64,000 bases of DNA from Betaproteobacteria bacterium (GCA_039931775.1 JBDTRG010000185.1:13337-77336); one strand, 5' to 3'. Shown: positions 1 through 64,000, counted from the first letter of the stretch. Numbers and translations are program-made. Notes: generated from the letters alone by a model not told the origin.

Positions 1-1700
1 TTGTCCGGCCCGTCGATCCCGCCCACACCCGACGGATCGCCGAGCGTCGAGAGGCTTCCGTCCGAGCCGATCCGGAGGATTCTCCCGCCCGCCTTCAACG
101 CCGCGTACAGCGCGGGGCTCTGCGCGCCATTGAAATCACCGAACGCGAGCCCTTCCGGCTTCTCCAGGTTGGCCGAGGCAGGAACCCATTCGACCAACCC
201 GCTTCCGTCGGGCATCACGCGGACGATGCGTCCGCCGTAGTCGTCCTCGGCGATGAACATCATGCCTGCGCTTCCGTACGCACTGTCCTCACGCAGGGGC
301 TGGATGCCCTCGGGGCCGTCGAGCACCGTCGCGAGCTTGGTCGCGACGCCGGATACCGGCTTGTTCGTCGCATCGTAGGTGATCGCCGTGCGGTAGAGCC
401 CGCCGAACTGGATGCCGAGATAGATCGGCAGTTCGCTCGACACGTAGACATCGCCGTTGGGATGGACGTCGAGCCGGCACGCGCCGGGAATGCCTAGCGC
501 GATCGGCAGCACGCCGCCCGTCGCCTTGTCGATCGTCACGACACCACCCGCGGCGCTGACCACTTCGAGCACGCCGAACAGGTTGCCGAACCGGTCGAAC
601 CCCAGGCCATCGATGCGCGGCAATTTCACCGGGTCGAAAACGACCAGCTCGAGCACACCCGGGATGCCATCGGCGAGCTTCGGCCCCAACGGAACGTCCG
701 AGTCAACGACGATCGCGACATCCGCGCTGTTCGTCAGCGCGCCATCGGTGGCCGTGAGCCGCAGCACGTAGTTGCCGGCGATACCGAAGGTCGCCGTGGT
801 CGTGGCCGCGCTCGAGTCGGCGAAGCTCACCGTGCCGGGCCCCGCCGCCTTGCTCCAGGTCAGCGCCAGCGCCGCGGGTGGATTGGGCAGGCCGTCGTCG
901 CTGGCCGTGCCGCCGAGATTCGCGCTGGCGGGAAAGAGGATCGTCTGATCGGCGCCGGCGCTCACCTGCGGCGGCTGATTTGCAGGCGCGGAGGGCACGG
1001 GTAACAAGGTGGTCAGCCTTGCGTTCGTCATCCCCTTGTCCGCGAGCGACAGCGTGCCGCTCGCGTTGACGTCCTTCAGGTAATTCGACGCGGTCACGAA
1101 CTGCGCGACCTGCGCGTTCACCAATCCGAGGTCGGCCAGCGTCACCACCCGGTTTTGATTCACGTCGCCCGACAGGAAACCGACGCGGATCGAACCGCTG
1201 CCGCCCGTCCGGCCGTCCGCCGTGCTGACGCTGCTCACTGTGACGGTCACGTACTGCTGATCGGCTACTCCGGTCAACGGGACGCGCATCTCGGTGCCGC
1301 CGAAAGTCGGCACCCCTGCCGTCGCGATGCCCTCGGTTACGACCGCAATCCCTCCGGTAACCGCGTTGTCGAATACAAAGACGAGGGTATGTGGGGGACC
1401 GGCGCGCGGCTCCGTCGTCGGATCCGACGACGCAAGCGATAGCGGAAGGTCGAACGTTCCGGCGGAGCCATGCGTCTTGCGCAATACGCCTCCGACGAGG
1501 ACGGGCGCAACCGCGGTCGGTCCGATGAACTGTCCGAACGCCACCGGTCGAGGTCCGACCTGAATCGTTTGGATGACCGTGTGGGTTCCCGTCTGGAGCA
1601 CGGGGACGCTATTGCCGGCCGAATTGGAGATGGAAGCGAGCGGCGCCGCGTTGGCGATGAAACCGCACAGCGCGAACAGCGAGCCTAGAAGGATGCGCAT
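1..1700 (-). CDS. secreted multidomain protein (signal peptide, dockerin-like Ca-binding repeats, PKD-like Ig domain, beta-propeller-like C-terminal part); 3' end lies outside the window
   Basis: Absent from the supplied ORF track because it has no in-window stop. My reverse-complement translation from the ATG at 1700 stays open to position 3. It starts MRILLGSLFALCGFIANAAPLASI (signal peptide). It continues with GDVNQNRVVTLADLGLVNAQ and DVNASGTLSLADKG (dockerin/EF-hand-like repeats), then PPQVSAGADQTI...LTWSKAAGPGTVSFADSSAATTTATFGIAGNYVLRLTATDGALTNSADVAIVV (PKD-like). The C-terminal part shows NGDVYVSS and MMFIAEDDYGGRIVRV (NHL/SMP-30-like). I checked the frame at both ends and in the middle. 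Confidence 0.7.
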   Translation of the reverse strand, partial: MRILLGSLFALCGFIANAAPLASISNSAGNSVPVLQTGTHTVIQTIQVGPRPVAFGQFIGPTAVAPVLVGGVLRKTHGSAGTFDLPLSLASSDPTTEPRAGPPHTLVFVFDNAVTGGIAVVTEGIATAGVPTFGGTEMRVPLTGVADQQYVTVTVSSVSTADGRTGGSGSIRVGFLSGDVNQNRVVTLADLGLVNAQVAQFVTASNYLKDVNASGTLSLADKGMTNARLTTLLPVPSAPANQPPQVSAGADQTILFPASANLGGTASDDGLPNPPAALALTWSKAAGPGTVSFADSSAATTTATFGIAGNYVLRLTATDGALTNSADVAIVVDSDVPLGPKLADGIPGVLELVVFDPVKLPRIDGLGFDRFGNLFGVLEVVSAAGGVVTIDKATGGVLPIALGIPGACRLDVHPNGDVYVSSELPIYLGIQFGGLYRTAITYDATNKPVSGVATKLATVLDGPEGIQPLREDSAYGSAGMMFIAEDDYGGRIVRVMPDGSGLVEWVPASANLEKPEGLAFGDFNGAQSPALYAALKAGGRILRIGSDGSLSTLGDPSGVGGIDGPD

Positions 1701-1874
1701 GTGCCGGCAATCCTATCAGAAGCATGAAGGCGCCCAACGCGCCGTGCGGGGTCGCCGTATGTGTGTCAACGCACCGACCTCGGCGAGGTGACGCGTCATC
1801 CTTGCCGGACGTACACACGGCGATCGGATTCCGCTCGCCCCGTGCCTCATTTCAGGTATTCGTTCGGGAGCACC

Positions 1875-2693
1875 ATGCGATCCAATTGGACCTACAAAAT
1901 GACGAGGCTGGTCATGCTCTGTTTTCTGACTCTGCTGATGGTGTCGCCGGCGCGCGGCTCGGCATTTTCAACCGACAACAGCGACCTGTGGCTTGCCCAC
2001 AACGAAGATGGGTGGGGCATGCAGCTGGTGCAGCGCGCGGACATCATGTTCGCGACGGTCTATGTGTACAGCGCCAGCATGGACCCTATCTATTACACGG
2101 TGACGCTATCGCCGATGGGCACGACCCCGGAGGGTGAAGCGATCTGGGTGGGCGACCTTTACCTGAGTCGCGGGCCGTGGTTCGGCTCGCCGACGTTCAA
2201 CTCGTCCCAGGTAAGCCGTCGCATTGTCGGGCAATTGACCTATGCCGTGAAGGACCTGTACGCGAGCACATTGACCTATTCGGTAGAGGGGGTGCAGGTC
2301 AGCAAGGAAATCTACCGGTACACACTGCGCAACGACGATTACTCAGGCTCATATGTCGGAGCGTTCAAGGTTGTCGCAACTCAGTGCTTCGATCCGGCAA
2401 GCGACGCCGTCCAGGTGTCGCTGGGCACCTTCAACGTCGTCTCCCAATCGTCCAGCGCGTTGCGCATCGTGACAAATGCCAATCAGGGATTCGCCTGTAC
2501 GTATGACGGGGACTACCAGCAATTCGGCCAGTTCGGCCAGAGTCGCGGCGCGTTTTCATGCACCGACGGTCGGGTGGGCGACTACACGTTTTATGAAATG
2601 CTCGTCACGAAGGCCGATTTCCGCGGGCTCATGGTCGGCGAAAACACGGCGGGCTGTTCGCTTTCGGGCAACTTCACCGGATTGCGCCAATAG
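1875..2693 (+). CDS. secreted four-cysteine protein of unknown function, paralog A
   Basis: Lies in track ORF 1761..2693. An internal ATG is preceded by GGGAG. Signal peptide MRSNWTYKMTRLVMLCFLTLLMVSPARG. Clear paralogy to 4665..5480 and 7729..8538, with shared FSTDNSDLW..NEDGWG, FAT.YVY, YYT.T, GDLY..GPWF, IYRYTLRNDDY, GDYQQFGQFGQ.RGA and GCSLSGNF. Confidence 0.8.
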   Translation: MRSNWTYKMTRLVMLCFLTLLMVSPARGSAFSTDNSDLWLAHNEDGWGMQLVQRADIMFATVYVYSASMDPIYYTVTLSPMGTTPEGEAIWVGDLYLSRGPWFGSPTFNSSQVSRRIVGQLTYAVKDLYASTLTYSVEGVQVSKEIYRYTLRNDDYSGSYVGAFKVVATQCFDPASDAVQVSLGTFNVVSQSSSALRIVTNANQGFACTYDGDYQQFGQFGQSRGAFSCTDGRVGDYTFYEMLVTKADFRGLMVGENTAGCSLSGNFTGLRQ

Positions 2694-2695
2694 CG

Positions 2696-3481
2696 CTAGC
2701 GCCGGCCGCGTGGACGCAGGGAAAGGTCGTCGCGACCCGCGAAGGGCGTCGGATGGACGCCGCCTCCGGCCGGTTCACCGGCGCTCGCCCAAATGCCCGA
2801 CGCATCAAAGGGCGGGATCGCCGGCCACTCCTCGATGACGACGGCGGCCCTGAGGGTAACCCAGCGCAGTTCCCAGGAGCCGCGCGATCGCAGGATCAGG
2901 TGTCCGTGCTCGCCGCGGTCGCCCTTCAAGACGAACCCATACTGCGCTTCGTCGGGAATTCCGCAGAAGTCGATCCAGGGATCGCAATCACCCAGGCAGG
3001 CCTGCGTAGTCGCGAGCGTCTCGTCGAACGCCGAATGCGCGGTGTCGTGGATCCTGATCGGGTGCCGCGGGCGATCGGGGAAGACCGATGCCAGCGCCGC
3101 CCAAGTTGCAGCGGCGGCGGCGGCCCAATCGTCGTAAGCGGTATCGCGCTGCTCGATGCCCGACCATGCGTCGAGTTGCTGCTGCGACAGCGTTCGCCCG
3201 TCGATCGTGGCGACGCGCAGCGCGCTGGGTGAGGTGGCGCAGTAAAGACACTTCCGCATCACCGGTGCATCGTTTGCGTCGACGCCGATCGTCAGATACG
3301 TGCGCGTATCGAGGTCGGGCAGGATTTCGTAACCGAACAGACCGTCCTCGACGATCGGCAAGAGGTCGAGGGTCAGGTTCGCGGGCAGCGAATAGTGGAA
3401 TGCCGCCCGTCCGAGGTGCGCGCGAAGCAGCACGAGAAGGCCCCTTGCTTGCGACAGACGCGGATAGCGGGATTCCGGCAT
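2696..3481 (-). CDS. hypothetical protein
   Basis: Lies in track ORF 2696..3598, with the likely start at MPESRYPRL. No recognisable motifs. It converges on paralog A, and both stop codons sit inside the palindrome TAGCGCTA (2691-2698). Confidence 0.5.
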   Translation of the reverse strand: MPESRYPRLSQARGLLVLLRAHLGRAAFHYSLPANLTLDLLPIVEDGLFGYEILPDLDTRTYLTIGVDANDAPVMRKCLYCATSPSALRVATIDGRTLSQQQLDAWSGIEQRDTAYDDWAAAAAATWAALASVFPDRPRHPIRIHDTAHSAFDETLATTQACLGDCDPWIDFCGIPDEAQYGFVLKGDRGEHGHLILRSRGSWELRWVTLRAAVVIEEWPAIPPFDASGIWASAGEPAGGGVHPTPFAGRDDLSLRPRGRR

Positions 3482-3650
3482 CGCGCACCCCTCGGGCGAC
3501 GGAAGCGTTGGCGGGTTGACGAATTGCAACCAGATATTGGGAACCCGCGACGGCTGGAACGCCAGCTTTTTTGAATCGATCTCAACTAGGCGTCGCAACC
3601 GTTTGAATGTGCAGGTTTCGGCGATGTGCGTCGCCGCGGCGCCTCATCCG

Positions 3651-4418
3651 TCAATCGACGTTGGCGGCCTCACCCGGTCGAACGAGCCACTCGCTGCAGT
3701 CCCAATGCAGCAATCGTTCGAGCGCGCGAATCTCGAATTCGAACGCGTCGTGCAGAAATTGCCATTCGCGCTCCGACATCGGGGACGCGTAGGGAAGCAC
3801 GTGCGCCGCTCCTGGAACCACGAGCGGCATCCGTGCGACGCCAAGGAAATCGAGTACCCCGTCGAGCGTCGGGTTCGGGCGATCGCGCAACGCCTCGTGA
3901 CGCAACACGAGCACCTGCTCCGTCGGAAAGAACGACCAGAGCCGCCGCAACTGCGCCGTGTAGTACCCCCGATCGACGTACGAGAACTTCCGGTGCTGAT
4001 GCGGCAGCGTGGACCGACAGCGGTCGCGTTCCGATTGCAACGCGTCCCAGAACGGAAGCGGTTCGTCGCGCCTCGCGCGCTGCATGTTCCAGTGCGAAAA
4101 CGCGCGCGTGATCGGGTTGCGCAACACGACGATGAGTTTCATCGCCGAGTTGTATTCCCAGATTCGCCTCGGCGCCTCCGTAGAGTACATGTAGGCCGGC
4201 GTGACTTCACCGAGCAGCGCCGTCGCCGCTGTCGGCGCGAACTGCGCGTGGTAATCCGCATAGCCCGAAAGCGTGCGTCGCATGAAGCCCGCATCGTCGT
4301 CGAACAGATGGACCTCCTTCACCTTCGCCATGCAAAGCGCCGGATGAGCCCGCAGGTAGGCGTCAAGGGCCGACGTGCCCGCCTTCTGCGCGCCGACACC
4401 GAGGAAATCGACCTTCAT
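3651..4418 (-). CDS. sulfotransferase family protein (PAPS-dependent)
   Basis: This is the C-terminal 255 aa of track ORF 3651..5309, starting at MKVDFLGVGAQKAGTSAL with GAGG upstream. The 5'-PSB-like loop is GAQKAGTS and the 3'-PB-like motif is VVLRNPITRAFSHW. The upstream part of the track ORF is antisense to paralog B and is not coding. Confidence 0.8.
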   Translation of the reverse strand: MKVDFLGVGAQKAGTSALDAYLRAHPALCMAKVKEVHLFDDDAGFMRRTLSGYADYHAQFAPTAATALLGEVTPAYMYSTEAPRRIWEYNSAMKLIVVLRNPITRAFSHWNMQRARRDEPLPFWDALQSERDRCRSTLPHQHRKFSYVDRGYYTAQLRRLWSFFPTEQVLVLRHEALRDRPNPTLDGVLDFLGVARMPLVVPGAAHVLPYASPMSEREWQFLHDAFEFEIRALERLLHWDCSEWLVRPGEAANVD

Positions 4419-4586
4419 GGACGCGACCTCGCCTCGCTCATGGCCGGGCGCGGACAGTGCGGGTCGAACGGCGAACGCTGAAAGGGTGGTACTTGCGCTT
4501 GTGCGGAGTGGGCATGGATCAACCGGCTTGGGCCAAGGCACCAATTTTCCCCTATTTGCACGTGCGCGGGTTTGCGCTTCGCGCAG

Positions 4587-4615
4587 TTGACGCGCGCCGT
4601 CGCCACCCTTAGGCT
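4587..4615 (+). promoter_or_regulatory. candidate sigma-70 promoter of paralog B
   Basis: TTGACG, 17 nt, TAGGCT, about 50 nt upstream of the ATG at 4665. Motif match only. Confidence 0.3.
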
Positions 4616-4664
4616 CGCACGTGCGGATCGATATGCGGTTTTTGGGATAGTTGCCGGAGGTGAC

Positions 4665-5480
4665 ATGCAATTGGAATGTTTTTCCGGAATTCGCAGGATG
4701 ATCATGTCTTGTCTCGTGGCGCTGGCGGTGATCGGGCCAGCGGGAGCCACGTCGTTCTCGACGGACAACAGCGACTTGTGGCTGACCAAGAACGAGGATG
4801 GCTGGGGCGTGCAGATCGTCCATCGGGCGGACGTCATGTTCGCGACCATCTACGTCTACGACGCCGACCGCTTTCCGGTCTACTACACGGCGACGCTGGT
4901 CTACGCCGGAACGAACTCCGCCGGCAATGCGGTCTGGGTCGGCGATCTTTACCTTACCAACGGCCCCTGGTTCGGCGCACCGGTCTTCAGCTCTTCGCAG
5001 GTGACCTATCGCAAGGTCGGGCAGATCGCCTATGTCCCTCAATTGGTCGAAACCGGTCTGCTCGCCTATTCGGTCGACGGCGTGACCGTGAACAAGCAGA
5101 TCTATCGATACACATTGAGGAACGACGACTATGCCGGCACGTTCGTCGGCGCATTCAAGGTCACGGCGAGCGGATGCTCGAATTCGGCGAACAACGGAAG
5201 CCAATTGATTCGTGCCACGTTCACCGTCACGCAAACCGCCAGTTCGCTGAGAATCGTGTCGAATTCCGATCAGGGCGTGTCGTGCAACTACCCCGGCGAC
5301 TACCAGCAATTCGGGCAGTTCGGCCAGACGCGCGGCGCGTACCTCTGCTCGACCGGCGAGAATGGCGCCTATACCCTATTCGAGATGAACGTCGCATACG
5401 ACGACATGCGCGGACGGATGGTGGGGACGAACAACCTGGGATGCTCGCTATCGGGTAACTTTTCGGCGATCCGGCAATAA
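4665..5480 (+). CDS. secreted four-cysteine protein of unknown function, paralog B
   Basis: Lies in track ORF 4572..5480. The start MQLECFSGIRRMIMSCLVALAVIGPAGA is preceded by GGAGGTGAC. It is the closest paralog of A, with long identical strings IYRYTLRNDDY and GDYQQFGQFGQ. Confidence 0.8.
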   Translation: MQLECFSGIRRMIMSCLVALAVIGPAGATSFSTDNSDLWLTKNEDGWGVQIVHRADVMFATIYVYDADRFPVYYTATLVYAGTNSAGNAVWVGDLYLTNGPWFGAPVFSSSQVTYRKVGQIAYVPQLVETGLLAYSVDGVTVNKQIYRYTLRNDDYAGTFVGAFKVTASGCSNSANNGSQLIRATFTVTQTASSLRIVSNSDQGVSCNYPGDYQQFGQFGQTRGAYLCSTGENGAYTLFEMNVAYDDMRGRMVGTNNLGCSLSGNFSAIRQ

Positions 5481-5728
5481 CTCCGGCCTGACCATTCGCC
5501 GGCGCATGAATCGCGTAACGGCAACGCCTGTCAGGGATGTCGGCGCGCCAGTCGATGACCCGTCGACGGGATCATGTCAATTCCCGGCAAGCGCATCGAT
5601 CTTCGCGCATGGATCCGTGGCCAATTCGCGCCACGCCCATCGCGCACTGGAGGCCACGGTAGTGCGAAATAGCCGACCCGGATCGACCCTGCGCCACCGA
5701 ACCCTCCATCGGCGCCGCATGGTGGAGG

Positions 5729-6115
5729 TTACCTCTTGCCTCCACCGATTTCCGCGGCTGTAGCTTTGGTACTCGGGGGTGATATCGCCGCCCCTGGTGG
5801 AGAATGCGCTCCCGACGCCTCGAGCGGTTTTGAGGCCAATGGCGTAATCGGGGTCGAGTAGGGACCCGGGTCGACGCAGGGCGGGGTTGCCGCGGGTGTG
5901 GGAACAGATTTGCCAGCGGTTTCCAGGCCCGCGCGATAAGCCCGCGCCGTGCGGTCCATCGATTGGCACAACTGATACCGGGCGACATTGTCGGACCACG
6001 CGGCCTTCGCCGCCGTCTCTGCCGCTAGAGCCTTCTGTGCATCGGACGGAGGCGGCAGCGCCGCTGACGCATATCCACCCACCGACACTGCAATCATGAC
6101 AGCCGCGATTCGCAC
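5729..6115 (-). CDS. small secreted Pro-rich protein, hypothetical
   Basis: Lies in track ORF 5729..6190. A GTG start has a strong AGGAGGG 8 nt upstream. Signal peptide (M)RIAAVMIAVSVGGYASAA. Two Cys and a Pro/Thr/Ala-rich C-terminus. Confidence 0.5.
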   Translation of the reverse strand: MRIAAVMIAVSVGGYASAALPPPSDAQKALAAETAAKAAWSDNVARYQLCQSMDRTARAYRAGLETAGKSVPTPAATPPCVDPGPYSTPITPLASKPLEASGAHSPPGAAISPPSTKATAAEIGGGKR

Positions 6116-6128
6116 GATGCGTACCCTC

Positions 6129-6311
6129 CTATGGCCTGCGCAGGCGGACATTGTGGGCACGGCAGTGGTATCGGTTGCGGTCACCACCAATGCCGAGCAC
6201 CACCACGAGACCCATCAGGCCCAGCACCACGCCTTCAACCGCCATCAGAATCGTGATCAGATCGTCCATTCGACATTTGTACGCCGCCCGCCGCGACGTC
6301 GCTGCCATCAT
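6129..6311 (-). CDS. small single-pass membrane protein, hypothetical
   Basis: Lies in track ORF 6129..6335. The MM start is preceded by GAGGA. Hydrophobic segment ITILMAVEGVVLGLMGLVVVLGIGG. Its TAG stop abuts the AGGAGGG Shine-Dalgarno of the next ORF, a translational-coupling layout. Confidence 0.35.
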   Translation of the reverse strand: MMAATSRRAAYKCRMDDLITILMAVEGVVLGLMGLVVVLGIGGDRNRYHCRAHNVRLRRP

Positions 6312-6353
6312 TCCGCCGATCCTCAGGTAGGCCAAGACCCGACATGGCGAGCC

Positions 6354-7511
6354 TTATTCCTTCAACCGACCTCTGAAAATCCGCGGAAGCTCGACCGTGA
6401 ATACCGTCCCCGCGGCTTCGGACGATTCGACACGCAGCTCCCCACCGTGCGCCGCGACAATGTCCCGGGCAATGAACAATCCAAGCCCGAGGCTTGTCGG
6501 ATGGGAGTCGATCAAAGGTGAATTTTCGTCGCGAAGCTGAACCATCGGATTGAAAATGACCTGCATCGCGGCCGCGGGGATGGGGCGCCCCAGGTTGATG
6601 ACTTCCAGTACGACACTCGCCGTATGTCCCTCGGCCCGCACGGTGATGGGCGAGCCGCTGGCGCCATGCTGAACCGCGTTGTTGAGCAGATTCGAGAGGA
6701 CCTGCTGCAGCCGCCCACGGTCGACCTGGCCGCGAAGGTCCCCGCGCATTTCAAGATCGAAAACAAATTCCGGGTGTGCCGCCTGTACTTCATCGTGTGC
6801 GGTTTCGCAGATGAGACCGATGTCGCACGCAATGGGCGTCACTGGCATGCTTTTACCAAGCCGGGTCCGGGTATATTCCAGCAGATCCCGGATCATCAGG
6901 CTCATCGTCAGCACGCTCTTTTTGATGCGCACGACGGCGGGCAGAGCGCTGGCATCGACCTTGCCGCGGGTCGCCAGATAGTCCGCGGTCATCGATACCG
7001 CGCTCAGCGGGCTACGCAAATCGTGGCCGAGAATGGCCAGAAACGTATCGCGCGAGCGTGTTACTTCATTGGAATAGCGGACGACCGATTCGGCCAACGC
7101 TTGGTCAACCGCCTCGTTGAACCGAGTCATCTCGGTGAGCACGTTATCCTGCTGGCTCGACAGGTGCTCGCGCCAAAGCTTTATGACGCTTGCCCGCAGG
7201 GCGCGATATTCCGACGTCAGCTGAATGAGGTCGAAACCGACGAGGTGCCTGAGCGCTCCATGGGTGGCAGCGGCGGTTTCCTTCCCCTCCAGAACCGGCG
7301 CCCAGCCCTTCGACTTGTCGTCCTGCTGAGCGTCGGTTTGCGCGGCATCGATGTCGCGCGCCATGGCCTGCAATATCTCCCTGGCGTGGCTGCGAAGCGC
7401 CAATGCCGTCATGGTTTCCGCCGCCGGCTGCAGCGTAAGCGCGAAAGCCTCCCATTCCGCCAGGATCGCGTCGAGGTTTTGGTTGATGAACTGCGCAAGC
7501 GTCACAAACAT
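6354..7511 (-). CDS. soluble (no TM) sensor histidine kinase, orphan
   Basis: H-box FLAILGHDLRSPLSAV, N-box LSNLLNNAVQHG, G-boxes GLGLGLFIARDIVAAHGG. The N-terminal roughly 150 aa (FINQNLDAILAEWEAFA) resemble RsbRD-type sensor N-domains. No response regulator is adjacent. Confidence 0.85.
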   Translation of the reverse strand: MFVTLAQFINQNLDAILAEWEAFALTLQPAAETMTALALRSHAREILQAMARDIDAAQTDAQQDDKSKGWAPVLEGKETAAATHGALRHLVGFDLIQLTSEYRALRASVIKLWREHLSSQQDNVLTEMTRFNEAVDQALAESVVRYSNEVTRSRDTFLAILGHDLRSPLSAVSMTADYLATRGKVDASALPAVVRIKKSVLTMSLMIRDLLEYTRTRLGKSMPVTPIACDIGLICETAHDEVQAAHPEFVFDLEMRGDLRGQVDRGRLQQVLSNLLNNAVQHGASGSPITVRAEGHTASVVLEVINLGRPIPAAAMQVIFNPMVQLRDENSPLIDSHPTSLGLGLFIARDIVAAHGGELRVESSEAAGTVFTVELPRIFRGRLKE

Positions 7512-7728
7512 CTGCCTCGCAGAGAGCGGGTTCGCTCAAATTGCCAGATTGTCCGCGATCCGACTGTACGTTACCCGACATTAGGGAGCTCACCGGCTTC
7601 GGATGCGGGACTCGGATGCACCATGACGTCGACCAGGTCGCCCCCGATCGAAATGCAGCAACTAGGCAGTCGCGCGTATTCCACGGTAGTCTACGGAAGT
7701 CCCCAGGTCCACTTCCAGGAGAATATCC

Positions 7729-8538
7729 GTGACCATGTTGCGCCGCGTGGCCGTTGCTTTGCTTGCCTCAATGCTGCTGCACGTTCCGTCAGTTACCGCC
7801 TCGTCATTTACGACCGACCAGAGCGATTCATGGTGGATTCCCAATGAATCGGGCTGGGGAATCCAGTTTGTCGAACGCGGCTCGACAATCTTCGCCACGT
7901 TATATGTTTACGGCCCGGATTCGAAAGCGACGTGGTACACCGCAACGATGTTTCTCGTGGGAAATACCTTAACTTGGTCGGGTGACCTTTACGGCACGAC
8001 AGGACCGTACTTTGCGGCCGTCCCGTTCGATCCCAATGCGGTCATCCGGACAAAGGTGGGAACGATGACGTGGACTGCACTGGACGTGGCGACTGGGACA
8101 CTGAGCTACGACGTGAATGGCGTCAATGTTACGAAGTCCAACGTGACCCGGACATTCGCGGGGTTCGATGATTTCAGTGGCCATTATGCAGGCGGCGTCC
8201 ATCGGACTGTTTCCGGATGTACCGACCAGACGTTGAACGTCACGAAGGAAGTCCCGGCAGTCATCTATGTCAATCAAAATGGTCCGTCGATTCAAGTGCT
8301 GGAAATTGACGCCGGTGGCAGCTGCACCTATACCGGCACATCATCGCAACTGGGACAAATGGGGGCCGCTCAGGGCACATTCTTCTGCAGTGACGGGTTA
8401 TCGGGTGGGTTTTCGTTTTTCGAGATGCAGGTGACCATTAGCGGTCTCACCGGTCGCTTTGGAAAAAATTTCAACCCGCCCGCAACAGGGTGTCAATCTT
8501 CGGGTTGGTTTGGGGGCGCGCGCGGGGAAACGTTCTAG
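7729..8538 (+). CDS. secreted four-cysteine protein of unknown function, paralog C (divergent)
   Basis: GTG start with AGGAGA upstream. Signal peptide MTMLRRVAVALLASMLLHVPSVTA. It shares FTTDQSDSWW.PNESGWG, FATLYVY, WYTAT, GDLY.TTGPYF and the four conserved Cys with A and B. Confidence 0.8.
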   Translation: MTMLRRVAVALLASMLLHVPSVTASSFTTDQSDSWWIPNESGWGIQFVERGSTIFATLYVYGPDSKATWYTATMFLVGNTLTWSGDLYGTTGPYFAAVPFDPNAVIRTKVGTMTWTALDVATGTLSYDVNGVNVTKSNVTRTFAGFDDFSGHYAGGVHRTVSGCTDQTLNVTKEVPAVIYVNQNGPSIQVLEIDAGGSCTYTGTSSQLGQMGAAQGTFFCSDGLSGGFSFFEMQVTISGLTGRFGKNFNPPATGCQSSGWFGGARGETF

Positions 8539-8630
8539 CTACTAGAAGGACAGCGCCCTTCCTTATTGGACCCATCTCGTGAATCGTCCACGAGGATTCG
8601 CCAGCTCTGGCCAGGGCGGGAAACGAAGAC

Positions 8631-8648
8631 GGCCCCCGCTTGGGGGCC
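8631..8648. terminator. bidirectional rho-independent terminator (paralog C / ssrA)
   Basis: GGCCCCC-GCTT-GGGGGCC hairpin with T-rich runs on both strands. It lies between the paralog C stop and the tmRNA 3' end. Confidence 0.6.
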
Positions 8649-8661
8649 GCCCTTCTTGGTT

Positions 8662-9028
8662 TGGTGGAGGTGGGCGGAATCGAACCGCCGTCCGGAAGCG
8701 CTAAACAGTCAGGACTACATGCTTAGTCGAGTCATTGTGCTCTCGCCCCGACGCCGTTGACTGACAGACGACGGCAGGACCAGTCACCTAGATTTAGCAC
8801 CTCGCCCAAGTGACCCGGGCGGGCGCGATCGTCCTGAATGTCCTCGCTGTGACAGATTCATCACCCCGGTCGGACGCTACCGGGTGCGAGGTCCGGCGGG
8901 ATTAAGCCGCCAGAGCGTACGTTTCGTCGTTCGCAGTTAAGTTTGCGATTGCAGTAGGATTTACGAGGACCTGCGCCTCGGCATGCCCCGAGCTGCGTTG
9001 CTACCCCCGTCGAAACCAGGTCACCCCC
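8662..9028 (-). ncRNA. ssrA: tmRNA (SsrA)
   Basis: The reverse complement starts GGGGGTGACCTGGTTTCGACGGGG and ends GGCGGTTCGATTCCGCCCACCTCCACCA. The acceptor stem has a G3:U pair. The tag reading frame GCG AAC GAC GAA ACG TAC GCT CTG GCG GCT TAA encodes ANDETYALAA. Confidence 0.95.
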
Positions 9029-9086
9029 GGATGTCGCCGGCGCGTCGCGAATGTTCCCGCGGCGCGTTTCTTGCTCTGGAACACCG

Positions 9087-9095
9087 ATCATACCA
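9087..9095 (-). promoter_or_regulatory. candidate extended -10 element for pre-tmRNA
   Basis: The minus strand reads TGGTATGAT (TGn-TATGAT) about 55-60 nt upstream of the mature 5' end. Motif match only. Confidence 0.3.
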
Positions 9096-9153
9096 CCCGG
9101 TGCTCCCTCGACTACGTGGGGTAGACTCGTCCAGAATCAATACGTTCCGGCGC

Positions 9154-10644
9154 ATGGCCCCAAAAACAATGTCGTCTACAGCCGCAAATCAGCGCATCGT
9201 CCCCGTCATCCTCTCCGGCGGGGCCGGCACGCGGCTTTGGCCGTTGTCGCGCGAGACGGCACCCAAGCCATCGATGCGGCTGCCCGACGGTGAAACGCTG
9301 CTCGCGAAAACCGCGGTGCGCGCGCTGAAACTGCCGGGCGTCTCGGAACTCTTCACCGTCACCAATCGCGAGTACTACTTCCACACGCGGGATGCCTACG
9401 CGGGACTCCCCGGCGGAGCGCCGAAGCGCGCATCGTTCCTGCTCGAACCTTTCGGCCGCAATACGGCACCCGCGGTTGCGCTCGCGGCACTTTGCGTGGA
9501 AATGGCGGGAGCCGGCGAAGCCGTGCTGCTGGTGCTGCCGGCCGACCACCTGGTCCGCGACCAAGCGGCGTTCGCCGCCGCGGTCGCGCAAGGTGTGCGG
9601 CTCGCGCAACGCGGCTCGCTGGTGACGTTCGGGATCGGCCCCACGCATCCGGAGACAGGATTCGGCTACATCGAGTGCGGCGACGCCCTCGCCGGCACCG
9701 CGCCACCGGCGTTTGCGGCGCGCCGGTTCGTCGAGAAGCCGCCGTTCGGCACCGCGCGCGAGTACCTGGTGGCCGGAAATTTTGCCTGGAATTCGGGAAT
9801 GTTCTGTTTCACCTCGACCGCGATCATCGCCGCATTCGCGCGGCACGCGCCCGGGGTGCTCGACGCGGTGCGCCCCATTGCGAAGGCGATCGCCGCCAAG
9901 GGTCTGGGGTCGATACTTGAAATCGACGCCGCGCTTTTCGCCACGGTCCCGGATATCTCGCTGGACTACGCCGTTATGGAAAAGGCGGCCACGGCCGGCG
10001 AGGTCTCGGTCGTTCGCGGAACGTTCGACTGGAGCGACATCGGTTCGTGGCAGGCGGTCGCCGATCTCGAGCCGCCTGACGCACATGGCAATCGCGGACA
10101 GGGCGAGCGCGTTTCGATCGCGACCACTGGCACGTACGTCAACGCCGGCGACCGCCTGGTCGCGACGGTCGGCGTCGAAAACCTCGTCATCGTCGACACG
10201 CCGGATGCATTGCTCGTCGCGCATCGCGACCATCTGCAGCGCGTCAAGGATGTCGTCGGTGAGTTGAAGGCGCGCGGCCACGACGCGTACAAGCTGCACA
10301 AGACGGTCGCGCGGCCCTGGGGCGCCTACACGGTGCTGCAGGAAGGCCCCGGCTTCAAGATCAAGCGGATCGAAGTCAAGTCCGGCGCGTCGCTGTCGCT
10401 GCAACTTCATCACCGCCGGAGCGAACATTGGGTGGTCGTGGCGGGCATCGCCAACGTGACACGCGGCGACGAGACGTTCCGCGTCAACGCGAACGGATCG
10501 ACGTATATCCCGGTCGAAACGAGGCATCGCCTCGAAAATCCCGGGAAAGAGCCGCTGGTGATGATCGAGGTCCAGTGCGGCGATTACCTCGGTGAGGACG
10601 ACATCGTCCGCTTCGACGACAAATACGGGCGCGTGCCCGCATAA
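9154..10644 (+). CDS. manC: mannose-1-phosphate guanylyltransferase / mannose-6-phosphate isomerase
   Basis: PVILSGGAGTRLWPLSRE nucleotidyltransferase loop and a C-terminal cupin (RPWGAYTVL, HHRRSEHWVVVAG). The track ORF start at 8983 overlaps ssrA and is rejected. The real start is the ATG at 9154 or 9169. Confidence 0.9.
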   Translation: MAPKTMSSTAANQRIVPVILSGGAGTRLWPLSRETAPKPSMRLPDGETLLAKTAVRALKLPGVSELFTVTNREYYFHTRDAYAGLPGGAPKRASFLLEPFGRNTAPAVALAALCVEMAGAGEAVLLVLPADHLVRDQAAFAAAVAQGVRLAQRGSLVTFGIGPTHPETGFGYIECGDALAGTAPPAFAARRFVEKPPFGTAREYLVAGNFAWNSGMFCFTSTAIIAAFARHAPGVLDAVRPIAKAIAAKGLGSILEIDAALFATVPDISLDYAVMEKAATAGEVSVVRGTFDWSDIGSWQAVADLEPPDAHGNRGQGERVSIATTGTYVNAGDRLVATVGVENLVIVDTPDALLVAHRDHLQRVKDVVGELKARGHDAYKLHKTVARPWGAYTVLQEGPGFKIKRIEVKSGASLSLQLHHRRSEHWVVVAGIANVTRGDETFRVNANGSTYIPVETRHRLENPGKEPLVMIEVQCGDYLGEDDIVRFDDKYGRVPA

Positions 10645-10737
10645 AAGTAGGGTCAGACTCGACTTATCAAGGTTGCGGCAAGCGCCCATCCACGTCCGAT
10701 GGCCAGGCGATGAAAAGTCGAGTCTGACCCTACTTTT
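10643..10737. repeat. 95-bp element with 23-bp perfect terminal inverted repeats (REP/MITE-like or bidirectional terminator)
   Basis: AAAAGTAGGGTCAGACTCGACTT (10643-10665) and its exact reverse complement AAGTCGAGTCTGACCCTACTTTT (10715-10737). The arms extend to about 27 bp with one mismatch. The manC TAA and the TGA of the convergent gene both overlap the arm ends. Confidence 0.8.
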
Positions 10738-10952
10738 CAGGCGGAAACGTCGGGGTCGATCTGCCGCTCGAGCCAGGCGATCTTGTCCTTCAGCAGGAGC
10801 TTGCGGCGCTTCAGGCGCGTCACCTGGAGTTCGTCGCGCGTCGGGTCGCCGACCAGGCGCTGGATCACGGCATCGAGATCGCGATGCTCGACCTGCAGCG
10901 CGACGAGGCGCTGCATCAGCGCGACGCGGTCCGCGTTGCCGATGTCGACCAT
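10737..10952 (-). CDS. DUF465 (YdcH-like) small protein
   Basis: Lies in track ORF 10737..11102. An internal start gives the 71-aa protein MVDIGNADRVALMQRLVALQVEHRDLDAVI...LQVTRLKRRKLLLKDKIAWLERQI, the typical DUF465 coiled-coil signature. Confidence 0.6.
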   Translation of the reverse strand: MVDIGNADRVALMQRLVALQVEHRDLDAVIQRLVGDPTRDELQVTRLKRRKLLLKDKIAWLERQIDPDVSA

Positions 10953-10989
10953 CAGTCCGTCAACGTGCCCATCGTGCGTCGCGCCCCGG

Positions 10990-11925
10990 TTAGTCGACGC
11001 CCGCCGGCAACGGCGCCGAACGGCGTCCGAGCCGGCTGGTGATCGCAATTCCCGACAGGATAAGCGCAATGCCCGCGATGTGAAACGGGGCGAGCCGCTC
11101 ACCGAGGACGATCCAGGCGAGCAGGACCCCGAAAGCAGGCATCAGGTGGACGAAGAGCCCAGCGACGCTGGCGCCGACCTTCGCGACGCCGTAATTCCAG
11201 AAGATATAGGCGAGCACCGACGAAAAAAGCGCGACTGACAGGATGGCCACAACATTCACGAGCGTCACCACCATGTGCCGGCCGAAGGCGAGCTCGGCGA
11301 TAAAGAGCGGCAGCACGGCGAGATCGCCGATGACCACCAGCACGAACAGGAAGGTCAACATGGAGAGCCCCGCCGGCCGCCACCGCAGGCAGATCGTGTA
11401 GATCGACCACAACGCCATCGACATGATCACGAAGAGGTCACCGCGATTGAGCGTCAGCGACAGGAAGTTTTCCACGCTGCCCTTCGACAGGATGGCGAGG
11501 ACTCCCGCCAGCGAGACGCCGACGCCCACGAGTTGCAGCGGCGAAAGGCGCTCGTGCAGAAAGATCCACGACATCGCGATGATCATCACCGGAATGAACG
11601 AATTCAGGATGAGGCCGTTGGTCGCCGTCGTGTAGTTGAGGCCGAGGTAGGCGAGCGCGTTGTGCATGCCCACGCCGACCACGCCGAGGAAAACCATGAC
11701 CTTCCAATTGCGGCGGACGATCGGCCACTCGCGACGAAGGTGCGGCCAGGCGAAGGGCGCCAGCATCAGCACCGCGGCGAACCAGCGGAAAAACGTCATC
11801 GCCATCGGCGGCACATCGCCAGCCAACCCGCGGCCGACGATCCAGTTGCACGACCAGAATAACGGCGTCAGCGTCAGCAACAGATAGGGGTTTGCACCGC
11901 GAAATCCTGAAGCCGTAGTCGACAC
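10990..11925 (-). CDS. DMT-superfamily (EamA/RhaT) transporter
   Basis: About ten predicted TM helices arranged as two EamA-like halves. Confidence 0.85.
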   Translation of the reverse strand: MSTTASGFRGANPYLLLTLTPLFWSCNWIVGRGLAGDVPPMAMTFFRWFAAVLMLAPFAWPHLRREWPIVRRNWKVMVFLGVVGVGMHNALAYLGLNYTTATNGLILNSFIPVMIIAMSWIFLHERLSPLQLVGVGVSLAGVLAILSKGSVENFLSLTLNRGDLFVIMSMALWSIYTICLRWRPAGLSMLTFLFVLVVIGDLAVLPLFIAELAFGRHMVVTLVNVVAILSVALFSSVLAYIFWNYGVAKVGASVAGLFVHLMPAFGVLLAWIVLGERLAPFHIAGIALILSGIAITSRLGRRSAPLPAGVD

Positions 11926-11975
11926 AATCGAATTATCTCACGCCACCCCGCGTATAATCCGCGATCGATTCGCAG

Positions 11976-14900
11976 TTGCACGTGCCGCCGGCCAACATCG
12001 CCGTCGGGCCGGCGGCTGCGGCGGCCGCAGCGTCATCCGACGCCTCCGGCGCCGCAGCGGACACTAACGCCGCCGCGCCCGCGACCTCCAATCCCGCCGC
12101 GACCATTTCGATGCTCGCGACGTTGCCCCCGCTCGTCCCGCGATTGCCGTCCGCGGGCCAAAAGGTCCGTGCCCAAGCGCTCAAGGGTTCCGCCGATGCC
12201 CTCGCGCTCGCGCAGCTCGCCGAAGTCTGCGCCGCCGAAAAGCGCATGCTCGTCGTCGTCAGCGCCGATGCGCTGGCCGCGCAGCGCATCGCCGATGAGC
12301 TTCCGTGGTTCTTGCCCGGGCGCAACGTCGCGCTGCTGCCCGATTGGGAAACGCTCCCGTACGATCACTTCTCGCCGCACCAGGACCTGGTGTCGCAGCG
12401 CCTCGCGACGCTCTACCATGCCTCCCGCGGCGAATGCGACGTGCTGGTCGTCGCGGCCACCACGGCGCTGTACCGGCTCGCGCCGCCCGACTACCTGGCG
12501 GCGTTCACGTTCTTCCTGAACCAGGGCACGCGACTCGACGTCGACGCGTTGCGCGCTCAGCTGGCGCTCGCCGGCTATCAGCACGTGACGCAAGTCGTCT
12601 CGCCGGGTGAATTCAGCGTGCGCGGCGGGCTCATCGACCTCTTTCCGATGGGGAGCCCATTGCCCTACCGGCTCGATCTCTTCGGCGACGACATCGAAAC
12701 CATCAAGACTTTCGACGCCGATACGCAGCGCACTCTCTATCCGGTACCGGAGGTCCGCCTGCTACCGGCGCGCGAGTTCCCCGTCGACGAAGCGGGACGC
12801 ACGCGCTTTCGCAGCCGGTACCGTGAAGTGTTCGAAGGGGACCCGCAACGCTCGCCGCTGTACAAGGACGTGAGCAACGGCGTGATGCCGGGGGGAATCG
12901 AGTATTACCTTCCGTTGTTCTTCGACAAGACGGCAACCTTCGCCGACTATCTTCCGCAGAATGCGGTGATCGCGCTCGTCGGCGACGTGACGAGGTCCGT
13001 CGAGCGGTTCTGGCAGGACACCGAATCGCGCTACAAGCTTCTGCGCGGCGACCACGCGCGCCCGCTGCTGCAGCCACCGGCCGTCTTCCTGCCGCCCGAC
13101 GCCTTCAACGCATCGTTGAAAGCGCATGCGCGCGTCGAGATTCCGTCGGAGGCAACCGACGCCTCGGTTCCCGGCGAATCTCGCGGCGCCGTCACCCTCC
13201 CGTCGGTGCAGGTCGACCGGCGCGCCGACGACCCGCTCGCTGCCCTCAAGCGCTATCTTGCGACGGGCGACGCGCACGTGCTGATCTGCGCCGAAAGCCC
13301 GGGCCGGCGCGAGACGATGCAGCAATACTTCGCCGAGTACGGTCTTCGCGTGCCGCTCGTCGACGACTGGCGTTCGGGCATTGCGGGCGCCACGGGCTGC
13401 GCGCTCGTCGTCTCGCCGCTGGCCACCGGCTTTGCCTGGCCCGCCGCGAAGCTCGCGTTCGTCACCGAGGCGGAGCTCTACGCGGGGGTGGTCCGACGCG
13501 GAAAGCGCGACGCCGCCCGACGCTCGAACGTCGATGCGATGCTTCGCGACCTCTCCGAGGTGCGTATCGGCGACCCCGTGGTCCACGAGCAGCACGGCAT
13601 CGGACGCTACCTGGGCCTCGTCACGATGAATCTCGGCGAAGGACCGGCCGAATTCCTGCAACTCGTTTACGCGAACGACGCGAAGCTCTACGTTCCGGTC
13701 GCGAACCTCCACCTGATCGGGCGCTACAGCGGCGCGGCGCCGGACGCGGCACCGCTGCACGAGCTCGGCAGCAACCAGTGGGACAAGGCGAAAAAGCGCG
13801 CGGCGCGCCAGGCGCACGACACGGCCGCCGAACTCCTCAATCTGTATGCGCAGCGCGCCGCGCGCACGGGACGGGCGTTCGCGTTCAACCAGCACGACTA
13901 CGATGCGTTCGCCGAAGGATTCGCCTTCGAGGAGACGCCTGACCAGCAGGCGGCGATCGAGGCGGTCATCAAGGACCTTGCGGACGGCAAGCCGATGGAT
14001 CGGCTCGTCTGCGGCGACGTCGGCTTCGGCAAGACAGAGGTCGCGCTGCGCGCGGCGTTCGTGGCCCTCGCCGAGGGCGCGCAGGTCGCGGTGCTCGTGC
14101 CGACGACGCTCCTCGCCGAGCAGCACTTCCAGGTGTTCTCCGACCGTTTCGCCGATCTGCCGGTCAAGCTCGTCGAATTGTCCCGATTCCGCACCGCCAA
14201 GGAAGTGAAGGCCGCGGTCGCCGGCCTTGCCGCCGGCACGATCGACCTCGTGATCGGCACGCACAAGCTGATCCAGGCGGACGTCAAGTTCAAGGATCTC
14301 GGCCTCGTCATCATCGACGAGGAGCACCGGTTCGGCGTCCGGCAGAAAGAGCAGCTCAAGCGACTGCGCGCCGAGGTCGACGTGCTTACGCTCACCGCCA
14401 CGCCGATCCCGCGCACGCTCGCCATGTCGCTGGAGGGTATCCGCGATTTTTCGGTCATCGCCACCGCGCCGCAGCGCCGACTCGCCATCAAGACGTTCGT
14501 GTCGACGTACTCGCGAGGAATCATCCGCGAGGCGGTGCTGCGCGAGTTGAAACGCGGCGGGCAGATCTACTTCCTGCACAACGACATCGACACGATCAAC
14601 ACGACGGCGGAACGGCTCGCGCAACTCCTGCCCGAGGCGCGCATCGCGATCGCGCACGGCCAGATGGGCGAGCGCGACCTCGAGCATGTGATGCGCGAGT
14701 TCTACGCGCAGCGCGTCAATCTGCTGCTGTGCTCGACGATCATCGAGAGCGGAATCGACGTGCCGACGGCGAACACGATCATCATCGAGCGCGCCGACCG
14801 CTTCGGTCTCGCCCAATTGCACCAGTTGCGCGGGCGCGTGGGCCGATCGCATCATCAGGCCTATGCATACCTGCTGACCCCGCCCGAGGAAGCGCTGTCG

Positions 14901-15560
14901 GTGCAGGCGAAGAAGCGCCTCGAGGCGATCCAGATGATGGAGGACCTCGGCGCGGGATTTTTCCTCGCGATGCACGACCTCGAGATCCGCGGCGCGGGCG
15001 AAGTGCTGGGCGAGTCGCAGTCCGGTGAAATGCAGGAAGTCGGATTCCAGCTGTACGCGGATATGCTGAGGGCGGCGGTCTCGGCGCTCAAAGCGGGCCG
15101 CGAGCCGGATCTGTCCGCACCGCTCGGTGTGGCCACGGAAATAAACCTGCACGTGCCCACGCTTCTGCCCGCGAGCTATTGCAGCGACGTCCACGAGCGG
15201 CTCGTCCTCTACAAGCGGTTCGCGAACTGCGAAACGGCCGACGACCTCGAGAGGATGCAGGAGGAACTCGTCGACCGCTTCGGCTCGCCGCCCGAGCCGG
15301 CGCAAGCGCTGATCGCGTGTCACCGCTTGCGCCTCGTCGCAAAACCGAAGGGCGTGGCCAAGGTCGATGCCGGCCCCGAGCGCAGCACGCTGCAGTTCGT
15401 CAAGGAGCCTTCGTTCGATGCCGCATCGCTGGTCGCGATCATCAAGAACGACGGACGCGTTCGATTCGCAGGACCCGATCGAATACGCATCGAACGCGCC
15501 GCGCCGGCGCTGGCCGACCGCGTGGCGCTGGTGAAGGAATTCCTGGCCCGCCTCAAATGA
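11976..15560 (+). CDS. mfd: transcription-repair coupling factor
   Basis: Walker A DRLVCGDVGFGKTEVA, DEEH box, and the CarD/TRG regions. The poly-Ala N-terminus of the track ORF is doubtful. A start at MLATLPPLVP (about 12111) gives a canonical 1149 aa. Confidence 0.9.
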   Translation: MHVPPANIAVGPAAAAAAASSDASGAAADTNAAAPATSNPAATISMLATLPPLVPRLPSAGQKVRAQALKGSADALALAQLAEVCAAEKRMLVVVSADALAAQRIADELPWFLPGRNVALLPDWETLPYDHFSPHQDLVSQRLATLYHASRGECDVLVVAATTALYRLAPPDYLAAFTFFLNQGTRLDVDALRAQLALAGYQHVTQVVSPGEFSVRGGLIDLFPMGSPLPYRLDLFGDDIETIKTFDADTQRTLYPVPEVRLLPAREFPVDEAGRTRFRSRYREVFEGDPQRSPLYKDVSNGVMPGGIEYYLPLFFDKTATFADYLPQNAVIALVGDVTRSVERFWQDTESRYKLLRGDHARPLLQPPAVFLPPDAFNASLKAHARVEIPSEATDASVPGESRGAVTLPSVQVDRRADDPLAALKRYLATGDAHVLICAESPGRRETMQQYFAEYGLRVPLVDDWRSGIAGATGCALVVSPLATGFAWPAAKLAFVTEAELYAGVVRRGKRDAARRSNVDAMLRDLSEVRIGDPVVHEQHGIGRYLGLVTMNLGEGPAEFLQLVYANDAKLYVPVANLHLIGRYSGAAPDAAPLHELGSNQWDKAKKRAARQAHDTAAELLNLYAQRAARTGRAFAFNQHDYDAFAEGFAFEETPDQQAAIEAVIKDLADGKPMDRLVCGDVGFGKTEVALRAAFVALAEGAQVAVLVPTTLLAEQHFQVFSDRFADLPVKLVELSRFRTAKEVKAAVAGLAAGTIDLVIGTHKLIQADVKFKDLGLVIIDEEHRFGVRQKEQLKRLRAEVDVLTLTATPIPRTLAMSLEGIRDFSVIATAPQRRLAIKTFVSTYSRGIIREAVLRELKRGGQIYFLHNDIDTINTTAERLAQLLPEARIAIAHGQMGERDLEHVMREFYAQRVNLLLCSTIIESGIDVPTANTIIIERADRFGLAQLHQLRGRVGRSHHQAYAYLLTPPEEALSVQAKKRLEAIQMMEDLGAGFFLAMHDLEIRGAGEVLGESQSGEMQEVGFQLYADMLRAAVSALKAGREPDLSAPLGVATEINLHVPTLLPASYCSDVHERLVLYKRFANCETADDLERMQEELVDRFGSPPEPAQALIACHRLRLVAKPKGVAKVDAGPERSTLQFVKEPSFDAASLVAIIKNDGRVRFAGPDRIRIERAAPALADRVALVKEFLARLK

Positions 15561-16495
15561 CGACCCCCGTCGCCGCGGACCGATTTCCTCCGCAGCTCCA
15601 CGTGTTCGTCCGGGACTGGCTTTCGGCGAACAACATCCTGCTGAAGAGCCGCGAGGGCCACGTGCTGATCGACTCCGGCTACACGCGCCACGCGCCGCTT
15701 ACGCTTGCGTTGCTCGCATCGCCGCGAGGCCTGGGCGAGGCCCCGCTGGCGTTGCTCGTCAACACCCATTGCCACGCGGATCACGTCGGCGGCAACGCGG
15801 CGATCGTCAAACGGTACGCCTGCCCCGTCGCCGTGCCGGCCGCGGAAGCGCCGCTCGTCGAGCGCTGGGACGGGAAGGCGCTGCTCTACGACTACTGCGA
15901 CCAGCGGATCGATCGTTTCTCCGTCGACCGCGGCCTCGTCCCCGACACGTCCTATGTCTGGGGCGACCTCGAGTGGCAGGCGCTCGCTGCGCCGGGCCAC
16001 GACATGGGAGCGCTCGTTTATTACAACGCGGCAAACGGCATCCTGATCTCCGGCGACGCGCTGTGGGAGCATGGATTCGGCTTCGTGATGCCGCCGGAAG
16101 TCGATCCAGCGGCGCTGCCCGCAACGCGCGCGACGCTCGACCTGCTTGCCCACCTCGACATCCAGGTCGTGATTCCCGGTCACGGCGAACCGTTCACCGG
16201 GATCGAAGCGGCGCTCGACCGGGCGTGGACCCGTCTCAACGCCTTCGAAGCCGACAGCCTTCGCGTCGCCCGCCACGCGCTCAAGGTCAACCTGATGTTT
16301 TCGCTGCTCGATCGGCAGCGCATGGCGGTCGCCGATATGCCCGAGTATATGGAGCGTGTCGGCATCTATCGCGAATTCAACGCCCTGTTTTTCCGGATGC
16401 GTCCGGCAGACCTCGCCGCGCTGCTCATCGGCGAATTGGACAGATCCGGCGCCGCGAGGGTGAGCGACGGATGGCTCGAGCCGGCCCCCGCCTGA
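15557..16495 (+). CDS. MBL-fold metallo-hydrolase
   Basis: HCHADHVGG motif. The ATG overlaps the mfd TGA (ATGA). The true start is MTTPVAADR inside track ORF 15179..16495. Confidence 0.85.
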   Translation: MTTPVAADRFPPQLHVFVRDWLSANNILLKSREGHVLIDSGYTRHAPLTLALLASPRGLGEAPLALLVNTHCHADHVGGNAAIVKRYACPVAVPAAEAPLVERWDGKALLYDYCDQRIDRFSVDRGLVPDTSYVWGDLEWQALAAPGHDMGALVYYNAANGILISGDALWEHGFGFVMPPEVDPAALPATRATLDLLAHLDIQVVIPGHGEPFTGIEAALDRAWTRLNAFEADSLRVARHALKVNLMFSLLDRQRMAVADMPEYMERVGIYREFNALFFRMRPADLAALLIGELDRSGAARVSDGWLEPAPA

Positions 16496-16668
16496 TTTCG
16501 ATAGAATGGCGGGCCGCGGCCGGTGTCGACGGGCCATCGAACGGAATGTTCTAGATTCTCGTCGTGTTCACTTTGGATTCGCCGCTGTGCCTCCTGATCG
16601 TATCCCGCCCTCGACATGAACCTTGATCCCGTCATCCCTACGCTGATGCCCGCAACACCGTCAGGGTC

Positions 16669-17490
16669 ATGCTAGCGCTCGCCGATCATCCCGCCGTCCA
16701 GGGCGGCGTCGCGCCGCTCATCGTTGCGCTGGTGGTAGCCGTCGCGCTTGCCCGAACGCGGTTCGCCTGGCTCGCGATCGTCGCCGGCTACGCGACGATG
16801 GTCGCGCTTTCGACCGGCTTTTCGTTTTCGCCGCTGACCGTTGCGCGCAAGACGGTGCTGCTCGGCCTCGCCGCCCCGCTCATCGGTATCGCGATCGATC
16901 TCGGGCCGCGACCGTCGCGCGCGATGATGACGGCGCTCGCCGTCGCCGCCGGCGTGGCGTCGATCTGGGTATTCATGTCGATCCTGACGCAGCGCGATAC
17001 GTTGAAAGGCATCGCTGCGGGCGGCGGCATCGCCGTGTTCGTCGCGTTGCTCGTCGTGTCGACGTTGCGTCTGCGCGATGACGGCCTGCGCGGCGGCGCG
17101 GCCGGCCTCGGGCTCGGACTCGCCACGGGTATCGCCGGCGTGTTGTCGGCGTCGATCGGATATCTGGTCGCGGGGGTGTCGATCGCCGCCGGCGCCGGGG
17201 CACTGCTGCTCGTCCAGGTCCTCCTTTCGCGCAAGATCGCACCCGGCGTCATCGGCATGCTTCCTGTCGGCCTGCTCACCGCGCTCTTCGCCGCCGGCGC
17301 GTTGATGCTGGCGGAGCTGCCGTGGTACGCATTGCCGCTGCTGCTGCTCGTTCCGCTGGCAGTCACGTTGCGCGCCCCCGAGCGAGCGCCGATCATCGTG
17401 CGCGCCGCCGTGCTTGCCGGATACTCGCTCGTCGCCGCTGCCGTCCCCATCCTAGCCGCGTGGTACGCCGCGCGCGGATCATTGTCGTGA
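16669..17490 (+). CDS. polytopic membrane protein, hypothetical
   Basis: Ala/Leu/Val-rich with 7-8 hydrophobic segments. It lies directly upstream of yceI. Confidence 0.6.
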   Translation: MLALADHPAVQGGVAPLIVALVVAVALARTRFAWLAIVAGYATMVALSTGFSFSPLTVARKTVLLGLAAPLIGIAIDLGPRPSRAMMTALAVAAGVASIWVFMSILTQRDTLKGIAAGGGIAVFVALLVVSTLRLRDDGLRGGAAGLGLGLATGIAGVLSASIGYLVAGVSIAAGAGALLLVQVLLSRKIAPGVIGMLPVGLLTALFAAGALMLAELPWYALPLLLLVPLAVTLRAPERAPIIVRAAVLAGYSLVAAAVPILAAWYAARGSLS

Positions 17491-17509
17491 ACCATCCACC
17501 CAGGAGATC

Positions 17510-18100
17510 GTGATGTCGAAGTCGCTTGCCCTGTTGTTTCTCGCCGCCGTTCCCTACACCGCCGCGGCAGCGCCGGAAAGCTTCACCGTCGACCCGATGC
17601 ATTCGTCGGTGAACTTCGCCATCGACTATGGCGGGCTCAACATCATCTACGGCAAGTTCACGAAGTTCGGCGCGAAGTTCACGATGGACCGCGCGGCCAA
17701 GACCGGTTCGGTCGACGTAACGATCGAGACCGCGTCGGTCGACTCGGGAGACAGCGACAAGGGCAGCCGCCCGCGCTCGCGCGACGACCACTTGCGCACG
17801 GCCGACTTCTTCAACGCCGCCGAATTTCCCCGGATGACCTACAAGTCGAGCCGGGTCGTCTTCACCGGAGACAATCCGTCCGCCATCGAAGGCAGCCTGA
17901 CGCTGCTCGGCGTGACGAAGCCCGTCGCGTTGACGATCGAGCGCTTCAAGTGCAACCCGGCGACGGCAACCGCAAAGGAACGCTGCGGTACCGTTGCGGT
18001 CGGCAAGTTCAAGCGCTCCGAATTCGGGATGACCCGGGGTATTCCGACCATCAACGACGAGGTCGCCTTGACGATCAGCGTCCAGGGCATCCTCGACTGA
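17510..18100 (+). CDS. YceI-family periplasmic polyisoprenoid-binding protein
   Basis: Signal peptide followed by FTVDPMHSSVNF...HLRTADFFNAAEFP...G.LTLLGVTKPV, the typical YceI signature. Confidence 0.9.
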   Translation: MMSKSLALLFLAAVPYTAAAAPESFTVDPMHSSVNFAIDYGGLNIIYGKFTKFGAKFTMDRAAKTGSVDVTIETASVDSGDSDKGSRPRSRDDHLRTADFFNAAEFPRMTYKSSRVVFTGDNPSAIEGSLTLLGVTKPVALTIERFKCNPATATAKERCGTVAVGKFKRSEFGMTRGIPTINDEVALTISVQGILD

Positions 18101-18123
18101 TAGCGCTTCGCGGACACGCTGGA

Positions 18124-18157
18124 GTCGTGGAGTCCGGCTGGGGCCGGATTCCACGAC
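18124..18157. terminator. strong hairpin between convergent yceI and marC-family genes
   Basis: GTCGTGGA-G-TCCGGC-TGGG-GCCGGA-T-TCCACGAC, a 14-bp interrupted stem. Confidence 0.5.
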
Positions 18158-18183
18158 GGGCGATGTTTGCCGCAGTCCCACGA

Positions 18184-18786
18184 CTATTTCGCGATCTCGC
18201 CGACGAACGTCCGCACGCCCCCCAGCAGCATCTCGACCGCGAGCGCCGTCAGCACGAGGCCCATCAGGCGCTCGAAGGCGAGCACCGCCCGTTCGCCGAG
18301 CCAACGCTGCAGTCGATCGGCCAGCGCGAGCACGGCGGTCGTCGCCGCCATCGCGACGGTCAGCGCCACTACCCAGCTCCCGATCCTCGATGGATCGCGC
18401 GACGCCATCAGCATCACCGTCGCAAGCGCGGATGGACCGGCAATCGACGGGATCGCGAGCGGCACGAGAAACGGTTCGCCCCCCGGCGGATCGCCGAAGA
18501 TGCCTTCCGGTCGCGGAAAGACCATCCGTATCGCGATGAGGAATAGGATGATCCCGCCGGCGATCGTCAGCGACTCCTCCGACAGATGCAGCCATTGCAG
18601 GAACGTGCGGCCGCCCATCATGAAGGCGAGCAGGATCACGTAGGCGGCCGCGCATTCGCGCAGCACGACGCGCACACGGCGCTCCGGCGCCACGTTCTTC
18701 AACGCCGAAACGACGAGCGGCACGTTGCCGAACGGATCGATGACGAGGACGAGCAGGATCGTCGCGGAAAAGAGTTCGGCGTTCAT
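18184..18786 (-). CDS. MarC-family (UPF0056) membrane protein
   Basis: LLVLVIDPFGNVPL and AIPSIAGPSA motifs, 200 aa, six TM segments. Confidence 0.9.
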   Translation of the reverse strand: MNAELFSATILLVLVIDPFGNVPLVVSALKNVAPERRVRVVLRECAAAYVILLAFMMGGRTFLQWLHLSEESLTIAGGIILFLIAIRMVFPRPEGIFGDPPGGEPFLVPLAIPSIAGPSALATVMLMASRDPSRIGSWVVALTVAMAATTAVLALADRLQRWLGERAVLAFERLMGLVLTALAVEMLLGGVRTFVGEIAK

Positions 18787-18902
18787 TCGCGCATGATACG
18801 TTTCCTCGGCGCAGCGCGCAGCCCGTCGCCGGGCGCATTCAACGCCTGTCGACGTGGGATAATCGCGGGCCTATCCAGTACCCCTACCCGGGAGCGCCAA
18901 CG

Positions 18903-21086
18903 ATGATCCATCTCCACGTCTCGTCGCTTCGCTGCGCCGGCGCCTCGATCCTCCTCGCCGCGGTCGCCGCGAGCGCGTTCGGACAGGCCAAGCCGCCTGC
19001 CGCGCCCATCCGCGATGTCACCGACACCTATTTCGGCGTCTCGGTGCCGGATCCGTACCGGTACATGGAGGACCTCAAGAATCCCGACGCATCGGCATGG
19101 ATCAAGGCGCAGGCCGACTATGCGCGCCAGACGCTCGATCGAATTCCGGGACGGGCCGCGCTCGTCAAACGGATCACCGACTTGGGCGATGCGGCACCGG
19201 CCCGCGTGTCCGGCGTGCAGTTCAACAACGGCCACTACTATTACATGAGGCGCCTGTCGAACCAGAACATCCCGAAGCTCTACATGCGCGTGGGTCTCGA
19301 AGGCCGCGAGCGGTTGCTGGTCGATCCCGAAGCGACGAAGGCGGCTGCGAAGGAACACTACGCGATCGACTACTTTTCTCCGTCGCCCGACAATCGCTAC
19401 GTCGCGTACGGAATCTCGGCCGGCGGGTCGGAAGAGAGCGTGCTGCATGTGATCGACGTGTCAACGGGCAAGGAGACCGGCGAGGCGATCGATCGCGCCC
19501 AGTTCGGCCCTCCGGCGTGGGACGACAGCAATCGCATTCTCTACAATCGGCTGCAGAAGCTCGCTCCCGGCGCGGCGAAGTCCGACAAGTACCTGAAGAG
19601 CCGCGCGTACGTCCACACGATCGGATCGAATCCCGATACCGACCGCGCGATCCTCGGTCCCGGCGTGTCGGGTGAGCTCGCGATGGATCCCCTCGCGGTC
19701 CCGTTCATCGTCACGGCGCCCGGTTCCCCGTACGTGATCGGCGGGATATCGAACGGCAACCAGCGCGAGCTGATCCTGTACATCGCCCCCGCAGCGTCGG
19801 TCGCGACCGGCGTTCCCGCATGGAAGCGCGTCGCCGTGCTGGAGGACGAAGTGACCGACGCCGCGCTGATCGGCGGCACGCTGTACCTGTTGACGCACAA
19901 GGGCGCGCCGCACTTCAAGGTCATCCGCGTCGACCCGGCGAATCCCGACCTCGCCGCGGCGCCGGTGGTCGTTCCCGCGAGCGACGCGGTGATCACTGGC
20001 ATCGCCGCGGCGAGCGACGCACTCTATGTCCGCAGGATGGTCGGCGGCATCAGCGACCTCTTGCGGCTGGAGCACACGCCCGGCTCGAAACCGGTCCCCG
20101 TGAAGCTGCCGTTCGACGGCGACATCGACGCGCTGGTCGCCGACACGCGCCTGCCCGGCGTGATCTTCGACACGGGTGCGTGGACGCGCTTCGGCGGTTA
20201 CTACGCGTACGACCCGAAGTCCGCGAAGGTCGTCGACACTAAACTGCAGCCGCAGGGCAAGTACGACAATCCGGCCGACCTCGTCTCGACCGAGGTCAAG
20301 GTGAAATCGCACGACGGCGTCATGGTGCCGTTGTCGATTGTGCATAAGCGGGGGATGAAGTTCGACGGGACGAATCCGACGATCCTCTACGGCTACGGCG
20401 CGTACGGCATTTCGCAGACGCCGTTCTACCGGCCGCAGTTTCTCGCGTGGTTCGAGAAGGGCGGTGTGTTCGCGGTCGCGCACGTGCGCGGCGGCGGCGA
20501 GAACGGCGACGAGTGGTACAAGGGCGGCTTCCAGCAAACCAAGCCCAATACGTGGCGCGATGCGATCGCGTGCGCCGAGTGGCTCGTCGCGCAGCGCTAC
20601 ACGTCCGCGGTGAAGCTGGCTATCCAGGGCGGCAGCCAGGGTGGCATCTACGTCGGCCGGTCGATCACCGAGCGGCCCGACCTCTTCGGCGCGGCGATCG
20701 ACCAGGTCCCGGTCTCCGACGCGGTCCGGTCGTCGTTCGAGACCAACGGTGAACTCGACAAGACGGAAATGGGCACCACGGAGACCGAGACCGGGTTCCG
20801 CGCGCTGCTCGCGATGAGCCCGTACCACCACATCAAGGACGGCGAAAAGTATCCGGCGGTCATGGTCGTGACCGGCATCAACGATCCGCGCGTCGACGCC
20901 TGGCAGGCCGCCAAGATGGCGGCGCGCCTGCAGGCAGCGTCGACGAGCGGCAAGCCGGTGCTGCTGCGCGTCGACTTCGACGCTGGCCACGGCTATGGGT
21001 CGACCAAGAAGCAGCGCAACGAGGAGCTCGCCGACATCTTCGCGTTCCTGCTCTGGCAGTTCGGCGTGAAGGGCTACACCCGGTAG
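18903..21086 (+). CDS. prolyl oligopeptidase (S9A) family serine peptidase, secreted
   Basis: Signal peptide. N-terminal propeller with DPYRYMEDL. Catalytic GGSQGG, with Asp and His in the C-terminal alpha/beta-hydrolase domain. Confidence 0.9.
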   Translation: MIHLHVSSLRCAGASILLAAVAASAFGQAKPPAAPIRDVTDTYFGVSVPDPYRYMEDLKNPDASAWIKAQADYARQTLDRIPGRAALVKRITDLGDAAPARVSGVQFNNGHYYYMRRLSNQNIPKLYMRVGLEGRERLLVDPEATKAAAKEHYAIDYFSPSPDNRYVAYGISAGGSEESVLHVIDVSTGKETGEAIDRAQFGPPAWDDSNRILYNRLQKLAPGAAKSDKYLKSRAYVHTIGSNPDTDRAILGPGVSGELAMDPLAVPFIVTAPGSPYVIGGISNGNQRELILYIAPAASVATGVPAWKRVAVLEDEVTDAALIGGTLYLLTHKGAPHFKVIRVDPANPDLAAAPVVVPASDAVITGIAAASDALYVRRMVGGISDLLRLEHTPGSKPVPVKLPFDGDIDALVADTRLPGVIFDTGAWTRFGGYYAYDPKSAKVVDTKLQPQGKYDNPADLVSTEVKVKSHDGVMVPLSIVHKRGMKFDGTNPTILYGYGAYGISQTPFYRPQFLAWFEKGGVFAVAHVRGGGENGDEWYKGGFQQTKPNTWRDAIACAEWLVAQRYTSAVKLAIQGGSQGGIYVGRSITERPDLFGAAIDQVPVSDAVRSSFETNGELDKTEMGTTETETGFRALLAMSPYHHIKDGEKYPAVMVVTGINDPRVDAWQAAKMAARLQAASTSGKPVLLRVDFDAGHGYGSTKKQRNEELADIFAFLLWQFGVKGYTR

Positions 21087-21124
21087 AGGGGGCGTCCGTC
21101 GCGCCCCAATCGCGGCATCCCGAC

Positions 21125-22459
21125 TCAGTGAAGCTTGACGCGCGGCTCCAGTCGATGCCGGACGATCCGCGACAGCGTATCGAGCGCCACGCGCAGATAG
21201 CCGTGGATCGAGACCTGGTGCAGCTTGTACAGCGACACGTACATCCAGCGCGCGATCAGGCCCTGCACGAGCAGACTGCCGCCGAGGAGGCGCCCCATCA
21301 GCGAGCCGACCGCCGACAGCTCCCCCAGCGAGACGAGTGACCCGAAATCCTGGAACTTGAATCGCGGCAACGGGCGGCCGCGAAGGCGCGCCCCGATGCT
21401 CTTGACCAGCATCGACGCCTGCTGGTGCGCGACCTGCGCGCGCGGCGGCAGAATGGCGCCTTCGCGGCCCGACTCGGGCCAGGGACATGCCGCGCAGTCG
21501 CCCAGCGCGAAGATGTCGGGATCCCGGGTCGTCACGAGCGTTGTGTCCACCACCAGCTGGTGCGCGCGATTGACTTCGAGACCGTCGAGGTCCGCGAGCC
21601 ACGCGGGCGCCTGGATGCCCGCGGCCCATACGACGAGATCGGCGTGGTGCACCGCCCCGCTCGCCGTATGCACGCCGTCGTCGGCGACCTCGGTGACGCG
21701 TTCGCCGGTGCGCACCGTGACCCCGAGCTTGGCGAGGAGGTCGGTCGCCGCCGCGGCGATCGCGTCGGAGAGCGGCGGCAACACCCGCGACGCCGCTTCG
21801 ATCAGCGTCAGCCGGATGTCGCGCTCCGGGTCGAGGTTCTCGAGGCCGTAGCTTGCATGCGCCTTCGTGCAATGGCGAATCTCGGCGGCGAGCTCGACGC
21901 CGGTGGCGCCTGCGCCGATGATCACGATGTCGACAGCACCCGAACCGCCGTGGCGCGCGCGCTCGTCGGCGCGCACGCACGCCGCCAGAAGCCGGCGGTG
22001 GAACCGCTCCGCGTCGTAAGCCGTGTCGAGCGAGATCGCGCGTTCGGCGACCCCCTTCGTCCCGTAGTCGTTGCTTACGCTGCCGACGCAGAACACCAGC
22101 GTGTCGTACGGTATCGTTCGCTCGGGCAGGATCTCCGCGCCCTCCTCGTCCTGCACGCGACCGAGCTTCAGCTCGCGCCGTTCCCGGTCGAGCCCGATGA
22201 CGGCGCCCTGTCGAAACCGGAACTGGTGCCAGTACGCCATCAGCACATAGTCGACGTCGTGGACGTCGGCGTCCATGCGGCCCGCGGCGATCTCGTGCAG
22301 CAGCGGCTTCCACAGGTGCGACGCGAAGTGATCGACGAGCGTCACCGTCGCGCGCCCGCGACGGCCGAGTTTGTCGCCGAGTTGCGTGGCGAGCGGAAGG
22401 CCTGCGGCGCCGCCGCCCACGATGACGACCCGATGGGATTCCGGTGCTGAAAAGGCCAT
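21125..22459 (-). CDS. ndh: type II NADH dehydrogenase
   Basis: VVIVGGGAAGL and IVIIGAGATGVE dinucleotide folds, and the C-terminal membrane-anchor region. Confidence 0.9.
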   Translation of the reverse strand: MAFSAPESHRVVIVGGGAAGLPLATQLGDKLGRRGRATVTLVDHFASHLWKPLLHEIAAGRMDADVHDVDYVLMAYWHQFRFRQGAVIGLDRERRELKLGRVQDEEGAEILPERTIPYDTLVFCVGSVSNDYGTKGVAERAISLDTAYDAERFHRRLLAACVRADERARHGGSGAVDIVIIGAGATGVELAAEIRHCTKAHASYGLENLDPERDIRLTLIEAASRVLPPLSDAIAAAATDLLAKLGVTVRTGERVTEVADDGVHTASGAVHHADLVVWAAGIQAPAWLADLDGLEVNRAHQLVVDTTLVTTRDPDIFALGDCAACPWPESGREGAILPPRAQVAHQQASMLVKSIGARLRGRPLPRFKFQDFGSLVSLGELSAVGSLMGRLLGGSLLVQGLIARWMYVSLYKLHQVSIHGYLRVALDTLSRIVRHRLEPRVKLH

Positions 22460-22486
22460 GGGGTTGCTCCGCCGTCCGCTTGCGCT

Positions 22487-24244
22487 TCAGTCGCCCCGGA
22501 CCGTGCCTTCGCGCCGCGGATCCGAGCCTCCGACCCAGCCGCCCTTGGTGCGCACGATCGCGTTGAGCCCGCTCGTCTGGTCGATCACCCGAGTCTCGTG
22601 ACCCAGCGCTCGTAGCTTCGGTTCGAGCAGGGCCGCGCTCGTTTCCCGCTCGAGTTCGGTCGGCCCGTTGCGGCTTCCGATATTCGGAAGCGCGACGGCC
22701 GCCTGCGGATCGAGCCCGAAGTCGAGCACGCCCACGAGCGTCTTGGCGACGTAGTTGATGATCGAGCTGGCACCGGGCGATCCGGTCACCATGAAGACAC
22801 GGCCGGACCGGTCATAGACGATCGTCGGTGCCATCGACGAGCGCGGCCGCTTGCCGGCCTCTACCCGATTCGCCACCGGCTTGCCATCCCTTGTCGGCAT
22901 GAACGAAAAATCCGTGAGCTGGTTGTTGAGCAGAAAGCCGCCTTCGGTCATCAATCGGCTGCCGAATGCATATTCGATCGTCGACGTCATCGCGACCGCG
23001 TTGCCGTCGGCATCGACGATCGACAGGTGCGTGGTCGACGGAAGGTCCAGCGCCGTGTCCCTACCATACGCGACTTTTCTCGATGTTGAGCGATCGGGCG
23101 GAACACCGGGTTCGGCTTGACCCATGCTGCGATCGGTCCGGATGAGACGCGAGCGCTCGGCGAGATAGCCGGGATCGATGAGACCCGTCGGCGGCGTATA
23201 AAAGTCCGGGTCGGCCATGTAGACGCTTCGATCGGCGAACGCGAGCCGTCCGGCCTCGCTGATGAAATGGGCGCTCCAGAGCGTCGTCGGCCCCATCGCT
23301 GCGAGGTCATACGGCTCCAGAATTCCCAGCATCTGCAGCACCGTGAGACCGCCCGACGATGGCAACGGCATGCCGCAGACCCGGTACGTTCGATAGCCGG
23401 CGCACACCGGTTCTCGCACCTTGATCCGGTAGCCCGCGAGATCCGCGAGCGTCATGTCGCCCGGGTTTTTCGAGGCCGTATTGACGGTGGCGACGATATC
23501 TCGCGCGATCTCGCCCTGGTAGAACGCGTTCGCGCCGCCGGCTGCGAGCCGGCGAAGCGTTGCAGCATAGGCAGGGGATTTTACCGATCGGCCCGTCGGA
23601 TACGGATTGCCGAGAAAATCGAAGAACGCTTCGCGCGCGCGAGGCTGATCGAGGAAACGCTGGCTCGACAAAAGCGCGTGCAGTCGATGCGACACCGGGA
23701 AGCCATTGTCGGCGAGATCGATCGCCGTCGCGAAGAGCTTTGCCCACGGCAACTTGCCGTGCCGCCGGTGGGTTTCGGCGAGCAACGCGACCACGCCAGG
23801 AACGCCGACCGATTTCCCGCCGACCACGGCATCGAAAAATCCGACCGGCCGGCCTTCGGCGTCCAGAAAACGGTCGGGCCTCGCCGCGGCCGGCGCGGTT
23901 TCGCGGCCGTCGTAGGCGATGAGCTTGTTGCGCCTCGCATCGTGGACCAGCATGAACGCGCCGCCGCCCAGGCCCGACGATTGCGGCTCGACGAGCCCGA
24001 GCACGAGTTGCACCGCGATCGCGGCGTCGACAGCGCTGCCTCCCTGCCGCAGGATCGCGTAACCCGCGTCGACGGCCAATGGATTCGCGGCCGCGACCAT
24101 GAAGTGCCGGCTCGCGACCGGCACTTTCTCGGTCCAGCCGGATGCTCCTTCAGGCGCCGGATCCTGCGCGCTCGCGGCGAATGTTCCCGCGAGCAAAACG
24201 GCCGCAAGCACGCAATTGCGGCGAATGGGATGGGCAGGAGTCAT
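22487..24244 (-). CDS. ggt: gamma-glutamyltransferase
   Basis: Signal peptide, and the autoprocessing site region PSTTHLSIVD (catalytic Thr). Start MTPAHPIRR lies inside track ORF 22487..24289. Confidence 0.9.
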   Translation of the reverse strand: MTPAHPIRRNCVLAAVLLAGTFAASAQDPAPEGASGWTEKVPVASRHFMVAAANPLAVDAGYAILRQGGSAVDAAIAVQLVLGLVEPQSSGLGGGAFMLVHDARRNKLIAYDGRETAPAAARPDRFLDAEGRPVGFFDAVVGGKSVGVPGVVALLAETHRRHGKLPWAKLFATAIDLADNGFPVSHRLHALLSSQRFLDQPRAREAFFDFLGNPYPTGRSVKSPAYAATLRRLAAGGANAFYQGEIARDIVATVNTASKNPGDMTLADLAGYRIKVREPVCAGYRTYRVCGMPLPSSGGLTVLQMLGILEPYDLAAMGPTTLWSAHFISEAGRLAFADRSVYMADPDFYTPPTGLIDPGYLAERSRLIRTDRSMGQAEPGVPPDRSTSRKVAYGRDTALDLPSTTHLSIVDADGNAVAMTSTIEYAFGSRLMTEGGFLLNNQLTDFSFMPTRDGKPVANRVEAGKRPRSSMAPTIVYDRSGRVFMVTGSPGASSIINYVAKTLVGVLDFGLDPQAAVALPNIGSRNGPTELERETSAALLEPKLRALGHETRVIDQTSGLNAIVRTKGGWVGGSDPRREGTVRGD

Positions 24245-24302
24245 CGCGGCACCGGTGCCGTCGTCCGGACACGCTCGGCGTCGGCCCAAAAGGCCGGTTT
24301 CG

Positions 24303-24833
24303 CTACTTCGGCAGGGAACCCTTCGCTCGGTCCCATTGCCTCTTGAAAAGCTCCATCACATCCGCGAGATGCTTGGGATCCTGGGAGCTGCTGGGCGGAT
24401 GCTTGGGATCGGCGAGGGAAGTCGCCCCGACCAAGCTGACGCCGTTCGCTTCGCACCCCACGGTGGAGCCGGTTCCATTTTTCACACCCGCGTCCATCGA
24501 CTCGAGGTAGACGCTGCACTTCGTGACCTTTCCCTTCGTGGCCCACGTATACGCCACGTCGTCGTCCTGCTTGTAAGCCGGTCCGAAGGCCTTCATCGCC
24601 GCGAACAATCGCTGCAGCGCGGCCGCGTTGTAGTCGGGATTGTCCGGCCAGATCTTCGTCTCCAGCATCAACTCGTTCTTGCTCGAATCCCGCATGAATA
24701 CGGTGACGCCAATGGAGGCGTCCCGGGCCGTCGGAATCCTTCCGGCCGTCGCGGGCTTCTTCATCTGCGCGCCGATCCCAGTAACACCGAATACGAGCGG
24801 AAGCACCAGCAGCATCGATATCGAACGTTTCAT
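24303..24833 (-). CDS. secreted hypothetical protein
   Basis: GGAGG precedes the ATG. Signal peptide MKRSISMLLVLPLVFGVTGIGA. Co-oriented with ggt and 58 nt upstream of it. Confidence 0.6.
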   Translation of the reverse strand: MKRSISMLLVLPLVFGVTGIGAQMKKPATAGRIPTARDASIGVTVFMRDSSKNELMLETKIWPDNPDYNAAALQRLFAAMKAFGPAYKQDDDVAYTWATKGKVTKCSVYLESMDAGVKNGTGSTVGCEANGVSLVGATSLADPKHPPSSSQDPKHLADVMELFKRQWDRAKGSLPK

Positions 24834-25032
24834 TGAATCCTCCCATGGATCGCGGCGGTCCTGCGCCCACAAGTCTATCTCGCGGGGGCCGGCGCGTCAG
24901 CAGGCTCGATGCGTATAGAATTCTTCGATGGCCTCGAGAGCGAAGCGGGCGCGATCCCGTGCACTTCCCGTCCGGGCGCGAACGGAAAAATCCGTACGTG
25001 GAGCCAACCCGACCGCCCGCCGCCCTCGCTAA

Positions 25033-26397
25033 GTGCAAAACAGCCGCGCCGCCGACGTTGTCGAATTTCGCCGGAGGCTCTCGTCCGATCCCGACGACCG
25101 TGTCACATGGCACAACCTGGCCGCGGCCGAAGGCGATGTCGGTCACGCGGCGGAAGCCGAGGACGCCGCCCGCCGTGCCTTGGCGCTGGGCATCGCCGCG
25201 CCGGAAACGCGTCTCGTGCTTGCCCGGGCGTTGCTGGCCCAGCGCCGCCTGGACGAGGCCGAGCGCGTGTTCGAAGAGGCCCTCGCGCTTCGACCGGCCT
25301 ATGTCGACGCTCATCGCGACCTGGCTCAGCTGCGATGGATGCGGACCGGACAGACCGAGCCCGCACTCCGCCGGCTCGAATCCGAAATCAAGCGGACGCC
25401 CCGTGAACCCGGCCTGCATTGGGTCAAGTCGCTCGTCCTGGAATTCTCCGGCGATCCGTCCGCAGCGCTTGCCGCCGCAGAGACCGGATTGAACGAGGCC
25501 GCGGACCCAATTCCGCTGCTGCGCCAAGCGGCTCACCTGTGCACGGATTTCGGCGATCCGGCGCGCGCGTTGGCCTTCGCGCGGCGCGCCGCCAGCCTAG
25601 CCCCCGCAGGGTCAGGCGCAGAAATCATCGTTTGCGAGGCGCTGCTGGCGTGCGGCCGGCTGAACGAGGCCGGGGAAATCGCGGCATCCCTATTCGCACG
25701 ACACCCGTTCAATCAATATGTCGTCGCGACGCAGGCGATCGTCTGGCGGCTCCTCGGCGACCCCCGATACGCGATGCTCTACGACTACGATTCGCTCGTC
25801 GACGTACAACAGCTCGAGCTACCGAGCGGCTGGTCGAGCCTCGATGAATTCCTGGCCGAGCTCGCTGCGGACCTCGAAGCCCTGCATGGCTTCCACACCC
25901 ACCCGTTACAACAGTCGGTGCGCGGTGGAAGTCAGCTCCCCCTCTACGCGCCCGAGCTCGCACGAAGGCCGATCGGTGCACTGTTCCGTGGCATCGAAGC
26001 CGCTGTAGCGCGTTACTTGACGAACGTCGGTCCGGGAGGCGATCCGGTTCGCTCCCGGAATGTCGGCCGGTTTGCCATTTCGACGGCCTGGAGCATCCGC
26101 CTCGTCTCCGGCGGTCACCACGTCGATCATGTTCATCCGAACGGGTGGCTGTCGTCGGCTTGCTATGTCGCGCTGCCGCGCGCCATCGGCAAGGGAGGAA
26201 CGCATCCGGGTCGCGAAGGGTGGCTGCGCTTCGGCCGCCCGTGCTTTCGAACGGATCCGCGGCTTACCGCCGACCATTTCGTCAAGCCGGAAGCCGGGTC
26301 GCTGGTGCTGTTCCCGGCCTACATGTGGCATGGCGTCGAGCCGTTCGAGTCGGAAGAACCACGGCTCGCCGTGGCCTTCGACGTGGTGCCGGGCTAG
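25033..26397 (+). CDS. TPR-repeat protein with C-terminal 2OG-Fe(II) oxygenase-like domain
   Basis: The N-terminal roughly 230 aa are TPR-like Ala/Leu helices. The C-terminus has GGHHVDHVHPNGWLSSACYV...SLVLFPAYMWHGVEPF (HxD...H facial-triad-like, PF13759/TIGR02466-type). Confidence 0.7.
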   Translation: MQNSRAADVVEFRRRLSSDPDDRVTWHNLAAAEGDVGHAAEAEDAARRALALGIAAPETRLVLARALLAQRRLDEAERVFEEALALRPAYVDAHRDLAQLRWMRTGQTEPALRRLESEIKRTPREPGLHWVKSLVLEFSGDPSAALAAAETGLNEAADPIPLLRQAAHLCTDFGDPARALAFARRAASLAPAGSGAEIIVCEALLACGRLNEAGEIAASLFARHPFNQYVVATQAIVWRLLGDPRYAMLYDYDSLVDVQQLELPSGWSSLDEFLAELAADLEALHGFHTHPLQQSVRGGSQLPLYAPELARRPIGALFRGIEAAVARYLTNVGPGGDPVRSRNVGRFAISTAWSIRLVSGGHHVDHVHPNGWLSSACYVALPRAIGKGGTHPGREGWLRFGRPCFRTDPRLTADHFVKPEAGSLVLFPAYMWHGVEPFESEEPRLAVAFDVVPG

Positions 26398-26452
26398 CGA
26401 CGGCCGACTTCCTGGTGCCGTCGAGGCAATTCCGTGCGGCGCTTCTGCGCGG

Positions 26453-27472
26453 TCACGATGCCGCGAACGGCCGGTCGTGGATCCACTGCGAGAGGATGAA
26501 CTTCTCCCCACGGGTCACGACCCTCGCGCCATGCAGTGCCTGGGCGTCGGGCTTCCCCTCGCGCATGCTGGCGAAGAATATGCCGTCGCCTGCCTTGCCC
26601 TTGTACGTATAGCCGACCTTGACGAATTCCAGGTCGCCGCCGTCGTAGTCGTCATTGAGATACATCAGGAACGTCGCCAGCCGGTCGCCCCGATACGTCC
26701 CTTCGCTACCATACGGATGTTCCCCGTCGTACAGCGAATCGTAATGCGGTTTGATGTCCTGTCCCGTCGCGTAGTGAAAGATCTGCGGTGGTTCCATCTG
26801 CTCGACGCCGCATGCGGTCGCCAGGCTGATGCGAATGCGCAGCAGCAACAGGACGAGGCCGCCTTCCACGACGGTGAAGGCGAAATCGCTGCAGGTCCGC
26901 GTCGCCAGGAAGACGGCCTTCTTGCCGGTGAACATCATCGATGGGGTGAACTTGTCGCGTCCGCGGCTGACGAGCCACGCGCACAAGTCGCGCGACGCAA
27001 AATTCTCCGCGGTGTAGATCTTCGGCCAGTCGCACACCTGCTTCGATGGTTCCGGAACGATCCACTTCTCGAGATCGATGCTGGCGCGCAGTCGTTGCCA
27101 GACATCGGGCGCCGCGAGGCCCTTCCTGACCTGATCGGCCAGCGCCTGATCGCCCGCCAGGATCAGGAGCTGCCCGCGCGCATCGTCGGCGCCGCCTTCG
27201 GCCGCGCGACGAAGCAGGTCCAGCGCTTCCGGCCAGCTCTGCGATGTCCAGGCACCCGCGCCCCTCAAGGTCGCCATCACGGACAGGGCCTGCACGTCGC
27301 CGCGCTCGACCGCTGAGGCGATCAGCGCGGTCCCCTCGATCGGCTCGAACGGTGCGCCGCGCCCGGTGAGTAGGGCCGTGCCGAGCGCGGTGGTCGCGGC
27401 CACGTCGCCGGCCTTGGCCGCGCGGCGCAGGTCGTCCATGCCCTCGTACTCGATTTCAGTGGCGCTCGTCAT
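26453..27472 (-). CDS. Sel1-repeat protein fused to prolyl 4-hydroxylase-like 2OG-Fe(II) oxygenase
   Basis: The N-terminus has AAKAGDVAATTALGTALLTG and AVERGDVQAL (Sel1-like). The C-terminus has IKPHYD...RLATFLMYLNDDYDGGDLEF...ALHGARVVTRGEKFILSQW (P4Hc). The likely start is MTSATEIEY. I could not fully reconcile the frame across 27470-27485 by eye, so the start is taken from the track translation. Confidence 0.75.
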   Translation of the reverse strand: MTSATEIEYEGMDDLRRAAKAGDVAATTALGTALLTGRGAPFEPIEGTALIASAVERGDVQALSVMATLRGAGAWTSQSWPEALDLLRRAAEGGADDARGQLLILAGDQALADQVRKGLAAPDVWQRLRASIDLEKWIVPEPSKQVCDWPKIYTAENFASRDLCAWLVSRGRDKFTPSMMFTGKKAVFLATRTCSDFAFTVVEGGLVLLLLRIRISLATACGVEQMEPPQIFHYATGQDIKPHYDSLYDGEHPYGSEGTYRGDRLATFLMYLNDDYDGGDLEFVKVGYTYKGKAGDGIFFASMREGKPDAQALHGARVVTRGEKFILSQWIHDRPFAAS

Positions 27473-27589
27473 GCGGCGAAATCTTATAGAAACCGGTCGC
27501 GGTCGTCGATGCCGAGGCGAAACCCCATCGTGGCGCCGTTTCGGCGCCACGACCTCACGATTTCGACCACCCGGTCAGAACAACCCGGA

Positions 27590-29905
27590 TCACTTCTTCG
27601 GGGTGTCGGTCGCAGCTGCGTCCTTGACCGGCGCCATCGCGGGCGCCATCGCGGGCGCCGTCGCCGGCGCGGCGGCTGGCGCGGTTGCAGAAGCAGCCGC
27701 CGGCGTGGCCGATGGCGTGGCGGTAGCCGGCGCCATCGCGGGGGTGGCCGCTGGCGTGGTTGTAGCGGGCGCCATCGCGGGGGCGGCAACCGCCGCCGGG
27801 GCCGTCATCTTGGTCGGCATGGAGGTCGCAGCCTTCTCGGCATAGATACCGCCCAACAGCGGCACGATCATCAGCGCGACGATATTGATGATCTTGATCA
27901 ACGGATTGACCGCGGGTCCCGCGGTGTCCTTGTACGGATCGCCGACGGTGTCGCCGGTCACCGCCGCCTTGTGCGCGTCGGAGCCCTTGCCGCCGTGATG
28001 GCCGTCCTCGATGTACTTCTTCGCGTTGTCCCACGCGCCACCGCCGGTGGTCATCGAGATCGCGACGAACAGGCCGGTGATGATCGTTCCCATCAACAGG
28101 CCGCCCAGCGCCTGCGGACCGAGGGCCAGGCCCACGACGACCGGCACCAGCACCGGCAGCAGCGATGGGATGATCATCTCCTTGATCGCGGCCTTCGTCA
28201 GCATGTCGACGGCGACGCCGTACTCGGGCTTCGCCGTGCCTTCCATGATGCCCTTGATCTCCTTGAACTGCCGCCTCACCTCGACCACGACCGCGCCGGC
28301 CGCGCGTCCGACAGCTTCCATCGCCATCGCGCCGAAGAGATAGGGGATCATCCCGCCGATGAACAGACCGACAATCACTTTGTAATTCGACAGGTCGAAC
28401 GAGGCGACGATGCCCTCCGATTCGAGCGCATGCGTGTAGTCGGCGAACAGCACCAGCGCGGCGAGCCCCGCCGAGCCGATCGCATAGCCCTTGGTCACCG
28501 CCTTGGTCGTGTTGCCGACGGCGTCGAGCGGATCGGTGATGGCGCGCACCGAATCCGGCAGCTTCGCCATTTCGGCGATGCCACCCGCGTTGTCGGTGAT
28601 CGGACCGTAGGCGTCGAGCGCGACGATGATTCCCGCCATCGACAGCATCGACGTCGCGGCGATCGCGATGCCATACAGGCCGGCGAGCACAAACGACGCC
28701 CAGATCGCGATGCACACGGCGATCACCGGCAATGTGGTCGACTTCATCGACACGCCGATGCCGGCGATGATATTGGTCGCGTGGCCGGTGGTCGACGCCT
28801 GCGCGACGTGGCGCACGGGGCCGTATTCGGTGGCCGTGTAATACTCGGTGATGACGACCATCGCCGCCGTCAGCGCGAGGCCGATGAGACCGGCGCCCCA
28901 CAGATTGAGCACGGTGAGCTTCGGGTCGATCGCCGCCATGCCGCCCATCATCCGGTCGGTGATGAACCAGAAGCCGATTGCCGAGATCACGCCGGCGACG
29001 ATCAGCCCGCGATACAGCGCGTTCATGATCTTGCCGCCTTCCCTCGCCTTGACGAAATAGCAGCCGGCGATCGACGCGAGGATCGAGAATCCGCCGAGGA
29101 CCAGCGGATACGTGACGGCCGATTCGGCGGCCGCCGGCAGCAGCAGTGCGCCCAGCAGCATGGTCGCGACGATCGTCACCGCGTAGGTCTCGAACAGGTC
29201 GGCGGCCATGCCGGCGCAATCGCCGACGTTGTCGCCCACGTTGTCGGCGATCACCGCCGGATTGCGCGGGTCGTCTTCGGGAATCCCCGCCTCCACCTTG
29301 CCGACGAGGTCGGCGCCGACGTCGGCGCCCTTCGTGAAGATGCCTCCGCCCAGCCGCGCGAAGATCGAGATCAGCGAGCCGCCGAACGCGAGGCCGACGA
29401 GCGGCTGGATCGCGTGGTGCAGCCCCTCCTTCATCAGGTTCGGCGCGCCGTGCGCCGAGCCCAGCAGGAACCAGTAGAACCCGGCGACGCCGAGGAGGCC
29501 GAGCCCGACGACCAGCATCCCGGTGATCGCACCGCCGCGGAACGCCACGGCGAGCGCCTCGTTCAATCCGGTGCGCGCGGCCTCGGCGGTGCGCACGTTC
29601 GAGCGCACCGAGACATTCATCCCGATATAGCCGGCAAGGCCCGACAGGATCGCGCCGACGGCAAAGCCGCCGGCGGTTGCCCCGCCTAGCGCCCACCAGA
29701 TGACGACGAACAGAAGCGCCCCGACGATGCCGATCGTCAGATATTGGCGGTTGAGGTAGGCCTGCGCGCCGGCCTGGATGGCGGCGGCGATTTCGCGCAT
29801 CCGGTCGTTGCCGGCCGGCTTGGCCATGATCCAGCTGATGGAAACGATCCCGTAGACGATCGCGGCTACCGCGCAGATGAGCGCGAAGATGACCCCGTTG
29901 GACAT
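27590..29905 (-). CDS. hppA: K+-independent H+-translocating pyrophosphatase with Ala/Pro-rich C-terminal extension
   Basis: [12 protein letters not shown] and [13 protein letters not shown] motifs. The Lys in GNTTKA marks the K+-independent type. Start MSNGVIFAL has GGGAGAG upstream. The last roughly 88 aa are low-complexity (APAMAP repeats). Confidence 0.95.
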
Positions 29906-30156
29906 GGTGACTCTCCCTAACCCATTAAAGAATGGCAACGAGCCGTAGCGGAAGCGCGGCGCGGGCCTGTGCTCGGCCCGTCAGCCGTAGCGCATTCATG
30001 AAAGCTTCCCGAATGGCGCCTTCGCGTTCCCACGGCATCGGCGCCCACCCTGCAAGCCGGGGCGCCGCCCCGAAACACGCCATTGTGCCAGCTTGGACCC
30101 TCCGAAGTCGAGCCGCCCGGCCACCGAAACGGCGGGCCGATGCGCCATCGACGCCT

Positions 30157-31440
30157 TCAGACCTTGAAATCCGTAGTCAGCTTCTTCGGCACGGGGACAT
30201 TCTTGAGCCGCACGTAGTGCGGCAATCCGTCCTTGAACGGCGGGTAGTCCTCGCCGCGGATCAGCGGCGCGAGATAGGCGCGCGCTTTGGCGGTGATTCC
30301 ATATCCGTCCCGCGTGATGAAATCACGCGGCAGTTTTTTTTCGACGTTGGCGACTTTCTCGAGGGAAACGCCTTCGATCTTCCAGCGGTACGGCTTGTCG
30401 GATGTGCGCAGGATCGCCGGCATCACGGCATTCTTGCCCGCGAGCGCAAGCAGGACGGCGGCCTTTCCGACGGCGTAGCTGTGGTCGAGGTCGGTCTTCG
30501 ACGCAAGGTGCCGCGCCGCGCGCTGCAGGTAGTCGGCGACCGCCCAGTGAAACTTGTAGCCGAGGCGATCGCCGAGGATGGCGGCGATCATCGGTCCGAC
30601 GCCGCCCAGTTGCGCATGTCCGAAGGCGTCCTTCGTCCCGGTGTCCGCCATCAGCTTCCCCGCCGCGTTCTTCAATCCCTCCGACACCCCGACGCAGCAG
30701 TAGCCGTGACGCTTCACGCGCGCCTCGACCGCGGCGACGAACTTCGGCTCGTCGAAGGCAATCTCCGGGAACAGCAGCAACAGCGGGATCGGCGTGTCGG
30801 CATCATCGGCCATCCCCACGGCCGCGGTGATCCAGCCGGCATGGCGACCCATCACCTCGAGAACGAAGACCTTCGTCGACGTCCTGGCCATCGACGCGAC
30901 GTCGAACGCCGCCTCGCGCATCGACGTCGCGACATACTTCGCCACCGAACCGAAGCCCGGGCAGTTGTCGGTGACCGCGAGATCGTTGTCGACGGTCTTT
31001 GGCACGTGCACGGCGATCAGAGGGTACCCCAGTCGCTGCGATATCTGCGACACCTTGAGGCAGGTGTCGGCGGAATCGTTGCCTCCGTTGTAGAAGAAAT
31101 AGCCGATGTCGTGCGCGCGAAAGACCTCGATGAGCCGCTCGTACTGCGCGCGGCTCTCGTCCAGGCCTTTGAGCTTGTAGCGGCAGGAGCCGAACGCACC
31201 CGACGGCGTGTGCATCAGTGCGGCGATGTCGCGCGCGCTGTCGCGGCTCGTGTCGATCAGGTCCTCGGTCAGCGCGCCGATGATGCCGTTGCGCCCGGCA
31301 TAGACCTTGCCGATCCGGTCGCGGTTGGCGCGCGCCGTTTCGATGACACCCGCGGCGCTCGCATTGATCACGGCGGTGACGCCGCCCGATTGGGCATAGA
31401 AGGCATTTCGTCGGGTCGCAACTCGCATGTTGTGATCCAT
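30157..31440 (-). CDS. pfp: pyrophosphate-dependent 6-phosphofructokinase
   Basis: PFK fold FYAQSGGVTAVINAS. GGNDS carries Asp where ATP-PFKs have Gly. PKTVDNDL carries Lys where ATP-PFKs have Gly. These are the two positions known to discriminate PPi from ATP. Confidence 0.9.
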   Translation of the reverse strand: MDHNMRVATRRNAFYAQSGGVTAVINASAAGVIETARANRDRIGKVYAGRNGIIGALTEDLIDTSRDSARDIAALMHTPSGAFGSCRYKLKGLDESRAQYERLIEVFRAHDIGYFFYNGGNDSADTCLKVSQISQRLGYPLIAVHVPKTVDNDLAVTDNCPGFGSVAKYVATSMREAAFDVASMARTSTKVFVLEVMGRHAGWITAAVGMADDADTPIPLLLLFPEIAFDEPKFVAAVEARVKRHGYCCVGVSEGLKNAAGKLMADTGTKDAFGHAQLGGVGPMIAAILGDRLGYKFHWAVADYLQRAARHLASKTDLDHSYAVGKAAVLLALAGKNAVMPAILRTSDKPYRWKIEGVSLEKVANVEKKLPRDFITRDGYGITAKARAYLAPLIRGEDYPPFKDGLPHYVRLKNVPVPKKLTTDFKV

Positions 31441-31523
31441 CCTCGATCAGTTTTGTGAATAGAGTTCGCGATCAGCGCGAACGCTGGAAGCGCCGGCGTG
31501 CCCGTGTCGAAACCCCGACCGCA

Positions 31524-32339
31524 TTACAGATCGGCATTCGCGACGCCGATCCGGTCCGCGACTTCGGCGAGACGCACCGGATCGCACTTCGCGCGGACTT
31601 CTTCGGGTTTCGTCGCGACAAACGTCGCATGCACGCCAACCTTCGTGTCCCAGCGGTCCGGAAGATGCGCGCGGTGCTTGTCCTCGAACCGGCGCCGATA
31701 CTTTTGCCACACGTCATCGAATGTGCCCATCGACTGGTGGATCAGCACGAGGTCGCGGCACACGGCCAGCGCGAATCCCATCTGGTACGCCCGAAACGAA
31801 AAATCGAGATCATACAGATGGAAGTGATCGAAGGCCGCCTCGTCGAACGGGATCGACACGGCAACCGCGCGGCGCATGGCCATGAACACGCCGTCCAGCG
31901 CCTGGATCCGGGGCACCACCAACGGGCCCCCGCCCTGGAGCACGGTCACGTACTGGCCTGTCTCGCGATTTGGTGTGCTTATCAGCACGAACACATGCGG
32001 ATCGCCGGCGAGTTCCCACTTGCCGGTGACGAGCCGCGTCGTCCCGGCGACCCCGATCAGGTCGAATTGCGCAAGGTGCTGATCGAGCCGTTCCGCGAAG
32101 TCGGTTGTCAGGATCTCGATGTCGTCGTGCGAAAGGATGATGTGATCGAAGCGGGCCTGCGCGATTCCCCGGTTGTAGCCTTCGGCGAGCGAACGCGCGT
32201 CGTGGATACCGATGATCTCGATCTCGCGCGGGCCGTACAGCACCCGGTAATTGTCGGTGACGCGCGCGAACTTCGCGGCGTCGATGCTGCAGATGACGAT
32301 CGAAACCGGAACGGCGCTGGCGTTGGTCATCGTCTGCAT
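31524..32339 (-). CDS. GT-A fold glycosyltransferase-like protein
   Basis: VSIVICSID...GYNRG...ILSHDDIEI (DxD-like), resembling the Glyco_tranf_2_5-type family. Function unknown. Confidence 0.6.
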   Translation of the reverse strand: MQTMTNASAVPVSIVICSIDAAKFARVTDNYRVLYGPREIEIIGIHDARSLAEGYNRGIAQARFDHIILSHDDIEILTTDFAERLDQHLAQFDLIGVAGTTRLVTGKWELAGDPHVFVLISTPNRETGQYVTVLQGGGPLVVPRIQALDGVFMAMRRAVAVSIPFDEAAFDHFHLYDLDFSFRAYQMGFALAVCRDLVLIHQSMGTFDDVWQKYRRRFEDKHRAHLPDRWDTKVGVHATFVATKPEEVRAKCDPVRLAEVADRIGVANADL

Positions 32340-32418
32340 CCGTCACCCATGGGGGGTCGCGCCGCGCCAGGCATCGGACCCCGTTCCCCGCGACACGGCG
32401 AGGGGTCGCGCCCGCGCG

Positions 32419-33186
<768 letters not shown>

Positions 33187-33200
33187 TCAATTGCGCAGGG

Positions 33201-33968
33201 TCAAACTTTCCCCGATGCAAAGATGGTGCGCACGCGTTCGAGGTCCGCGGGCGTGTCCACGCCGGGCGCCGGCGTACCGGAGGTGATCTCGACCACGATG
33301 CGGAATCCGTGCCACAGCGCGCGCAACTGCTCGAGGGCCTCGAAGCGCTCGATCGACGCCGGCGCGAGCGCCGGATAGGCGCGAAGAAAGGCAACGCGGT
33401 ACGCGTAGAGTCCGTAATGGCGATAGATCGGCAGCCCCTCGGGAACCGCGCGCTGATCGGCAGCGAATCCATCTCGAGCCCAAGGTATCGTCGCACGGCT
33501 GAAATAGAGCGCGTACTGCCGATGATCGAGCACGACCTTGACCACGTTCGGATTGAATACCTCGGCGGGATCGGTGATCGCGTGGCAGGCGGTTGCGATC
33601 GCCGCGTCGGGATGCGTTTCGAGCAGGTCGGCCATCGCCCTCATCAGCGCCGGCGCCAGCAGCGGCTCGTCGCCCTGCACATTGACCACGATCGCATCGT
33701 CCTTCATCCCGAGAAGCTTCGCGGCCTCCGCCAATCGGTCCGTTCCGTTCGCATGGTCGCTGCGCGTCAGGCAGGCCTCGATGCCGTGGGCCTCGACCGC
33801 CGTCAGGATCCGGACATCGTCGGTCGCTACAACGACGCGCGCCGCGCCCGCCTGCTGCGCGCGCAGCGCGACTTGCACGACCATCGGCTTTCCGGCGATG
33901 TCCGCGAGGGGCTTGCCCGGAAGCCGTGTCGACGCATGGCGCGCCGGAATGATGACGGTGAAGGTCAT
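33201..33968 (-). CDS. kdsB: 3-deoxy-manno-octulosonate cytidylyltransferase
   Basis: [17 protein letters not shown] and VNVQGDEP motifs. Confidence 0.95.
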
Positions 33969-34107
33969 GGAGCGATGGCCCGGGCGTCACCTGCCGCGCT
34001 CACTACTAGCGGCCTCGGCATCGGTTTACGAGCATTGCGCGTTTCGTTGTCGGCCGCCTCGGTCGCGCGGCGACGCGCCCTTCGGGCCTGGGCTTCGCCC
34101 GCCGCGC

Positions 34108-34287
34108 TCACTCGAATTCATGTGGCTCGAGCTTGCGCGCCTCGTCTTCGAGCATCACCGGAATGTCGTCGCGGATCGGATACGCGAGCCGCGCCGATTT
34201 GGAGATCAGTTCCTGCTTGTCCTTGTCGTAGACAAGCGGGCCCTTGGTGACCGGGCAAACCAGGATTTCAAGCAGTTTGGGATCCAC
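34108..34287 (-). CDS. Trm112/YcaR (UPF0434) family small protein
   Basis: Not in the ORF track (59 aa). My translation is (M)[58 protein letters not shown]. It has a GTG start with GAGGAA upstream. It sits in the conserved lpxK-ycaR-kdsB position. Confidence 0.75.
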
Positions 34288-35293
34288 GGAGGCGTTCCTC
34301 GATCAGCGTGACGAGCGCGTCGTCGACGCGGGCATGAACGGGCAGGTACCAGCACCGTTCGTCGGCGAACGCTTCGCATTTTACCGCGTCCTTCTCGGTC
34401 ATCAATATCGATCGCGCGCCGACGAACGCGAGATCCGCGGGGACGAAGCGGTGGTGGTCAGGAAACGCATGCGGAATCGCTTCGATTCCCATCGCGCCGA
34501 GTTGGCGGAAGAATCGCGCCGGGTTGCCGATCCCCGCGACCGCGTGGACGTGCGCGCCGGCGAACGACGGCGCTGAGGTCGTGACCCGCGCATCGCCGAC
34601 ACGCGCGAAGGTCCCGGCAGCGAGGGTCATCGTGAACGCGCATTCCGTCGCCGGCGTCGGTTCGCCGCCGCCGCCGTCGCGAAGCGTCACAACGGCGTCG
34701 ACCTCGTCGAGCCGCGATTCGGGCTCGCGCAGCGGACCCGCCGGCAACAGCCATCCGTTGCCGAGCGCCCGCGCAGCATCGACGACGGCGATTTCGAACC
34801 GACGAGGCAGCCGGTAGTGTTGCAGGCCGTCGTCCGCGAGGATCACGTCGCACGCCGGATTCCGCACGAGCAACTCGCGGGCCGCGGCAACACGATCGCG
34901 CGCGACGACCACGGGATAGCCAGCGCGAGCGAGCAGCAGCGGCTCGTCGCCGACCCGCCCCGGATCATCGCCGGCGACGACAGCGATCGGCGCGCCGTCA
35001 CCGGGGTTGCGGCCAAAGCCGCGGCTGACGATGCCCGGCTGATAACCACGCTCGCGGAGCGCGCGGGCAAGCGCGGCGACGAGCGGGGTCTTGCCGCTGC
35101 CTCCGACGGTGATGTTGCCGACGACGACGACCGGAACGGGAAGCCGGGCCGCGGAAAGGATCCCGACCCGGTACAGCGCGCGCCGCAGCGCCACGCCCGT
35201 CCGGAAGACCAGCGAAAACGGCCAGAGCAGGATCGTGACCGGCGAGGGTCGCGGCGAGTACCAGAGGGCGACGAGGCGATCGGCAAGCGTCAT
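34268..35293 (-). CDS. lpxK: tetraacyldisaccharide 4'-kinase
   Basis: [15 protein letters not shown]-loop, 341 aa. Confidence 0.9.
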
Positions 35294-35325
35294 CGCGGTT
35301 GCGCTCGCGCGAGCGCGTCAGCCGA

Positions 35326-35748
35326 TCACTTGGGCGCCGGAGACTGCGTCGCGAACGTGATGTGGATGTAACCCGCCATACGGGCGGCTTCCATCACGTG
35401 GATCACCGATTGGTGCGTCGCGTTGGCATCCGCGTTGATGATGACAACGGGCTCCTTCGCATCGCCCGCAACTTTCTTGAGCGTGTCGGCCAGCGCGGCG
35501 GCCGTCGTGAACGTGAACACCGTACGGTCGATCACGTAGCGCCCCTGCGAATCGATGCCGACGTTGATCTCCTTCGGACGCTGCTTCAACTGGTCCGCGT
35601 CCGCTTCCGGCAGCGTGATCTGCAGCTCGGCGACGCGCTGGTACGTCGTCGTCACCATCAGGAAGATGAGGATGACGAGCAGCACGTCGATCAACGGGAT
35701 GAAATTGATCTCGGGGTCGTCCCTCGTCCGGGTGCCGCGCAGGTTCAT
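35326..35748 (-). CDS. exbD: ExbD/TolR biopolymer transport protein
   Basis: EINFIPLIDVLLVILIFLMV TM segment plus a periplasmic domain, 140 aa. Confidence 0.9.
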   Translation of the reverse strand: MNLRGTRTRDDPEINFIPLIDVLLVILIFLMVTTTYQRVAELQITLPEADADQLKQRPKEINVGIDSQGRYVIDRTVFTFTTAAALADTLKKVAGDAKEPVVIINADANATHQSVIHVMEAARMAGYIHITFATQSPAPK

Positions 35749-35758
35749 GTGGGCCGTT

Positions 35759-36364
35759 CTACCTGCGTTCGCCCTGGGCGAAGTCCACGAGCTTCATCGC
35801 CTGCTGCTCCATCTCGACGACCAGGCTGTCGACGGTCGCGCGGAAATGGCGGTAGAAGATCATGCTCGGGATCGCCACGATCAGGCCGAACGCCGTGTTG
35901 TACAGCGCGACCGAGATGCCGTGCGCGAGCTGGATCGGGTTCGACCCCGCGGCGGTCTGCGAGCCGAAGATCTCGATCATGCCGACCACCGTGCCGAAGA
36001 GCCCGAGCAGGGGCGCCATCGCCGCGATCGTGCCGAGCGTCGTGAGGAAACGCTCGAGATCGTGCGTGACGACGCGCCCGACGTCCTCGATGACTTCCTT
36101 GATCACGGCCCGCGGGCTCTTGATGTTGGCGAGTCCGGCCGCGAGGATCCTGCCGAGCGGTCCCTGCTGTGCCGTTCGGGTGACGAGTTCCGGCGTCGCG
36201 CCATTCTGGCGGTATTCGGTCAGCACGCGGTCGACGAGGCCCGCGGGTGCCACCACACTTTGCCGCAAAGACCAAAGGCGCTCGAAAATCAACGCCAGGG
36301 CGACGACCGACGCGAATATCAGCGGCCAGATCGGCCAGCCGGCTGCTTGAACGATGGACCACAC
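35759..36364 (-). CDS. exbB: MotA/TolQ/ExbB proton-channel protein
   Basis: LGTIAAMAPLLGLFGTVVGMI signature. The probable GTG start (VWSIVQAAGW) lies inside track ORF 35759..36466. Confidence 0.85.
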   Translation of the reverse strand: MWSIVQAAGWPIWPLIFASVVALALIFERLWSLRQSVVAPAGLVDRVLTEYRQNGATPELVTRTAQQGPLGRILAAGLANIKSPRAVIKEVIEDVGRVVTHDLERFLTTLGTIAAMAPLLGLFGTVVGMIEIFGSQTAAGSNPIQLAHGISVALYNTAFGLIVAIPSMIFYRHFRATVDSLVVEMEQQAMKLVDFAQGERR

Positions 36365-36514
36365 GGTGGGAAAGCCCCTTCGCGAAAAGTTGCCCGCAAT
36401 GTAGCTTGGTCGACGTGATTCGGCAAGCGGCGATGCGGCGCGGACCGAATCGCCGCCGCGATACAAATCGGCGTACGCCCCCGACTCCGGTCGAACTTCC
36501 TGGCGGTGGTCGCG

Positions 36515-37375
36515 TCAGGATCGGCGCGCGTTCATCCCGCGGCGCGGCGCCGCATCGGGCGGCAGCGTCAGCGTCGCGGTGATCGCGGCGCCCGCCAGCA
36601 CGATCAGCCAGCAGACGTAGATCCAGATCAGGAAGACGGGGAGCGCGGCAAGCGCGCCGTAGACGAGCTCGTACGTCGGGACATGGGTCAGGTAGAACGC
36701 GAAACCCTGCTTCGCGCCCTCGAACGCGAGCGCGGCGAGAATTCCCGCGGCGAACGCGTGACGCCAGGGGACGTGCCGTGCCGGAACGATCTCGTAGAGG
36801 AGCGCCAGCGCCAGCGTCGAGAAGACGAGAGGCAGCAGCGGAACGACGATCGGGGAAAGCGCCCCGTGCAGCGGCACGGCGTCGAGCGATTGCGTGACAA
36901 GCCACGTCGACACGGAGATGCTCGCCCCGACCAGGACCGGCCCGACGGTGGTTCCGACGGCGTAGATGAATAGCCTCCGCACGAGCGGCCGGGCCCGCGT
37001 GACGCCCCATAGCGCGTTGATCTCGCGTTCGACCGTCCCGATCAGCATCGCCGCGGTGAAGACGATGAACATGATAGAGATGCCGGTGAGTCCCGCCGCC
37101 TTTTCGGTGAACTCGCGGATGTGCGTGTGGACGACGGCGTAGGCGGTATCCGGCAGCATGTGCCTCAGCAGGAAGGTCTCGAGCGTATCGAGCCACCGAT
37201 GAAACACCGGGAAACGGGCGACGAACTCGAGCGCGACGGTGGCGAGCGGAACGAGTCCGAGCAGCGTCGTGAACGCAAGGCTGCCGGCGGCGCGCGCGAG
37301 GCCGATCTGCCGCGTCCGGGCCGCCACGCGACGCACAAACCCGACGAGATCCACGACGGCTTCGAGCAGCCTCAT
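36515..37375 (-). CDS. YihY/BrkB-family membrane protein
   Basis: GSLAFTTLLGLVPL signature and six TM segments. Confidence 0.85.
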   Translation of the reverse strand: MRLLEAVVDLVGFVRRVAARTRQIGLARAAGSLAFTTLLGLVPLATVALEFVARFPVFHRWLDTLETFLLRHMLPDTAYAVVHTHIREFTEKAAGLTGISIMFIVFTAAMLIGTVEREINALWGVTRARPLVRRLFIYAVGTTVGPVLVGASISVSTWLVTQSLDAVPLHGALSPIVVPLLPLVFSTLALALLYEIVPARHVPWRHAFAAGILAALAFEGAKQGFAFYLTHVPTYELVYGALAALPVFLIWIYVCWLIVLAGAAITATLTLPPDAAPRRGMNARRS

Positions 37376-37427
37376 GATCGCGGTTCAATCCCTGGCGGGA
37401 GCGTGAATTCTCGCATCGACCCACCGC

Positions 37428-38594
37428 CTAACCGCGTCCTCCGCGGTGGGCGACGAATCCGCCGGTCACGAGGCACGCGCCAACCGACCAGAACACCGGA
37501 CCGATGCCGACGGACGCGCCGACAGCGCCCAACGCCAGGGGAACGCCGACCGCCATTACGTTGACGAGCGACATCCGCACCCCCGCCGCCTCGCCGAGGC
37601 GCCCCGGCGGCGCATGCGTATGCAGCAGCGACAGGACCATCGGCTGGCTGCTGCCGAGCCCGAGTCCGAGTACGAACGACAGGCAAAGGAGGCCGAGCAC
37701 ATTGGTCGAGAACGGAAACACCAGGTAGACGGCGCCGGCGACGAACAGCGCCGCCGTCAGGACCTGCTGCTCGCTCATCCGCCTGGAAATCGCCCGCATC
37801 GAAAAACGGACGACGAAAGTTGCCGCGGCGAACGATGAAAGCACCGACCCGATTTCGGAGGCGGTGAGCCCGATCTTCGCGCCATAGATCGGCACGAAGA
37901 CCGAGTGGAGGTCCCAGCCGGCCGACAGCAGCGCGTTGATCAGGAAGACGCGACGCAAGGTCCGATGACGCAGCAGCGTGAGCACGCCGCCGTGGTGCGC
38001 CGCCCCGACGTGCGCATGAGCGGAAGGAAGGACCAGCTTGCCGCTGGCGAGGACCGTCAGCGGGATCAGCGGGATCACCGCGAAGATCGCAAACGCCGCG
38101 CGGAACCCGAAACGGTCGATCGCGAATCCGGCGATGAGCGGGCCGATGAACCCCGAGACCGAGAAGCCGAGCGCCAGCAGCGTGAAGTTGCGCGTTCTCG
38201 ACGGCCCGCCACCGAGTTCGCCGGTCGCGTTCTGCGCGGCGATCTGAAAGGCCATGAACCCGACGCCCAGCAGCAACGCGCCGGCGAAAAGCGACGGCAT
38301 TCCCGGAAACGCGACCGGCAGCGTCGCGCCGATAGCGATGACGGCCGAACCGGCGAGCATCGGCCGGCGCGTTCCGATGCGGTCCGAGACCCGGCCCGCG
38401 GCGACGGAGAGCACCATCGGCAACAGCGCGAACAGCGACATCAGCACGCCGACCGTGAACGCGGAGGCGCCCATCGACAGCGCGTCGAGCGATACGATCA
38501 CGCGGCTGCCGTTCAAGACCGCGTGGTTCGCGATCGCGAGCAGGACCAGCAAGGCGAGCTTGCGCGCGTCGCCATCCATGGTTTCCTTCACCAT
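37428..38594 (-). CDS. MFS transporter
   Basis: Twelve TM helices. GRVSDRIGTRRP loop 2-3 motif. Confidence 0.85.
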   Translation of the reverse strand: MVKETMDGDARKLALLVLLAIANHAVLNGSRVIVSLDALSMGASAFTVGVLMSLFALLPMVLSVAAGRVSDRIGTRRPMLAGSAVIAIGATLPVAFPGMPSLFAGALLLGVGFMAFQIAAQNATGELGGGPSRTRNFTLLALGFSVSGFIGPLIAGFAIDRFGFRAAFAIFAVIPLIPLTVLASGKLVLPSAHAHVGAAHHGGVLTLLRHRTLRRVFLINALLSAGWDLHSVFVPIYGAKIGLTASEIGSVLSSFAAATFVVRFSMRAISRRMSEQQVLTAALFVAGAVYLVFPFSTNVLGLLCLSFVLGLGLGSSQPMVLSLLHTHAPPGRLGEAAGVRMSLVNVMAVGVPLALGAVGASVGIGPVFWSVGACLVTGGFVAHRGGRG

Positions 38595-38700
38595 GCGACC
38601 CTGCCGCCGACGCCGGTTCCGCCTCGGACCTCGCGCGGTTGCCGGTTCGAAGGGGCGCCGGCCGGTTGATCACGGCCGGGCAAGCGCCTCGGGATGCGGC

Positions 38701-39351
38701 TCACGGAGCCAACCGTTCGACGACCCACGCGTCGCGACGCGCCTCTTCCCGCCGATATCGGATGCGATCGTGCAGCCGCGAACTGCGTCCCTGCCAGAAC
38801 TCGATCGAGTCGGGAGCAAGCCGGTAGCCGCCCCAATGCGGCGGGCAGGGGACGGCGGAGCTCGCGTCGCGGTACCGGTCCAGGACGGCGGAAAAACGCG
38901 CTTCAAGCGCGGCGCGCCCGGCGATGCTCTCGCTTTGCGGCGAGGCCCACGCGCCGAGTTGCGATTGTCGCGGGCGTTGCGCGAAATAGGCGGCCGAGTC
39001 CGCGGGCTCCATGCGGCTCACGGCGCCCTCGATGCGTACCTGCCGCTCGAGATCCGGCCAGAAGAAAAGCAGCGCGCCCCAGGGCCCGGCATCGAGTTCG
39101 CGGCCCTTGCGGCTCGCGTAGTTGGTGAAAAACGCGAATCCGCGCTCGTCGAACTCCTTCAGGAGCACGATGCGCGCCGAAGGCCGGCCGTCGGCTCCGG
39201 CGGTGGCGAGCGTCATCGCATTGGGTTCCGTCAATTGCGACTTCAACGCTTCCCCGAACCATCGCTCGAACTGGCGCATCGGGTCCGGCTCGACGCTTTC
39301 CTCGTCGAGCGTCGCCCGCATGTATTCGGTGCGGAGGTCGGCGATTTTCAC
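38701..39351 (-). CDS. pdxH: pyridoxamine 5'-phosphate oxidase
   Basis: [19 protein letters not shown]...[14 protein letters not shown] signature. Confidence 0.95.
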
Positions 39352-39435
39352 TGGGAGCGGCGCGGCGCCGACGGTCGCGGCGCGGCGCGGCAGGCATCGA
39401 TTCTACCTCGTTCGCCGGGCGCGCTTGACGCGGGG

Positions 39436-40194
39436 CTATTGCGGAAAGCGCTTCTCGTACTCGGCCGTGATCCGCTTGTACGTGCCGTCCGCCTTCATCG
39501 TCTCCAGCGCGTCCCCGAGGGCCTTGACGACCTTCCGGTCGGTCTGCGGACTACACGCGAGGAACAATGGCTGCTCGCTGGCGATGAAGATGAGCTTCAG
39601 ATCGGTCACTTTTGCCGCCCTCGCCACCTCGCGCCCGGAATACAGGCTCGTGATCCAGAGATCAATGTGGTCCGGATTGTCGCGCGGAAGGAATAGCAAC
39701 GGCGGGTTCTGCGCATCCTCTCGTACCGAGCGCAGTTCATTGACTCCGTTCTCGCGCAAAAACTCGGCCTTCGCGTCGCGAAGCACGGTACCGATCCGGT
39801 ATGGCGCGAGGTCCTTCAAGGTCCGGATCTGCGGCGCGAAGTCGCCCTTGCCGAATACCGCCCACAGATTGGTCGCGATCGGCCCGACCCAGAGGAACAG
39901 CCGCTCGCGATTTTCGAGCCGTGCCGTGGCGAACAGGCAGATTTCCCGTTGGCCCTGGGTTCGGACATACGCCAGGTCCCACGGGAGGACTTCGAACTTT
40001 ACCGGCACGCCGGCGCGTGTCGCCATCTCGCTAACGATATCCGACGCCGAGCCTGTCAGCTTGCCCTTATCCGTGTAGTTGAACGGCGGATTTTCCTCGG
40101 TGAGCAGCGTCAGCGCCGAAGCGGGCGCCGCGGCAGTTGCGCCCGCGAGGAGCGCGGCGAAGGCATGAAGCAGCAGGCGTGGCATCGGCAGCAT
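39436..40194 (-). CDS. periplasmic solute-binding protein (SBP_bac_3-like)
   Basis: Start MLPMPRLLLHAFAALLAGATAAAPASA (signal peptide) inside track ORF 39436..40413. ENPPFNY motif. Confidence 0.8.
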   Translation of the reverse strand: MLPMPRLLLHAFAALLAGATAAAPASALTLLTEENPPFNYTDKGKLTGSASDIVSEMATRAGVPVKFEVLPWDLAYVRTQGQREICLFATARLENRERLFLWVGPIATNLWAVFGKGDFAPQIRTLKDLAPYRIGTVLRDAKAEFLRENGVNELRSVREDAQNPPLLFLPRDNPDHIDLWITSLYSGREVARAAKVTDLKLIFIASEQPLFLACSPQTDRKVVKALGDALETMKADGTYKRITAEYEKRFPQ

Positions 40195-40286
40195 CAGTAG
40201 TCCCCGGCGAAAACCACAGCCGGGAGCAGGGCGTCCATTGTCGCATCCGCGACCCCGAACACCAACGCCGCTTCGGATCGACGCCG

Positions 40287-41180
40287 TTATCGACTCGCAT
40301 CCGCGGGGAACAGCCTCTCGCCGTTGCCGGACGCGATCATCGAAGCGACGTCCGGCGGCAGCTGCCCGAGCCAGCTCCGGTAGTAGGCCATGATTTCGCC
40401 ATACTGCTCCCAACGACCATTGACCCAGGTATCGGAACCCACGACAAACCGGTCGGGGTGCGCCATGAACAGCGTGCGCCAGGCGGGCGCGAGCTTTCCA
40501 TCCTCCGTGATGTCATACCGGAACGACAGCTCGCCGACGAGGTTTGGGTAGCGCTCCATGTACCGGGCGACTTTGGCAGGCGGCGTCGTGAACCCGGTGT
40601 GCGCCCAGATGATCCTGGCCGTCGGGTCGTGGGCGAAGAGGATTTCGAGCGCGGCATCGTCGCAGTGCGCATGCAGCCAGAGCTTGCGTTCCACGGCCAG
40701 GGCCACGATCCGTTTGACCCAATCGGTCCCGGCATCGCGACCGAAGACGTGGAATTCCCCAATTCCCCGATACCCGACATCTCGCTTCAGCTCGGATTCG
40801 ACCAGGGCGAAGATCCCCGGGTCGTTGAACCAGGTCCCGACGTCGGCGCGGTTTCGGTAGGGACGTACGAACGGGACGACGCGCGGCGCCGCGCGTGGAT
40901 CCGCCTTGGCCGAGGCGACAAGCGCGCGCGTCCCGTCGTTCGGCCGGCTCGTCGCGAGGATCGTCGCGACGCCGTTCTCGCGAAACCGCCTCAATACCTC
41001 CGCCAACGGGTAGACGGCAGTCGCCTCGTCATTGAAATGAAGATGCGCGTCGAAGATCGGCAGCGGCTCGGCGGGCAAGCCGGACGTGGCGTAGAAGAGC
41101 GCCGCGAGGACGCAGATCGCCCTCCCGATGGGCGGCCGGGGGACTCGGGTTGCCGCCGTCAAGTAGCGATCATGGCGCAC
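40287..41180 (-). CDS. amidohydrolase-family (TIM-barrel metal hydrolase) protein, probably exported
   Basis: IFDAHLHF metal motif and LHAHCD. A candidate GTG start gives the hydrophobic N-terminus RAICVLAALFYATSGLPA. Confidence 0.75.
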   Translation of the reverse strand: MRHDRYLTAATRVPRPPIGRAICVLAALFYATSGLPAEPLPIFDAHLHFNDEATAVYPLAEVLRRFRENGVATILATSRPNDGTRALVASAKADPRAAPRVVPFVRPYRNRADVGTWFNDPGIFALVESELKRDVGYRGIGEFHVFGRDAGTDWVKRIVALAVERKLWLHAHCDDAALEILFAHDPTARIIWAHTGFTTPPAKVARYMERYPNLVGELSFRYDITEDGKLAPAWRTLFMAHPDRFVVGSDTWVNGRWEQYGEIMAYYRSWLGQLPPDVASMIASGNGERLFPADASR

Positions 41181-41504
41181 GTCGGACGAAAGTGTGGCAT
41201 CGCATCGGCACGGATTCAAGCGCAATGCGGCGACATCGGGCCGCCCCGGGTGCCTCAAAGGCGCGCCGCCGCACCGGGTCGGCCCGCTCCCGGGGTGTCG
41301 TTTCTGCATCGGCTGCGCAAACGAGGCGCGCGTCCGGCGGTTCCACGGCTTCGATTGCGCCTCGAAAAAACCGCTTTCGAGGGATTCCCTTCGCTCCGAA
41401 TTGCGCTATAGTTGCCGCCGATGGAGCAGTGTTACCCGTGACAGGACGGTCTGCTTCAGAGTGTTCGGCGTTGTGTTGTGCGTCTACTCACAGGAAGGAG
41501 CACT

Positions 41505-41915
41505 ATGGCTACTGCCAAGAAAGCAACAAAGAAGCCGGCCGCGAAGAAATCCGCCGCGAAGAAGCCCGCAGCAAAGAAACCCGCTGCGAAGAAACCCGCT
41601 GCGAAAAAAGCACCGGCAAAAAAACCCGCCGCAAAGAAAGCTGCAAAGAAACCCGCCGCAAAGCGCAAGCCCAATGCCGCGTTCATGAAGGCGATGACGC
41701 CGTCGGCGATGCTCGCTGCGGTCATCGGATCCACGCCGATGCCGCGCACCGAAGTCACGAAGAAGATCTGGGATTACATCAAGAAGAACAAGCTCCAGGA
41801 CGCCATCAATCGGCGTCTCATCAACGCCGACGAAAAGCTCCGCGCCGTGTTCGGTGGCAAAGGCAAGGTGTCGATGTTCGAAATGACGAAACTCGTTTCG
41901 AATCACCTGAAGTAA
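41505..41915 (+). CDS. SWIB/MDM2-domain protein with histone-H1-like AKKP-repeat N-terminal tail
   Basis: GAAGGAG lies upstream of the ATG. The protein starts MATAKKATKKPAAKKSAAKKPAAKKPAAKKPAAKKAPAKKPAAKK, followed by PSAMLAAVIGSTPMPRTEVTKKIWDYIKKNKLQD...FEMTKLVSNHL (SWIB). Confidence 0.85.
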   Translation: MATAKKATKKPAAKKSAAKKPAAKKPAAKKPAAKKAPAKKPAAKKAAKKPAAKRKPNAAFMKAMTPSAMLAAVIGSTPMPRTEVTKKIWDYIKKNKLQDAINRRLINADEKLRAVFGGKGKVSMFEMTKLVSNHLK

Positions 41916-41954
41916 GGAAACGACGCGCCCCCGAACTTCGAGGGCGGCGATGCC

Positions 41955-41993
41955 ACGGCCGGCCGGGCTTGCCCCGCCGGCCGTGATTTTTTT
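41955..41993 (+). terminator. rho-independent terminator of the SWIB gene
   Basis: ACGGCCGGC-loop-GCCGGCCGT followed by GATTTTTTT. Confidence 0.7.
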
Positions 41994-42156
41994 AAGGAGG
42001 TCCGTGCCTGCGCATCCGCTTCGCACGCCACTGGCGTGCAACCCTCGGGCGACGCTACGCGGTACAGTCGTACCTTGGCGGCGAGCCGCCTCGAGAGGGC
42101 GCGCCGCCACCGCGCGTGACTCCGCCCGCAACCCAGCCCGCCCCGCCCCTTCGCCG

Positions 42157-42534
42157 ATGGCGTCGCAACTCATTCCGCAATTCTTCCGCTACGGGGGCGC
42201 CGGTGCGATCGGCACCGTCGCCCACTTCGCCGTTCTCACGGCGCTCGTCCATTTCGCAGGCGCGGGTGCGGTGATCGCCTCCACCGCCGGAGCGGTCGCC
42301 GGCGCAATCGTCAACTACGCGATCAACTACCGGTTCACATTCGCGAGTCGCCGCGGGCATCGAATCGCGCTGCCGCGCTTTTGCGCCGTCGCGGGCGCCG
42401 GCATCGTCCTCAACGCAATCGTGCTAACCGCGTTGCTCGCGTTCATCGAGCCGCACTATCTCGTTGCGCAGGTCGTCGCGACAGGCGTGGTGCTCGTCGC
42501 CGGTTTCCTCGCGAATCGCCAATGGACGTTCTGA
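42157..42534 (+). CDS. GtrA-family membrane protein (polyprenol-sugar flippase-like)
   Basis: FFRYGGAGAIGTVAHF...NRQWTF, four TM segments, 125 aa. The start lies inside track ORF 41950..42534. Confidence 0.85.
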   Translation: MASQLIPQFFRYGGAGAIGTVAHFAVLTALVHFAGAGAVIASTAGAVAGAIVNYAINYRFTFASRRGHRIALPRFCAVAGAGIVLNAIVLTALLAFIEPHYLVAQVVATGVVLVAGFLANRQWTF

Positions 42535-43550
42535 GCCCGATCGTCGCGACGCAAAACGTGATCGGCGGCGCGCGGCCTTCGCTTTCGGTCGTCGTGCCCG
42601 CCTACAACGAGGAGCCGGTGTTGCGCGATTTCCACCGCCGCCTCGCCGCCGTGCTGGACACGGTCGACGCCGACGCCGAAATCATCTACGTCAACGACGG
42701 CAGTCGCGACGGGTCGATGGCGCTGCTCGCGGACTTCCATCGCGCCGATGACCGCGTCGAGGTCATCGACTTGTCGAGGAACTTCGGCAAGGAGGTGGCG
42801 ATGAGCGCCGGGCTCGACGCGGCGAACGGCGATGCGGTCATCGTCATCGACGCCGACCTGCAGGATCCGCCCGAACTGATCCCGGACATGATCCGCGCGT
42901 GGCGGGACGGCGCCGACGTCGTGCTGATGCGGCGCCGGAATCGCGCGCAGGAGTCCTGGCTCAAGAAAACGACCGCGCGCATCTTCTATCGCGCGATGGG
43001 CAGCCTCGGCACCATCGACATCCCCGAGAACGTCGGCGATTTCCGGCTGCTGTCGCGCCGTGCCGCTTCGGCGTTGCGACGGCTCCCGGAGCGCGCACGC
43101 TTCATGAAGGGGCTGTTCGCGTGGATCGGCTTTCCGACGATCGAGATCGAATACGACCGCGACGGCCGCTATGCCGGCACCACCAAATGGAACTACTGGC
43201 GGCTCTGGAACTTCGCGCTGGAAGGCATCACGTCGTTCTCGGTGGTGCCGCTCAAATTTGCGAGCTACGCCGGCCTCATGACCGCGCTGATCGCGTTCGG
43301 CTACGGCGTGAAGGTGATCGTCAAGACCCTGCTGTACGGCGACCCGGTCGCCGGCTACCCGACGCTGGTGGTGATCGTGCTGTTCCTCGGCGGCCTGCAG
43401 CTGATGGCCCTCGGCCTGATCGGCGAATACCTGGCGCGCATGTTCATCGAGGTCAAGCAGCGCCCGCTCTACCTCGTCCAGGGACATCTGCGAGCGGCAC
43501 GACCGGTCCCCGCGCGCGAGGATCCCGCGGCGCCCGGCCGGGCCCGATGA
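42522..43550 (+). CDS. GT2 polyprenol-phosphate glycosyltransferase (GtrB/ArnC-like)
   Basis: LSVVVPAYNEE, IDADLQDPPE (DxD), and two C-terminal TM helices. It overlaps gtrA by 13 nt. Confidence 0.9.
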   Translation: MDVLSPIVATQNVIGGARPSLSVVVPAYNEEPVLRDFHRRLAAVLDTVDADAEIIYVNDGSRDGSMALLADFHRADDRVEVIDLSRNFGKEVAMSAGLDAANGDAVIVIDADLQDPPELIPDMIRAWRDGADVVLMRRRNRAQESWLKKTTARIFYRAMGSLGTIDIPENVGDFRLLSRRAASALRRLPERARFMKGLFAWIGFPTIEIEYDRDGRYAGTTKWNYWRLWNFALEGITSFSVVPLKFASYAGLMTALIAFGYGVKVIVKTLLYGDPVAGYPTLVVIVLFLGGLQLMALGLIGEYLARMFIEVKQRPLYLVQGHLRAARPVPAREDPAAPGRAR

Positions 43551-45037
43551 CCTTCACCCTGACCGCGCGCGAACGCCGGTGCCTCGCATGGTTCGTCGTC
43601 GCCGTGGCGGTAATCCGGCTCGCGACGCTCCCCGCCTACCCGCTGATGGACACGACGGAATCGCGGTACGCGGAGATCGCCCGCAAGATGCTGGAAACGG
43701 GCGACTGGCTCGTTCCGCAATTCGACTACGGCGTCCCGTTCTGGGGGAAGCCGCCGCTTTCCACCTGGTTGTCCGCGGCATCGATGGCCGTCTTCGGCGC
43801 CAACGAGTTCGCCGTCCGGTTGCCGTCGTTGCTGCTCATGGCCGGCTGCGCAGCGCTCGTCTACGCGCTCGCCGCGCTGCGCGGAGGGCGCGACCAGGCG
43901 CTGTGGACTCTCGCCCTCTTCGCGGCGACCGCCATGGTATTCATCGCGGCCGGCGGGGTGATGACCGACCCGGCGCTCGTCCTCGGCACGACGCTGTCGA
44001 TGGCCGGCTTCTGGATCGCGGTCCACGGCGCCGAAAAGGGCCGCGGTGTCGCCGGTTGCGCCTTCTTCGCAGGCCTCGCCGTCGGGCTGCTGGCGAAGGG
44101 GCCGGTCGCCGTCATTCTAGTCTTTGCGCCGATCGGTGCGACGATCCTGTGGATGCGATCCTGGCGCGCCGCGTGGCGACACCTGCCGTGGATCCTCGGA
44201 CTGACCGCGACGGCGGTATTCACCGGCGCATGGTATTGGGCGGCGGAGCGCGCGTCGCCGGGCTTCCTCGAATACTTCCTCGTCGGCGAGCACTGGAAGC
44301 GCTTCGTCGAGCCGGGCTGGAAAGGCGATCTCTACGGGACCGCGCACTCCCGAATCCGCGGAATGATCTGGCTATTCTGGGTCGCTGCGGCCCTCCCGTG
44401 GTCGGTCGCCGCGATCGCAGGGCTCGCTCGCGCGGCGACGTGGAGCCGCGACGCCCGGCGGGCATTGGCCGCCGACCCGTGGCGCGTCTACCTCCTGCTG
44501 TGGACGATCGCGCCGATGGCATTCTTCACGCCCGCCGGCAACATTCTCATCACGTATGTGTTGCCGGGATTGCCGGCGTTCGCGCTTCTGGTCGGCGATC
44601 GGTTACGGCCCGATGACGGCGCGCGCGGCGCGACGCCCGATCCGGGCGCATTGCGTCCCGCGGTGCGGCGCGCGCTCTACGCCGGTGCCGTCGTCCCTGC
44701 GCTGTTCGTCGCCGCGATCGTGGCGCTGCACGGCCAGCTCGAGACTGAACGCTCGCAGAAGGCGCTGGTCCGCGATTACCTCGAAGGGCGCCCGGGCGCA
44801 GGATCGCGCCTCGTCTACTTCCCGCAGCGGCCGCACTCGGCCGAGTTCTATTCGCGCGGGAAAGCGCAAAGGGCGCCCGACCGGGAGGCCCTCCACGCCT
44901 ACCTCGACGATTCGACGCCGGACTACTTCGCGATCCGGGATTCGGACTTCAAGGCGCTTCCCGGCGCCGATCGCGAAAGGCTCGAAGCGATCGGCGCCTA
45001 CGGCGAGTATCGATTGCTGCGCGGCACACCGCGCTGA
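43547..45037 (+). CDS. GT-C fold glycosyltransferase (ArnT/PMT_2-like, family 39/83)
   Basis: DTTESRYAEIARKMLETGDWLVPQFDYGVPFWGKPPL signature and multiple TM segments. It overlaps the GT2 gene via ATGA. Confidence 0.85.
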   Translation: MTFTLTARERRCLAWFVVAVAVIRLATLPAYPLMDTTESRYAEIARKMLETGDWLVPQFDYGVPFWGKPPLSTWLSAASMAVFGANEFAVRLPSLLLMAGCAALVYALAALRGGRDQALWTLALFAATAMVFIAAGGVMTDPALVLGTTLSMAGFWIAVHGAEKGRGVAGCAFFAGLAVGLLAKGPVAVILVFAPIGATILWMRSWRAAWRHLPWILGLTATAVFTGAWYWAAERASPGFLEYFLVGEHWKRFVEPGWKGDLYGTAHSRIRGMIWLFWVAAALPWSVAAIAGLARAATWSRDARRALAADPWRVYLLLWTIAPMAFFTPAGNILITYVLPGLPAFALLVGDRLRPDDGARGATPDPGALRPAVRRALYAGAVVPALFVAAIVALHGQLETERSQKALVRDYLEGRPGAGSRLVYFPQRPHSAEFYSRGKAQRAPDREALHAYLDDSTPDYFAIRDSDFKALPGADRERLEAIGAYGEYRLLRGTPR

Positions 45038-45047
45038 CAGAAGCCGG

Positions 45048-45920
45048 CTATTGCCGGTTCGACAGCGCAGCGATGCGCTCCTCGATCGGCGGGTGCGTCG
45101 AGAAGAGCGCCATGATTCCCGCCTTGTCGGTGATGCCGAATCCGCTCATCGCCTTCGGCAGCTCGCCCGGTTCGAGACCGCCGAGACGACGCAGCGCGTT
45201 GACCATCGGCGTCGGCGATCCGAGAAACTTCGCTGAACCGGCATCGGCACGGAACTCGCGGCGGCGCGAAAAGTACGCGACGATCATCGACGCAAGTATG
45301 CCGAGGACGATCTGCGCGACGATCACCGTGATGAAGTAGCCGGGGCCTGTGCCGCGCTCGGTGCGGAACACCGTCTTGTCGACGATGGAGCCGATGATGC
45401 GGGCGAGGAACACGACGAACGTGTTGACCACGCCCTGAATCAGCGCGAGGGTCACCATGTCGCCGTTCGCCACGTGCGCGATCTCATGCCCGAGCACGGC
45501 CTCGACCTCCTCCCTGTTCATCGACTGCAACAGTCCGGTGGAGACTGCAACGAGCGCCGAGTTCTTGAACGCGCCGGTGGCGAACGCGTTCGGTGCGCCT
45601 TCGTACATCGCGACCTCGGGCATTCCGATGCCCGCGGTGGTCGCCAGCCGGCGAACCGTCTCGACAAGCCAGGCTTCGTGCTCGTTCTGCGGCGTCTCGA
45701 TCACCTTGGCGCCCGTCGACCATTTGGCCATCGGCTTCGAGATCAGCAATGAAATGATTGCACCGGTGAACCCGACGACGAACGAGAACGCCAGCAACGG
45801 ACCCATCCCGACGCCGGACTGCGCGGCCATCATGCGATCGAGCCCGAGCACGCGCAGCACGAACGAGAGGACGAGGAGGACGGCGATGTTGGTCGCGAGG
45901 AAGAGAACGATGCGTTTCAT
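45048..45920 (-). CDS. htpX: zinc metalloprotease HtpX
   Basis: [11 protein letters not shown] zinc motif, four TM segments, 290 aa. Confidence 0.95.
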
Positions 45921-46066
45921 GCGTTGACCTCCAGAGAAGTGGGAGCGGACGCGATTCTAGCGCGCCCGGGTAATGTGGGGTCGAGCGCCGGCATTTTCCA
46001 GTCCCAGGGGAACAGGCTGCCGGCGGGCCCTGGCGCCGGGGAATCGCGGTTCAGGCGATGTCGCGC

Positions 46067-47935
46067 CTACCGCTGCGCCCAGGAATCCTTCAGGGTAACC
46101 GTGCGATTGAACACCGGCTTCCCCGGTACGTGGTCCCGAAGGTCCGCGACGAAATAGCCGTGTCGTTCGAACTGGACGCACGTCTCCGACACGACGTCGT
46201 TCAACGCCGGCTCGACGAAGGCAGTGACCGTGCGCATCGATTCCGGATTGAGGTCGTCGCGCCAGTTGCGCTCGACCGGTTCGGTGGCCTCCTCGTCGTC
46301 GTCGCCGGCGACGACCACCGCATGCACCGTCGCCACCTCGGCGACGGCGCCATCCTGGCGGGCGGGCCCCGGGTTGCGCGCGCCGGGAAACGGGACCGCG
46401 AACAGCCGGTCGTAGAGCCGCACTTCCGCCGGCTTCGCGTGCGCCGCCGAGAGCCAATGGATGTTGCCCTTGACCTTTCGCGCATCGGCGCCCGGCGTGC
46501 CGCTGCGCGTAGCCGGGTCGAGCGTGCAATGAACGGCCGTCACGTTGCCGTCGGCGTCCTTGTCGGCGCCGACGCACCTGACGATGTACGCGTACCGCAG
46601 CCGCACCTCGGTGCCCGGGGCCAGGCGGAAATACCCCTTCGGAGGATCCTCTCGGTAGTCGTCGCGCTCGATCCACAGCTCGCGCGAGAACGGCAGCGCG
46701 CGCTTGCCCCACTCGGGTCGCTGCGGATGGTTCGGCGCGAAGCATTCTTCGACGTCCCCTTCCGGATAGTTGTCGATGACGAGCCGGACGGGATCGAGCA
46801 CGGCGACGCGACGCGGCGCGCGGGCGTTGAGATCCTCGCGCATGCAGTCCTCGAGGACGCTCATGTCGATCCACGAATCGGCCTTCGACACGCCGATGCG
46901 CTCGGCGAAGAGGCGCAATCCCTCGGGTGTGAAGCCGCGGCGGCGTGCACCGACGAGCGTCGGCATCCTCGGGTCGTCCCAGGCGTCGACGTGCCGCCCG
47001 GCGACGAGCTCGATCAGCTTGCGCTTCGACAGCATGACGTAGGTGAGATTGAGGCGCGCGAACTCGTGTTGCTGCGGCAGCGGCCGCGCGAGCTTCCCGC
47101 CCTCGGCGAGGCGCCCGAGCACCCAGTCGTACAGCGGGCGGTGGTCCTGGAACTCGAGCGTGCAGATCGAATGCGTAATCGCTTCGAGCGCATCGGAGAT
47201 GCAATGCGTGTAATCGTAGAGCGGGTAGATGCACCACTTGTCGCCGGTGCGGTGGTGCGTCGCGTGCCGGATCCGGTAGATCGTCGGATCGCGCATATTG
47301 ATGTTCGGGCTCGCCATGTCGATCTTGAGGCGAAGCACGTGCGCGCCGTCCGGAAACTCGCCCGCCTTCATCCGCCGGAAGAGGTCGAGGTTCTCCGCGA
47401 CGCTCCGGCTGCGGTAGACGCTCGCCTGTCCGGCCTCCGTCAGCGTCCCGCGCAGGGCGCGCATCTCGGCCGGCGTCGAACTCTCGACGTAGGCCAGCCC
47501 CTGCGCGATGAACCACTCGGCGAATTCGAAGAGCCGGTCGTAGTAGTCGGACGCGTGATAGCGGTGGACACCCCAATCGAAGCCCAGCCAGCGCACCGAG
47601 TCGGCGATCGAGTCTTCGAACTCGACGTCCTCCTTGATCGGATTGGTGTCGTCGAAACGCAGGTGGCACTGTCCGCCGTTTTCGGCGGCGAGCCCGAAGT
47701 TCAGGATGATCGACTTGGCGTGTCCGTAATGCAGATAACCGTTGGGTTCCGGTGGAAACCGGGTGACGACCCGGCCCGCGTACTTGCCGGTCCGCTCATC
47801 CTCGTTGATGATCGCGCGGAGGAAGTTCGATGCCGGCACGGCCGAGCCCGGCGTGCGCTCGAACGGCGTGCGGTGACTTGGGATTGCCGATGATTCGGTC
47901 CCACGGGATTTTTCTTGCGGCGGTGCAGCACTCAT
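46067..47935 (-). CDS. glnS: glutaminyl-tRNA synthetase
   Basis: RFPPEPNGYLHYGHAKS (HIGH) and VMLSKRKL (KMSKS-like). Confidence 0.95.
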   Translation of the reverse strand: MSAAPPQEKSRGTESSAIPSHRTPFERTPGSAVPASNFLRAIINEDERTGKYAGRVVTRFPPEPNGYLHYGHAKSIILNFGLAAENGGQCHLRFDDTNPIKEDVEFEDSIADSVRWLGFDWGVHRYHASDYYDRLFEFAEWFIAQGLAYVESSTPAEMRALRGTLTEAGQASVYRSRSVAENLDLFRRMKAGEFPDGAHVLRLKIDMASPNINMRDPTIYRIRHATHHRTGDKWCIYPLYDYTHCISDALEAITHSICTLEFQDHRPLYDWVLGRLAEGGKLARPLPQQHEFARLNLTYVMLSKRKLIELVAGRHVDAWDDPRMPTLVGARRRGFTPEGLRLFAERIGVSKADSWIDMSVLEDCMREDLNARAPRRVAVLDPVRLVIDNYPEGDVEECFAPNHPQRPEWGKRALPFSRELWIERDDYREDPPKGYFRLAPGTEVRLRYAYIVRCVGADKDADGNVTAVHCTLDPATRSGTPGADARKVKGNIHWLSAAHAKPAEVRLYDRLFAVPFPGARNPGPARQDGAVAEVATVHAVVVAGDDDEEATEPVERNWRDDLNPESMRTVTAFVEPALNDVVSETCVQFERHGYFVADLRDHVPGKPVFNRTVTLKDSWAQR

Positions 47936-48090
47936 CGACGTTTGTTCATGAACAATCGGTACCTGTCTGCCATTCTAACCGGCGGGGCGACACCCGTCAG
48001 CGACCATGCTCCCAGTGCGGCGGGCGGGGTGCCCGGAAACCCGCGCCAGACAAGGCTTTCCGGGGGGTCGGGCCGCCCGGCTCGGGCGTG

Positions 48091-48113
48091 TTGTCCACAA
48101 ATCCTGTGGATAA
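48091..48113. promoter_or_regulatory. inverted pair of DnaA-box-like 9-mers
   Basis: TTGTCCACA (one mismatch to TTATCCACA), AATCC, then TGTGGATAA (a perfect box in reverse orientation). It lies in the 425-bp glnS/xseA divergent intergenic region. Confidence 0.35.
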
Positions 48114-48360
48114 AAGTGTGCGTATCTTGTAAATTCGGACGCTAAGTAGTGCGCAGGCCGGGAAAAACGTTGCGATGCCCGATTTCGCGCCTAGTTTTCC
48201 CCTAGTCATTTCATGGACTTGCATGGCCATTCCGGTAGGCGCCCCGCCCGAGTTTCGGTCGGTTCGAAGGCCTTCGCGACACCGGAATTGCAACCCTCCG
48301 ACAAATATTTGACCTGGACAAACCGCGTATGACAGACAACTTGTCAAACCCGCGCCCGGG

Positions 48361-49767
48361 GTGTCGCGCGTGAAAGGATCCGGGGACCCTGCCGGTACGT
48401 CTACCAGCCCTGCACCGTCCGAAACACCCGCGATGGGTACCCCCGCGGCTGCGGCGGTCATCCCGGTCTCGCTGCTGGTGAGCTCGGCACGGCTCATTCT
48501 GGAGCGCCACCTCGGGCTCGTCTGGGTTTCCGGCGAAATCTCCAACTTCACGCGCGCCGCGTCGGGCCATTGTTATTTCAACCTGAAGGACGCGGGTGCG
48601 CAGGTGCGCTGCGTTTTCTTCAGGCAAAAGGCGCAGTTCGCGGGCTTTGCGCTGAAGGACGGCCTGGCCATCGAGGTTCGCGCGACCGCGTCGATCTTCG
48701 AAGCCCGCGGCGAATTCCAGCTCAACGTCGAAACCGTCCGGCTCGCCGGCATCGGCGCGCTGTACGAGAAGTTCGAACGGCTTAAGGCGAGGCTCAAAGC
48801 CGCGGGATGGTTTGCAGAGGAGCGCAAACGCGCGCTGCCGGCGTTTCCACGGGCGATCGGCATCGTCACCTCGAAGCGCGCCGCAGCGCTCTCCGACATC
48901 CTGACGACGGTGAAGCGCCGCTGGCCTGCGATGCCGGTGATTCTGTACCCGACCGCCGTTCAGGGAGAAGGCGCGGCGAACGAGATCGCATCGGCAATCG
49001 ACGCCGCCAACGCGCGCGCGGAGGTCGACGTGCTGATCGTCGCCCGCGGCGGCGGCTCGATCGAGGACCTCTGGGCCTTCAACGAAGAGAGCGTCGCGCG
49101 CGCCGTGTTCAAATCGACGATTCCGGTCGTTTCCGGTGTCGGACACGAGACCGACTTCACGATCTGCGACTTCGTTGCCGACGTGCGCGCGCCCACCCCG
49201 ACCGGCGCGGCGACGCTCGTCACGCCGGACCGGCGCGCGGTGATGGCGGGCATCGCGGCGCTGGCCGGCCGCCTTCGCCGTGCCGGTCTTTCCATGCTCG
49301 AGACGATGATCCAGCGCGTCGACGGGCAGGCGCGCCGGCTCGTCCATCCGGCGGCGCGCCTCACGCAGCAGCGCCGGGATGCAGCCCTGCTCGCCAGTCG
49401 ATTGACGCGGGCGTGCCACGGTCAGCTGACGTCGGCCCGGGCTCGCACCGAGGGCGCCGGAGGACGGATCGCGTGGCTGTTGCGCCAGCCGCTCCCGCAG
49501 AAAGCGCGCATTGCGATACAGCGCGACCTGCTGCGCCGCTCGGGCGCGGTGACGGCGGAGCGTTTGCGGGCGCGCGTCGCGACGGCAGAGCAAAGCCTCG
49601 CGCACCTCAATCCGCAAGCGGTGCTGGAACGCGGTTACGCGATCGTCACGACGGCCGGGGGTGTGATCGTCGACGACGCGTCGCGCCTAGCCGTCGGCGA
49701 TGACGTGGCGCTCGCTTTCGCTCGAGGCACTGCGGGCGCGACGATCCGCCGGCGCGACACCGGCTAA
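48361..49767 (+). CDS. xseA: exodeoxyribonuclease VII large subunit
   Basis: OB-fold N-terminus VWVSGEISNF...SGHCYFNLKD and catalytic region IVARGGGSIEDLWAFN. Confidence 0.9.
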   Translation: MSRVKGSGDPAGTSTSPAPSETPAMGTPAAAAVIPVSLLVSSARLILERHLGLVWVSGEISNFTRAASGHCYFNLKDAGAQVRCVFFRQKAQFAGFALKDGLAIEVRATASIFEARGEFQLNVETVRLAGIGALYEKFERLKARLKAAGWFAEERKRALPAFPRAIGIVTSKRAAALSDILTTVKRRWPAMPVILYPTAVQGEGAANEIASAIDAANARAEVDVLIVARGGGSIEDLWAFNEESVARAVFKSTIPVVSGVGHETDFTICDFVADVRAPTPTGAATLVTPDRRAVMAGIAALAGRLRRAGLSMLETMIQRVDGQARRLVHPAARLTQQRRDAALLASRLTRACHGQLTSARARTEGAGGRIAWLLRQPLPQKARIAIQRDLLRRSGAVTAERLRARVATAEQSLAHLNPQAVLERGYAIVTTAGGVIVDDASRLAVGDDVALAFARGTAGATIRRRDTG

Positions 49768-49777
49768 AGGCGCCGAG

Positions 49778-50938
49778 TCACGCCTCGTCGGGATCCGGGT
49801 CGTCGATTGTCCTGCCGCCCGGCGGCGCGGCGGGATTCGACTCGACCCTGGCCTTGATCGTCGGCGTCGAAGTAACTACGTCGGCGTTCTGCGCGCGATG
49901 ACGCAGCGCATGGTCCATCAGCACGATCGCGAGCATCGCCTCGGCGATCGGCGTTGCACGGATGCCGACGCAGGGATCGTGCCGGCCATGCGTGTTGACG
50001 ACCACCGCGCGGCCCGCCTTGTCGATCGAGCGGCGGTCGAGGCGAATCGAGGACGTCGGCTTCACCGCGATCGTGACGACGACGTCCTGGCCGGTGGAAA
50101 TTCCGCCCAGGATCCCGCCGGCGTTATTCGACAGGAATCCCTGCGGCGTCATCTCGTCGGAGTGCTCGCTGCCGCGCTGCGCGACGCTCGCGAAACCCGC
50201 CCCGATTTCCACGCCCTTCACCGCGTTGATCCCCATCATCGCCTGCGCGAGGTCGGCGTCGAGCCGACCGTAGACCGGCTCGCCCCAGCCAACCGGCACG
50301 CCGCTCGCGACGACGGTGATCTTCGCGCCGCAGGAGTCACCCGACTTGCGCAGCGCGTCCATGAACGACTCGAGCTCCGGAACGATCGTCGCGTTGGCGA
50401 CAAAGAATGGATTGGCGCCGACCTCTCCCCAGTTCTCGAAGGGAATCGCCCGGGCGCCGAGCTGTACGAGATGGCCGCGGATCCCGACGCCGTACCGCTG
50501 CGCGAGCCACTTCCGCGCGATGGCGCCGGCGGCGACTCGCACCGCCGTCTCGCGCGCCGATGCGCGACCGCCGCCGCGATAGTCGCGGATTCCATATTTC
50601 TGCCAGTAGGCGTAATCGGCATGGCCTGGCCGAAACGTGTCGGCGATCGCCGCGTAATCCTTGCTGCGCTGATCCTCGTTCCGGATGAGGAGCGCGATCG
50701 GCGTTCCGGTGGTCCGGCCCTCGAACACGCCGGACAGGATCTCGACGGTGTCGCTCTCCCGGCGCTGCGTCACGTGGCGCGACGTTCCCGGTTTGCGCCG
50801 GTCGAGGTCGCGCTGGATGTCGGCCACGTCGAGGGCGAGCCCCGGCGGACAGCCATCGACGACGCAACCGACCGCGGGCCCGTGCGATTCGCCGAACGAC
50901 GTGACGCGATAAAGCGTGCCGAGCGTGTTGCCGGACAT
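49778..50938 (-). CDS. aroC: chorismate synthase
   Basis: [19 protein letters not shown] and GRHDPCV signatures. Confidence 0.95.
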
Positions 50939-51041
50939 GAGGCACCGCGAATCAGAGAGGGGCGGCGGAAGACCGAATCGAGTGTAGCACGGTGAGCGTG
51001 CGCCCTTCCCTGCGCAGAATCGCCGACTCTGCGCAGGGTCG

Positions 51042-53870
51042 TCAGCCGCGAGGCGAGGCGTCGTCGTTCGGCGCAGCGGGGGGCAGTGGCGACACGAAAC
51101 CGATCACCAGCAGCAGGATTCCGACGCCGAGAAATGCGACGACGCGCGGCAGGCCCGACAGCGCGCCGAGATCGACCAGGAACAGCTTGGCGACGACCAC
51201 GGCGAGCAGCGCGGCGCCGAGCATCCACAGTGGGCGCAATCGGCGCCGCGTGGCGGTGACCATCAGCGCCAGCGCCGTCGCCGTCCAGGTCAGCGTCAGT
51301 GTGGCCTGCAGCGGCTTCGAGGCGAGCAGCGATGACCATCGCCACGGGATGCCGATCCACTGATGCGCTGTGCGCAGCACCATGCCATTGAGTGCGACGA
51401 AGAGGCCCGCGCCGACCCATCGGTAGCGCGTGCTTTCGGTGACCCCGGCAAAGCGTCGCGACCACGCGAACAGCGCCGCGAGTGCCCCCGCCAGCGTGAC
51501 GTCGAGCGGATTGGCGAGCGGGAAATACGGAAGCGGCGACGGATCGCCCGGCGACAACGCGTTGACCACAACGAGCCACAGGGCCAGCAACCCGGCGATT
51601 GGACGGCCGGCTCCCATCGTATACGCGTCGCGGTGCGGCGTTGCGGGCCAGCGCGCGCTGTCGGCGAATCGCAACGCGAGCCACAGGAAGGCGATGCTCG
51701 GCAGCGCGGCAGCGCACGCCGTCCACGCCGTGTGCGTCGCGGTGTGGCGCCCGGTCCACTCGCTTGCTTCCCAGGCAATCTGGGCGGTCACCATCAGCGC
51801 CGACGCGGCGTGAACCGTGCGCAGCAGGTCGCTCGAAACCAATGCGTGGCCACCGGGCGCAGCGTCGCCCGTACCGCCTTCATCGGCGCGCCGCAGGACG
51901 AGCCAATGCACGATCCACGCGCACGGCCAGACGATCCATCCGAAGTGGGTGAGCGTGGTTCGCGCGCGTTCGAAGTCCCCCACCGCCGCCAGTGCCATCG
52001 CCGGCAACAGCGCGACGCCTGCGCCCGCGAGGCGGGTCCAGGCGAGCGGTCGCGCGACGACGAGCGCTGCCGCTACGGAGGCGCTCACCCAGGCGAGGAT
52101 GGCGTGCAATCCCGCCGCGTGCGACAGGTGCCGCGATAGTTCGACCCCTCCGGCGCCGAGCCACCACAGCACGGCCCAGGCAAACACGAGCGGAATGAGG
52201 CGGCGTTCGCGCGGCCCAAGCAGATCGCCTGCGCGGTCGGCGATCCTTGCGGTCACGAAGCCCGACACCGCGATCAGCAGCGCACCGAAAAAGTGTGCGT
52301 TGATGAAGAGGCGCCCGTCGCCATCCGGTGCGTCCGAAATGACCAACGCGACGCCTGCGCCCAGTTCGACCACGAGCGCGAACGCGCGTGCGAGCAGCGC
52401 TTTCTGCCTTGCCCCGATCCAGTAGACGCCCACCGCCTCGACCGCCCAGAGCGCCGCGGTGGCGCGATTGTCGAGTGCGAAAGGGATTGCGATCGTCGTG
52501 AAGATGACGGCGATCACCATGAAGGCGCGGCACAGGAGCGCAAATCCGGGCTCGACGCGCCGGCGCAGCGCGAGATGGAGCAACGCATAGACGAAGGCCA
52601 GCGCGAGCGCGCTCCACGCGGCGCCATATCGGGCGTCGCTGACGATCGCCGCCTGCAGCGCGAATCCGACGATCGGAACCCCGAAAACGAGGAGCCCGTC
52701 GACCGGGTCCCTCGCCGCGAGCGGCCCGCGCTGCGCGTAGAGGATCGCGATCGTCACGTAGAAGACGAAGAAGAGGACGAGAAACGGCTGGACGACGGCG
52801 TAGTGCTCCGGCTGGTAGAAACCGGAGCCCCAGAAGGCGCCGAGCACGAAGGTGGACACGAAGCCGAGCGCGTTCAACCCCCGCCAGGCCCGCACCCAGG
52901 CGAGCGCGAAGACCGCGCCGTTCAGCACCGCGAAGTAGCCGAAGAGCACGATCGGGTCGCCACCCGTGGCGACCAGCATCGGCGCAAGGAATCCGCCGGC
53001 GATCGCGAGGCCCGCCAGCGCCTGCGAATCGTAGCGAATGGCCAGGCCGACGGTCAGGACGGCCACGGCGACGAGCAGAACGATCGTCGTCAGCTCGGGC
53101 AGCACGCCGTACAGACGGAATGCCGCGAACGTCGTCAGATACAGGATGCCGGCACCGGCGCCCGACAGCGACAACCCATACGCGGGTCGCGACCGGGAGA
53201 GGTACCGACCCAGCGCGATCAGCACGAACCCGCCCGCCGCCACCGCAGCAAGACGCAGCTCGATCGGAAACGTGAAATGCTCGGCGAAATACTTGAGCAG
53301 AAACGCGACGCCGAAGAACAGCACGACGACGCCGATGCGGGTGAGCGCGTTGCCGCCGGTGAACCACGCCCACAGCGGATTGGCCTTCGCCGGCGTCGGC
53401 GCCGGCGTATCGCGAGGCGATGGCGGGAGCGCGGACGCGGGCGCCGTCGGCTCGCCCGACTCGAACGGTGCGGGGACGCCGTCGTTCGCGGGCTTTGGCA
53501 TCCGATCCTGCCCGGGCAGCGTGCCGTCGTCGTCCCGAAACGACTCGGCACGCGAAGCGACCGGCGGTTGCGCCGCCGCGACACGGGCCCCGCCCCGCTC
53601 CAGCGCAGCGACACGCTCCTCGAGCGCGGCGATCCGTCGCAGCAACGCTTGCTCGCCCTGCGTGTGCGCCGTTTGCCCGGGCCCTGCCGCGCGGGCCACG
53701 GGCGCGGAACCGCCCGGCGCCTTCGCGGACGCACCCGATGCCCGCGCACGCAGCGCATTGAACTTCGCGCCGAGGACGAAGCCGGCGATGCCGCCGAGTG
53801 CCGCCCCCCAGTCGCGCCACAGCATGTGCCCGACGAACGCCCCGATGAAAAGTCCGATCAACGCCGCCAT
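51042..53870 (-). CDS. DUF2339-type large polytopic membrane protein
   Basis: N-terminal TM segment, then the coiled coil [17 protein letters not shown], then more than 20 hydrophobic helices. 942 aa. Confidence 0.8.
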
Positions 53871-53897
53871 GGCCGCCTTTCGCTCGCGATCACGATG

Positions 53898-55781
53898 TCA
53901 CCGGCGATCGCCGCGCAGCGCGAGCACCGTCGCCTGCAGTCCTTCGAGCGTCACGCGCTCCGGCGGCACCGGCTTAGCTGCGATGAGCGCGATCCGCGAA
54001 AAGATGCCGCGCAGCCTGCGCATGGCACGGCCGTCGGAGGCGCGGCTGAAAAAACTTCCCCAGAGTCCCGAAAGCGCCATCGGCACGACCGGTACGGGGG
54101 TGGTCGCGACCATCTGCTGCACGCCCGGCCGGAACGGGTTCAACTCGCCGGTGTCCGTGAGCTTGCCTTCGGGAAAGATGCCGACGATTTCGCCGGCGGA
54201 GAGCGCGTCCGCCGCCTCGGCGAACGCGCGGTCCTTCATCCTCGCGTCTTCCTTTGCCCCCGCGATCGGGATCGTGCGCATCGTGCGGAAGATGAACGAG
54301 AGGAGTGGCACTCGAAAGATCCGGTGATCCATCACGAACCGGATCGGGCGGCGCACCGACGCGGCGATGACGATGGCGTCGACGTAGCTCACGTGATTGC
54401 AGACCACGATGCAGGCGCCGTCGTCGGGGATGTTTTCGAGGCCGCGCTTGTCGACGCGATAAAACGTGTGGATCAGGAGCCAGGCCAGGAAGCGCATCAG
54501 GAACTCGGGGACGAGTCCGTAGATGAAGACCGCGACCGCCGCGTTCATGACCGCCGTGACGAGGAAGAGCTCGGGGATCGACAGGCCGACCTTGAGCAGC
54601 AGGATCGCGAGACCCGCAGAGACCACCATGAACAGCGCATTGAGGATGTTGTTCGCGGCGATGATCCGCGACCGGTGCGACGGCATCGATCGCTCCTGGA
54701 TCAGCGCGTAGAGCGGCACGATGTAGAAGCCGCCGAAGAGTCCGATCAGCACGAGGTCCGCCGCGACGCGCCAATGAGCGGGATTCGCGAAGAACACGTC
54801 CAGCCCCGCCAGCCGGGTCGCACCGAGGTTCCGGGAGGCGAGCCACAGGTCGATCGCGAAGAGCGTCAGGCCGATCGAGCCGAACGGGACGAGACCCAAC
54901 TCGACCCGGCGCCCGGACAGCCGCTCGCACAGCAGCGATCCGATGCCGATGCCGATCGAGAACAGCGCGAGCAGCACGGTGACGACGTGCTCGTTGCCGC
55001 CCAGGACGTCCCGGGAGAACCCGGCGAACTGCGCGAGGAACGTCGCGCCGTAGAACCAGAACCACGAAATGCCGAGCATCGACAGCCAGACGACCCGGTT
55101 TCCCTGCGCGAGCTTGAGGTTTCGCCACGTCTCGCTGAACGGGTTCCAGTTGATCGCCAGCGCGGGATCCACCGCCGGCGTGTGCGGGATCCCGCGGCTC
55201 ACGACGTAGCCGAGAATCGCCACAGCGACCGCGACCGCGCCGGCGATCACGGGCCCGCTCCCTTCGATCGCGACGACGAGGCCGCCGGCGATCGTCCCGA
55301 GCAGGATCGCGACGAACGTCCCCATCTCGACCAGCCCATTGCCGCCGATCAGCTCGTCGGGTTTCAAGTGCTGCGGCAGGATGGCGTACTTGACCGGCCC
55401 GAAGAGCGTCGAGTGCACGCCCATCAGCGCAAGGCCGGTGAACAGCATCGCGATGTCGCGCATCCAGAAGCCGGCGAGGCCCAGCGCCATGATCACGATC
55501 TCGAACAGCTTTATCCAGCGGATCAGGCGCGACTTCTCGAACTTGTCGGCGAGCTGGCCGGACGTCGCGGAGAGCAGCACGAACGGCGCGATGAACACGG
55601 CGCCGGCCAGGTTGACGAGCGAATTCGGATCGAGCGACGTGAGGCTCGCCGCATGGAACGCGACGAAGATGACCAGTGCGTTCTTGTAGACGTTGTCGTT
55701 GCCGGCGCTCAAGAACTGCGTCCAGAAGAACGGGGCGAAACGGCGCTCCTTCAGGAGGTCGAACTGGCTGGGTTCGTGCAT
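53898..55781 (-). CDS. MFS (LplT-like) transporter fused to PlsC-type acyltransferase
   Basis: The N-terminal MFS part starts [26 protein letters not shown]. The C-terminal part has the acyltransferase motifs VCNHVSYVD (HX4D) and FPEGK. The start lies inside track ORF 53898..55913. Confidence 0.85.
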
Positions 55782-55946
55782 GCGTTTCGACTCCGGTTGC
55801 CTGTGGCCTCTCGCAAGTATGCCGGGAAGTCGGCCTTCCGTACGAGTCGACTTGAGCCGCGGGACGCTACAATGCGCGACGCGGAACGACGGCAATCGTG
55901 CAGCGACCGTCAATCATTTCGCCAATCCTCGATAGAGTCGTCGCCT

Positions 55947-56741
55947 ATGCGCCAATACCTCGATTTCATGCGGCACGTCCGCGACCACGGATATCCGAAG
56001 GACGACCGGACCGGAACCGGCACGCTATCGGTGTTCGGCTACCAGATGCGCTTTCCGCTGGCCGAGGGCTTTCCGCTGCTGACGACGAAGCGGGTCCATA
56101 CCAAGTCGATCATCCACGAGCTGCTGTGGTTTCTGCGCGGAGAGACCAACGCGCGATCGCTGCAGCAGGTCGGGGTGACCATCTGGGACGAATGGGCCGA
56201 CGCCGACGGCCAGCTCGGACCGATCTACGGCTACCAATGGCGAAGCTGGCCCGCGGGAGACGGCCGCCACGTCGATCAGCTCGCCAATGTCGTCGCGGAC
56301 ATCAAGCGCAATCCCGATTCCCGGCGCCTCATCGTCTCCGCATGGAACGTCGGCGACATCCCGCTGATGAAGCTGCCGCCGTGCCACGCATTCTTCCAGT
56401 TCTACGTCGCAGGAGGCCGGTTGTCGTGCCAGCTCTACCAGCGAAGCTGCGACATCTTTCTCGGCGTTCCCTTCAACATCGCGTCGTACGCGCTGCTGAC
56501 GCACCTCGTCGCGCAGCAATGCGATCTGGACGTCGGCGATTTCGTCTGGACGGGCGGGGACTGCCACCTGTACTCGAACCACATGGAGCAGGTCGAACTG
56601 CAGCTCGCGCGCGCGCCATTTCCGTTGCCGCGCCTCGTAATCAAGCGACGCGCAGAATCGCTGTTCGACTACAAGTTCGAGGACATCGAGATCGCCGATT
56701 ATGTCTTTCACCCGGCGATCAGGGCGCCGGTGGCCGTTTGA
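55947..56741 (+). CDS. thyA: thymidylate synthase
   Basis: [11 protein letters not shown]...DRTGTGT...[12 protein letters not shown]...DCHLY. This 264-aa protein is the in-frame tail of the spurious 1482-aa track ORF 52293..56741. Confidence 0.95.
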
Positions 56742-56760
56742 CGGGGCGGCAGGCGCGGGC

Positions 56761-56793
56761 AAAAAAAAGCCCGCCGGGAGGAAGATAGCGGGC
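56761..56793 (-). terminator. rho-independent terminator of the sigma-54-driven transcript
   Basis: The minus strand reads GCCCGC-tatcttcctcccg-GCGGGC followed by T8. There is no equivalent T-run on the plus strand. Confidence 0.6.
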
Positions 56794-56895
56794 AAGGGGG
56801 ATCGTGCTGCCGGCGGCGCTCGCCGTCGATGCGCGCGGTCGGGTCGACTGCGGCTCGATGGCGAACCTGAATGCGCGCCGGCAAAAACCGGGGAT

Positions 56896-57060
56896 TCAAT
56901 AGACGCTGCGTGCAGCGCTGACGCGCTCGGCCAGTTCCTCCAGAGCTTCCTGTTGCGCCGGCGACAATTCATCGTCGTGCGAAACGTCGACGCGATCGTC
57001 CGCCGCCGCCGGCTGAGCGGCCAGCCAGTGTTGCGCGAATTCGGGTGAGAAGGCGTCCAT
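56896..57060 (-). CDS. 54-aa acidic small protein (or non-coding transcript) downstream of a sigma-54 promoter
   Basis: MDAFSPEFAQHWLAAQPAAADDRVDVSHDDELSPAQQEALEELAERVSAARSVY. By hand count GC3 is about 72 % and GC2 about 44 %, which fits coding. The Shine-Dalgarno is weak. The 5' part of track ORF 56896..57117 contains the promoter, so it is not coding. Confidence 0.45.
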   Translation of the reverse strand: MDAFSPEFAQHWLAAQPAAADDRVDVSHDDELSPAQQEALEELAERVSAARSVY

Positions 57061-57100
57061 GATCGTTGGGTCGTTGCTTGTCCAGTCCTGATTACACCTA

Positions 57101-57116
57101 AGCAATTCGTGTGCCA
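57101..57116 (-). promoter_or_regulatory. sigma-54 (-24/-12) promoter
   Basis: The minus strand reads TGGCAC-ACGAA-TTGCT, matching the consensus TGGCAC-N5-TTGCW. It lies about 41 nt upstream of the ATG at 57060. Confidence 0.7.
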
Positions 57117-57225
57117 CCTGAAGTTGCCGCCGGCCGGCCGGACCTCGACAAACGATATTCCCCTCGTAGGATCGCGTTTGGGCACGATGGTTGCAGTAAA
57201 TACTTGACGTGTTCGAGGAGAGGTT

Positions 57226-57243
57226 TGTCGCATTTTGCCGACA
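57226..57243. promoter_or_regulatory. enhancer-binding-protein site, TGTC-N10-GACA (proximal)
   Basis: TGTCGCATTTTGCCGACA, about 120 bp upstream of the -24 element. It matches the GlrR/QseF binding consensus described for E. coli glmY. Confidence 0.65.
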
Positions 57244-57290
57244 ACTAATGTGGCAAACGTGCTAATCGATTGAATCGTTGCAATAATAAA

Positions 57291-57308
57291 TGTCGCCTCT
57301 AAGCGACA
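57291..57308. promoter_or_regulatory. enhancer-binding-protein site, TGTC-N10-GACA (distal)
   Basis: TGTCGCCTCTAAGCGACA, a perfect 6+6 palindrome TGTCGC/GCGACA, about 185 bp upstream of the -24 element. Confidence 0.65.
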
Positions 57309-57388
57309 ACGTCCAGGCGGACGCGGCGGCTGCGCACCCGAAAAATGCCATTGGAATGGCAGGAATGACGATGGATCACCCCGATGTC

Positions 57389-58753
57389 TCAGGGCGCCTT
57401 GCCTTCCTTGAACATCGCCGGCTCGAGCCGATGGCGCTGAAGGAGCTTGTAGAACTCCGTCCGATTGCGCTTGGCGAGCAGTGCAGCCTGCGTGACGTTG
57501 CCGCCGGTAATCTTTAAGAGGCGCACCAGGTAATCGCGCTCGAAGGTCTTGCGCGCCTCTTCGAAAGGCACCAGTGCGCTCGCGTCCTCGCGCAGCGCAC
57601 CCTGGACCAGCGAGTCCGGAATGAGGTTCGTCGTCGCCAGCGCGACGGCCTGCTCGAGCAGGTTCAGCAGCTGGCGCACGTTGCCGGGCCACGGTGCCGC
57701 GATCAGCAGCGCCATCGCGTCGGGGGCGAGCGTCGGGACCGGCCGCTTGTAGCGTTCGGCGAGCCTTCGCAGCGAATGCGTCGCGAGCAGCGGAATGTCC
57801 TCCCGCCGATCGGCAAGCGGCGGCAGCTTCAGAGACACGACGTTGAGCCGGTAGTAGAGGTCCTCGCGAAAATGCCCGGTCGCGCGCTGCGCGTCGAGGT
57901 CGCGATGGGTCGCCGAGATCACGCGAACGTCGATGGGGAGCGGCTGGGTCGCTCCCACCGGTCGCACCTCGCCCTCCTGCAGGACGCGCAGCAACTTCAC
58001 CTGCAACGCCATCGGCATGTCGCCGATCTCGTCAAGAAAGATGGTCCCGCCGTCGGCCGCCTGGAAGAGCCCCTTGTGCGCCTGGACCGCCCCGGAGAAC
58101 GCCCCGCGCGCATGACCGAAGAGCTCCGACTCCAGCAGCGGTTCCGGGATGGCGCCGCAGTTCACCGCGACGAACGGCTTGTCGCGACGCGGACTCGCGC
58201 GGTGAATCGCGCGCGCCAGCAGCTCTTTCCCGGTGCCGGAATCGCCATAGATAAGGACGCTCGCGTCCGAATCGGCAACGAGGCGCGCCTGACGCAGCAG
58301 ATCCTCCATCTTCGGACTTCGCGTGATGATTCCGGCGCGCCATTCGCCCGTCGTGTCGGGACTTCCGGCCGGCGTGTCGCCGGCGAGCCGAAGCGCCGCC
58401 GCGACCTTCTGGAGCAGGTCCTGGCTGTCGAACGGCTTGGTCAGGAAACCGAACACGCCGCGTTGCGTCGCGGCGACGGCGTCGGGAATCGTGCCGTGCG
58501 CCGTAAGAATGATGACCGGCAGCGCCGGATGTTCGCGATGGATGGCTTCGAAGAGCTGCAGCCCGTCGATGCCCGGCATCCGAAGGTCCGTGATCACCAC
58601 CCCGGGGCGGGCCACGGCAAGCGCGCCGAGCGCCGCCTCGCCGCTGTCGGCCGTCCGCACACGGTACCCGACGGACCCGAGCCGCAAGCTGATGAGCTTG
58701 AGCAGATCGGGATCGTCGTCGACCAGCAGAATGTCGCCCGTGGGCATGGCCAT
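57389..58753 (-). CDS. glrR: sigma-54-dependent response regulator (GlrR/QseF-like)
   Basis: REC domain ILLVDDDPDL...VVITDLRMPGIDG. AAA+ domain with GDSGTGKE and ESELFGH (GAFTGA-like GAFSGA). C-terminal HTH. 454 aa, starting at MAMPTGD inside track ORF 57389..59668. The symbol is assigned from the three-gene architecture plus the TGTC-N10-GACA sites, not from a database search. Confidence 0.85.
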   Translation of the reverse strand: MAMPTGDILLVDDDPDLLKLISLRLGSVGYRVRTADSGEAALGALAVARPGVVITDLRMPGIDGLQLFEAIHREHPALPVIILTAHGTIPDAVAATQRGVFGFLTKPFDSQDLLQKVAAALRLAGDTPAGSPDTTGEWRAGIITRSPKMEDLLRQARLVADSDASVLIYGDSGTGKELLARAIHRASPRRDKPFVAVNCGAIPEPLLESELFGHARGAFSGAVQAHKGLFQAADGGTIFLDEIGDMPMALQVKLLRVLQEGEVRPVGATQPLPIDVRVISATHRDLDAQRATGHFREDLYYRLNVVSLKLPPLADRREDIPLLATHSLRRLAERYKRPVPTLAPDAMALLIAAPWPGNVRQLLNLLEQAVALATTNLIPDSLVQGALREDASALVPFEEARKTFERDYLVRLLKITGGNVTQAALLAKRNRTEFYKLLQRHRLEPAMFKEGKAP

Positions 58754-58764
58754 GATCTTCGGGG

Positions 58765-59511
58765 CTAGCCCCCTCCTCCGCCGCCGCCACCACCCCCACC
58801 GCCGCCGCTGGATCCGCCTCCGCCCCCGCCGCCGCCACCGCCGCGAATGCGGTCGCGCAGCAGGTCGCGTTCCATCGTGCGCAGCGCTTCCAGCTTCTTG
58901 ATCGCAGCGTCCGCCTTCTGCTGCTCGTCGCGCACCGCGCGTGCCCGCTCGGCCACCTGCGCGTGCAACACGCCGGCCAGTTGCTTGACGGCCGCCGGCG
59001 CGGGATTGCTCTTCGCGACCGTCTCGAAGACCTGCAGAGCGCGCTGGTCGTCCTGCGGTGTGCGCGCCAGCGTATAGAGCACGGCCAGCCTGACACGAAC
59101 GTAGTCGTTGCGCTGACGCGTGGAGAGTTGGGTGGCGTTGGCGAGTTCCCGTCGAAGGTCGTCGGGGTTCAACGTGCCGTAGCGTTGCAGATCGCCGAGC
59201 AGCGCGGCGAACTGTTGCTCGTCCGTCGGCTCGGGCGGGGCCGAAGGTGGCGGCGCGACCGCCGGTTCGGCTTCCGGGGCCGGCGGAGCCGACTTCAGCG
59301 CATCGCCGGGACCGGGTTCGGAACCGCCGGGCGACGCGATCGGCCGCTCCACCGGCTCGATCGGCGGAGACTCGACCATCGGCGGCGGCGTGGGCGGCGC
59401 AACCACCACGGGCACCGGCGACTCGGCCGGCCGCACGACCGCGGGCGGCGCCGCGCAACCGGCGATGACCCCGCCTGCCGCAACGATTGCGAGCCAGCGA
59501 CAAGGCGTCAT
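58765..59511 (-). CDS. lipoprotein, QseG/GlrP-like by position, with Pro-rich linker, coiled coil and C-terminal poly-Gly tail
   Basis: Lipobox LAIVAAGGVIAGC. Pro-rich region of about 80 aa. Helical part ending KKLEALRTMERDLLRDRIR. The tail is G10-SS-G13. It lies between the kinase and regulator genes, as qseG does in E. coli. Confidence 0.8.
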   Translation of the reverse strand: MTPCRWLAIVAAGGVIAGCAAPPAVVRPAESPVPVVVAPPTPPPMVESPPIEPVERPIASPGGSEPGPGDALKSAPPAPEAEPAVAPPPSAPPEPTDEQQFAALLGDLQRYGTLNPDDLRRELANATQLSTRQRNDYVRVRLAVLYTLARTPQDDQRALQVFETVAKSNPAPAAVKQLAGVLHAQVAERARAVRDEQQKADAAIKKLEALRTMERDLLRDRIRGGGGGGGGGGSSGGGGGGGGGGGGG

Positions 59512-61028
59512 GCGCCCCCCGCCATCGTGATTCGCGCCACCCGCGCATCCGGCATGGACGCCGTTCCGGCGTCGCCCATCGCGAGCGGCAGCGACAGGCG
59601 GAAATGCGCGCCGCGCTTCCTGTCGGCGCGATCCTGAACCTCGATTCGGCCTCCGTGCGCCAACGCATACTCGCGCGCGATCGCGAGTCCGAGCCCGGAC
59701 CCCTTCACGCGGCCGTCGATCGGCGGCTTGCCCTGATAGAACGAATCGAAGATTCGCTGGCGCTCGTCGGCACCGATCCCCGGACCCTGATCGATCACGT
59801 CGAGCACCGCGAAGTCGCGCTCGACGGACAGCGCGACGACTATGGCGGCTGACCGCGGCGAGTACTTGATCGCGTTGGAGATCAGGTTGTCGACGATCGT
59901 GCGGACCTTCTCCGCATCGCCGACGATCAGCGCCGGCGTGAGATCCACCTCGAACGTGACCATGCGCGCGAGCGCAGCGAGCTTGTGCTCTTTCAGCACG
60001 CGGCGGACGACGTCCGGCATCAGCACCGGGCCGACGGTCTGCGGTTCCATTGCGCGCGTCTGGTGATAGGTGAGAAGGTCCTCGATCAGCTTCTGCAGCG
60101 AGATGGAATTCTCGCGGACGATGCGCACGATTTCCCGCTGTTCCGCCGACAGCTTGCCGCCGACGTTGTCGCGCAGCAGCTCCGCGCCCTCGCGCACCGC
60201 GGTGAGCGGCGTCTTGAGCTCATGCGAGACGTGCCGAAGGAAACGGTTCTGCTGCTCCTCGAGCTCGGAAAGCCGCGAGCGCAGCCACTCGAGACGCTGC
60301 CCGAGGTAACGCAGGTCCTGCGGGCCGTTGACTTCGATTGCATGCGTGAAGTCCGCGGTGCCCATGCGCCGGATCGCCTGGTCGAGCTGCCGGATAGGAC
60401 GCGCGATCAGCACCGCGAAGAGAATCGCCAGAGCAAGCGCGATCGCGGCGGTCGCGAGTGCCAAGTAGAGCCATTTCTGCCTGCCCTGCGTCGCGATCTC
60501 CTGCAATCGCTCGATCGCCCGCTCGGTCAGCTGATTGGTGGCGGCGAGCATCGCCTGCGTCCGGTCGGCGAGGCGCGCGTAACCGTCCGCGAGCTGCGCT
60601 TGCGATTCGGTGGTGCGCTGCGGCACCGTCAGGAGCTTGTGGAGCCGGCTTTCGTTGTCGGTGAGCGCGTCGAGAGCCGCCAGCGATTCGGCCTCCAGCG
60701 GCAGAAGCGCGAGCTGGCGAGCCGTGGCGCGAAATTCCTGCCGGACGCGGGCGTAGTCCTCCAGCAGCGCGCTGTCGTCGAGGATGAGATGCTGGCGCAC
60801 GAGGCGCTCGAGCGTCACCGATTGCTCGAACAGCTGGCGGCTCGCGCGTCCGGCCTCCGCCGCCTGCTGCACGGCCTCGCGCCCCTGGGTTTGCAACTGG
60901 TCGAGCGAAATGATGAGCTCGCCCAGCGCGTACACGAGCGGCAGGCTTACCAGCAGGAAGCCCAGCAGAATGAACTTGAGAAAGGAGCGGGGGTAGTACA
61001 CGAAGACGACCGTTATAATCTGCGGCAA
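59508..61028 (-). CDS. glrK: sensor histidine kinase (GlrK/QseE-like): two TM segments, HAMP, HisKA, HATPase
   Basis: YYPRSFLKFILLGFLLVSLPL resembles the E. coli GlrK N-terminus. HAMP IARPIRQLDQAIRRMG. H-box FLRHVSHELKTPLT. N and G boxes are present. It overlaps the lipoprotein gene via ATGA. The true start may be a GTG about 18-21 nt inside the ORF. Confidence 0.9.
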   Translation of the reverse strand: MPQIITVVFVYYPRSFLKFILLGFLLVSLPLVYALGELIISLDQLQTQGREAVQQAAEAGRASRQLFEQSVTLERLVRQHLILDDSALLEDYARVRQEFRATARQLALLPLEAESLAALDALTDNESRLHKLLTVPQRTTESQAQLADGYARLADRTQAMLAATNQLTERAIERLQEIATQGRQKWLYLALATAAIALALAILFAVLIARPIRQLDQAIRRMGTADFTHAIEVNGPQDLRYLGQRLEWLRSRLSELEEQQNRFLRHVSHELKTPLTAVREGAELLRDNVGGKLSAEQREIVRIVRENSISLQKLIEDLLTYHQTRAMEPQTVGPVLMPDVVRRVLKEHKLAALARMVTFEVDLTPALIVGDAEKVRTIVDNLISNAIKYSPRSAAIVVALSVERDFAVLDVIDQGPGIGADERQRIFDSFYQGKPPIDGRVKGSGLGLAIAREYALAHGGRIEVQDRADRKRGAHFRLSLPLAMGDAGTASMPDARVARITMAGGA

Positions 61029-61030
61029 TT

Positions 61031-61609
61031 ATGACACCGCACCCGGCGGCACCGACGCTGCCAACGCAAAATAGAGCGAGCGAAACCGGCGCGCCGCAGA
61101 GGCCCCCCGGGCCTGCCGTCGCGCTGATCGCTGCCATTGCGTCGAACCGCGTCATCGGCACAGAAAATCGCCTTCCCTGGCGGCTCGCCGACGATCTCAA
61201 GCGGTTCCGTGCGCTGACCCTTGGTCACGCGGTGATCATGGGGCGCAAGACATGGGAATCGCTGGCGCGAGCGCTGCCGGGGAGGCAGAACATCGTCGTC
61301 ACCCGCCAGCGCGCCTATGCCGCAGCCGGCGCCGAGGTCGCGGCCTCGTTCGACGGGGCCCTCGCTCTCGTGCGCCTGCCGGCGCCGGCGTTTTGCATCG
61401 GCGGCGGCGAGCTCTATCGCGCCGCACTGCCCCGCGCGAGCCGCCTCTACCTGACGGAGATCGAACGCGACTTTACCGGCGACGCGACGTTTCCGCCGCT
61501 TCGAAACAGCGAGTGGCGGCAGGTCGACCGCGAGGCCGGCCGCTCTGCCGAGCCGGACGCATTCGAATTCACGTACGTCACCTACGAGCGCACGGCATCC
61601 GCCGACTGA
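61031..61609 (+). CDS. folA: dihydrofolate reductase
   Basis: LIAAIASNRVIGTENRLPW..LADDLKRF...VIMGRKTWESL...IGGGELY. It carries a roughly 27-aa N-terminal extension relative to typical DHFRs, and I saw no alternative canonical start. Confidence 0.9.
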   Translation: MTPHPAAPTLPTQNRASETGAPQRPPGPAVALIAAIASNRVIGTENRLPWRLADDLKRFRALTLGHAVIMGRKTWESLARALPGRQNIVVTRQRAYAAAGAEVAASFDGALALVRLPAPAFCIGGGELYRAALPRASRLYLTEIERDFTGDATFPPLRNSEWRQVDREAGRSAEPDAFEFTYVTYERTASAD

Positions 61610-61633
61610 CGCCGCATTGATCCGCTTGCGCCG

Positions 61634-64000
61634 CTAGCCCAGGTTGCGCAGTTCGCGCAGCGCGACCGCGAGCATCGCCGCATCCGCAGTCGGCGCGGCG
61701 CGCAGTTCTCCGAGCAATTGTTCCACGCGCTCGATGGCGCGGCGATTGCGGTCCTTCCAGGCCGCGAGCAATTCGCCGGGCGCAGCGATGTCGCCGCCTC
61801 GGCTCAGGATTTCGCCGGCGATTCCGCGCTGCAACCCCGACAGATCGTCGAGCATCGCGGACTTGGCCAGCGTGCGCCAATGCTGGTCGCCGGGAAGGCG
61901 CACGATCATTTCGCGAAGCCACGGCAATTCGAGCCGCGTCGACAGTTCAAAGTAGATCTCGGCGACGAGCTCGACCGCGCGGTTCGTCGCGGCCGCGACT
62001 TCGACGATGTCGAGTGTCGAGTACAGTGCGTCCAGCGTAACGACGCGCGTCGCGAGCGCCTCGGGCACGCCCTTCGCCTTGTAGTCGGCGACCAGGGTGC
62101 CGACGCGGGCACGGCCGCCCTCGTCCAGCAGCTCCGGAAGTCGGGCAGCGAGCGCTTCGACGCGCGGCGCGAAGTGCTCGATCGTCGCCCCCATGTCCTC
62201 CCCCAGCCGCCGGGAGCGCAGGAACCACGTCGCGCCGCGCTCCAGCGCGCGGCTCATGTCGATCAGCATCGCGGACTGCAGCGAGTCGTCGACGTCGTTG
62301 TCCAGCGCCTCGATCGGCTTCCACAGCGCGACGAAGCCGAAGATTTCGCGGGAAAGCAGGTAGGCGCGGACGATCTCGTGGGGTTCGCCACCGGTCGACT
62401 CCATCAGCCGGTGGACGAAGGTGCTTCCCACCCGGTTCACCATGCTGTTGACCACGTGCGTGGCGATGATCTCGCGTTTCAGCGGATGTCGCGGCAGGTA
62501 GGCCGCGTAGCGTTCGGCGAGCCGCGGCGGAAAATAGCGGGCGAGCGCGCTCGCGACCCACGGGTCGTCGGGAAGCGTCGACGCGACGAGCTCGTCGTAG
62601 AGCCAGATCTTCGCGTACGCGAGCATCACCGCGCGCTCGGGACAGGTGAGACTTTTGGCGTTCGCGCGCCGCTCGGCGAACTCCTCGTCGGACGGCAGGA
62701 ATTCGATCGCGCGATTTAGCCGGCCCGACTTCTCGAGGAACTGGATGAATCGTTGCTGCGCGTCGAGTAGCTGCTGCGCGATCCTTCCGGTCACCGACAG
62801 CACCTGGGTCTGGAAGTAATTGTCGCGCAGCACCAGCGCCGCGACGTCGTCCGTCATCTCGGCAAGGAAGCCGTTGCGCTGCTTTTCGGTGAGTTCGCCG
62901 TCGGAGACGGCGAGTCCGAGAAGGATCTTGATGTTGACTTCGTGATCGGAGGTGTCGACCCCGGCCGAATTGTCGATCGCGTCGGTGCAGATGCGCCCGC
63001 CGGCTTCGGCAAATTCGATGCGACCCCGTTGCGTGCACCCGAGGTTGCCACCTTCTGCGACGACCTTGCAGCGTAGCTCTCGTCCGTTCACCCTCACCGC
63101 ATCGTTGGCGCGGTCGCCGACCTGCGCCGCCGTCTCGCTCGTCGCCTTGACGTAGGTTCCGATGCCCCCGTTGTACAGCAGGTCGACCGGCGCCTTCAGG
63201 ATCGCGTTGACGAGCTCGGTCGGCGTCATCGATTCGGCGGAGATCGCCAGCGCGGCCCTGACCTCCGGTGATATCGGAATCGCCTTTGCGCTGCGCGCGT
63301 GGATGCCGCCGCCTCCCGAAATCCGCGTCGGGTCGTAGTCGGCCCACGACGAGCGCGGCAACCTGAACAGGCGCTCGCGCTCGGCAAACGACGTCGCGGG
63401 GTCGGGCTCCGGATCGAGGAAAATGTGCCGGTGATCGAACGCCGCGACGAGACGGATCTTCGTCGACAGCAGCATGCCGTTGCCGAATACATCGCCGGAC
63501 ATGTCGCCGATGCCGACGACCGTGAACTCGGTCGTCTGCGTGTCGCGGCCCATCTCGCGGAAGTGGCGCTTGACCGACTCCCACGCGCCGCGCGCGGTGA
63601 TGCCCATCACCTTGTGGTCGTAGCCGGCGGAACCGCCGGAGGCGAACGCGTCGTCGAGCCAGAAGCGGTATTCCCGGCTGACCCCGTTGGCGTAATCGGA
63701 GAACGTCGCCGTGCCCTTGTCCGCCGCGACCACGAGGTAAGGATCGTCGTCATCGTGCCGCCTTACCGACCCGGGCGCAACGATCCGGTCTCCGACGCGG
63801 TTGTCGGTCAGGTCGAGCAGCGCGCGCAGATAATCCTGATAGCAGGCGATCCCTTCCTTCATGTACGCGTCGCGGTCGGCGGGGCTGGGGGCGCGCTTCA
63901 GCACGAATCCGCCTTTCGATCCGACCGGAACGATGACGACGTTCTTCACCATCTGCGCCTTGACGAGCCCGAGGATTTCCGTGCGGAAATCCTCGGGCCG
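61634..64000 (-). CDS. gdhB: NAD-specific glutamate dehydrogenase, large (about 180 kDa) GdhB type; C-terminal part, 5' end outside the window
   Basis: KNVVIVPVGSKGGFV, DKGTATFSD and GITARGAWESVKRHF motifs. The reading frame stays open upstream of the track start (63952) to the window edge (...FRTEILGLVKAQ). Confidence 0.9.
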   Translation of the reverse strand, partial: RPEDFRTEILGLVKAQMVKNVVIVPVGSKGGFVLKRAPSPADRDAYMKEGIACYQDYLRALLDLTDNRVGDRIVAPGSVRRHDDDDPYLVVAADKGTATFSDYANGVSREYRFWLDDAFASGGSAGYDHKVMGITARGAWESVKRHFREMGRDTQTTEFTVVGIGDMSGDVFGNGMLLSTKIRLVAAFDHRHIFLDPEPDPATSFAERERLFRLPRSSWADYDPTRISGGGGIHARSAKAIPISPEVRAALAISAESMTPTELVNAILKAPVDLLYNGGIGTYVKATSETAAQVGDRANDAVRVNGRELRCKVVAEGGNLGCTQRGRIEFAEAGGRICTDAIDNSAGVDTSDHEVNIKILLGLAVSDGELTEKQRNGFLAEMTDDVAALVLRDNYFQTQVLSVTGRIAQQLLDAQQRFIQFLEKSGRLNRAIEFLPSDEEFAERRANAKSLTCPERAVMLAYAKIWLYDELVASTLPDDPWVASALARYFPPRLAERYAAYLPRHPLKREIIATHVVNSMVNRVGSTFVHRLMESTGGEPHEIVRAYLLSREIFGFVALWKPIEALDNDVDDSLQSAMLIDMSRALERGATWFLRSRRLGEDMGATIEHFAPRVEALAARLPELLDEGGRARVGTLVADYKAKGVPEALATRVVTLDALYSTLDIVEVAAATNRAVELVAEIYFELSTRLELPWLREMIVRLPGDQHWRTLAKSAMLDDLSGLQRGIAGEILSRGGDIAAPGELLAAWKDRNRRAIERVEQLLGELRAAPTADAAMLAVALRELRNLG

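Follow-up and report, generated by a model that had tools for sequence, protein, structure and literature searches.

Three exported proteins with two predicted calycin-type barrels are old paralogues of a very large unnamed bacterial family

The lipocalins and other calycins are exported, ligand-binding proteins whose barrel is formed by eight antiparallel strands in +1 order. A secreted protein with two calycin-like domains has been described as AimA in Aeromonas veronii (PDB 6B7L); it is ~290 aa long, with a signal peptide and a short linker between the domains (PMC6219842). The AimA sequence resembles that of no known domain, the two domains show hardly any relation to one another, the N domain is an incomplete barrel, and the protein, which is host-associated, is confined to Aeromonas (PMC6219842). 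Three genes, termed here A, B and C, lie within 7 kb in a 64,000-nucleotide stretch of DNA (the window) from Betaproteobacteria bacterium (GCA_039931775.1 JBDTRG010000185.1:13337-77336), and are old paralogues within an exported bacterial protein family that is very large but has no name.

All three ORFs are found on the + strand where the earlier note had placed them. Paralogue A (1875-2693, 272 aa), delimited by its ORF, the alignment and an AF2 model, consists of a signal peptide (~1875-1958), an N-terminal barrel (N-barrel, ~1959-2330) and a four-Cys C-terminal barrel (C-barrel, ~2331-2690); NCBI starts it at 1899, giving 264 aa, and the match to ABI724_18205 is 100 %. Paralogue B (4665-5480, 271 aa) belongs to the subfamily of A, has an orthologue in locus L001 and, by its ORF and the alignment, has the same parts (signal peptide ~4665-4748, N-barrel ~4749-5120, C-barrel ~5121-5477). 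Paralogue C (7729-8538, 269 aa, GTG start) is a main-clade member by ORF, alignment and tree, with a signal peptide at 7729-7800, an N-barrel at ~7801-8163 and a C-barrel at ~8164-8535. A Shine-Dalgarno-like GGAG lies a few bases 5' of each start codon. No sigma-70 consensus sites came out of the promoter scan, terminators were at chance level, and the Rfam scan gave no riboswitch or leader 5' of A, B or C.

In pairwise sequence comparison A and B are 57 % identical (E 6e-117) and A and C 36 % (E 3e-50), and the three-way alignment has a mean column identity of 65 %, a likeness that, judged by these comparisons, is far above chance. These values agree with an earlier estimate by eye of roughly 55-65 % for A and B with a much more divergent C, and every motif listed then as shared and collinear is present in the alignment. 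The four Cys called invariant are identical in A, B and C (C171, C208, C229 and C261 in A numbering); among 63 aligned family members no exception is seen at C171 or C261, and conservation at C208 and C229 is 90 % or more. A signal peptide had been proposed for each protein, and by eye a Sec-type leader is seen in all 63 members, with a basic n-region, a hydrophobic core and an AxA-type site directly before the conserved mature N-terminus TSF[ST]TD[QN]SD. None of the 63 carries a lipobox by the same inspection.

After removal of the signal peptide the mature protein has ~240 residues and is predicted to fold into two 8-stranded antiparallel up-and-down beta-barrels of the calycin (lipocalin/avidin-like) type. 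The AF2 model of full-length A (pLDDT 90.4) is divided into two domains of eight strands each (residues 35-149 and 158-271), and the N-barrel of C was modelled with pLDDT 90.5 and pTM 0.81. In Foldseek the N-barrel matches nitrophorins (probability 1.0, TM ~0.5), RBP, bradavidin, VtrC and AimA, the full-length model matches de novo 8-stranded barrels, nitrobindin and YceI, and a biogenic-amine-binding protein is also among the best structural matches. Every top match is a calycin or a designed 8-stranded barrel, with probability up to 1.0, E 1.7e-3 or worse and TM at most 0.62. Modelling followed by Foldseek, a check proposed in the earlier note, returns two barrels with calycin-type similarity only; as all matches have E > 1e-3 and TM no higher than ~0.6, 'calycin' would serve here as a fold-level label, not as a claim of homology. 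An hhalign comparison finds no relation between the N half and the C half, and thus no internal duplication. The C-barrel is specific to the family and bears the four conserved Cys, which would form two disulfides stapling the loops at one end of this barrel; the cavity, the disulfide pairing and the orientation of charged residues are read from strand order alone. Both barrels have invariant polar residues among the 63 members (D37, E44, R54, K144 and R148; D154, Q191, Q216, Q219 and E241), a set that would also suit an enzyme.

AimA shares the secreted build of two calycin-like domains and matches the N-barrel in Foldseek (TMq 0.46), but full-length TM is 0.20 and no sequence similarity is detectable, 6B7L being absent from PDB profile searches at E<=10; unlike AimA, the present family is huge and found in soil, its first barrel is reusable and its second holds four Cys. 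Lipocalins, in which a C-terminal helix packs on the barrel, and other calycins give the best Foldseek matches, nitrophorins among them, and eight strands per domain are predicted here as well, but A, B and C have a two-barrel architecture and the DSSP strings show no helix after either barrel. Membership of a lipocalin Pfam family was rejected, since no family matches A, B or C at E<=1 and no lipocalin family appears among the 63 members at E<=10. Slam-dependent proteins and hemophores (Foldseek probability 0.97 for HphA, 0.80 for TbpB and 0.75 for fHbp) are likewise exported, beta-rich, two-domain proteins that end in an 8-stranded barrel, but with TM 0.27-0.31, rmsd >13 A, no lipobox and no recurrent outer-membrane neighbour, the family was not accepted as Slam-dependent surface lipoproteins.

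The profile searches suggested earlier for defining the family and its spread lead to 5062 cluster representatives at E<=1e-3, including 1338 at <=1e-30, and a word-indexed search gave 350 family matches. Carriers are mostly soil Casimicrobiaceae/Usitatibacter-like Betaproteobacteria with several scattered paralogues per genome, and no distant cluster member has a name, all being metagenome proteins. That A, B and C contain no characterised domain, as had been noticed before, holds for Pfam, NCBIfam, PADLOC and PDB sequences: NCBIfam has no match to the three proteins, Pfam/NCBIfam scans of the 63 members gave no family-defining match, and avidin is not matched in Pfam even at E<=10. The PDB profile search with the family gave noise and, as a weak match, bradavidin (2y32) at E 0.048 over 70 residues. 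An anti-phage role was rejected, no PADLOC model matching A, B, C, the neighbouring gene X or the sulfotransferase. Searches by tblastn against plasmids gave no match, and nothing relevant was found in the literature on the motifs ESGWG and YQDLWW or on Casimicrobiaceae. Neither barrel is covered by a Pfam or NCBIfam model, although the family has thousands of 50 %-identity clusters and is abundant in soil Betaproteobacteria; a definition of both domains would annotate many exported proteins now listed as 'hypothetical'.

The N-barrel is an autonomous and promiscuous extracytoplasmic module. Barrels are arranged as N-C, N-C-N-C, N-N or N-N-N, and fusions of N-C units are seen with a C-type lectin, with Ig_7/PKD and with a lactonase-like propeller. 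In a census of 80 metagenome loci, the top matches to a single query module and perhaps weighted towards one clade, 74 encode a partner of 110-720 aa followed by N-N, the protein ending 8-9 residues past the second module. Exactly two Cys and the terminus PGT[VL]C[QRH] characterise the N-N unit, which is more conserved than its passengers. These include Peptidase_S8 (12), PAF-AH-like hydrolases (10), M64 (6), trypsin-like (3) and VesB-like Ig / choice-of-anchor D proteins (6, best E 2.6e-42), as well as cytochrome c, a ScyF-like NHL protein, a HAF repeat, midcut-by-XrtH and esterases. Because the carriers are for the most part proteases, esterases and cytochromes instead of glycosidases, and CBM_6 matches only one of the 63 members (E 0.14), identification as a carbohydrate-binding module was rejected; a GH5-like glycosidase, considered for the 360-aa domain of L055_8, is unsupported by the PDB search. 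The extreme C-terminus is the usual seat of anchor, sorting or accessory binding domains. N-N resembles PEP-CTERM, GlyGly-CTERM, T9SS CTD and PPC/PKD domains in its location at the very end of unrelated exported passengers and in its conserved terminus, and choice-of-anchor D, ScyF-like, HAF-repeat and VesB-like Ig passengers carry such anchors elsewhere. It differs from them in having ~250 residues of folded barrels with neither a transmembrane helix nor a basic tail, and A, B and C carry just one copy of the module, at the N-terminus. Assignment to a known sorting domain was rejected, as the isolated unit matches 0 NCBIfam families, no Pfam model covers it, and no secretion, sorting or processing gene recurs in the 80 loci; the only recurring gene nearby is a two-component pair (7-8 of 80).

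The three genes had been viewed as a local triplication with a diversifying function, and neither part of this view is supported. In the NJ tree A and B, for each of which distinct orthologues exist elsewhere, group in a subfamily of their own with the TDNSD motif, and C falls inside the main clade. In a sister genome the block of A, X, sulfotransferase and B and the orthologue of C are on different contigs with different flanks. From 1760 to 5476 the block shares 85 % nucleotide identity with L001 9885-13663, and its sharp ends define a ~3.7-kb unit; no terminal repeats surround it beyond the A/B duplication itself. The cluster of 7 kb is specific to this lineage and places old paralogues side by side in a rearranged region by the tmRNA gene. 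dN/dS is 0.24 for orthologues of A, 0.10 for B and its L001 orthologue, and 0.23 between A and B. Such low values (0.10-0.24) point to purifying, not diversifying, selection on A and B, which are real genes under constraint. A, B and C thus appear to be ordinary constrained paralogues brought together by rearrangement.

Each paralogue is indeed transcribed divergently from a different neighbour, as described before. The neighbour of A is a secreted PKD-domain protein (3-1700, - strand, cut by the window edge), for which Pfam confirms the PKD part of the earlier description by a K319L-like PKD domain (E 2.3e-8) but not the dockerin or the propeller. B is divergent from a sulfotransferase (3651-4418, - strand, 255 aa, Sulfotransfer_1, Pfam E 1.5e-12), 3' of which lies X in the same direction (2696-3481, - strand), a conserved hypothetical protein of 261 aa by the NCBI call with no known domain and 140 unnamed homologues. 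C is divergent from a soluble histidine kinase (6354-7511, - strand; RsbRD_N + HisKA + HATPase_c) and is faced by the 3' end of the tmRNA gene ssrA (8662-9028, - strand, tag ANDETYALAA; Rfam 194 bits, E 1.8e-78; ARAGORN). Family copies also adjoin ssrA in L062 and L045, and C lies in an ssrA-flanking variable zone; an ssrA-integrated island is not demonstrable, with no second tmRNA 3' end within the window. Neighbourhood analysis, also proposed in the earlier note, showed that partners are not conserved across the family: a search of 83 loci for a conserved partner gene returned only syntenic housekeeping blocks, unrelated ones in the 82 other loci, and family genes are mostly stand-alone transcription units.

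The reading of A, B and C that we favour, at roughly even chances, is that they are anciently diverged, Sec-exported, soluble two-barrel proteins with a non-catalytic binding role. Binding was among the functions suggested before and is still the best-supported guess, with a putative ligand; the diversifying character suggested with it is not supported by the dN/dS values. The exported proteins would act in the periplasm or outside the cell as binding or tether proteins. The N-barrel would use its conserved E44/K144/R148 cluster to bind a common component of the envelope or matrix, or else a shared ligand, and the C-barrel would provide a second, paralogue-specific site. It is rather unlikely that they are periplasmic or secreted proteins that carry or scavenge small molecules as classical lipocalins do, holding a lipid, isoprenoid, haem, siderophore or vitamin that varies by paralogue in the barrel. 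The best structural matches (nitrophorins, RBP, bradavidin, YceI, nitrobindin and VtrC) are ligand-carrying calycins and several dispersed paralogues occur per genome, but TM scores are modest, no transporter or receptor gene is consistently adjacent, and tandem N-barrels at a fixed C-terminal position on proteases, esterases and cytochromes would be left unexplained.

A functional tie to the divergent sensor and modifying enzyme, proposed earlier, is not upheld by neighbours that change across the 82 loci. It would be improbable that A and B work with the flanking sulfotransferase and X, being sulfated or binding or exporting a sulfated product, and that C reports to the histidine kinase. The sharp unit in a second genome with other flanks speaks for such a tie, and L167 has a decayed C-barrel fragment 1.3 kb 5' of its sulfotransferase-X pair; however, this pair is conserved in L166 and L167 in the absence of intact family genes, it is the only one to travel with A and B and does so only in this lineage, other members of the A/B subfamily adjoin TPR-GT41/ECF sigma or UvrD/sigma-54 genes, and the sulfotransferase, unlike the exported A and B, has no visible signal peptide. 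The histidine kinase, too, is absent beside the C orthologue in L165 and beside the L062 copy. Equally doubtful is a catalytic role, with an active site in one barrel made of invariant Asp/Glu/Lys/Arg/Gln as in calycin-fold enzymes: invariant polar residues are unusually many in both barrels and selection is strongly purifying, but no enzyme family is matched, and joining the N-barrel to proteins that are already catalytic is typical of an accessory module. Small periplasmic barrels bearing disulfides are a recurring inhibitor design (MliC/PliC, Inh). This design and the 21 proteases among 71 N-N carriers count in favour of periplasmic protease or lysozyme inhibitors, with the N-N tails on proteases as intramolecular inhibitors or chaperones, but N-N occurs equally on esterases, cytochromes c and Ig-like proteins and no inhibitor family is matched in structure, which makes this the remotest of the alternatives.

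The presence of the N-barrel on many secreted proteases, esterases and cytochromes is the more consequential point. As a bold extension of the binding role, and one we hold only tentatively, the N-barrel could be the recognition or tether module of a new surface-retention or sorting route for exoproteins of Casimicrobiaceae-like soil Betaproteobacteria. The disulfide-closed N-N ending in PGTxCQ would then be a new C-terminal anchor in place of the PEP-CTERM-type tags of choice-of-anchor D, ScyF-like and HAF proteins and of proteases, with A, B and C as free-standing N-barrel proteins that either dock at the same site or regulate it. Whether the module tethers its carriers to the cell or matrix, takes them across the outer membrane or binds substrate bears on how this lineage organises its exoproteome. 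The carrier bacteria are poorly studied yet widespread, in soil and in sludge.

Three ORFs on the forward strand, A (1875-2693), B (4665-5480) and C (7729-8538), had been described as paralogues in the earlier note, and they were indeed found at the places described, each with a Shine-Dalgarno-like GGAG just 5′ of its start codon. BLASTP aligns A with B at 57% identity (E 6e-117) and A with C at 36% identity (E 3e-50), and a three-way alignment of the proteins contains all the shared motifs that had been listed, together with four identical Cys. As also described, each gene is divergent from its own upstream neighbour, namely a PKD protein gene (3-1700, reverse strand) for A, a sulfotransferase gene (3651-4418, reverse strand) for B, and a histidine kinase gene (6354-7511, reverse strand) for C. 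No Pfam, NCBIfam, PADLOC or PDB sequence match was obtained for any of the three, in agreement with the statement that they carry no known domain, and the annotation of the source MAG names the family proteins "hypothetical" (locus tags ABI724_18205 and ABI724_18235). A codon model that had learned from long ORFs in related loci gives gene C a poor score, 13.7, where A reaches 73 and B 88.

A, B and C are real, exported proteins belonging to a large unannotated family. A word-indexed search with the A/B/C profile matched 350 proteins, all of about 265-272 aa, unnamed and devoid of Pfam domains. When 1.84 billion cluster representatives were searched exhaustively by HMM, 1338 matched at E<=1e-30 and 5062 at E<=1e-3, the latter count taking in proteins that have the N module (the first domain of the family proteins) alone. 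With two conserved family peptides as queries, and thus with a bias to close relatives, a scan that took a single genome from each species found 144 relatives, the best 80 of which come nearly all from Casimicrobiaceae, Usitatibacter or "uncultured beta proteobacterium" soil MAGs, with one from Lysobacter; the genomes hold several dispersed copies. Among cultured bacteria, Casimicrobium huifangae SJ-1, which can be transformed (PMC13515534), and Usitatibacter are candidate carriers of the family. All of the 63 aligned members (63/63) have a Sec-type signal peptide, in which AxA directly precedes the conserved mature N-terminus TSF[ST]TD[QN]SD. No lipobox was seen among these 63, and no related Pfam family was found for them even at E<=10.

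The AlphaFold2 model of A, built from the 63-sequence alignment (pLDDT 90.4, pTM 0.74), consists of a signal helix and two domains, both all-beta and eight-stranded (residues 35-149 and 158-271); the N domain of C was modelled alone with pLDDT 90.5 and pTM 0.81. Foldseek gave no match below E 1e-3 against the PDB. At the level of fold, the N domain matched nitrophorins (probability 1.0, TM about 0.5), and also retinol-binding protein, bradavidin, VtrC, biogenic-amine-binding protein and AimA. The full-length model added designed 8-stranded barrels (TM to target 0.53-0.62), nitrobindin and YceI, and matched HphA, TbpB and fHbp with high probability and poor superposition. Bradavidin (E 0.048) was the sole match of the N-module profile among PDB sequences. 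From these results both domains are called predicted calycin-type barrels, at fold level only; hhalign detected no sequence kinship between the two halves. All four Cys are located in the C domain; the order of the strands puts them in loops at one end of the barrel, so that a pair of disulfides stapling these loops (171-208 and 229-261) is plausible and would stabilise the C-barrel. Among characterised proteins, AimA, which is secreted and has a pair of calycin-like domains (PMC6219842), comes closest to the family in architecture, although without sequence homology to it. The family takes its place with exported proteins of predicted calycin fold.

When 267 retrieved proteins were scored with domain HMMs made from the two halves, the N-C architecture accounted for 247, N-C-N-C for 13 and N-N-C for three, and N-N-N, N-N, N-C-N and N were found once each. 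Fusions of the N-C unit with a C-type lectin, with Ig_7/PKD repeats or with a lactonase-like propeller also occur, and in related loci a tandem of N modules (N-N) ends three larger exported proteins. Such C-terminal reuse of the N-barrel extends to many exoproteins: a metagenome scan with the N-N module gave at least 600 stretches, 566 of them confirmed, and 74 of the best 80 loci encode a variable region of 110-720 aa followed by exactly N-N, the protein ending 8-9 residues beyond the second module. Cys residues number exactly two per unit in 73 of these 74: the first closes module 1 (GPLPTC), and the second stands next to last in the protein, within the consensus ...ITRQVFRxPGT[VL]C[QRH]. 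Hundreds of soil-metagenome proteins carry this tail (e.g., L087 584-3265 and L117 1457-4372, within the loci L085-L164), for which Pfam and NCBIfam have no model.

The passengers of N-N are mutually unrelated. Among 71 of them were Peptidase_S8 (12), PAF-AH/chlorophyllase-like hydrolases (10), an unknown 190-aa domain (10), Peptidase_M64 (6), a VesB-like Ig domain corresponding to NCBIfam choice-of-anchor D (6; best E 2.6e-42), trypsin-like proteases (3), cytochrome c (2 by Pfam; a BLAST cluster of 11, whose inspected members have CXXCH), and one each of an NHL protein like the PEP-CTERM protein ScyF, a HAF repeat protein and a midcut-by-XrtH protein. The "choice-of-anchor" domains of NCBIfam are defined by alternative C-terminal anchors. 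The presence of such passengers, their variety and the constant place of N-N at the terminus suggest that it serves generally as a tethering, sorting or accessory unit, and is not a CBM specific to one substrate. In the 80 loci, no gene for dedicated machinery recurs beside N-N genes, and for this reason a role in tethering or sorting is put forward tentatively. The role of this tail is the more interesting question that the family raises.

As for A, B and C themselves, we infer that they are non-catalytic binding or tether proteins. Less probable rival readings make them carriers of small molecules, enzymes or inhibitors, or tie their function to the sulfotransferase. Elsewhere, the pair formed by the sulfotransferase and X, a hypothetical protein gene (2696-3481, reverse strand), lies in an MFS/EAL/EF-P/EarP neighbourhood without family genes, and other members of the A/B subfamily have quite different neighbours.

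The claim of a local diversifying triplication coupled to its neighbours proved largely wrong. In an NJ tree A and B form a separate subfamily, each with orthologues of its own, and C falls in the main clade, its orthologue in the sister genome being on another contig. By NG86 on the mature parts, dN/dS was 0.24 for A against its own orthologue, 0.10 for B against its own, and 0.23 for A against B, where dS is saturated; at whole-gene resolution these genes are under constraint and not diversifying. Family genes mostly stand alone; the median gap on their upstream side is 323 bp, and of 79 copies 42 point away from the gene upstream, whereas a close co-directional gene precedes only seven. The neighbours that recur are syntenic housekeeping blocks (cardiolipin-synthase-like with aldo-keto reductase; MetY with DsbB-like; MlaEFD; enolase with FtsB), which define orthologous positions and not a common partner. 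Among the loci compared, three copies within 16 kb occur in the window only, and two copies in five loci.

Several smaller features accompany family genes. The DsbB-like membrane protein gene directly adjoins a family copy in 11 related loci (e.g., L027 5071-5727), a noteworthy position beside a four-Cys exported protein; it sits within the MetY/CoA-binding block, and the adjacency may be mere synteny. Beta-propeller/GSDH-type secreted proteins recur beside or fused with family members (L004 5950-7467; L003 7230-8000; P0199): the GSDH neighbour is in two loci of one MAG, the lactonase-like propeller is fused to N-C-N-C, and the PKD protein beside A, cut by the window edge and with a propeller that is only putative, may be another; these numbers are too low for a judgement. 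A small conserved ORF (FPFRYxDPxxGKWxRARY...) follows B-like copies in L001 (13752-13955) and L016 (8860-9252); none was seen after B in the window.

The clustering of A, B and C is a lineage-specific juxtaposition. Window 1760-5476, exactly the block A-X-sulfotransferase-B, is common to the sister genome (L001) at 85% nucleotide identity, with different flanks, and the contig with the C orthologue (L165, from the same sample) has only window 7686-8558 in common. Homology to the contigs of the sister genome breaks off sharply at the ends of this block and of gene C; each has moved as a unit of its own. Within the block, A and B are direct repeats (73-75% identical) flanking the inverted X-sulfotransferase pair. 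The order sulfotransferase then X (unannotated, about 260 aa, with 140 homologues or more) recurs as a conserved pair of genes across several genomes (also L166 5104-6867 and L167 4504-6250), usually close to the MFS, EAL, EF-P and EarP genes. In L167, 1.3 kb upstream of the pair, a fragment (2952-3206) matches only the first 70 C-barrel positions (E 3e-19), and is apparently what is left of a family gene that has decayed. Between B and the histidine kinase gene, a hydrophobic ORF of 46 aa (6129-6269, reverse strand) is kept in the sister genome (L165 14837-14977; 75% nucleotide identity), about 4 kb from the C orthologue.

Directly downstream of C lies a tmRNA gene (8662-9028, reverse strand; tag ANDETYALAA), and ssrA also adjoins family copies in L062 and L045. 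In L001, a truncated tmRNA 3′ end stands beside an ISL3 transposase gene, about 4 kb from the A-X-sulfotransferase-B cassette. GC content is lower at window 2-8 kb (0.60-0.63, vs 0.66-0.70 elsewhere). Taken together, the ssrA adjacency, the tmRNA remnant and the low GC mark the region as a rearrangement-prone ssrA-flanking zone. No integrase, second att copy or second copy of the tmRNA 3′ fragment was found within the window. The L001 remnant (17714-17778; window counterpart 8620-8685) retains only the last 25-28 nt or so of tmRNA with the terminator, and resembles the att-type trace that an insertion targeted at ssrA would leave. The mechanically called ORF 8983-10644 overlaps the tmRNA gene, so the start of this mannose-1-phosphate guanylyltransferase gene is probably near 9154-9169.
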